Below, in pieces: positions 1-32,000 of a stretch of 32,000 nt of DNA. The position numbers were made by a program, and so were the translations under genes. The DNA is taken from the NCBI GenBank assembly GCA_049297455.1, contig JBAQUK010000148.1, forward strand, positions 7,668 through 39,667, in the 5' to 3' direction. Below the pieces are notes generated by a model. That model did no database searches. It saw nothing but the letters and a program-made list of their open reading frames with translations, and was not told the origin of the DNA. Each line of letters opens with the position of its first letter. Position 1 is the stretch's first letter. Source of the DNA: Desulfosalsimonadaceae bacterium. Its GTDB lineage: Bacteria; Desulfobacterota; Desulfobacteria; Desulfobacterales; Desulfosalsimonadaceae.

Positions 1-141
1 GCTCTCCAGATCGCCGATCATGGCTATGTTTTTGAAACCGGCAGCGTCGTTCTTCAAGGTCCGGCCCAGGAACTTCTGGCGGACCAGGAAGTCAAACGCG
101 CTTATCTTGGCAAAGATTACGGAGAATTTTATGACGATTAA
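1..141 (+). CDS. livF: 3' end of branched-chain amino acid ABC transporter ATP-binding protein (LivF-like), partial
   Basis: Frame 1 reads ALQIADHGYVFETGSVVLQGPAQELLADQEVKRAYLGKDYGEFYDD, then TAA at 139-141. This matches the characteristic LivF/BraG C-terminus (A.RGYV.E.G.IV..G.A.EL.....V..AYLG). It runs off the left edge and has no start codon in the window, so it is absent from the ORF track. Confidence 0.7.
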   Translation, partial: ALQIADHGYVFETGSVVLQGPAQELLADQEVKRAYLGKDYGEFYDD

Positions 142-1384
142 AGATGAATTTCTGTCCATGACCATGGAAGAAAAAATTCAGCTTCAACTGGAAAGGCTTC
201 AAAGCACGTTAAACCGGGCCTATCGCAACGTGCCCTTTCATAAAAAACGATTTAAAGACATGGGTATTGACATATCCGAGGTCAACCGCCTGTCCGACCT
301 TGCCCGGCTGCCCTTTATGGAACGTCACCACATCAGCGACAATTATCCCTACGACCTGTTTGCGGTTCCCCTGCGGGACATCGTGAGAATTCATACCGCC
401 CCCGGAACCACCCAAAAACCCACGGTCAGCGGTTATACGCCCCAGGATCTGTCAATCTGGCAAACCATTCTGACAAGAGCCCTGCTGGCATCAAAAATAA
501 CGCCCCATGATATTCTCCAGATCACCTTAAATCCGGGCCTCGCGAACTGGGGACGGGATTATAAATCCGGCGCGGAAGCCATCGAAGCCAGCGTGATTCC
601 CCACACCCCCATGTCTGTTGAAAAAAAAGTGATGGTGCTGATGGATTACCGGACCTCCGTTCTCATCACCACGCCCGCTTCCGCACGGCAGCTGGCCGAT
701 TACGTTCGCAAAGAAGAAATAAACACCACGGCCATGGGATTAAAGACCTTGATTCTGGTGGGGGAAGCGGCTGATCCGGAAACGAGAGGACTACTGGAAG
801 AACGGCTGGGAGTAACAGTCTGGACCCATTACGGCTTGAGCGAAGTGCCCGGGCCCGCCATCGCCTTTGAGTGCGAGACCCATGAAGGCCTCCATGTCAA
901 TGAAGACCATTTTCTGCCGGAAATTGTGGACCCGGTTTCCGGCGAGGTATTGCCGGAAGACCGGTTTGGGGAACTGGTGCTCACCACGCTGACCACCCGG
1001 GCGTTTCCGCTGATCCGGTTTAAAACCGGGGACCGGGCCCGAATCATCCGGGAAACCTGTTCCTGCGGCCGCCAGCTCCGACGCATCGAATGGACCGGAG
1101 AACGCGTGGATGACCTGTTAAATATCGACGGGGTAAAAATTCACACCCGGCAAATGCAGGTTGCGATTGAATCCCTTCTGGGTTTTTCTTCGGATGCACC
1201 CGCCTTTCATGTACGAAAAACAGACGGGAGACAGTATATTGAAGTATTTATCCCGGTCAATGACACGATTTTCTCCGATGAGATCAAGGAGCTGGAAGCC
1301 TTAATTCACCGGGCGGAAACCAATCTTCTGGAGAATATCGGCATCCCCGTGGTGATCCGGTTAAAAGAAAACCGAATGGATTAA
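131..1384 (+). CDS. phenylacetate-CoA ligase (PaaK)-like adenylate-forming family protein, divergent
   Basis: ORF 20-1384. I prefer ATG 131 (MTIKDEF), which overlaps the livF-like stop by 11 nt. The protein is collinear with PaaK/F390-synthetase family landmarks (NYPYDLFAVP, RIHT..GTT.KPTVSGYT, YGLSEVPGP, GELVLTTL, PLIRFKTGD). The phosphate loop reads APGTTQKP rather than the canonical SSGTTGKP. Confidence 0.8.
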   Translation: MTIKDEFLSMTMEEKIQLQLERLQSTLNRAYRNVPFHKKRFKDMGIDISEVNRLSDLARLPFMERHHISDNYPYDLFAVPLRDIVRIHTAPGTTQKPTVSGYTPQDLSIWQTILTRALLASKITPHDILQITLNPGLANWGRDYKSGAEAIEASVIPHTPMSVEKKVMVLMDYRTSVLITTPASARQLADYVRKEEINTTAMGLKTLILVGEAADPETRGLLEERLGVTVWTHYGLSEVPGPAIAFECETHEGLHVNEDHFLPEIVDPVSGEVLPEDRFGELVLTTLTTRAFPLIRFKTGDRARIIRETCSCGRQLRRIEWTGERVDDLLNIDGVKIHTRQMQVAIESLLGFSSDAPAFHVRKTDGRQYIEVFIPVNDTIFSDEIKELEALIHRAETNLLENIGIPVVIRLKENRMD

Positions 1385-1388
1385 AAGA

Positions 1389-1832
1389 TTATTTGTCAAC
1401 CGTTTCAAAAGATTCAACCACCACACCGAGCTGATCCGGTTTATTCGGGGGCGGCTCACCCGGCCGGCTTGCAAAGTCTGCGACACTCTTAAACTGGAAT
1501 TCCGCTTCCTTGCCCGCAGGCAGGTAACTGATGGTGTCCTTTTGGTACGGCCATTTTTCAGTCCCCGAGATCGTCCATATCCCGATAGCCCATATTTCAC
1601 TGCAAGACCGGCATTCTCCGGTCACAACGACATTTTTTACATCCACTTCACCGACATTTTTTATCTTGCCTTTCGCGTCAATGATATATGAATTTTCTTT
1701 ATCCTGCCTCAAGACAAATTCCTGGGCGGAAACAACCACCTTCCCCTCCTGCTTTTTCTTTTCGCAGGAAACCATACACACGCTCAGGCAAAGCACCACA
1801 CAGAATACCGTAAATCGCCGACAATCTCTCAT
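1389..1832 (-). CDS. small lipoprotein, CxxC beta-sandwich-like family, paralog 1 of 3
   Basis: ORF 1389-1856, trimmed to ATG 1832 (MRDCRRFTVFCVVLCLSVCMVSC-EKKK), with AGGAG upstream. It has a signal peptide plus lipobox Cys, then the EKKKQEGKV, GKIKNVG..DVKNVVVTGECRSCSE, PYQKDT and ESFETV blocks shared with the next two genes. Confidence 0.7.
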   Translation of the reverse strand: MRDCRRFTVFCVVLCLSVCMVSCEKKKQEGKVVVSAQEFVLRQDKENSYIIDAKGKIKNVGEVDVKNVVVTGECRSCSEIWAIGIWTISGTEKWPYQKDTISYLPAGKEAEFQFKSVADFASRPGEPPPNKPDQLGVVVESFETVDK

Positions 1833-1944
1833 TATGGCCAACTCCTTTAGATGCACAAAAAGGACATTTACGAAAAGGGTTACACAAAATCCGACAGCAA
1901 TAAAAAATCATTTGATGCGAATCAGGCAAAGGCTGACCCCGTCG

Positions 1945-2388
1945 CTATTTTCCAACTACCTCAAAAGATTCCACGACAACTTCAATCTTTTCCGGCAACT
2001 TTTCAGGCGCTATATGAGTCTGATCAAAATAGAATGCAACATCCCTGAAGCTGAACTTTTCCTCAGCCCCCACCTGCAGAAAATTAATGGTGTCCTTTTG
2101 TTCGGGAAGTTTTTCGACATCCGAGATATGCCAGACGCCCCCCACCAGAATCTCTCCGCAGGATCTGCAATATGCGGTCACAACCACGTTCTTCAGGTCT
2201 GTCTCGCCGGTATTGCGAATTTTTCCGGCAGCATCGATTGTCCAGTTAAAATCCCCGTCTTTTCGAATCGTGAATTGTTTATCGGTGACCTCAACCTTTC
2301 CTTCTTTTTTCTTTTCACAGCCGGACAGACAAAGGCATACGATCACTGCGGCCGCCAAAATCGACTTCAGAGGAATAAACGATTTCAT
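1945..2388 (-). CDS. small lipoprotein, CxxC beta-sandwich-like family, paralog 2 of 3
   Basis: ORF 1945-2532, trimmed to ATG 2388 (MKSFIPLKSILAAAVIVCLCLSGC-EKKK), with GGGAGGA upstream. Lipobox is LSGC. Shared blocks: GKIRNTG..DLKNVVVTAYCRSCGE, PEQKDT, ESFEVV. Confidence 0.7.
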   Translation of the reverse strand: MKSFIPLKSILAAAVIVCLCLSGCEKKKEGKVEVTDKQFTIRKDGDFNWTIDAAGKIRNTGETDLKNVVVTAYCRSCGEILVGGVWHISDVEKLPEQKDTINFLQVGAEEKFSFRDVAFYFDQTHIAPEKLPEKIEVVVESFEVVGK

Positions 2389-2440
2389 GGCAATCCTCCC
2401 TGAAAAAAAATTCATTATTTTCGGTTCCACCCCTAATATA

Positions 2441-2881
2441 TTATTCAACGGTTTCAAATGATTCAATATAAGCCTCAAGCCCTTCAGGATATCCTTGAGG
2501 TGGTTCGCCCGACTTGGTGTAATAAAATGCAATGTCTTTAAATTGGAATTCCGCTACAGCGCCTGCCGCCAGATAATTGACGGTATCTTTTTGATCCGGG
2601 GTCTTCACCGTCTGAGTAACAAACCATTGACCGCTGATCATCACTTCGTCACAGGTGTTGCAGCGCCCGGTAACCACAATGTTCTTCACATCCACCGGGC
2701 CGACATTTTTGATTTTCCCTTTAACATTTAAAGATAATGTATACTTTCCATCTTTTTCTATCTCAAATTCTTTCTCTGAAACAATCACCTTGCCTTCCTT
2801 TTTTTCTTCGCAGGCAAACAGACAAATACACCCGGTCAATACAAGCGCCAGCATCAAGGTCAGACGGATATACGATTTCAT
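2441..2881 (-). CDS. small lipoprotein, CxxC beta-sandwich-like family, paralog 3 of 3
   Basis: Full ORF starting MKSYIRLTLMLALVLTGCICLFAC-EEKK, with GGAGG upstream. It has a lipobox and the shared blocks GKIKNVG..DVKNIVVTGRCNTCDE, PDQKDT and ESFETVE. Confidence 0.7.
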   Translation of the reverse strand: MKSYIRLTLMLALVLTGCICLFACEEKKEGKVIVSEKEFEIEKDGKYTLSLNVKGKIKNVGPVDVKNIVVTGRCNTCDEVMISGQWFVTQTVKTPDQKDTVNYLAAGAVAEFQFKDIAFYYTKSGEPPQGYPEGLEAYIESFETVE

Positions 2882-2920
2882 TGCACCTCCACCTTAATCG
2901 GAAATTAAAATCGTTACACT

Positions 2921-2995
2921 CTATTTTTCTGCCGTTTCAAAGGATTCAACAAAAAATTCAAACACCGGCTTAAGAAATCGTTTTGCTCCAACCAA
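2921..2995 (-). pseudogene. relic of a fourth copy of the tandem lipoprotein gene (C-terminal about 24 codons only)
   Basis: The minus strand reads LVGAKRFLKPVFEFFVESFETAEK then TAG (2921-2923), bounded upstream by an in-frame TAA at 2996-2998. The VESFET tail and the DNA string ccgtttcaaa.gattcaa match the 3' ends of all three intact paralogs. Confidence 0.45.
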
Positions 2996-3272
2996 TTATA
3001 TTCATAATAAAATCATCAAATACCGGATTTCAATCAGTGTCAATAATATTTTATCTTCAATGCCATTTATCCTTTCTTATCCCTGTTGAAAGGCGGTGGA
3101 TGATAGGTTGAACCGTTCCCTGCTTCCGGCAGCAGGCGCTGAGTCAGCATGTACTGTCTGATCCATCCTTTTTCCCTTGCGAAACGTTTCTTCATAGTAT
3201 AAATTATACATAATTCATATAATCTGTACCAAAACCTCGATGGCTCCATACGCATTCCGAAAGGGGAAGACA

Positions 3273-3833
3273 ATGAAAAAAGTTGTCGCTGGCATTGCAT
3301 TTCTGGTGGGTTTTTTGATGGGTGTTTCACCCGGATTCTGTGAAACCAATATCGTACATAACGGGGGATTCGAGACGAAAAAAACGGACAGTCTCCCGGA
3401 TGGATGGACTACCAAAACATACCGGGGAACTTCCGCCGAATTTTCCTTTAATGACACTGAAAAGCATGGCGGCGCCCATTCGTACATGATTAAACTCACT
3501 CCTCCCGGCGGCAGCGTATTGTTTTACCCGGAAAAAAAAATGACCACCATCACTCCGGGAAAAAAATACCAGTTGAGCGTTTGGTTAAAAGCCAAAGGCA
3601 TGGGATACAGCCCCAATTTTATTGCCCCTGCCATACGGCTCAATTATAAACCCAAAAGGCTTTCTCCGGTGCCGACCATTGACCTGATGCTGGAAATGAA
3701 GGGCCAGGACGGATGGAAAAATCTGAAGCTGACAACGGTCGCCCCGCCGGACGCCCAGGAAATCACCCTGGATTTTCTGATGACCAACGGAAGCGTCTGG
3801 ATTGACGACGTGGAGATTACGGAAATCAATTAA
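3273..3833 (+). CDS. secreted carbohydrate-binding-module-like (CBM4/9-type jelly-roll) protein
   Basis: ORF 3240-3833, trimmed to ATG 3273 (MKKVVAGIAFLVGFLMGVSPGFC), with a purine-rich site upstream. A signal peptide is followed by NIVHNGGFE....LPDGW, and the protein ends VWIDDVEITEI. This is the typical CBM_4_9 / galactose-binding-like pattern. Confidence 0.65.
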   Translation: MKKVVAGIAFLVGFLMGVSPGFCETNIVHNGGFETKKTDSLPDGWTTKTYRGTSAEFSFNDTEKHGGAHSYMIKLTPPGGSVLFYPEKKMTTITPGKKYQLSVWLKAKGMGYSPNFIAPAIRLNYKPKRLSPVPTIDLMLEMKGQDGWKNLKLTTVAPPDAQEITLDFLMTNGSVWIDDVEITEIN

Positions 3834-3911
3834 TTCAACATATTCCAATTTAGAAAAAAGGAACTGACAGCATCCCTGATTAAATTGACAACACCCATAA
3901 GGAGGCAGACA

Positions 3912-4160
3912 ATGATCGACAAAAAGCAGATTTGCAAAAAGATCAAAGAGATATATCCTGATATCGGCGAGTGCGGCATTGATGTCAACGTGGAGTATGA
4001 TGAATCTCAAAAAAGATGGGTCGTTGATCTGAAGAAAGACAATCATGAGCTGAAAACCTTCCTGGACCCCGGTGATGCGGAACTCTGCCTTGACGGCAAG
4101 CAGTGTGTCGGTTTAGGAATAGAGATCGCGCAGTTACGCAGCAATATTGAAAGAATGTAA
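3912..4160 (+). CDS. small hypothetical protein (82 aa, four Cys)
   Basis: ORF 3885-4160, trimmed to ATG 3912 with a strong AAGGAGG 7 nt upstream. No family recognised. Confidence 0.55.
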   Translation: MIDKKQICKKIKEIYPDIGECGIDVNVEYDESQKRWVVDLKKDNHELKTFLDPGDAELCLDGKQCVGLGIEIAQLRSNIERM

Positions 4161-4175
4161 TTCAGGATTAAAGGA

Positions 4176-5000
4176 TTAACGCAGGAGCTTTTCCCGTAAA
4201 AGCGCCTGCGTTTCTTTGTTTACCCCCGCCTTTTCTGAAAGATAACCGGATGCGGATCCGTAGGTATCCCGGATATGACTTAAAACCGTCACAATCCCTT
4301 CCCGGGGGGCTGTGAAATAAGGGACCAGCAGGTCCGGATCAATGCCGTAGGATGCGATCAGCCGATAAATATCCGGCAGCATATGGGCAATATACCCATT
4401 GGACAACTGATGATCGTTTATCACCGCTTCCTCATCAACACCCAGCATGAGCAGAATCAGGGCGGCGCACGTTCCGGTTCTGTCCTTGCCGCCGGTGCAA
4501 TGGAACAGCACCGCATGATGATCTGAAGAGTCCGCCAGATAGTTGATCACCTGTCCCCAGACTTCGGGATATTCCTCCAGATTCCGGATGTACCCGTCGA
4601 CCATAAAATCCGGCGTCAGCCAAGAGACATCCCCCTGTTGCAATCGCTTCATGGCGACGGTGAAATCAATGGCCCCGTGTCTCACCGGAAGGTTCACATA
4701 TTCGATGGCATCATCTTCCGGCAAATGATCCGGCGAGGCGCTGACTTCGGCCGGGGTACGAAAATCAAACACCCTGCGAAGCCCGATGCGATGCAGCGTC
4801 TCATGGTCTTTTTTCGTCAGCCGGGCGAGGCCATCGGACCGGTATACCCTGCCCCGCTTGACCTGACGGCCATCTGCCGTGTGATATCCACCGATATCCC
4901 GAAAATTGACGGCGCCTTCCATGGGCACCCGCCGTCCGGATGTCAGCATCCGGGCATTGTTTTCATCGACTGGCACATCGTTTGTATCGTTTGTCTTCAT
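4176..5000 (-). CDS. protein-tyrosine phosphatase (Y_phosphatase3 / PF13350-type)
   Basis: Active-site CX5R loop FHCTGGKDRTG, preceded by the NFRDIGG motif typical of this family. Full 274-aa ORF. Confidence 0.8.
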   Translation of the reverse strand: MKTNDTNDVPVDENNARMLTSGRRVPMEGAVNFRDIGGYHTADGRQVKRGRVYRSDGLARLTKKDHETLHRIGLRRVFDFRTPAEVSASPDHLPEDDAIEYVNLPVRHGAIDFTVAMKRLQQGDVSWLTPDFMVDGYIRNLEEYPEVWGQVINYLADSSDHHAVLFHCTGGKDRTGTCAALILLMLGVDEEAVINDHQLSNGYIAHMLPDIYRLIASYGIDPDLLVPYFTAPREGIVTVLSHIRDTYGSASGYLSEKAGVNKETQALLREKLLR

Positions 5001-5059
5001 ACACCCTGCATATTCCGTTTATATAAATTTATATTTAAAATTAGGCTATTACATAAAAA

Positions 5060-7600
5060 TCACAATTGCGGTTTTAAGATATACTCCCGTCTGTATTGCG
5101 CTTTAATATTTCCGTCCTTAAACGGCATGGACCGGGTTTCGCCGTCTAGCCACACCGGAATGGCGTCATCATAATGGCCGCTTGCCGGATTGCCGGATTG
5201 TCCGCCGCTGTTGGTCAGGAACATGGGTTCATCCAGGCCGAAATCCACGATCATTCTCATGGCCGGCACCAGCCATACCTTAAAATTTTCGCCTTTGAAA
5301 TTTCCGGCCACATTTAAGGTATTATAGCTGCCGCCGGCGGCATACGGCCCCCGGTCCGTATAATTGCCAATCACCTTTACCCCGAACCGCTGCATGACCG
5401 GCAGGAATTCCTTCATTTGCGTGGTCTGGGTCCGCCAGCCGTAAGTCAGCAGCCAGCCCCATTGCCACTGGTCGCGGCTCCGACCCAGGTGGATTTCGGC
5501 ATAATCGATGGTATCCGCCAGCGATTCGGCCACCATATCCGCCTTTGTTTCTGTTTCCGGGGTGTTGACGTCATCCCAGAACGGGCTGTCCGCCCGGCCC
5601 AGCAGATGGTCCTGATCCGGGGAATAATCCGTCTGGATCGACGTGATAAAGCTTTGCCATGCCGGACTGTCTTTAGGCCCCAGTTCGTCTGAAAAGACCC
5701 GATTGATAAAAACTTGGTAAAAAATTCCCATAGCTGCGGCCCCCTTTGATTCCGGCAGCATATTACCGTCAAAGGATTTCAGGATTTCCATGGCCTCACC
5801 TGCTTTTTTGATCTTTTTTTCATCTGTCCATGACCGGATTCGCTTTTGAATCTCACCCAAAAACGCGGGTTCAAACAGGACGGCCTGAAATTTTTTCACC
5901 ATCGCATCCGTTCGGTCCCGGTGCATATCTGCGGAATCCCGCCAGGTGTGCCGGTTATTTTTTCTAAGCATTTCCGCAGCGCGTTCGGATCTCTCCGGCG
6001 CATACCAGGAAGAAGACAGGACCAGGTCTTGTTCCGGGGGGATGGTCCGGTTATTGGCCGTATACAGATAACCGGCCGGGGGATCTGCGATATACGGATG
6101 ATCATCCACGTCCGCATATCCCGTCCAGTCATATTCCCCGGTCCATCCCGGAGACGGCAGATGCCCTCTTCCGGACTGGCGGATGGGGTATCGGCCGCTC
6201 ACCTGCCAGGCAATATGGTCCGCATTCCCGTATATAAAATTCAAGGACATGGACCGCATTTCCCGGATCGCATCGTGTGCGGTTTTCATATCCTTTGCCC
6301 GCATCAACCCATAAGCGCCCTTAAAGGACTGACCGGAATGGGACACCACGGATTGCACCGCAAGTCCATAAGCGGGTTCCGTGATAATGGCCGGGGGCTG
6401 CATAATATTTTTCGGCGGATTCTTAAGCGCAGGATTCAACAGCGGCCCATGCCTTGTGAACTCCATGGTCCGGATCAGATCGTCATCGCCCTTGATTTTA
6501 AATGTCTCCTGCCGTTTCACGACCGGAAGCCATTCCCCTTTGTATAAATAATGGGTGGTTCCGGCAATCGTTTTCAACTGTTCAATGAATACATCCTGAT
6601 TATCTCCCATCACCATGGTTTCCCCCCAGGCGATATGACCGTTGTAACCGGCGACAATTCCCGGAACTCCGGCAATGGCCACGCCTGCGACATCCAGATC
6701 CGGGCATTTCAGGTGCATCAGCATCCACAGGGACGGCTGTTCCAGCGGAAGGTGGGTGTCATTGGCGATAATGCTCGCCTGTTTCAGGGTATTTTGCGGG
6801 GCGATACCCCAGTTATTCGATGCTGCCGTTCCCGGCGGCATTATGACGCATTTCAGTTGCCGGTAAACCTGGGCAAGATTTTCTGAAGAAGGAACCATCC
6901 CCTTGAAATCAATTTTTTCAAGGACAGCGGCCTTTTCAAACGGCAATGGCTCATCCGGATACACGGGCATCAGCCAAGCGGCTTTGGACGGCCCGAGAGC
7001 GGCCGCAATATTTAAAAAAGCGATTTCCTCATGGAGGTTAAAAGACAGTCCCAGATTAAACACATGGGCAATGTACATGGAATTGACCGGTTCCCAGGGT
7101 TCCGGAGTATATCCTGAAATTCTGAAATCCAGGGGAAGCCGGTCGCGGTGGGTCGTGATATAGGCGTTGACACCATCGGAAAACGCACTCAGGGCATCCT
7201 TAATTTCCGGGTTCATACCGGCATATTCGGCTCTTGCGGCTTCCGCGACGCCCATGGTGCGAACATAGATGTCCATATCTATGGCGATTTTCCCAGCCAT
7301 TTCAGACAGTCTCCCCTGTCCGAGCAAAGAAAAAGTCACCATCTGGGCCAGGCGGTCGGAGGCCATCACGTAGCCTGCGGTGAATACCAGATCATGAAAA
7401 TTCTTAGCCTCAATCACCGGGATACCCAGGTCATCCCGACGGATGACCAGCGTGTCTTCTATTCCGGCCAGCGATACCGAACCCACATCCGGATCAACGG
7501 TTTTTCGTAAAGTAAGATCAAATATTTTCCCGCATCCGGAAAGGGCCAGACATAACATGATCAGGCAGCATAATGGAAACATTCGATGGTGTGCATTCAT
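5060..7600 (-). CDS. penicillin acylase family Ntn-hydrolase (possible acyl-homoserine-lactone/penicillin amidase), lipoprotein
   Basis: ORF 5060-7681, trimmed to ATG 7600 (MNAHHRMFPLCCLIMLCLALSGC, lipobox LSGC), with AGGAG 8 nt upstream. The size (846 aa) and the internal autoprocessing nucleophile context GTAA-SNNWGI fit the penicillin amidase / PvdQ-QuiP family. Confidence 0.85.
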   Translation of the reverse strand: MNAHHRMFPLCCLIMLCLALSGCGKIFDLTLRKTVDPDVGSVSLAGIEDTLVIRRDDLGIPVIEAKNFHDLVFTAGYVMASDRLAQMVTFSLLGQGRLSEMAGKIAIDMDIYVRTMGVAEAARAEYAGMNPEIKDALSAFSDGVNAYITTHRDRLPLDFRISGYTPEPWEPVNSMYIAHVFNLGLSFNLHEEIAFLNIAAALGPSKAAWLMPVYPDEPLPFEKAAVLEKIDFKGMVPSSENLAQVYRQLKCVIMPPGTAASNNWGIAPQNTLKQASIIANDTHLPLEQPSLWMLMHLKCPDLDVAGVAIAGVPGIVAGYNGHIAWGETMVMGDNQDVFIEQLKTIAGTTHYLYKGEWLPVVKRQETFKIKGDDDLIRTMEFTRHGPLLNPALKNPPKNIMQPPAIITEPAYGLAVQSVVSHSGQSFKGAYGLMRAKDMKTAHDAIREMRSMSLNFIYGNADHIAWQVSGRYPIRQSGRGHLPSPGWTGEYDWTGYADVDDHPYIADPPAGYLYTANNRTIPPEQDLVLSSSWYAPERSERAAEMLRKNNRHTWRDSADMHRDRTDAMVKKFQAVLFEPAFLGEIQKRIRSWTDEKKIKKAGEAMEILKSFDGNMLPESKGAAAMGIFYQVFINRVFSDELGPKDSPAWQSFITSIQTDYSPDQDHLLGRADSPFWDDVNTPETETKADMVAESLADTIDYAEIHLGRSRDQWQWGWLLTYGWRTQTTQMKEFLPVMQRFGVKVIGNYTDRGPYAAGGSYNTLNVAGNFKGENFKVWLVPAMRMIVDFGLDEPMFLTNSGGQSGNPASGHYDDAIPVWLDGETRSMPFKDGNIKAQYRREYILKPQL

Positions 7601-7789
7601 GGCCGGACTCCTGCAAGAGCCTGCTTGAAAACCCCGTCTGAGGCCCGCTAACTGCGTTGTCAAACGGCTCAAAATGCTCACATAAACAACTATGCTGCGC
7701 TTTTTCGCCGTTTTCCGCCTTGTTATCAGGCCTGATCCGGACTTTTCAAACAGGCTCTTAGTTTCAGATTGTATGGGGTATGTATACCA

Positions 7790-8134
7790 TTATATAAAAT
7801 CCACCTGATGAACGGATTCTTTTTTAAAAATAACGGCCTTGATTTGCTCCCGCAGACGGTCACCGGCCACAGGCGACACTTGGGACACCGGTCGGCCGTT
7901 TGCGTCGGTTGTATATTTCCATTGCCGGACAAACCCCGGAACAAGTGCATAGGCGCTTCCCCCGGTCCCGCAGCAGGTGGTGTCAAATATGGCCGCGCCG
8001 ATCAGATATAACAGCTCCTCACCGTCAAAAGGCAGGCGGATCTCCTTGAGCAATACATAACTGCCGCCGATAGCGGTCACCCGTTCGTTTAATTCGGGAT
8101 GTGAAAAATCCTGGATGTTGGTCACCATCTCCAC
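7790..8134 (-). CDS. hypothetical small protein with TTCCGTGG motif
   Basis: GTG 8134 or ATG 8128, with GAGGGGTGGAG upstream. 112-114 aa. No family recognised. Confidence 0.55.
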   Translation of the reverse strand: MEMVTNIQDFSHPELNERVTAIGGSYVLLKEIRLPFDGEELLYLIGAAIFDTTCCGTGGSAYALVPGFVRQWKYTTDANGRPVSQVSPVAGDRLREQIKAVIFKKESVHQVDFI

Positions 8135-8174
8135 CCCTCAGGATAAAACCAAAATTTAATTTAACAGATTTAAT

Positions 8175-8618
8175 TTATTCAATTAATTTCATACGAATCG
8201 CTTCCGCTCGCTTCCGATTGGCCCCCAAATCCGAATATCCGACCCGTGACGCGGACCGGACGTGAATGAGCGGCTCTTTTTCATCCATATAAAATTCCAC
8301 ATCGTCCACAAACCGAAATATCAGGGAAGTAAATTCCGCATGGATATAGTTTTCTTCCGATGTGACCACTTTTACCCGTTTTGCTGCGTGAAGGATGGAC
8401 AAGAGTTTCTGGTGTGCATCGGTTCTGGAGCCTTTGTAACGTATCGGCTCAACAAAATGAGAGGGGTCCGTCTCAAATGATGACACGCAATTGGGCGAGT
8501 CCGGACACGGCATAAGACGGTTGTTTTGCATACCGATTTTTGAACTGCCGCAGGCGCCGACAACTATCAGCAACCCGGCCATTGCCGGGAAAATAACCCC
8601 ATAAGCGAATATTTTCAT
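8175..8618 (-). CDS. DUF1499 family lipoprotein
   Basis: ORF 8175-8660, trimmed to ATG 8618 (MKIFAYGVIFPAMAGLLIVVGAC), with AGGAG upstream. Contains the PCPDSPNCVSS signature of DUF1499. Confidence 0.75.
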   Translation of the reverse strand: MKIFAYGVIFPAMAGLLIVVGACGSSKIGMQNNRLMPCPDSPNCVSSFETDPSHFVEPIRYKGSRTDAHQKLLSILHAAKRVKVVTSEENYIHAEFTSLIFRFVDDVEFYMDEKEPLIHVRSASRVGYSDLGANRKRAEAIRMKLIE

Positions 8619-8664
8619 GGATTGGACTCCTTTGCAGATGGGTTTCGGAGATAAATGCATTATA

Positions 8665-9225
8665 ATGGATTATACCTTGAAACTCTCCACATTTCATGAC
8701 AAACTGCAAGAAAAAAATAACCTGCCATCCATGCGGATTTATCCAGTTGCCATAATGACAAATAAGCACCGGGAAATTATCATCCCAAAAGAAGAGGCCG
8801 TATTCTGGCTGGATAAAGCCGGATGCTGGCGCAATGAAGGCGGAAAATTCCGCAATAAGAAAGTTATCGACTATTTCCATGCAGCCATCTCAAAAGACGA
8901 TGCCGGATATTTTGTCTCTCACGTCAGGGATGACATGCTGGAAAAGGTCTATTTCCGGTATGAAGACACTGCGCTGTTTGTTTTTGATATTCTATTGAAT
9001 GAAAACATTTCCCTGGTTCTGAATACCGGAAAACAGGTCCTGTTAGACCCCGACAGCCTCTATACCGGGGATGACAATCTGTATGCCTTTGAAAATAATG
9101 AGCCCATTAAGTTTTCCGAAAGGGCGATGATACGATTGTCGTCGTTCATCATAGAGAGAGACGGCTTGTTGTTTCTTGAGTGGAACGACAAATTTTTTAA
9201 AATTTCAGAAAAAAGGGAGACATGA
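8665..9225 (+). CDS. hypothetical protein, DUF1285-like
   Basis: ORF 8617-9225. The start is uncertain (ATG 8665 or 8731; neither has a clear SD). The central pattern FWLDKAGCWRNEGGKF.NKKVIDYFHAAISKDDAGYF........EKVYFRYEDT resembles the DUF1285 core (F.ID.DG.W...G..I....L..LF...L..D..G.Y). Confidence 0.5.
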   Translation: MDYTLKLSTFHDKLQEKNNLPSMRIYPVAIMTNKHREIIIPKEEAVFWLDKAGCWRNEGGKFRNKKVIDYFHAAISKDDAGYFVSHVRDDMLEKVYFRYEDTALFVFDILLNENISLVLNTGKQVLLDPDSLYTGDDNLYAFENNEPIKFSERAMIRLSSFIIERDGLLFLEWNDKFFKISEKRET

Positions 9226-9641
9226 TGAAAAATCAGGATTTTGAAGTGCGCGTCATGAATTATTTCGCAGAAAACACCAATCTCCAGAAATACTGGAACA
9301 TTGCCAAAGATTGCGCCAAGGAAATCTGCAACCTGCGATTTAACAATATCATCTCCGGCGAATTCGAAATGCCGACGCATGTCGATATGAAAAAAAAGGC
9401 AGCGGAACGGATTCCTTACGAATTTAACGCCTCAGATTTCATGCAGAACGGCCCCATTGACTTTTCCGGGCTGGATGAAAGCCGGACCACTGAAACCCTG
9501 CATAAAATCGAAAGCATCTATAAAAAATTCCATGAAGCACAAGCCATGGCTGTCGCCAGAGCAGCCATCAACCTGATCGAAAAACTGGCGACGAATGTGA
9601 GGGATGAAATCGACCAGGTGAAAAACAAATATTTATCGTAA
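9222..9641 (+). CDS. hypothetical protein (139 aa)
   Basis: ATGA overlap with the preceding gene suggests translational coupling. No family recognised. Confidence 0.45.
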   Translation: MMKNQDFEVRVMNYFAENTNLQKYWNIAKDCAKEICNLRFNNIISGEFEMPTHVDMKKKAAERIPYEFNASDFMQNGPIDFSGLDESRTTETLHKIESIYKKFHEAQAMAVARAAINLIEKLATNVRDEIDQVKNKYLS

Positions 9642-9655
9642 CAGGACGGTTACCT

Positions 9656-10342
9656 TTACACCACAACCAGCAGCGGCAGCCCCACCGCCCCGATGTCAAT
9701 AATAAAATGGCAGATCATGGCAGGCAGGATACTCCTGTTTGTCCGGGTGACCCACCCAAGGATCAGACCGTAAGCAGCGGCATTCAGAAAAAACACCGGC
9801 CCAATGATAAACAGATGGGGAAAGCCGTAAACCGCTGCCTGAATCAGGTTGGACCACTTCCATGATCCGGTCAGACGAATCAGGAGCTGAAACAGAACCA
9901 GCCGGAAGATCAATTCTTCGGACACAGCGTTTAAAAAACCGAGAGACATGGCCGGAAAGACGAACCCGATTCCCTTTAAAGCAAAATTACACGACAGATA
10001 GAGGTAGAGGCTATATCCGAAACTGATGGCAAGTCCGACCAGAAATGATGGGGAGAACCGGTTCCACCGAAAATAATTCCAAACCGGCCTGGACTTGTCG
10101 CTCACCCAGAAAACCGAACCCAGCGAAAAGACGGCAAACGGCAGGTAAACCGGAATCCTTCCCCAGGTTCCGGCGACTGTATCCGCGCCGTGAAACGGCC
10201 AGGGAATCAGTTTCCGGTCAAGCAGAAAGGCAGCGACTCCGGCAACCAGCGCCAGACTCAGCAGAAAACCCGTGACCCGGAAAAGCGCCGGACGCCCGTG
10301 TTTATTCCCGGAATTCTTCATTGGCAAAGTGTCTTTAAACAT
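9656..10342 (-). CDS. CPBP family intramembrane glutamic endopeptidase (CAAX protease-like)
   Basis: Polytopic membrane ORF with the three CPBP motifs: SEELIFR (EExxxR), YGFPH (FxxxH) and CHFIID (HxxxD/N). The start is uncertain: ATG 10342 overlaps the lgt-like stop by 8 nt; ATG 10321 and TTG 10387 are alternatives. Confidence 0.75.
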   Translation of the reverse strand: MFKDTLPMKNSGNKHGRPALFRVTGFLLSLALVAGVAAFLLDRKLIPWPFHGADTVAGTWGRIPVYLPFAVFSLGSVFWVSDKSRPVWNYFRWNRFSPSFLVGLAISFGYSLYLYLSCNFALKGIGFVFPAMSLGFLNAVSEELIFRLVLFQLLIRLTGSWKWSNLIQAAVYGFPHLFIIGPVFFLNAAAYGLILGWVTRTNRSILPAMICHFIIDIGAVGLPLLVVV

Positions 10343-11123
10343 GGCGGGAACGGAAAAAGATAACGACCAGCATAAAAAACCCCGCAAGCATAAAAAACAT
10401 CATGCCCCACTGGGCCAGGGTCATGCCGAAGCCCACCACCCGCTCGTCGCGGATGGTTTCGAGTGCCATGCGGATAGCGCCATATCCGATCAGATACAGG
10501 GCCGTCACCCGGCCGCCCTGTATTTCCCTTTGCCGTGTCGTGTAGATATCCCGGTATTGCCCCCGCAAAAAATGGAATAACAGTAAATTGAGCAGGACTT
10601 CATACAGGGGAACCGGATTGTGAAATGAAAATTCCCTGCCCAGGCAGGCAAGCGTGACCGGATTTCCCCAGCAGCAGCCCACCAGAAAACACCCGAATCT
10701 TCCGATGGCATGTCCCAGCGGGAGATAGAGGAAAATCGTGTCCGCCACAAGCAGCCGGTTCAACCGGAAGACCGCCGCCATGGCGAGGAGAAACGCCAGG
10801 GGCAGGATCAGGGCCGCATGAAATGTCTGGTGGGGGCCGGAAAGGAATTGTTCCCGAAAAAAGGGAAAATTCCAGGTTTCGGGAGGAAAATAGAACATAT
10901 TGGCGGCCTGGGAGCCGATCAACCCTAAGGGAAACGCCATAACGCCGGACAAGACGACAAAAGCCCGCAGCCGGTATGAATCATAACCGGCCCGGGCAAT
11001 TTGTTTGAAAAAAAGCACCGCTGCCACCGTGATCCCCGTCAGAATCAGCCCGAAATAAATCCCGTTTAACAGGATTCCCAGGGCCGGGAACCGGATATAT
11101 GGGAAAAGCAACGGATACAGCAT
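10335..11123 (-). CDS. prolipoprotein diacylglyceryl transferase (Lgt) family protein, Cys-variant motif
   Basis: ORF 10335-11240, trimmed to ATG 11123 (MLYPLLFPY), 7 nt after the ceramidase stop. Polytopic membrane protein with LPLGHAIGRFGCFLVGCCWG and PVPLYE blocks. The canonical Lgt motif is GR(I/W)GNF.N.E..G; here the Asn/Glu positions are replaced by Cys. Confidence 0.7.
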   Translation of the reverse strand: MLYPLLFPYIRFPALGILLNGIYFGLILTGITVAAVLFFKQIARAGYDSYRLRAFVVLSGVMAFPLGLIGSQAANMFYFPPETWNFPFFREQFLSGPHQTFHAALILPLAFLLAMAAVFRLNRLLVADTIFLYLPLGHAIGRFGCFLVGCCWGNPVTLACLGREFSFHNPVPLYEVLLNLLLFHFLRGQYRDIYTTRQREIQGGRVTALYLIGYGAIRMALETIRDERVVGFGMTLAQWGMMFFMLAGFFMLVVIFFRSRHV

Positions 11124-11130
11124 AAATCCG

Positions 11131-13254
11131 TCAGTTGACCGTAAACACTCTGGATGCGCCCTCATACGGGGTAATCGCGCCGGTCCATCCGGACTTCCAG
11201 TTGCCGAAATGACGGATCCGGTATTGGCCGGGCGCGGCATTGGCCGGAATGGTCCAGGAAATCGTGACCTTGGAATTGGCGATCCCGCTCCGAGCCCACC
11301 GATACACGGTTTCCGGATCCCAGTCCCGGGCCACCGCCGTATATCCGGTCACCTTATTTTCACAAATCGTCACAGTATCGCACCCGACTTTTTCATTTCG
11401 ACAGACTTCCGTGGTATTGACTTTTTCCACTGTTAAAAATGTGCCCTGAAGCCGCAGATCATTTCTGGGATGTGCACCCCAGAACACGACGCGGACCGTG
11501 GCTCCCCGGTTGTAACAGGCTCCCGCGTCCGTCTCAATGCTTCCGAATTCCTTACCCAGCGGTTTGTCGTCAAACACCACCCCGAGCACATTCAGGATCT
11601 GATCGTCGCTGATATCCCTTGGCATGGGACCGGCGGCTGTCGCCCTGCCAGCCGCCATGTCCGATGCAAGGCCCGCAAATCGCTGCTGATAGGCATTCAG
11701 CGAATAGGGGCCGAAATGGGTGGATGCGCCTTCATAATGCTGCACGGCATATTCTTCCCGGGTCGCCGTATATCCGGCATAGGCATTGGAAAGCCCGGCG
11801 ACCACCACATGATCTGCTGTTCCGTCCAAAGCGTTCAGCACGGTTTCCTGGAGCCTGCGGCCCGCCATGGTGGTGATTTCCGTGGGCTGGCCGATGATGG
11901 CCAGATTTCCGATTTTCAGAATCTGAACCGGCAGCACTTCCGGGCTCAGGGGAATGCCCTGGGGCCGGATGCTTCCCATGGGCAGAACAATGGGCTTTTC
12001 CGCATGGCAGGCCTGGGTTTCGGGCATAATGGTGAATTCCCAGGGGAACACGCTGCCCAGGATGGAAATATCATAAGGATAGGTGATGCCTTCCCCGATA
12101 TCAATGCCTTTGCCGTCTTCAGTGGAACCCGCCAGCATGGACACGCCGATGGCGGCGATGCAGGTATGACCCGGGCCGGCGCCTTCGGGCATAAAGGCGC
12201 TGTCGATGGTTTCATTTGAAAAATCAACATATTGATGACGATAATCCACGCCGCCGGTGAGCCGTTCGGAAGCGGTATTGAACAGTTCCATGGCTTTCAT
12301 GTACTGGCGCTCGCCCAGAAGTTTCATATGAGCGGCGTCATCCACCCCATTGGGATACCCCCAGTAAATGTTGGGCGACACATCCCCGGCATTGCTTTCT
12401 GCAAACGCAGCCACAAATGTATTGGCGGACTGATAATCCGTTCCCATGACTTTTTCGAACAGATAGGCGGCATATCCTTTATTATCCCCGGTAATCAGCT
12501 TGTTGGTGTTGCCCATGCTGGTGGGATGAACCGCAAACCAGTTGACGGCGCCGATTTCCCGGCCGGTGGCGGTCACGAATCTGAGAAGGGTCATGGTTTT
12601 GTCGGTATCGGACCCGTAGCGGCTGATTTCATCCGCCGGATTGTTGTTATAGGCCATTGGTGACCGGTTCCATCCGCAATTGTTCAGTTGTCCGCTCTTA
12701 ATGAGTATGTTTCCCGGTGTCAGATTGCCGTGGGCCCGCGCGATGGCTTGAAAAATACCATTTGCCACACAATTGAAATTCGTTTCATCATACCCGAGCA
12801 TGGAAAGATCATACATGGCGTAATGGGAATACGCACCCGGCGCGCTGTGGGTGTGGCTGGCGCTGACCATCACATTTTGATCCGTATATAATAATGTGCC
12901 GAACCGGGCGGCCAGAAGCGCAACCACCCGCTGCTTGACGCCCTGGGGAATAATGCCGGTATCCGCAACCACGAGCGCCACCCGCCGACTGCTTGCCGGG
13001 TCCACCACCACAAACGCCCGGGCCCGAATCCGCATGCTGATGCCTTCGGTTTTCTGGTCGGGCATGGAATATCCCATCATGCCCAGCTCCGCAGCCGGGC
13101 CGGTAATGTCATAAATACCTGTTCCAATTAAAAAATCAGTATCAACAGCACCGGCGGAACCACTAAAAAACATGCCACCGGCGAAAACCAGCGCCAGAAC
13201 CATCTGAAAAACCCTGACAACCCGCAAACAAAACTTTTTTTCGGACGTCATCAT
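11131..13254 (-). CDS. neutral/alkaline non-lysosomal ceramidase, secreted
   Basis: ORF 11131-13401, trimmed to ATG 13254 (MMTSEKKFCLRVVRVFQMVLALVFAGG..SAGA signal peptide), with GGGGAGGG upstream. Family landmarks: IGTGIYDITGPAAELGMMGY, GISMRIRARAFVV and SASHTHSAPG, plus a C-terminal beta domain. Confidence 0.85.
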   Translation of the reverse strand: MMTSEKKFCLRVVRVFQMVLALVFAGGMFFSGSAGAVDTDFLIGTGIYDITGPAAELGMMGYSMPDQKTEGISMRIRARAFVVVDPASSRRVALVVADTGIIPQGVKQRVVALLAARFGTLLYTDQNVMVSASHTHSAPGAYSHYAMYDLSMLGYDETNFNCVANGIFQAIARAHGNLTPGNILIKSGQLNNCGWNRSPMAYNNNPADEISRYGSDTDKTMTLLRFVTATGREIGAVNWFAVHPTSMGNTNKLITGDNKGYAAYLFEKVMGTDYQSANTFVAAFAESNAGDVSPNIYWGYPNGVDDAAHMKLLGERQYMKAMELFNTASERLTGGVDYRHQYVDFSNETIDSAFMPEGAGPGHTCIAAIGVSMLAGSTEDGKGIDIGEGITYPYDISILGSVFPWEFTIMPETQACHAEKPIVLPMGSIRPQGIPLSPEVLPVQILKIGNLAIIGQPTEITTMAGRRLQETVLNALDGTADHVVVAGLSNAYAGYTATREEYAVQHYEGASTHFGPYSLNAYQQRFAGLASDMAAGRATAAGPMPRDISDDQILNVLGVVFDDKPLGKEFGSIETDAGACYNRGATVRVVFWGAHPRNDLRLQGTFLTVEKVNTTEVCRNEKVGCDTVTICENKVTGYTAVARDWDPETVYRWARSGIANSKVTISWTIPANAAPGQYRIRHFGNWKSGWTGAITPYEGASRVFTVN

Positions 13255-13382
13255 CGCACCCTCCCCTTTAAAAATTCGGAATCCTTCACCCTTAGCCTGG
13301 CATTGCGTTTTTACAAGTGAACCCTGTTCATACAGTTGCGATAAAAAAAAGCGCACCCGTTCATCGATCCGCCGGTTCACTG

Positions 13383-13408
13383 ATTTTGAGTGAGCGCTCA
13401 CTCAAAAT
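13383..13408. promoter_or_regulatory. 26-bp perfect palindrome, probable TetR-family operator over the ceramidase-operon promoter
   Basis: ATTTTGAGTGAGC|GCTCACTCAAAAT, about 130 nt upstream of the ceramidase start. On the minus strand a TTGACA box (13428-13433) lies 17-18 nt upstream of a weak -10 (about 13404-13410) that falls inside the palindrome. Confidence 0.5.
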
Positions 13409-13489
13409 TGCCACAATCGATTTCGCCTGTCAAGAAAAATGTACGGCTTCCGGGTTACAACCAAAACTATCGGAAATACATAAATTTTA

Positions 13490-13523
13490 TTGACAGCCGC
13501 GGCATTAAATGAGTAATCACTCA
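13490..13523 (+). promoter_or_regulatory. putative sigma70-type promoter of tetR with an overlapping second operator
   Basis: TTGACA (13490-13495), 16-nt spacer, AGTAAT (13512-13517). The inverted repeat TGAGTAA|TCACTCA (13510-13523) shares the TGAGT.A / TCACTCA half-site with the 26-bp palindrome. Confidence 0.45.
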
Positions 13524-13585
13524 CACAGAAACCAATGACAATCCCTTACAACCAACGACGTATTGAAATGACGAGTTGACTATAC

Positions 13586-14278
13586 ATGACGAACCTTCAG
13601 GAAGCCCCCACCACCTATTTTATAGAAAAGCATTACAAAGACGCGTTTGACAGAATCGGCAAAGACAAACAACAGCGCATCCTTGACGCGGCCATTGCGG
13701 AATTTGCGGCCCTTGGTTTTATCGCCGCCAACATCAACGTCATCGCCAAAAACGCCGGGATCAGCATCGGCTCCATGTATAATTATTTTGAATCCAAGGA
13801 ACGCCTGTTTCTGACCATCGTGGATCACGGATACGCGGTACTCGAAAAAGTGATATCCAGCGTGGACCTGACCAAAGGCGACATTTTTGATAAACTGGAA
13901 ATGATGCTGCGGCTGGCCCAGGATTATTCCCGGCAGTATCCCGAACTCAGCCAGATTTACCTGGACCTGACTTCCGGGGGCCTGGCCCATTTGTCGAAAA
14001 CCGTTTCCAGGCAAATGGAAAGCATTACCGCGGATTTTTATCAAACCATGATGGCTGATGCCAAAAAAGCGGGCATTATGGCATCGGATCTGGATGAACG
14101 GGTCACCGCCTTCTGCCTGGACAACCTGATGGTGATGCTTCAGTTTTCCGCCACATCGGCGTATTATAAGGAGCGGCTGAAAATTTTCGCCGGAGAAGAT
14201 GCCGTAGATGATGAAAAAATCATTCAGGGCATGATGCGATTTATCCGCAGGGCTCTGGCGCCGCAGCCTCAGGCATGA
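13586..14278 (+). CDS. TetR/AcrR family transcriptional regulator
   Basis: N-terminal HTH ILDAAIAEFAALGFIAANINVIAKNAGISIGSMYNYFESKERLFLTIV. 230 aa. Confidence 0.9.
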   Translation: MTNLQEAPTTYFIEKHYKDAFDRIGKDKQQRILDAAIAEFAALGFIAANINVIAKNAGISIGSMYNYFESKERLFLTIVDHGYAVLEKVISSVDLTKGDIFDKLEMMLRLAQDYSRQYPELSQIYLDLTSGGLAHLSKTVSRQMESITADFYQTMMADAKKAGIMASDLDERVTAFCLDNLMVMLQFSATSAYYKERLKIFAGEDAVDDEKIIQGMMRFIRRALAPQPQA

Positions 14279-14303
14279 AATTAATCGGACGGGAAACTTT
14301 ACA

Positions 14304-14396
14304 ATGAAAAACACATCAACAACCAATTTATTATCCGACCCGTCGGCCCTGCAACCGCTGATTCCGGCAAGCCCCGCTTCGGTTCCCGGCTGCTGA
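14304..14396 (+). other. 30-codon ATG ORF ending in TGA, in frame with hgcA (upstream ORF or Sec-containing N-terminal extension)
   Basis: Reads MKNTSTTNLLSDPSALQPLIPASPASVPGC, then TGA at 14394-14396. GGGAAA lies 7 nt upstream of the ATG, which is 25 nt after the tetR stop. It is in the same frame as GTG 14448, with no stop and no start codon in between. Confidence 0.35.
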
Positions 14397-14414
14397 GCGC
14401 AGGCGACCGAAACA

Positions 14415-14430
14415 CGGGAAGGCTTTCCCG
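14415..14430 (+). other. GC-rich hairpin 18 nt downstream of the in-frame TGA (candidate bacterial SECIS apical stem-loop)
   Basis: CGGGAA-GGCT-TTCCCG: 6-bp perfect stem with tetraloop GGCU. The structure is visible in the sequence; the function is inferred only. Confidence 0.3.
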
Positions 14431-14447
14431 GATTAAACCAGCCGTTT

Positions 14448-15485
14448 GTGATCGGCAGTATGCCGTTTGAGGATCAAAAAATTCCCCAGGTAGGCCCCCG
14501 GCTCACCCGCATGGATCGCTTGGGCGCCATCAAAGTCCGCTGGGGCATCGGCCGGATGAATTACAGAATCGATCCGGGTCTTTACGCCTTTGGAAACCCG
14601 GACAACCGGTCGGATGTTTTGGTGACCGCCAATTACAAATTGAGTTTTGACAGCCTGCGCAGCGCCCTGCCCCGGCACAATGCATGGATTCTGGTTCTGG
14701 ATACCGACGCCGTTAATGTCTGGTGCGCGGCGGGAAAAGGCGCTTTCGGCACCGCAGAACTTGTCCGCAGAATCGCATCCAGCCGTCTTCCGGAACTGGT
14801 TTCCCACCGGCGGCTGATTGTCCCGCAACTGGGAGCGTCCGGCATTGCAGCCCATCTGGTAAAAAAACAAACCGGCTTTGAGGTCATTTACGGCCCGATC
14901 CTGTCCATTGATCTGCCGGAATTTATCACGTCCGGATACAAGGCCGCACCCTTCATGCGCACAAAACGGTTTCCGTTTTGGGAACGCGCGGTCCTGATTC
15001 CCATGGAGCTGATTCCGGCCCTCAAATGGGCACTGCTTCTCATCTGCCTCATGGTCATTACGGGCGGATTCGGCGGACCGAAAACTTTCTTTCAAAATAC
15101 AGTGACTAACAGCGTCTTTGCAGCCATGATGCTGACCGGCGGATTGTTCGCAGGAGCTGCGCTGACGCCGGCGATGCTCCCCCTGCTGCCGGGAAAAGCC
15201 TTTGCGTTCAAAGGAATGGCAGCCGGACTGATGACATCCGCCGTTATCGTTCTTTTGTTTCTGATGGGATCATGGCCTTTTCCGGGAATCCTGCCGGCCA
15301 TGGGCGCGGTTCTCCTGTCAACGGGGTTTGCTTCTTTTCTCGGGATGAACTTTACCGGTGCGTCAACCTATACGTCGCTGTCCGGCGTCCGAAAAGAAAT
15401 GAGAACAGCCGTTCCGCTCCAGATACTGGCCGGTATCGCCGGATTGCTGCTATGGGTGGCGTCACTCTTTTCAAAACTGACATAA
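14448..15485 (+). CDS. hgcA: mercury methylation corrinoid protein HgcA
   Basis: Contains the diagnostic cap-helix motif NVWCAAGKG within VLVTANYKLSFDSLR...WILVLDT..VNVWCAAGKGAFGT.ELV.RI, followed by a C-terminal multi-TM domain. Coordinates are the conservative GTG start from the ORF track; a possible extension to ATG 14304 through the TGA is discussed in findings. Confidence 0.9.
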   Translation: MIGSMPFEDQKIPQVGPRLTRMDRLGAIKVRWGIGRMNYRIDPGLYAFGNPDNRSDVLVTANYKLSFDSLRSALPRHNAWILVLDTDAVNVWCAAGKGAFGTAELVRRIASSRLPELVSHRRLIVPQLGASGIAAHLVKKQTGFEVIYGPILSIDLPEFITSGYKAAPFMRTKRFPFWERAVLIPMELIPALKWALLLICLMVITGGFGGPKTFFQNTVTNSVFAAMMLTGGLFAGAALTPAMLPLLPGKAFAFKGMAAGLMTSAVIVLLFLMGSWPFPGILPAMGAVLLSTGFASFLGMNFTGASTYTSLSGVRKEMRTAVPLQILAGIAGLLLWVASLFSKLT

Positions 15486-15497
15486 GGTGAATTCCTG

Positions 15498-15800
15498 GTG
15501 TTAAACAACCCGGTTTATCTGAAAAATGTCGTTACGCTTAAGCTCGATACCGATCGGTGTATCGGCTGCGGATTGTGCACAATTGTTTGCCCGCATACGG
15601 TTTTTGAATTAAAATCCCGCAAAGCCGTCATCATCAGTCGGGATGCCTGTATGGAATGCGGAGCTTGCAAAATGAACTGCCCGACAGGTGCAATTCATGT
15701 GAAATCCGGCGTGGGATGCGCGGCAGCCGTCATCAACACCGCTCTGGGACGCAGCAGCGGGTCCTGCTGCTGCGTCATCGAAGAAGAAAATGAATACTAA
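15498..15800 (+). CDS. hgcB: mercury methylation ferredoxin HgcB
   Basis: GTG start with AAGGTGA 7 nt upstream. Two CxxCxxCxxxCP 4Fe-4S motifs (CIGCGLCTIVCP, CMECGACKMNCP) and a C-terminal vicinal Cys cluster (SGSCCCV). Lies immediately after hgcA. Confidence 0.9.
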   Translation: MLNNPVYLKNVVTLKLDTDRCIGCGLCTIVCPHTVFELKSRKAVIISRDACMECGACKMNCPTGAIHVKSGVGCAAAVINTALGRSSGSCCCVIEEENEY

Positions 15801-17142
15801 AACCCATGATCTGTCACATGCGCTTCGCGGTTTTTACGCTGATGACGCCCGACGCGCCCAAAAAGACCGGCAAGTGCCCTTGAAAATTCTGCACCTGCTG
15901 TCCCAGCAGCCCGGCAAAACCGGCAGCGGGGTGTATCTTCTGGCCATGACGGATCTTGCGGGCAAGGCAGGGTATCAGCAGCGAGCAGTAATCGGCCTTC
16001 CGGGCGACAGCCCCCTGCCCGATGTCCCGCCCCTTGCTGCGGAAGATCTGTTTGCCGTGCGGTTCGACCGGCCGCCGGTCCCTTTCCGCATTCCCGGCAT
16101 GAGCGATATCATGCCCTACCCGTCCACCCGGTTTTCCACATTCACCGATGCCATGCGGGAAGGCTATCTTCAGGTGTTTTGGGACGCCCTGACCGCTGCC
16201 GCAGATGGTTTTGAGCCGGATATCATTCATTCCCATCATTTATGGCTACTTACGGCCCTGGCCAGAGTCCGGTTTCCCGATACGCCCATCTGTGTTTCCA
16301 GCCACGGCACGGAACTGCGGCAACTGGTGAACGCCCCGCAGCTTGCTCCCTTTGTGCTGCCGGGATGCCGGGCCGTGGACCGGGTGTTCGCCCTTCACGA
16401 GGACAACAAACACCAGATTATGAAAGCCTACGGGATTCCTGAAAACCGCATTCAGGTGACCGGTGCCGGATTCCGGTCCGACCTGTTCCGGCCTGCCGAT
16501 TCCTGCGTTCCGGGTTTCGACCGGGAAGAACTGACCATCGTCTATGCGGGAAAAATTTCCGCGCCCAAGGGAGTGCCGTGGCTTATTCAGGCCATGCGGC
16601 GGGTGCGGGCTCCTGAAGGGAAAACCGTCCGGCTGCTGCTGGCAGGGGCCGCCGGTGAAGGCAGCGGCGAAGAAATACGGCGGCAGGCGGCAGACCTTGA
16701 AAACGTGGTGTTTTTGGGCGCGCTAAACCAGGAACAATTGGCCGGCTTCCTGCGGGAAGCCGATGTGTTTGTCCTTCCTTCGTTTTTCGAAGGCCTGCCC
16801 CTGGTAGTGGTGGAATCCCTTGCCTGCGAATGCCGGGTGGTGGTGACGGATCTGCCGGGCCTGGATTCATGGATGCCGGAAAATTTGTGCGCGGACCGTG
16901 TGGTGGAAAAAGTACCGCTTCCCCGGCTCACCGGACCGGATACCCCGGTTTCCGATGACCTGCCCCGGTTTGTGGATAACCTTGCGGTCGCCTTGTCCCG
17001 GCAACTGGAAACGGCTGCTGCTTGCAGGGGAAAGGCCGACATCGCCTGCCGGGTGGCGGGACTGGCGTGGGAAGGGGTGTTTGAGCGGATTCATGCGGCG
17101 TATCTTGAACTGACGGGGGCTTCTCATAAGGTTCGGGATTGA
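15790..17142 (+). CDS. glycosyltransferase family 4 (GT-B fold)
   Basis: Overlaps the hgcB 3' end by 11 nt. C-terminal EX7E-type block LPSFFEGLPLVVVESLACECRVVVTD. The N-terminal domain is the GT4 type. Confidence 0.85.
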   Translation: MNTKTHDLSHALRGFYADDARRAQKDRQVPLKILHLLSQQPGKTGSGVYLLAMTDLAGKAGYQQRAVIGLPGDSPLPDVPPLAAEDLFAVRFDRPPVPFRIPGMSDIMPYPSTRFSTFTDAMREGYLQVFWDALTAAADGFEPDIIHSHHLWLLTALARVRFPDTPICVSSHGTELRQLVNAPQLAPFVLPGCRAVDRVFALHEDNKHQIMKAYGIPENRIQVTGAGFRSDLFRPADSCVPGFDREELTIVYAGKISAPKGVPWLIQAMRRVRAPEGKTVRLLLAGAAGEGSGEEIRRQAADLENVVFLGALNQEQLAGFLREADVFVLPSFFEGLPLVVVESLACECRVVVTDLPGLDSWMPENLCADRVVEKVPLPRLTGPDTPVSDDLPRFVDNLAVALSRQLETAAACRGKADIACRVAGLAWEGVFERIHAAYLELTGASHKVRD

Positions 17143-17166
17143 CACAGCCCGTTTGCTATCCTATGT

Positions 17167-17197
17167 TGATATCATAAAAAAATATAAAATGATATCA
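17167..17197. promoter_or_regulatory. two copies of the palindromic octamer TGATATCA upstream of vapB (probable antitoxin operator)
   Basis: TGATATCA at 17167-17174 and 17190-17197, with centres 23 bp apart. The second copy ends 17 nt before the vapB ATG. Confidence 0.45.
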
Positions 17198-17214
17198 TGC
17201 AAAGGAGATTTAAT

Positions 17215-17475
17215 ATGAAATCCATCCTGATTCGAGGCCTTGAACCCTCACTGGCGGATCAGATCAAAACCCATGCCAAATCCCTCGGCAAAAGCGTCAA
17301 TCAATATATAAAGGACATCATCAAAGAAAAGATCGAGGGCGAAGGCGGTCAAAAACATACAAAGATTTATCATGACCTGGATCATCTGTTCGGACGATGG
17401 AGCGAGGAGGAATATCAGCAAATTCAGGGAAAAATCGACAGCGAAAGAACGATAGATCCGGAGTTATGGGAATGA
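17215..17475 (+). CDS. vapB: type II antitoxin, ribbon-helix-helix (VapB/FitA-like)
   Basis: ORF 17197-17475, trimmed to ATG 17215 with AAGGAG 7 nt upstream. The N-terminus MKSILIRGLEPSLADQIKTHAKSLGKSVNQYIKDII is RHH-like. The stop overlaps the PIN gene start (ATGA). Confidence 0.75.
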   Translation: MKSILIRGLEPSLADQIKTHAKSLGKSVNQYIKDIIKEKIEGEGGQKHTKIYHDLDHLFGRWSEEEYQQIQGKIDSERTIDPELWE

Positions 17476-17858
17476 AACGGCTGCTGATTGACACCAATAT
17501 TTATTCCCACGCTCTCAGAGGCGACAAATCCATTGCAACAATCCTTCAGAAGGCCGATTCCATCGGTATTTCATCCATCAGCATCGGTGAACTGATTTCC
17601 GGATTTAAAGGCGGAAGCCGGGAAGCCCGGAATCGGGAAGAACTCGATATATTTCTGAGCAGCTCCAGGGTCACGGTCTTTCCGGTGGATGAAGAGACAG
17701 CGGTTTTTTATGCCGAAATCCGGCAAAATTTAAAAACCATCGGAAAACCGATTCCCACAAACGACATGTGGATTGCCGCCTGCGCCTTTCAGCACGGCTT
17801 GAGCTTGTTTAGCGCGGACATGCATTTTAAATCCATTTCCGGATTGACAACCGTTTAA
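17472..17858 (+). CDS. vapC: type II toxin, PIN-domain ribonuclease VapC
   Basis: ORF 17397-17858, trimmed to ATG 17472 (MKRLLIDTNIY). PIN acidic residues sit in LIDTN, GELISG, ..NDMWIAA.. and SAD contexts. Confidence 0.85.
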   Translation: MKRLLIDTNIYSHALRGDKSIATILQKADSIGISSISIGELISGFKGGSREARNREELDIFLSSSRVTVFPVDEETAVFYAEIRQNLKTIGKPIPTNDMWIAACAFQHGLSLFSADMHFKSISGLTTV

Positions 17859-17878
17859 TATAATAAAGGAGGCCCTGT

Positions 17879-18508
17879 ATGACCCTGAACCACCCGGAAT
17901 TAACACAAAAAGCACTTGAACTCTTAAGAAATCCCGATGCGTTCCAATGGTACCTCATCCCGCTGCTGGCCTGTGTGGTCTACATTTATTTTAACGAGAT
18001 TTCCCAGAAAAACTGGCGGGGCATTGCAGCGGGCCTTTCCCTGTATATGGTACACTGGTTTTATGAAATCGGGAACGCCCTGATCCAGCATTTTTCCGGC
18101 CATGCCCTCTGGACCGTGCCTGCGGGCACCGGCTATCTCCTGCTCGTGGGCGTGGGTGCGGAGATTTCCCTGATGTTTTCCGTGGCCGGTCTGATTTTCA
18201 GCAAAGTTCTGCCCGAAGACCGTCACTTAAAAATCATGGGCGTCAACAATCGCGTCCTGTTTGCTCTGGGAAATGCGGCGTTTCTTTCCATCTTTGAAAT
18301 TTTTCTGGCCACCACCCCGGCATTTCACTGGGTGTATCCCTGGTGGGGTTCTTTTCCGGTGTTCGTCACGGTTTACATCCCGTTTTTTCTGGCCGCCAAT
18401 TTCGCCTATGACTGGCAGCCGAAAACCCAGATCCGCTGGATCGGCGGCCTGTTTGCCGTAAATACCTTGATGCTCATCGTGTTTGCGGGAATCTTAAACT
18501 GGATCTGA
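17879..18508 (+). CDS. hypothetical integral membrane protein (209 aa)
   Basis: AAGGAGG 6 nt upstream. Several hydrophobic segments. No family recognised. Confidence 0.55.
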   Translation: MTLNHPELTQKALELLRNPDAFQWYLIPLLACVVYIYFNEISQKNWRGIAAGLSLYMVHWFYEIGNALIQHFSGHALWTVPAGTGYLLLVGVGAEISLMFSVAGLIFSKVLPEDRHLKIMGVNNRVLFALGNAAFLSIFEIFLATTPAFHWVYPWWGSFPVFVTVYIPFFLAANFAYDWQPKTQIRWIGGLFAVNTLMLIVFAGILNWI

Positions 18509-18509
18509 C

Positions 18510-19307
18510 ATGGATATCTATCTCTGCCAGGTCAGTGAAACGGTTTTCTGCGGGGCCTGCTGCGGGCTGTATAATGTGCCGGATGCGTCGTTTGAAGCCC
18601 TCTCACAAATGCTGGCGCGGCGGAGCCGGATCTTTTCCACCCTGCCCCGGACCATGGACGCGATTCTGGATTTCGGCCGAGCGGAAACCGCAAACCTTGG
18701 CGTCCTGCCCATGCCGGAATTTCATCATTGCCCGTACATCGGGTTTATCGGGGATGGATTCAGGCGTGTCGGGTGCCTGCTCCACCCGCAAGCCCATGGC
18801 AATTCCGGCGTGGATTACCGGGGCCTGAGCCATTACGGGTCCATGACCTGCGGCATGTATTTCTGTCCCAGCCACCGCAACCTGCCGGATGATTTCAAGC
18901 AAATCCTCCGGGATCTGGCTGACGACTGGTATGTGTATGGACTGATGATTTCAGAACCGGTTCTGCTTGGGACGATATATGAAGAAATCGTGAGCCGCGC
19001 CGCCGTTTCGGGCATGAACCCGGAACGGGCGGGCCGGCCTGAAAACCGGCCCCTATGGTCCGGACTGTTCGCGTTAAAGGTCCGGTGGCCATATCGGGCA
19101 GCAAATCGGCCCTGGGCCAGTTATTTGTTTAATGACCCGCTGTATCCGAAACCGCCGGTGGATTATGAAAACCTTGCAGCAGCTTCATCTAAATTCGACC
19201 TGCTCTTTCGCGAACTTCACTCCCATTTCACGTCACCATACGACCTCATGACGGCTGAGAGGTATCTCGACCGTCTGCTTGACGATCTTACCGCAACAAT
19301 TACCTGA
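18510..19307 (+). CDS. cysteine-cluster protein, YkgJ/UPF0153-like (putative Zn/Fe-chelating)
   Basis: Starts 1 nt after the preceding stop. N-terminal FCGACCG, then HHCPYIGF....GCLLHP and TCGMYFCPSH. This resembles the CxxCxxCC ... CPFL...C.IY pattern of PF03692. Confidence 0.5.
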   Translation: MDIYLCQVSETVFCGACCGLYNVPDASFEALSQMLARRSRIFSTLPRTMDAILDFGRAETANLGVLPMPEFHHCPYIGFIGDGFRRVGCLLHPQAHGNSGVDYRGLSHYGSMTCGMYFCPSHRNLPDDFKQILRDLADDWYVYGLMISEPVLLGTIYEEIVSRAAVSGMNPERAGRPENRPLWSGLFALKVRWPYRAANRPWASYLFNDPLYPKPPVDYENLAAASSKFDLLFRELHSHFTSPYDLMTAERYLDRLLDDLTATIT

Positions 19308-19391
19308 CGGCTCCTGCAATAAATGCCTCCATGCCCTTGATTTTTTTCCCCGATTCTCATGGATAATTTATCCGCCTTCCCTATTCTGTCT

Positions 19392-19420
19392 TTGACTTTT
19401 CAAAAATTTAGCTGTAAAAA
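19392..19420 (+). promoter_or_regulatory. putative sigma70-type promoter of the decarboxylase cluster
   Basis: TTGACT (19392-19397), 17-nt spacer, TAAAAA (19415-19420), in an AT-rich intergenic region. Confidence 0.35.
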
Positions 19421-19542
19421 ATCCATTTCTGATATTTTTTTGAATTACTTCAATTTGTATAAATCGGGAGCCGACGCCGGACCCCCCTTTTTCATCCGGT
19501 AATTAACGGATGAAAATCCAAAAGAGGAGGAGACAAACAAAC

Positions 19543-21096
19543 ATGACGACACCCCAGGACTTACTCGCAAAATTGGAACAAAAAAGCCAGGAGGCCCTTC
19601 AGGGCGGCGGCGCCTCCAGGATTCAAAAACAACATGAATCCGGAAAGTTAAGCGCCCGCGAACGGATCGACAAACTGATGGACCCGGGCACGTTTGTGGA
19701 ACTCGACCGCTTTAAAACCCATCGCTGCACGGATTTCGGCATGGCGGATCAGAAAGTGCTGGGCGACAGCGTGGTGACGGGCTACGGCCTTGTGAACGGG
19801 CGGCAAACATTCGTTTTTTCCCATGATTTCACCATTTTTGGCGGGTCCTTATCCCTCGCCCATGCGGAAAAAGTCTGCAAAGTAATGGAAATGGCGCAAA
19901 AAATGGGCGCGCCCATCGTGGGACTGTGCGATTCCGGCGGCGCCCGGATTCAGGAAGGGGTCATGAGCCTTGCCGGATATGCGGATATTTTTTTAAGAAA
20001 CGTCCTGGCATCCGGCGTGATCCCCCAGATTACGGCCATCATGGGGCCCTGCGCTGGCGGGTCCGTGTATTCACCGGCGCTGACGGACTGGATTTTCATG
20101 GTGGAAGAGACCAGCTCCATGTTCATCACCGGCCCGGAGGTCATTAAAGCAGTGACCCGGGAAGTGGTGACCAAGGAAGATCTGGGCGGCGCCATGGCCC
20201 ATAACGAAATCAGCGGCGTGGCCCATTTTGCATCCCCCAATGACGAAGCCTGTATTTTAAAAATCCGGGAACTCATGAGCTTCCTTCCCCAAAACAACCT
20301 GGAAGACGCTCCGCGCATCCCCTGCACCGACGATCCCGGCCGCCGGGACCTGAATCTTCGGGATATTGTGCCGCCGGACCCCAACAAACCCTATGATATC
20401 CGGGACATCATCCGTTCCAACGTGGATAACGGGTATTTCTTTGAAGCCCATGAACATTTCGCCAAAAATATCGTCGTGGGTTTCGCCCGGTTTGACGGGG
20501 CACCTGTGGGCATCATCGCCAACCAGCCCGCCGTTATGGCCGGATGTTTAGATGCCAACGCCTCCATGAAAGGCGCCCGCTTTGTTCGGTTCTGCGACGC
20601 ATTCAACATCCCCCTCGTCATTTATGAGGATGTTCCCGGATTCCTGCCCGGCGTCCATCAGGAACACGGCGGCATCATCAAGCACGGGGCCAAACTCATC
20701 TATGCATTCTGCGAGGCCACCGTGCCCCGCCTCACCCTCATCACCCGCAAAGCATACGGCGGAGCGTATTGTGTCATGAGTTCCAAGCATATTCGCGGGG
20801 ACATCAACATCGCCTATCCCACGGCGGAAATTGCGGTCATGGGTGCGGATGGGGCCGTGAACATCATTTTCCGGAATGAAATCAAAACCGCCGCCGACGC
20901 AACGGCTGAAAAACAGCGGCTGGTGGATGACTACCGGGAAAAATTCGCCCATCCCTATAAAGCGGCGGAGTTCGGGTATATCGATGATGTGATCGATCCC
21001 GCCGACACCCGGCCTCAGATTATTCAGGCCTTAAAAATGCTCAAGACCAAACGGGATACCAATCCGCCAAAAAAACACGGGAATATCCCGCTTTAA
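19543..21096 (+). CDS. mmdA: acyl-CoA carboxyltransferase, methylmalonyl-CoA decarboxylase alpha subunit type (PccB/MmdA family)
   Basis: ORF 19510-21096, trimmed to ATG 19543 with GAGGAGG upstream. Typical carboxyltransferase blocks: [73 protein letters not shown]. Confidence 0.9.
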
Positions 21097-21112
21097 TTAC
21101 AGGAGATCACAT

Positions 21113-22261
21113 ATGTCTTTCGAACATGTACTGGAACTGATCAAGAGCATCCTGATTACGCAGACGGGGATTCCCAACCTGACGGGCGGGCAAGGGCTCA
21201 TGATCTGCATCGGGCTGCTGTTTCTGTATCTGGCCATTGCCAAGGAATACGAACCGCTCCTTCTGCTGCCCATCGGATTCGGGATTTTTATCGTTAACTT
21301 CCCCCTGGCCCCCCTCATGGGATACACGGACCAGGGCTCCCCGGAACTGCTCCGGGCGTTTTACAAATACGGCGTTGAATGGGAAATCATCCCATGCGTG
21401 ATTTTTCTGGGGCTTGGCGCCATGACGGATTTCGGGCCGCTCATCGCCAACCCGAAAACCCTGCTTATCGGGGCCGGGGCCCAACTGGGGGTTTTTGTCA
21501 CCTATGTGGGCACGCTTTTCTTCGGGTTCACCTTAAAGGAAGCGGCATCCGTGGGCATTATCGGCGGCGCGGACGGACCGACCACCATCTATCTGACGGC
21601 CAAACTGGCTCCCCATCTGCTGGGTGCCAACGCCCTGGCCGCCTATTCCTACATGGCCATGGTGCCCCTGATTCAACCCCCCATCATGCGATGGCTGACT
21701 TCAAAAAAGCAAAGAATGATCCGCATGCGGCAGTTGCGGGAAGTCTCCGCCAGGGAAAAGCTGCTGTTTCCGCTGGTTGCCTGCCTGCTTATTGTCCTTC
21801 TGATCCCTGCGGTGGCCCCGCTGATGGGCATGTTCATGTTCGGCAACCTGATGCGGGAGAGCCTTGTTGTGAAACGTCTCACCGACACGGCCCAAAATTC
21901 GCTTATGAATATCGTTACCATCTTTCTGGGGATATCCGTGGGCGCGACCATGCAGGCGGAAACGTTTCTACATTTGAAACCCCTCCTGATCTTCATGTTC
22001 GGACTCGGGGATTTTGTCATCTGCACAATGGGAGGGATACTCACGGTTCATCTCATGAATTTGTTTTTAAAGGAAAAAATGAACCCCCTCATCGGATCGG
22101 CCGGGGTTTCGGCAGTGCCCATGTCCGCCAGGGTGTCCCATGTCGAAGGGCTCAAGGCAGATCCGGATAACTGGCTGCTCATGCATGCAATGGGCCCCAA
22201 CCTGGCCGGCGTTATCGGTTCCGCCGCCGCAGCCGGCATGTTTATCGCCATGTTTCAATAG
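21113..22261 (+). CDS. mmdB: sodium-ion-translocating decarboxylase beta subunit (OadB/MmdB/GcdB family)
   Basis: AGGAG upstream. Polytopic membrane protein with family blocks [34 protein letters not shown] and [13 protein letters not shown]. Confidence 0.9.
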
Positions 22262-22270
22262 GAGGGCGAA

Positions 22271-23248
22271 ATGAAAAAACAATTGTCATTTTTACACATT
22301 AAAACGTGTTTCATCCTTTGCCTGCTGGCGATGGCCCTGCTCCTTCCGTCCGCATCAATGGCGTTCATGGATGAAGATATTGAAAAACCAAAACCCGAAC
22401 TCACTCCGGGAAAAGACGGCATCGTCACCGCAAAATTCATCCCCAGGGCCAAAAGCACCAGCGTCACGATAGATTTTGCGGTAACCGGCGGCGGGAATCT
22501 TTCGGCAGTGAATGCGTTTGATATAAACAAGGCATTAAGCCCCCAAATCAACAAAAAGGATTTCCGCTCCGACCTATTCAATATTCAGATTGAGGGAGTT
22601 GCTCCCGGAGACGAAGCGGTTTTGACCGTCGCTTCGTCCTTTTTCTCAACATCCACCTCTTACTGGATTTTTAATGAAAAACGCCAGCCTACCTGGATGA
22701 ATTCCCAGGCGGAAAACCTTCCCCTGGCGGAAAAAGTCCGGCAATTTGTGATCCGGGTAAAAGACGGCGGCCAGTTTGATTCGGACAGTGCGGCAAACGG
22801 ACGGATCACGATGATCGGCGGCCCCAGCGACTCCTTCTGGGGGTATGTGCTGGGAACTTTGTTTATCCGGTTCTTCGGGGTGTTTATTGTGCTTGGTGTG
22901 CTGATGATCGGTATGCTGCTCTCCGGTAAAATTTTCCAGAAACTGGAGAAAAAACCGGAAGCGACTCAACCCGATATGCCGATGGACACTGCACCTTCGG
23001 CCCCGACTCCGGCCCCAGTCCCGGTATATGACTGGCCGCCGGCAACCCCGACGGATGCGGTTACGCCTGAAATGGCGGCAGCCATCGGCGCGGCCATGGC
23101 CATGCACCAGGCACCCCGAATAATGCCGGCACCCGCGCCTGCCCATGAAACCGTTCATGAGACGATTCAGGCAGCCCCTTCCTGGGCAATGGACGGACGG
23201 CGGCAGATCATGTCGGACAGAAGCATGGTATTTAACCGAGCTAAATGA
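22271..23248 (+). CDS. OadG-like decarboxylase membrane-anchor subunit fused to an N-terminal exported domain
   Basis: GGAGGG upstream. Signal peptide (MKKQLSFLHIKTCFILCLLAMALLLPSASMA), then an about 160-aa soluble domain. This is followed by one TM (FFGVFIVLGVLMIGMLLSGKIF), a Pro/Ala-rich linker and VTPEMAAAIGAAMAMH, the OadG-family hallmark. Confidence 0.6.
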   Translation: MKKQLSFLHIKTCFILCLLAMALLLPSASMAFMDEDIEKPKPELTPGKDGIVTAKFIPRAKSTSVTIDFAVTGGGNLSAVNAFDINKALSPQINKKDFRSDLFNIQIEGVAPGDEAVLTVASSFFSTSTSYWIFNEKRQPTWMNSQAENLPLAEKVRQFVIRVKDGGQFDSDSAANGRITMIGGPSDSFWGYVLGTLFIRFFGVFIVLGVLMIGMLLSGKIFQKLEKKPEATQPDMPMDTAPSAPTPAPVPVYDWPPATPTDAVTPEMAAAIGAAMAMHQAPRIMPAPAPAHETVHETIQAAPSWAMDGRRQIMSDRSMVFNRAK

Positions 23249-23331
23249 TGACGGTTGACAAATCGACAAACTGAAATAATACAGACTGATATATTTTTCC
23301 GGTTGATCCGGGTTATGGAGACGCATAACTT

Positions 23332-23805
23332 ATGAAATATAATATTTCCGTTAAAGAACAGACTTTTGAGATTGAAGTGGGCGAAATCCGCCAGGGAATG
23401 ACGCGGGTGAACGTGAACGGCACGGACTATGACGTCCGGATCGACGATTATCCGGGTGCAGCCCCGGCCCAAACCATAATGCCAACTCCGGCCATCCCGC
23501 AACGTACACCTGCGGCACCGGCAGCGCCTGCGGCCACGGCCGCCCCCCAGCGGGCAGTCACACCCCCGCCGGCTCCGGAAGCCCTTTCCGGCGGCAATGT
23601 CGTCAAAGCGCCCATGCCCGGCCTGATTCTGGATGTTCAGGTAAGAGCGGGCGATCAGGTGAAGGCCGGCCAGACGGTGATCATCATGGAAGCCATGAAA
23701 ATGGAAAACAGCATCACGGTCAAAATCGACGGCACCGTGAAAGAGATTCATGTGCAGAAAGGCGCCCAGGTAATGACCGGGCATACCCTTCTTGTGGTTT
23801 CTTAA
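23332..23805 (+). CDS. biotin carboxyl carrier subunit of the decarboxylase
   Basis: C-terminal biotinyl domain (VKAPMPG.I.DV.V..GD.V..GQ...IMEAMKMEN.I) preceded by an Ala/Pro-rich linker. Confidence 0.9.
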   Translation: MKYNISVKEQTFEIEVGEIRQGMTRVNVNGTDYDVRIDDYPGAAPAQTIMPTPAIPQRTPAAPAAPAATAAPQRAVTPPPAPEALSGGNVVKAPMPGLILDVQVRAGDQVKAGQTVIIMEAMKMENSITVKIDGTVKEIHVQKGAQVMTGHTLLVVS

Positions 23806-23831
23806 CAACGCAGTTCAAGCCTGAAAAAGAT

Positions 23832-23872
23832 TGAACGGGCGTTCGGCGGCAGTTTGCGCCGCACCCCGTTCA
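23832..23872 (+). terminator. putative intrinsic terminator after the decarboxylase cluster
   Basis: Outer 8-bp stem TGAACGGG / CCCGTTCA, with an inner 5-bp GC stem. It is followed only by a weak T tract (GCCTTTTA). Confidence 0.4.
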
Positions 23873-24020
23873 GCCTTTTACGGCTCCCGTAGCAACTTTT
23901 CCACGACAGCCATCAAAACTTTACCGCTCGCGCATTCCGATTGGTGCCAAGCGGGATCGATCTCTGACCCGCCGCAACCGGTTTTAAACCGTAATTTCAA
24001 CATTTCAGACATTCATAACC

Positions 24021-24599
24021 ATGAGCAAACGCATTCTCGTCATCCTCGGCCACCCCGCAAACGGCAGTTTCTGCGGCGCGCTTGCGGACTCCTATATAAA
24101 AGGAGCCCAAGCCGCCGGAAACAAAATCCGGCGCATCTCCCTGGCTGATCTGTCTTTTGATCCGGTGCTTCACAACGGCTACGCCTCCATTCAGGAACTT
24201 GAACCGGACCTGATCGCCGCCCAAACAGCCATCACCTGGGCGCAGCACATGGTTTTTGTATATCCCATCTGGTGGGGCGCGCTGCCCGCGTTGCTCAAGG
24301 GCTTCTTTGACCGTGTGTTCCTTCCGGGCTTCGCCTTCAAATTCCGGGAGGGCTCCCAGTTTTGGGATCGCCTGCTTACAGGGCGTTCCGCTCACCTTCT
24401 CGTCACCATGGATACACCGCCCTGGTATTTCCGATGGGTGTACCGCATGCCGGGGCACAATCAAATGAAGCGCACCATTCTTGAATTCTGCGGCATAAAG
24501 CCGGTCACCGTTTCGAGCTTTGGCCCCATCAAAAGCGCAAGCCGGGAAAGACTGGAAAAATGGCTTGCCCAGGTCGAAGTGCTGGGTCGCAATGCCTGA
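24021..24599 (+). CDS. NAD(P)H dehydrogenase (quinone), flavodoxin-like fold (Flavodoxin_2 family)
   Basis: MSKRILVILGHP...S....L...Y, then VFVYPIWWGALPALLKGFFDRVFLPGFAF, typical of the YrkL/KefF/MdaB-type family. Confidence 0.8.
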   Translation: MSKRILVILGHPANGSFCGALADSYIKGAQAAGNKIRRISLADLSFDPVLHNGYASIQELEPDLIAAQTAITWAQHMVFVYPIWWGALPALLKGFFDRVFLPGFAFKFREGSQFWDRLLTGRSAHLLVTMDTPPWYFRWVYRMPGHNQMKRTILEFCGIKPVTVSSFGPIKSASRERLEKWLAQVEVLGRNA

Positions 24600-24752
24600 T
24601 ATTGCCATCAAGCAGCGAAGTGAAATGGGCTGTTTTAAAAAAAGGATCTATTCAGGCCGTCCGTAGCCCAACCTCCTTCAGTCTTAATAGCGTTAGCAGT
24701 TATATAACCCTTAAAACTCAGGCACGAAACAAGTCACTCGCCGGGGGATGCT

Positions 24753-25868
24753 GTGTTCGGAACCATACTGATTTCAATCTGTACATTCATGCATGTCTAT
24801 GTTTTCTGGCGAATCGCCTCCGTGCCGTTTATTGACCGTCACGTATCGCCCAGGATTCTCCTGGGTACAGGCGTGATTCTGTGGGCTGTTTTTTTCTTTG
24901 GCCGCGTTATCGCGCACAACAGAACGGGCATTATGGCCGGAGCCCTTGAATTTGTCGGAATGAACTGGATGGCTGTTCTGTTCCTGATTTTCACGTCCCT
25001 TCTTTTTATAGATCTCGTCACTTTCTTCGGCTTCCTCATGCCCCGGCTGTCCCCTTCACTGCGGGGATGGGCACTGCTGGCCGGTCTCGCGCTCTCGGTG
25101 ATCGCGCTTTTCCAGGGCCTGCGGCCGCCGGTTGTGGAAAATTACGAAGTGAACCTTCCCGGACTGCCGGAAGCCTTGGATGGAACCGTACTCGTGGCCG
25201 TGTCCGATATGCATCTCGGTTCTCAGATAGGCGATTCCTGGCTGGCGGCCCGGATCAATCAGATAAATGCCCAAGAGCCCGACATAGTGGTCTTGCTCGG
25301 CGATATTTTCGAAGGTCATGGTCCGCCTGAAGAGCATTTGATTGCAACATTTCAGCAACTCTCCGCCCCTCTCGGCGTTTGGGCCGTTCCCGGCAATCAC
25401 GAATTCCATGGGAAAGGCAACATGGACCTGCTTGCGGAGGCGGGCTTCAAGCTGCTGAATAACGAGTGGGCCGAAGTGCGGCCCGGCTTCGTCCTGGCAG
25501 GTGTGGAGGATCTCACCACCAGACATCGAAACGGCCAGGGCGGCGACCCCGTATCGCAAGCGCTCACTGGCCGCCCACCCGGCGCAACCATTCTTCTCTC
25601 GCATACGCCGTGGGAGTCCGAAAAGGCAGCCAAGGCCGGGGTCGGGCTGATGCTTTGCGGCCACACCCACGGAGGGCAGATATGGCCCTTCGGCTATTTG
25701 GTTCAAATCAGGTATCCCCTGCTTCAGGGGCGTTACGACGTGGATGGCATGACAGTTATCGTATGCAGAGGCACGGGAACATGGGGCCCGCGCATGAGAC
25801 TCTGGCGGCCCGGCGAAATTCTCCGGGTGACGCTCCGGGGAAAGGGTAAAGATGGTTATGCGGGATGA
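24753..25868 (+). CDS. membrane-anchored metallophosphoesterase (YkuE-like)
   Basis: GTG start. N-terminal TM helices, then the calcineurin-like motifs VSDMHLG, LGDIFEG, PGNHEF and CGHTHGGQ. Confidence 0.85.
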   Translation: MFGTILISICTFMHVYVFWRIASVPFIDRHVSPRILLGTGVILWAVFFFGRVIAHNRTGIMAGALEFVGMNWMAVLFLIFTSLLFIDLVTFFGFLMPRLSPSLRGWALLAGLALSVIALFQGLRPPVVENYEVNLPGLPEALDGTVLVAVSDMHLGSQIGDSWLAARINQINAQEPDIVVLLGDIFEGHGPPEEHLIATFQQLSAPLGVWAVPGNHEFHGKGNMDLLAEAGFKLLNNEWAEVRPGFVLAGVEDLTTRHRNGQGGDPVSQALTGRPPGATILLSHTPWESEKAAKAGVGLMLCGHTHGGQIWPFGYLVQIRYPLLQGRYDVDGMTVIVCRGTGTWGPRMRLWRPGEILRVTLRGKGKDGYAG

Positions 25869-25901
25869 CTTTAATTAACATCTATCAAAAGGGCATACAT
25901 T

Positions 25902-26234
25902 TTGAGCGACAAAAAAAATGGTGACAATTCAATAGCGATCATGGAGGTACAGCTCATTTTAGCGGAAAAGCGCACATCCTTATCCGTTATGCGGACAGGT
26001 ATCGCCGTATTGGCGCTGCCGTTGTCGGTCATGAGCTTTCTGATCGCCACTTCAAAATATTATAATGTGCTTCATGTATTGTATTTCCTTATCCCGTTGG
26101 GGATACTCAATTGTGCGTTGCTTGTTTTAGGCGCGTACCTGATTATTCGTTCAATACTCAGGATGCGGCATTTTGAGTATCTTATTCATAAAATCAAGTT
26201 AAAACACAGCGTCATTGGGGAATTTCTTGATTGA
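25902..26234 (+). CDS. DUF202 (YidH-like) membrane protein
   Basis: LAEKRTSLSVMRTGIAVLALPLSV matches the DUF202 pattern LA.ERT.LA..RT. Two or three TM segments. The start is uncertain (TTG 25902 or ATG 25941). Confidence 0.5.
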   Translation: MSDKKNGDNSIAIMEVQLILAEKRTSLSVMRTGIAVLALPLSVMSFLIATSKYYNVLHVLYFLIPLGILNCALLVLGAYLIIRSILRMRHFEYLIHKIKLKHSVIGEFLD

Positions 26235-26278
26235 ATCCAAGGGATTTTCTCGCCATCAGCGTTCAACTGAAAGGGAAA

Positions 26279-27247
26279 ATGCACATCCTGAAAAAAACAA
26301 GGGCAAAATTCGGGCCGTATATCCGGTGGAAAAAAGACCTTATTCATGAACTCAAAACAGGCAGCCGGATAATCATAACCGAAAAAGGTCCGGTGGAATA
26401 TGTCGTCCATGGCGATAGCGGCCCCTATGTCGCCGTCATGCATGGCGGTCCGGGAGGATACGACCAGACAGAAGCCCTTTTCAACGATCTATATGGAAAA
26501 GGATTCCGCATCCTCAGCTGGTCCCGTCCCGGCTATCTGCGTACACCCATGGATACCGGAAGGACCTTTGGAGAGCAGGCCGCTGCCTTTACTGCGCTGA
26601 TCGATGCACTGGGCATCGACAAGACCGCCCTGTTTGCCTATTCAGCCGGAGGGCCGGTGGCGATAAATTTTGCCGCTCATCAACCGGACAGAATATGGGC
26701 GCTGATCCTCGAAAGTGCAGTCAGCCAGAGATATGAAATCAACCGGAACAATATCGGGGAACAGATTTTGTTCGGGCACCTCATGTTCAACGGGCCATCA
26801 CTCTGGCTTTCGGATATCATTGCCCATCACGCACCGATGCTTGTCGGCTGGGCAACCATCGAGATGGAAAGCTCGCTTGATGAGGAAGACGTCATAAAAT
26901 TAATCAGGGATATCATGAAGGATGAACACAGAGTAAAAATATTGATGGATCTGATTAGGGGGATGAGCCCTTCAAAGCTCCGTTTAAAAGGGCTGAAAAA
27001 CGATATAAAACAGCTCGCAAAAATAGACGGCCTGCCTCTTGACCGAATAGCTTCACCAACACTCATCCTCCATGGAACAAACGACCTTGATGTGCCTATA
27101 GAACATTCGCAAACCGCTGCCGGAAAAATATCCGGGGCCGAGACCTGCTTCGTTGAAGGGGGCTTCCATATACTTGCTCTTTCGGATGACGCTGAATCTG
27201 TGCAGAGAAAAAGAATATTGTTCCTGAAGACGCATGCCCCTAAATAA
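26279..27247 (+). CDS. alpha/beta hydrolase
   Basis: ORF 26231-27247, trimmed to ATG 26279 (MHILKK). Oxyanion region VAVMHGGPGG, nucleophile elbow FAYSAGG, and a late HG..D...P block. Confidence 0.75.
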   Translation: MHILKKTRAKFGPYIRWKKDLIHELKTGSRIIITEKGPVEYVVHGDSGPYVAVMHGGPGGYDQTEALFNDLYGKGFRILSWSRPGYLRTPMDTGRTFGEQAAAFTALIDALGIDKTALFAYSAGGPVAINFAAHQPDRIWALILESAVSQRYEINRNNIGEQILFGHLMFNGPSLWLSDIIAHHAPMLVGWATIEMESSLDEEDVIKLIRDIMKDEHRVKILMDLIRGMSPSKLRLKGLKNDIKQLAKIDGLPLDRIASPTLILHGTNDLDVPIEHSQTAAGKISGAETCFVEGGFHILALSDDAESVQRKRILFLKTHAPK

Positions 27248-27501
27248 AGATCCACAGAATCAATGCCATTTGATGTTTTGTGCTTTCTTTTTTTATTTAA
27301 AAATATTAAAAATATACTCTTTTGACAGCCCCGTAGAAAACAAATTTTTACGGCAAAGCATAAAAGTTAAAATTACGGCAAGACATTCCGGGAAATGATT
27401 CTTATTTTATGTGAAGTAAGAACCAAGGGATGCAGCGCAAAGAAAAATTTGGTTTTTTCAGGATGTCGTCATCTTTAAATAAGATAAATATTGGGGGATT
27501 T

Positions 27502-28152
27502 ATGGGTATCAGGACTCAGGAAACATTTAATTTTTATTCACATCTCGCAGGAGTTCTGCTGTCTGTAACGGGTCTGATTTTTCTTTTCAGAGTGGCCAGT
27601 TCATCGGTTCCGGCTTTAATTACCGCTTTGATATACGGTCTTTCCATTGTTTTTCTTTTTTCGGCGAGTTCCCTTTACCACGCCTTTAAAAAAGAAGAAA
27701 ACGAGGTCTCGTTCTGGCGGCGAATGGACCGTCTGGCCATATTTTTCATGATCGCCGGAACGTATACCCCCGTATGTTATTTCTGCCTCGAAGGGACCTG
27801 GCGCTGGACAATGATCGGCTTGCAGTGGGGGCTTGTAGGCTTTGGCGTTCTTTCCCAGCTTTTTTTCCCTAAAGCCCCCCGAAGCCTTTATGCCGCCATT
27901 TATCTGGTCATGGGCTGGCTGGCGATTTTTCCCATGCGCCAGATTTTATCCAACATGTCCTCCCCGCAAAAAATTCTGCTGTTCACCGGCGGCATCGCCT
28001 TTACGGCCGGCGGGCTGATTTACGCCATCAAACGGCCCCGGCTGCTGCCGGGTGTTTTCAGTTTTCACGAGCTGTTCCATATCATGGTGCTTATGGGCGG
28101 AACCCTGCATTACGCGATGATTTATCGGGTTTATCTTGAAGCGTACATATAG
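27502..28152 (+). CDS. hemolysin III / PAQR family membrane protein
   Basis: ORF 27430-28152, trimmed to ATG 27502 with GGGGGA upstream. Seven-TM protein with family motifs FNFYSH, SSLYHAF, RMDRLAIFFMIAGTYTP and FHELFHIMV. Confidence 0.85.
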   Translation: MGIRTQETFNFYSHLAGVLLSVTGLIFLFRVASSSVPALITALIYGLSIVFLFSASSLYHAFKKEENEVSFWRRMDRLAIFFMIAGTYTPVCYFCLEGTWRWTMIGLQWGLVGFGVLSQLFFPKAPRSLYAAIYLVMGWLAIFPMRQILSNMSSPQKILLFTGGIAFTAGGLIYAIKRPRLLPGVFSFHELFHIMVLMGGTLHYAMIYRVYLEAYI

Positions 28153-28177
28153 GAACCAGATATAGTCGGACCCATAT

Positions 28178-29047
28178 ATGACCGAATCGGGGATCTCACC
28201 CGCCTGCAGGAAACTTCTGGACCAGGAACAGGCCCTTTTTCAGGAAGAATATCGAAAGCACTATCTTTCCGGAGAGACCAAAGGGCCGGATATCGGGGCC
28301 CCCTATCTCCTTCATCATCCCGAATCCCACAACGCAGTGCTTCTTATCCACGGTCTCATGGCCGCCCCTTATGAAGTGAAAGAGTGGGCGGAAAATCTTT
28401 TTTCCAGAGGCTATACGGTTTACGCCCCCCGACTTGCGGGTCACGGGACATCGGCTGAGGATCTTGCCGGCCGGAATTACGGGGACTGGGTGGATTCCGT
28501 GGAAAGGGGATATGCAATTCTGGCGTCGTGTTCAAACCGGATCATCGTGGCCGGATTCTCCACCGGCGGAGGGCTTGCCCTGCATCAGGCCATCCGACAC
28601 CCGAACAGGTACCGGGCCGTGGTCTCCGTCAGCGCGCCCATGAAATTCAAGGGCCTGTCATCGAATCTGTCTGAAACAATGGAACGCTGGAACCGGGCCG
28701 CCGGGATTTTAGGGATGAATTTGCTTCAAAAACCCTTTGCCCGGAACCATCCCGATAATCCCGAAATCAACTATCACCGGTGCCCCATTCATGCATTCAA
28801 CCAGGTGAAAGCGCTGATGCGAACCGTGTACCGGGGCCTTCCCGGCATTGCCGTTCCGCTGCTCGTGGTTCAGGGAAACCGGGACCCCAAAGTGAGCCCA
28901 AAGGCCGGGAGGATGATTTTTGACCGGGTCCGCATCCCGGAAAAACAGTATGTGGAAATTGAATATCATCTTCACGGCATTGTCCGGGGCCGGATCGGCG
29001 TGTCTATTTTTAATGCGGTGAATGAATTTTTATCCGGACGCACGTAA
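28178..29047 (+). CDS. alpha/beta hydrolase, carboxylesterase/lysophospholipase-like
   Basis: VLLIHGLMAAPYEV, GYTVYAPRLAGHGTS, and the nucleophile elbow VAGFSTGGGLAL. Resembles Est30-type carboxylesterases. Confidence 0.8.
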   Translation: MTESGISPACRKLLDQEQALFQEEYRKHYLSGETKGPDIGAPYLLHHPESHNAVLLIHGLMAAPYEVKEWAENLFSRGYTVYAPRLAGHGTSAEDLAGRNYGDWVDSVERGYAILASCSNRIIVAGFSTGGGLALHQAIRHPNRYRAVVSVSAPMKFKGLSSNLSETMERWNRAAGILGMNLLQKPFARNHPDNPEINYHRCPIHAFNQVKALMRTVYRGLPGIAVPLLVVQGNRDPKVSPKAGRMIFDRVRIPEKQYVEIEYHLHGIVRGRIGVSIFNAVNEFLSGRT

Positions 29048-29048
29048 T

Positions 29049-29825
29049 ATGCGAAAGCTGTTTCTCATCATTTGTTTCCTCCTGTTTTCGTCCCATGCGG
29101 CTGCTGAAGATCAGGCCATCGCAAAACGCTTTGCCCAGAGAGGCATTGACGGGACAATGATCATCTCGTCGCTGAACAGCGGGAAGACATTCATCCACAA
29201 CGCTCCCCGCTCAACCCGCAGATACCCGGCAGCCTCCACCTTCAAAATCTTTAATACCCTGATATCGCTTGAAGAAAAAGCGATATCGGGAAAAGACGAT
29301 GTGATTAAGTGGGATGGGCATACTTACGATTTACCGGATTGGAACCGTGACCAAACGCTGGAAAGCGCGTTCAGGGTTTCCTGCGTCTGGTATTTTCAGG
29401 CGCTTGCACGCCGGGTCGGAGCGGAAAAGTATCGGGATTATCTGCACAAGTCAGCTTACGGTGAACTGCACGAGCCATTTGAGGAAACCACATTCTGGCT
29501 TGACGGCTCCCTTGAAATCAGCGCAGCAGAGCAGGTGGCATTCCTCAAGAAAGTGTACCGGCGGTCTCTCCCCTTCAGCGCATCATCCTATGAAACGCTG
29601 CGGCAAATCATGCTGGTGGAGAAAACGCCGAAGTTTACGCTCCGGGCCAAGACAGGCTGGGCAGCCAGATCAAACCCGCAAACCGGGTGGTACGTGGGTT
29701 ATGTCGAAACTGCAAATGATGTGTGGTTTTTCGCAATGAACATGGAAATCCGTGACGAAAAAGACCTGCCCATGCGCCATAAGCTGACGCGGGAGGCGTT
29801 GCGGGAAAAAGGAATAATCGAGTAA
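29049..29825 (+). CDS. class D (OXA-type) beta-lactamase family protein
   Basis: ORF 29022-29825, trimmed to ATG 29049, 1 nt after the preceding stop. Signal peptide MRKLFLIICFLLFSSHAAA. Motifs: STFK (SxxK), SCV (SxV), FWLDGSLEISAAEQV, KTGW, GWYVGYVE. The YGN position reads YGE. Confidence 0.85.
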   Translation: MRKLFLIICFLLFSSHAAAEDQAIAKRFAQRGIDGTMIISSLNSGKTFIHNAPRSTRRYPAASTFKIFNTLISLEEKAISGKDDVIKWDGHTYDLPDWNRDQTLESAFRVSCVWYFQALARRVGAEKYRDYLHKSAYGELHEPFEETTFWLDGSLEISAAEQVAFLKKVYRRSLPFSASSYETLRQIMLVEKTPKFTLRAKTGWAARSNPQTGWYVGYVETANDVWFFAMNMEIRDEKDLPMRHKLTREALREKGIIE

Positions 29826-29902
29826 GCTGGATGCCGCTAAAGCAACTCCACTCAGCTTTACGATGGAAGCAGATCGTTCCCCCCTTTTTCATGTAATATC
29901 GT

Positions 29903-29931
29903 TTGACGATATTATCCATTCACGATAATAT
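29903..29931 (+). promoter_or_regulatory. putative higBA promoter with embedded inverted-repeat operator
   Basis: TTGACG (29903-29908), 17-nt spacer, TAATAT (29926-29931). The inverted repeat ATATTATC-N7-GATAATAT (29909-29931) fills the spacer and the -10. The higB ATG at 29938 is 7 nt after the -10 and has no SD. Confidence 0.45.
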
Positions 29932-29937
29932 GCCATT

Positions 29938-30219
29938 ATGATCAAATCCTTCAAATGCAAAGAGACCGAAAAGCTTTTCCACGGTAGGTTTTCAACAAGG
30001 TTGCCGCAGGCAATCCAGCGGGCGGCGGTCATAAAACTGAAGATCATTAATGCGGCCAGTCTCCTTGAAACACTCCGCGTCCCACCATCGAATCACCTGG
30101 AGGCTCTTCGCGGCGACAGAGAAGGTCAATACAGCATCCGTATTAATAAACAGTGGCGAATTTGTTTCGTATGGCAAGGCAGTGATGCTTTGGATGTCGA
30201 AATCGCCGACTACCATTGA
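29938..30219 (+). CDS. higB: type II toxin HigB (RelE/ParE superfamily, plasmid-maintenance killer type)
   Basis: MIKSFKCKETEKLF...LKIINAA..L..LRVPPSN.LEALRGDREGQYSIRIN.QWRICF.W is the classic HigB sequence pattern. Confidence 0.85.
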   Translation: MIKSFKCKETEKLFHGRFSTRLPQAIQRAAVIKLKIINAASLLETLRVPPSNHLEALRGDREGQYSIRINKQWRICFVWQGSDALDVEIADYH

Positions 30220-30228
30220 GAGGTCATT

Positions 30229-30534
30229 ATGACAAAACGTGACTTTCCCCCCATTCATCCCGGTGAAATTCTTCTTGCGGAGTTTCTTGAACCATTGGGC
30301 GTCAGCCAGTATCGGCTCGCAAAAGATATCGGTGTAACTCCCCGGCGTATCAATGAAATTGTTCATGGTCGCCGGGGTGTCACTGCCGATACGGCGCTGA
30401 GACTCGGGCGGTATTTCAACATGGAGGCGCAATTCTGGCTCAACCTCCAGTCACACTACGATATGGAAATGGCGTTGGAGGCGCTTGAGGGCAGGCTCGA
30501 AAAAGAAGTGCATCCGCTCTCCCAGGCAGCATGA
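30229..30534 (+). CDS. higA: type II antitoxin HigA (XRE-family HTH)
   Basis: IHPGEILLAEFLEPLG.SQY.LAK.IGV...RINEIV.G.R..TADTALRL..YF is the classic HigA pattern. Starts 9 nt after higB. Confidence 0.85.
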   Translation: MTKRDFPPIHPGEILLAEFLEPLGVSQYRLAKDIGVTPRRINEIVHGRRGVTADTALRLGRYFNMEAQFWLNLQSHYDMEMALEALEGRLEKEVHPLSQAA

Positions 30535-30665
30535 TTTCCAACAATTTGATGCATCCCTTTTGTCCGATGCCCATGGTGAGGTTATAGGAGAGGGAAAAGG
30601 GGTTGAATCCTTCCCGGCTCCCGTCGGAGTCTCCCAAAACAGCGGCCGGGATCCTCCCGTTCTCG

Positions 30666-30689
30666 CACATGCTTAGCGCTAAGCATGTG
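30666..30689. repeat. 24-bp perfect palindrome at the GC-rich/AT-rich boundary
   Basis: CACATGCTTAGC|GCTAAGCATGTG, about 130 nt after higA. No T tract follows. The sequence becomes visibly AT-rich from about 30700. Confidence 0.6.
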
Positions 30690-31128
30690 AAATCCAGACC
30701 CGCCACATCAGGATTTTTTCGACTTTAATTTCAATTTAAATATCCAAAATTATAATATATTTTTAAAATAGAGCCGCCGAAAACGGCTTTTAGCGGACGA
30801 AAATTTTATGAGATATATTTCATAATTGCGCCGTTTCAAATCTTCCGGCGGCACCCCAATCTGAAGGCGTATTAATCAAATTACGAACAGGCCGGGTTTC
30901 TTATCCGGTGACAAAACAGACGAAACAACAGGATCAATGACGGGAAGAGAAAACGCTTGTTATGAGTAAATAGATTTTGTAAACAATTATTTATAAATAT
31001 CAGAACATATGTTGCCGGCTACCGCTTCTCCGGACGACCTGTTTTTGCGTTCATGATTCTTACCGGTTATTAAAGATATACAGAAACTGCTCAATTGCTT
31101 GTTATGGGTCAAATATATTGAGATTGAT

Positions 31129-31368
31129 ATGAAAGTTTTCGGGTACAAAGAAAAGGTTATCAACGACCACGGTTTACTTCAAATGTCAGAAGTAACATTT
31201 CAAGCATCCGCTAAAACACTTAGAGCAATTGCAAAATTCTTAATTGAATCAGCAGACTATATGGAAAAACATGACGACTTCGACCATTCACATATACAAG
31301 ATGATTGGAGTGAGTGGCAGGATGAATACCCTGATATTATAATCGCTAAAGATGACACAACTACATGA
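31129..31368 (+). CDS. small hypothetical acidic protein (79 aa), possibly immunity-protein-like
   Basis: ORF 31099-31368 (TTG), trimmed to ATG 31129. The architecture (MKVFGY....G.L...EVT...SAK.LR.IAKFL.E.A..ME.H.DFDH.H..D) reminds me of small orphan polymorphic-toxin immunity proteins. This is not a confident assignment. Confidence 0.4.
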   Translation: MKVFGYKEKVINDHGLLQMSEVTFQASAKTLRAIAKFLIESADYMEKHDDFDHSHIQDDWSEWQDEYPDIIIAKDDTTT

Positions 31369-31382
31369 AATAAAAGCATATT

Positions 31383-31643
31383 ATGAACTACGAAATAATT
31401 CTTTCTAATATTCGAGAAGCCAGAGAAGAAATTGAGAAACTTGAGGCCAAGATCGCATCGACTGAGAAACCAGATCAAGTCGAGTTTGAACTTTCACTGA
31501 GGCATGCCTACCACCATCTCAATTTCGCTTGGAATGTAAAGAATGTAAGGACAGAAAAATATACAAATTTAACAGACGAAAATTTTAGGAATTGGGGAAT
31601 GTTTCCTAAAGACTTTGATGACCTGGGAGCATTCGGAGAATAA
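31383..31643 (+). CDS. small hypothetical protein (86 aa)
   Basis: ATG 14 nt after the previous stop. AT-rich codon usage like its neighbour. No family recognised. Confidence 0.4.
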   Translation: MNYEIILSNIREAREEIEKLEAKIASTEKPDQVEFELSLRHAYHHLNFAWNVKNVRTEKYTNLTDENFRNWGMFPKDFDDLGAFGE

Positions 31644-31737
31644 AAACAACCTGTTAATCTTTACATTCTATGAACCAAAACAGGCGGTGGATTTTTAGAT
31701 TCCGTTGACAGATTAAAGCGATTACCAGAATAAATGA

Positions 31738-31766
31738 GCCTCTGAGAAAGAGGCCTTTTTTTTTTT
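31738..31766 (+). terminator. rho-independent terminator
   Basis: 6-bp stem GCCTCT / AGAGGC with 5-nt loop GAGAA, followed by one C and a run of 11 T (31756-31766). Confidence 0.75.
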
Positions 31767-31804
31767 AAAAGGGCGGTGAAGTTTTGACGACCCTCCGCCC
31801 TTTT
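31767..31804. terminator. second hairpin flanked by A4/T4, possible bidirectional terminator
   Basis: AAAAGGGCGG (31767-31776) pairs with CCGCCCTTTT (31795-31804) across an 18-nt loop. Confidence 0.35.
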
Positions 31805-31847
31805 AAAATGAAGAGTCCTCTCATAACCATAGAGGAGGATTGTCAGC

Positions 31848-32000
31848 ATGGTATTCTTTTTTCCTGTTATTCTCAACGATCTTTTTAAATTTGGCCGGGC
31901 TTATCAATGGCCCAAGCCTTCTGAATGCGACCGGTGTTCCAGTTGCAGATTATGGGGGCACGGTTATGTGACGGCCTGTTTTGACGGATTTTCTGAACCG
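31848..32000 (+). CDS. 5' part of an unidentified protein with an N-terminal Cys cluster (possibly transposase-related), partial
   Basis: Strong GAGGAGGA 8 nt upstream of ATG 31848. Reads MVFFFPVILNDLFKFGRAYQWPKPSECDRCSSCRLWGHGYVTACFDGFSEP and runs off the right edge. The CxxCxxC...HG pattern resembles zinc-ribbon N-termini of some transposases. Not resolved. Confidence 0.4.
   Translation, partial: MVFFFPVILNDLFKFGRAYQWPKPSECDRCSSCRLWGHGYVTACFDGFSEP

Follow-up and report, generated by a model that had tools for sequence, protein, structure and literature searches.

Probable selenocysteine in the mercury-methylation protein HgcA: evidence for an N-terminal Cys-Sec pair in a Desulfosalsimonadaceae bacterium

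The hgcA gene described here very probably encodes a selenoprotein that would start at ATG 14304, and read UGA 14394–14396 as selenocysteine (Sec); the resulting vicinal Cys-Sec pair may serve as an arm for Hg(II). As to its beginning, comparison with related sequences indicates that the true start of HgcA almost certainly lies 144 bases ahead of the annotated one, with one UGA read as selenocysteine. Positions refer to the window, that is the entire stretch of 32,000 nucleotides that was analysed, and all features lie on its plus strand. A selenoprotein of this kind has been described before: according to Haft & Gwadz (bioRxiv 10.1101/2022.07.06.499078) the majority of HgcA proteins contain selenocysteine, in a CU motif at the N-terminus, the extension being found in 20 of 20 HgcA genes examined, including those of D. 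desulfuricans ND132 and G. sulfurreducens, and the Sec machinery in all of the species concerned. A 2026 review (PMC13188914) lists HgcA (NF040863, motif CU) as a prokaryotic selenoprotein. The hgcA gene of the window is a mis-annotated ordinary member of this published group and no discovery. The initial annotation had regarded a selenol beside the Hg-methylating corrinoid protein as a new feature, a view that no longer holds because the Sec tail was already published in 2022.

According to the model favoured here, translation would begin at ATG 14304, and SelB, recruited by a hairpin within the coding sequence (14415–14430), would together with Sec-tRNA(Sec) decode UGA 14394–14396 as selenocysteine, after which translation would run on into the corrinoid-binding domain. 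The product would be a 393-residue HgcA whose first 35–40 residues form a flexible tail carrying Cys30-Sec31, 15 residues before the first ordered strand (QPFV...).

Reading frame and candidate start codons

Directly upstream of hgcA lies a tetR ORF (13586–14278) for a TetR-family regulator (TetR-type NCBIfam matches; PF00440, TetR_N, on its public gene call), which ends in TGA. ATG 14304 follows this stop after a gap of 25 nt, in which no promoter-like site was found, and is preceded at a distance of 7 nt by the moderately Shine-Dalgarno-like sequence GGGAAA (14291–14296). It is the sole canonical start upstream of the TGA and opens a 30-codon ORF (14304–14393; MKNTSTTNLLSDPSALQPLIPASPASVPGC) that ends with TGC 14391–14393. 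Together with UGA 14394–14396, this codon would specify the vicinal Cys30-Sec31 pair (14391–14396). The 17 sense codons after the TGA (AQATETREGFPGLNQPF, 14397–14447) include no ATG, GTG or TTG and run through PGLNQPF (14427–14447), which corresponds in the alignment to the conserved PxLxQPFV motif at the start of the ordered domain. Then follow GTG 14448, the start in the ORF list, and ATG 14460, the start in the public annotation (341 aa; both codons within 14448–14462). ATG 14304, TGC-TGA, GTG 14448 and ATG 14460 share one frame, and the full-length gene as proposed covers 14304–15485 (393 codons plus stop, with Sec as codon 31). This layout had been described in the initial annotation, and each of its coordinates was confirmed. 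On the selenoprotein reading, these two downstream starts would be truncations resulting from the UGA being taken as a stop, and GTG 14448 and ATG 14460 are probably the internal codons Val49 and Met53.

The TGA is no assembly error, as the 192-nt stretch 14279–14470 is identical in three assemblies, namely the NCBI MAG GCA_049304155.1, where contig JBAQNV010000002.1 carries it, and two Logan assemblies, each built from a different run. Reassignment of TGA in the genetic code was considered and ruled out, since TGA closes 10 of the 21 called genes of the window; none of these genes has an internal TGA, and every other in-frame-TGA junction is either a normal intergenic stop or situated in an antisense frame. 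Because TGA is otherwise a normal stop in the window, the decoding of UGA 14394 must therefore be site-specific. We infer from the comparisons below that selenocysteine is inserted there. Within the 32-kb window neither selA, selB, selC or selD nor a further selenoprotein gene was found, and the literature yielded nothing on Sec use in Desulfosalsimonas and no report of selenium in HgcA.

An alternative is that the TGA is no more than the stop of a 30-codon leader ORF and that HgcA is made from GTG 14448 or ATG 14460, in line with the public annotation. It is in keeping with this that both the gene caller and the NCBI record place the start at ATG 14460, that the single-sequence fold of the region is unremarkable, and that ND132 HgcA, which we take to be the short form as annotated, is active in a lysate of E. 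coli (PMC11588087). Moreover, the first position matched by the NF040863 profile is residue 60 of the read-through form, so that the family model is satisfied without the extension. Ribosome binding points, if softly, in the other direction. Duplex energies with the anti-Shine-Dalgarno sequence are −6.2 kcal/mol for ATG 14304, −3.3 kcal/mol for GTG 14448 and −2.3 kcal/mol for ATG 14460, so that the two downstream codons are the weakest of the three candidates. The initial annotation had contrasted these poorly equipped codons with the obvious sites of most genes in the window; their weakness was borne out, but several genuine genes of the window pair equally weakly, and the contrast is soft evidence for that reason. 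The comparison with homologues, described next, also speaks against a leader ORF.

HgcA homologues at the probable Cys-Sec site

The encoded protein has the hallmarks of HgcA. It scores 416 bits with the NF040863 equivalog HMM (cutoff 275), the profile spanning residues 60–389 of the read-through form. The cap-helix motif N(V/I)WCA(A/G)GK is present as NVWCAAGKG, and N138, V139, W140, C141, A143 and K145 are invariant in an alignment of 33 sequences. The Cys of this motif (14724–14726), the cobalt ligand of HgcA (literature cited in PMC11588087), is residue 141 of the full-length protein and, as noted initially, residue 93 when counted from GTG 14448. The latter number had been held against an extension for its agreement with the ND132 protein, an objection that lapses with the report that the ND132 HgcA annotation is itself truncated at the same place (Haft & Gwadz, bioRxiv 10.1101/2022.07.06.499078). 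A C-terminal transmembrane domain is indicated by alignment throughout with the homologue P0038, whose AlphaFold model has long helices across residues 223–388. As is typical of hgcA, the gene is neighboured by hgcB (15498–15800; NF040864, 124.7 bits, cutoff 99), which encodes a ferredoxin with two 4Fe-4S motifs and a Cys-rich C-terminal tail, SCCCVIEEENEY. This HgcB has Cys (Cys74) at the GVGC position, the equivalent of which is Sec in 6.4% of HgcB proteins (Haft & Gwadz, bioRxiv 10.1101/2022.07.06.499078).

The N-terminal extension aligns with homologues of 375–396 aa that carry CC, CGC or CCC 10 residues ahead of PxLxQPFV. The C-UGA of the window occurs at the identical spacing, with its UGA aligned to the second Cys of CC. 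In a sample of 162 hgcA loci from genomes and metagenomes, the aligned site is an in-frame TGA in 94 and Cys in 29, and an in-frame UGA recurs in about 97 loci. Spacing was scored for 92 Sec-form loci: the TGA lies 15 codons ahead of QPFV in 73 of them, as it does ahead of the Q of this motif in the window, 16 codons ahead in 18 and 14 in one. All but one of the 92 (91/92) have an in-frame upstream start, the upstream ORFs measuring 12–82 codons. CU is also found in a further three members of the clade to which the window belongs. The nearest relative, L161 (78% identity), keeps the TGA, the frame, the flanking peptide and the hairpin stem, and its upstream ORF reads DPAALQPMIPASPASVPGC-U. In-frame homology at the protein level thus flanks the UGA, in PGLNQPFV downstream and in the start and ...PGC upstream, with L161 matching both. 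These results bear out what the initial annotation had suggested looking for, namely a Cys codon aligned with the TGA, conservation of GFPGLNQPF (here recognized as a match to the PxLxQPFV motif) and orthologous upstream ORFs that share the frame of hgcA and have a TGA at an equal distance. They support its proposal that UGA 14394 is probably read through as Sec to give a Cys-Sec extension, with the hairpin as the putative SECIS element.

The gene agrees with the selenoproteins of Haft & Gwadz in family, in the N-terminal extension via one UGA, in the Cys-Sec dipeptide, in length (393 aa, within the reported 363–400 aa) and in that databases truncate the protein at the UGA. It differs in the residues around the pair, because PCUGP was reported as invariant in 20 genes and the window reads PGCUAQ. 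Among the 92 scored Sec-form loci, however, CUP occurs in 46, CUG in 15 and CUA in five, others including TU, SU, AU and GUC, so that PCUGP is no family-wide requirement. A hydrophobic motif upstream of CU/CC, LP[VMI][IL], was considered as a further conserved element and dropped, as it was seen in only 22 of 123 loci.

Structural modelling bears on the same question. The AlphaFold model used is that of P0038, a CC-form homologue, in which residues 1–35 including CC are disordered (tail pLDDT below 50), pLDDT climbs to 88–94 at PxLxQPFV, and the V of QPFV is the first residue of the initial beta-strand. The equivalents of GTG 14448 and ATG 14460 sit within this strand. By analogy, the CC/CU site of the window protein is predicted to reside on a disordered tail, and its first ordered strand to begin upstream of the annotated start. 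The Cys-form proteins (P0038, P0018, P0026, P0054) share with the window protein the tail architecture and the spacing to PxLxQPFV, and the tail is disordered in the model. By contrast, they have Cys in place of Sec, mostly lack a downstream hairpin and do not have the AQ(V/L)S peptide of Sec forms.

These observations are hard to reconcile with a leader ORF, which offers no reason for a frame shared with hgcA, for a stop 15 ± 1 codons before QPFV in the 92 scored loci or for a TGA that aligns with the Cys of Cys-form loci. It would also leave the conserved and structurally ordered PGLNQPF untranslatable and place both downstream starts inside the first beta-strand. Nor does the ORF resemble a regulatory upstream ORF, for which frame and stop would be free and homology to the N-termini of orthologues lacking. 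We therefore consider translation from GTG 14448 or ATG 14460 behind a leader ORF very unlikely.

The hairpin downstream of the UGA

The perfect 6-bp hairpin CGGGAA-GGCU-UUCCCG (14415–14430) proposed in the initial annotation was recovered in the minimum free energy (MFE) fold. With the U of UGA as +1, its stem occupies +22 to +27 and +32 to +37 and its loop +28 to +31. The earlier statement that such a spacing is allowed by bacterial SECIS models also stands: with −8.8 kcal/mol in context, a spacing of 24 nt from UGA to loop and the loop GGCU, the hairpin falls within all four published bSECIS constraints (loop of 3–9 nt with G in the first two loop positions, stem of 4–16 bp, spacing of 16–37 nt and MFE at or below −7.5 kcal/mol; PMC13188914). 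In-context energies were applied to all groups compared. When energies of the isolated hairpin without dangling ends are used instead, the window hairpin fails the filter, and it is thus close to the −7.5 threshold. The filter is of moderate specificity, being passed by 81 of the 1220 TGA triplets of the window (6.6%).

Sec and Cys forms differ in this respect. The filter is passed by 60 of 81 Sec forms and 4 of 27 Cys forms, and hairpins of 5 bp or more whose loop starts at +20 to +32 are present in 56 of 81 and 5 of 27, respectively (Fisher p = 5e-6), both comparisons being made irrespective of phylogenetic non-independence. The family consensus hairpin, GGCUC-AGKU-GAGCC with its loop at +23 to +26, is 82.5% paired and shows 22 double-change cells where 7.0 are expected, a value reached by none of 500 shuffles. 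The difference between Sec and Cys forms emerges only when the test is limited to a positioned hairpin: the MFE of the 57 nt after the codon does not differ significantly between the two forms (p = 0.10). For the window itself, the 60-nt fold from the UGA is no better than that of shuffled sequences (z = −0.87; 34 of 200 shuffles fold as well). A search of Rfam gave no relevant match, either with the whole window at gathering thresholds or with 14250–14520 at E values up to 10, the library seemingly being without a matching bacterial SECIS family. Part of the hairpin conservation is at the protein level, because some conserved codons fall within the hairpin. The AQ(V/L)S peptide, which is imposed by the hairpin codons, is present in Sec forms and lacking in Cys forms.

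Like bacterial SECIS elements of the fdhF type (Zhang & Gladyshev model as given in PMC13188914), the window hairpin is located within the ORF just 3' of the UGA; it differs from them in having no bulged U, and binding of SelB is putative. Its register is also unusual. Most Sec forms have the hairpin 5 nt nearer to the UGA, with compensatory changes, and the register of the window (about 5 nt 3' of the consensus) is common to L161 only, in which the hairpin CCGGGAA-GGAU-UUCCCGG has an unchanged stem that is one pair longer. The text of Haft & Gwadz contains no SECIS analysis for HgcA. In E. coli fdhF, the SECIS loop has G23/U24; compared with it, and with most hgcA loci (loop start +23), the loop of the window is displaced away from the UGA by about 5 nt.

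The off-register position raises the question of whether the site is a relic, in which Sec decoding was lost or the SECIS element decayed, so that the UGA truncates the gene and the cell makes no HgcA at all or a short one initiated internally. Relatives do show losses of the UGA through a single base change, from UGA to UCA in L029 and from TGA to TTA in L122. Decay is at odds, however, with the conservation between the window and L161: 22% of the HgcA residues differ between the two, yet the TGA and the frame are kept, as are the flanking peptide and each of the 12 bases of the stem. Over the 54 bases that begin with the UGA there are 6 differences, all outside the stem. The hairpin also passes the bSECIS filter, and the remainder of hgcA as well as hgcB is intact. 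A relic thus appears highly improbable, and a Sec codon in use remains the preferred reading. Taking into account the register shared with L161, we propose that the lineage of these two loci rebuilt its SECIS hairpin at a site displaced some 5 nt downstream from that of the family consensus, and that in other lineages the SECIS element imposes AQ(V/L)S on the HgcA tail. Both ideas are better supported than the selenium gating discussed below.

Possible function of the tail and selenium dependence

What the Cys-Sec pair does we infer from analogy. Given the Sec reading, chances are about even that it is a swinging soft-metal ligand arm for Hg(II). Such an arm might capture Hg(II) from cellular thiols as an S-Hg-Se chelate, pass it to, or take methylmercury off, the methyl-cobalamin site near Cys141, and cooperate in this with the Cys-rich C-terminus of HgcB. 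A redox-active selenenylsulfide that aids corrinoid reduction, or a protective Hg sink, is less likely.

Two kinds of known systems invite comparison. Mammalian thioredoxin reductase, with its GCUG motif, likewise carries Gly-Cys-Sec in a flexible segment at one terminus, where the adjacent Cys and Sec can join in a selenenylsulfide. In that enzyme, by contrast, the motif is C-terminal with Sec in the penultimate position, accompanies a pyridine-nucleotide disulfide oxidoreductase domain, depends on a eukaryotic SECIS element in the 3'-UTR and serves a redox relay from a flavin/dithiol centre; in the window it is N-terminal, in a CdhD-like corrinoid methyltransferase that has no GCUG tail, so that the two are linked by resemblance and not by membership. 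The proposed arm would have its analogue in MerA, with its mobile Cys pairs. The C-terminal CC of MerA, NmerA and other CU selenoproteins have in common with HgcA a vicinal soft-ligand pair on a flexible segment and a proposed or known role in Hg(II) hand-over. CU-containing selenoproteins include MerT-like proteins, SaoL, SaoB and SaoC, the CU dipeptide being otherwise rare (Haft & Gwadz, bioRxiv 10.1101/2022.07.06.499078). All of these proteins belong to other families, for which no homology with HgcA is claimed, and act in detoxification or transport, opposite in direction to methylation.

How strictly the tail is needed may be gauged from ND132. His-tagged ND132 HgcA expressed in E. coli was active with HgcB in lysate assays (PMC11588087). 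We take this construct to begin at the annotated start, the paper making no statement of the start; if it is the short form, the tail would not be strictly required for methyl transfer in vitro. This activity is also compatible with a dual output of the gene, in which full-length Sec-HgcA would be made with selenium and a truncated product or none without it, the UGA thus gating Hg methylation according to selenium supply. In favour of this, no start codon occurs from the UGA up to the first ordered strand. The weak anti-Shine-Dalgarno pairing at 14448 and 14460 speaks against a truncated product. Recoding of UGA in bacteria generally has an efficiency below 100%, which fits a mixed output. 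We regard this dual output as unlikely. It would refine the explanation favoured here and does not exclude it. The broader notion that Sec insertion, for want of a start codon before the first ordered strand, gates the amount of intact HgcA and ties Hg methylation to selenium, both in this lineage and in the majority of CU-form methylators, is speculative, and we consider it doubtful, if somewhat less so.

Our analysis has practical consequences for the study of hgcA. The public record of the MAG and most metagenomic gene calls, which start at V, L or M at or just past QPFV, shorten HgcA by about 50 residues. The Cys-Sec tail is therefore absent from hgcA catalogues, primers and structural models that rely on these calls. 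From the comparative data, PCUGP as published proves too narrow a motif, and the same data yield a usable consensus SECIS for hgcA, that is the GGCUC-AGKU-GAGCC hairpin. A Cys-Sec HgcA has already been predicted in the literature, in the 2022 preprint and the 2026 review. HgcA makes methylmercury, and a mobile selenol arm by its methyl-cobalamin site would bear on the delivery of Hg(II) to the active site and on the long-noted antagonism between selenium and mercury. If selenium gating proves true, the capacity for Hg methylation would depend on selenium in this lineage and in most CU-form methylators.

Reading frame upstream of hgcA

Based on profile scores the locus is assigned to hgcAB: the long ORF scored above the cutoff of the NCBIfam HgcA equivalog NF040863 (416 bits; cutoff 275), and the ORF following it above that of the HgcB profile NF040864 (124.7 bits; cutoff 99). 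The layout described in the initial annotation was correct in all its coordinates. On the + strand, a TetR-family regulator gene (13586–14278) ends with TGA, and 25 nt past its stop lies ATG 14304, which is preceded at a distance of 7 nt by GGGAAA and opens an ORF (MKNTSTTNLLSDPSALQPLIPASPASVPGC) that runs up to TGA 14394–14396. Directly 3' of this TGA follow 17 sense codons (AQATETREGFPGLNQPF) devoid of ATG, GTG or TTG; GTG 14448 and ATG 14460 share the frame of ATG 14304. In the public annotation of the Desulfosalsimonadaceae MAG GCA_049304155.1, HgcA starts at ATG 14460 (341 aa) and 14279–14459 is unannotated. The NF040863 profile begins only at residue 60 of full-length HgcA, so that the extension lies outside it.

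Two simple explanations for the in-frame TGA were ruled out. An assembly slip is incompatible with the identity of 14279–14470 in three assemblies, and a reassigned codon with the fact that TGA terminates 10 of the 21 called genes in the window.

Probable selenocysteine forms and cysteine forms of HgcA

A protein database search with the read-through HgcA, in which U was written as C, returned many homologues of 375–396 aa in which the additional N-terminal stretch contains CC, or in some cases CGC, CAC or CCC, 10 residues before a conserved PxLxQPFVxG motif. The window has the same spacing, with C-UGA, 10 residues and then PGLNQPFVIG; both the alignment of a Cys with the UGA and a match of GFPGLNQPF to a conserved motif were found, in line with the checks proposed in the initial annotation. 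In shorter database entries the first residue is often a V, L or M located at this very motif (VSFPDANQPFV, LSPPRLDQPFV, MSLPSLNQPFV), which is what a gene caller restarting after a stop would be expected to yield.

Related loci (80 from GTDB genomes, 80 from metagenomes, and L161, the contig encoding P0002, which is the closest relative with 78% identity) were translated in frame upstream of the HgcA match. An in-frame TGA (Sec form) was present in 94 of 162 loci and a Cys at the aligned site (Cys form) in 29; in the rest the motif was missing or the sequence cut off. Among 92 scored Sec forms, the distance from the TGA to the Q of QPFV is 15 codons in 73, 16 in 18 and 14 in one, and an in-frame start is located 12–82 codons upstream in 91 (68 ATG, 12 TTG, 11 GTG), which upholds the predicted frame and spacing in orthologous loci. 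Local motifs are CUP (46), CUG (15), CUA (5, the type found in the window) and rarer ones. The tail of L161 reads DPAALQPMIPASPASVPGC-U-APTSETREGFPGLNQRFV, that of the window DPSALQPLIPASPASVPGC-U-AQATETREGFPGLNQPFV, and five further loci of the window's clade (L081, L082, L165–L167; approximately 60% identity) have CU, too. Frame, spacing and a Cys-equivalent position would not be preserved over so many lineages by a leader ORF without relation to HgcA, an explanation that is considered very unlikely; we regard the comparative evidence as decisive for more than chance.

In some Sec forms no Cys precedes the Sec (TU, SU, AU, VU), and others have the order reversed (GUC, TUC) or carry GUS; such loci include L055 (Desulfacinum infernum DSM 9756), L065 (Desulfacinum hydrothermale), L063, L074, L007, L017, L044 and others. 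Hence, PCUGP, published as invariant, does not hold in general, and the partner Cys need not be adjacent. In L029 (CAZPQA010000038.1, a Desulfobacteraceae MAG), UGU-UCA (Cys-Ser) occupies the site where close relatives have UGC-UGA, and the consensus hairpin GGCUC-AGUU-GAGCC is retained despite UCA, which suggests that Sec was lost very recently through a UGA-to-UCA change, or else that the sequence contains an error. Likewise, L122 (Ga0116187_1003338) differs from L047, L128 and L131, all with Syntrophorhabdus-type hgcA, by a single base, with TTA (Leu) instead of TGA (Sec) in 75 nt that are otherwise identical; this is either a natural variant abolishing Sec or an error.

The CC-form homologue P0038 was modelled from a 31-sequence alignment (mean pLDDT 79). 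Residues 1–35, including CC at 28–29, have a pLDDT below 50, and values of 88–94 are reached from about residue 41. The first β-strand begins at the V of QPFV (residues 47–53) and pairs with residues 56–61; its window equivalent is VIGSMPF. A start at ATG 14460 would cost most of this predicted strand, and a start at GTG 14448 the conserved PGLNQPF preceding it, which argues independently for a HgcA start upstream of the TGA. The model shows the Cys-Sec pair on a presumably flexible tether of about 15 residues.

The SECIS-type hairpin

The hairpin CGGGAA-GGCU-UUCCCG (14415–14430), noted initially as a perfect 6-bp stem, was recovered in the MFE fold. The 60-nt fold has a z of −0.87, the hairpin on its own being weak evidence, and Rfam offered nothing for comparison with it. 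Most Sec-form loci share a consensus hairpin, GGCUC-AGKU-GAGCC, at +18 to +31 (U of UGA as +1) with the loop at +23 to +26. When 63 distinct sequences were aligned without gaps, its six-pair helix was 82.5% paired; double-sided changes occupy 22 cells as opposed to 7.0 in column shuffles, a value reached by none of 500 shuffles, and the consensus register is clearly better than most slid registers. Some lineages have wholly different stems at about the same position (CUCCU/AGGAG, GAGGUC/GACCUC, GAAACUC/GAGUUUC).

Hairpins with a stem of 5 bp or more and a loop start at +20 to +32 were present in 56 of the 81 unique Sec forms versus 5 of the 27 Cys forms (Fisher p = 5e-6), and a simple filter built from the four bSECIS constraints given in PMC13188914 (Fig. 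2 legend) is passed by 60 of 81 Sec forms, 4 of 27 Cys forms and 81 of 1220 TGA triplets in the window; because shared ancestry is ignored, these contrasts are strong trends, not exact probabilities. The window hairpin passes this filter (−8.8 kcal/mol, spacing 24 nt, loop GGCU), in agreement with its initial assignment. It differs from the consensus in lying about 5 nt further 3' (stem at +22 to +27 and +32 to +37), a register common only to L161, which retains 12 of 12 stem bases and adds one pair, six other bases differing among the 54 from UGA onward. In more distant members of the window's clade, the consensus position carries no more than a 4-bp hairpin, AGCC-AGGAY-GGCU. The SECIS assignment at the window locus, although reasonable, is therefore the least secure link.

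As alignment A2 shows, the stem-loop itself (GCU CAG KUG AGC C, +19 to +31) encodes the AQ(V/L)S peptide after CU in most Sec-form loci, and most Cys-form homologues are devoid of this peptide; it thus seems to result from constraints on the RNA and not from protein function.

Putative function and genomic setting

Taking together the established gene architecture, the Cys/Sec equivalence with its spacing, the SECIS-type hairpin and the disordered tail of the homologue model, we consider it highly probable that UGA 14394 is read as Sec to yield an HgcA with an N-terminal Cys-Sec pair, as initially proposed. SelB-dependent insertion would give a protein of 393 aa. By analogy, the role that we consider most likely for the pair is that of a mobile soft-ligand arm, which would take up Hg(II) in an S-Hg-Se chelate, in exchange with both the methyl-cobalamin site (Cys141) and the Cys-rich tail of HgcB. 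Mobile Cys pairs are known from MerA and serve as a model for such an arm. The idea follows from Haft & Gwadz (bioRxiv 10.1101/2022.07.06.499078), who suggested heavy-metal interaction. A redox role like that of the TrxR GCUG tail is less likely. ND132 HgcA and HgcB made in E. coli gave an active lysate (PMC11588087), which, assuming that the construct was the annotated short form, limits any essential role of the tail.

No promoter-like site was found between the TetR-family gene (13586–14278) and ATG 14304, and co-transcription of hgcA with tetR seems likely. The model strain ND132 instead has an ArsR-like regulator (bioRxiv 10.1101/2022.10.17.512643). The window HgcB (15498–15800) has Cys (GVGC, Cys74) where Haft & Gwadz reported Sec in 6.4% of HgcB proteins, and its tail is SCCCVIEEENEY, which places the Cys cluster short of the C-terminal end. 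A GT4 glycosyltransferase gene (15790–17142) shares 11 nt with the 3' end of hgcB; its counterpart in L161 (1468–2835) has the same position with a 22-nt overlap, pointing to an hgcA-hgcB-GT4 operon that is conserved within this clade. A putative VapBC-type toxin-antitoxin pair, consisting of a small ORF and a subsequent PIN-domain ORF (17197–17858), lies just downstream. Genes for a carboxyltransferase, OAD-beta, OAD-gamma-like and biotin-carrier proteins (19510–23805) are assigned to a cluster of the Na+-translocating decarboxylase type, which has no relation to the HgcA finding. By coordinate mapping, NCBI contig JBAQNV010000002.1 ends about 115 nt before the right end of the window (about 31885–32000), so that the window probably derives from a different assembly of this organism.

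The novelty initially claimed does not stand: Haft & Gwadz found HgcA extended in 20 of 20 genes, including the ND132 gene and GSU1440, a 2026 review (PMC13188914) lists HgcA (NF040863, CU) among prokaryotic selenoproteins, and the 2024 PNAS paper on HgcAB (PMC11588087) cites the Sec suggestion. The window hgcA is an ordinary, mis-annotated member of this already described selenoprotein form. Our study makes modest additions: an HgcA Sec motif broader than PCUGP, a consensus SECIS with covariation, of which the text of the Haft & Gwadz preprint contains no description for HgcA, a shifted hairpin used by the window's lineage, and an HgcA extension that the NF040863 profile leaves uncovered.
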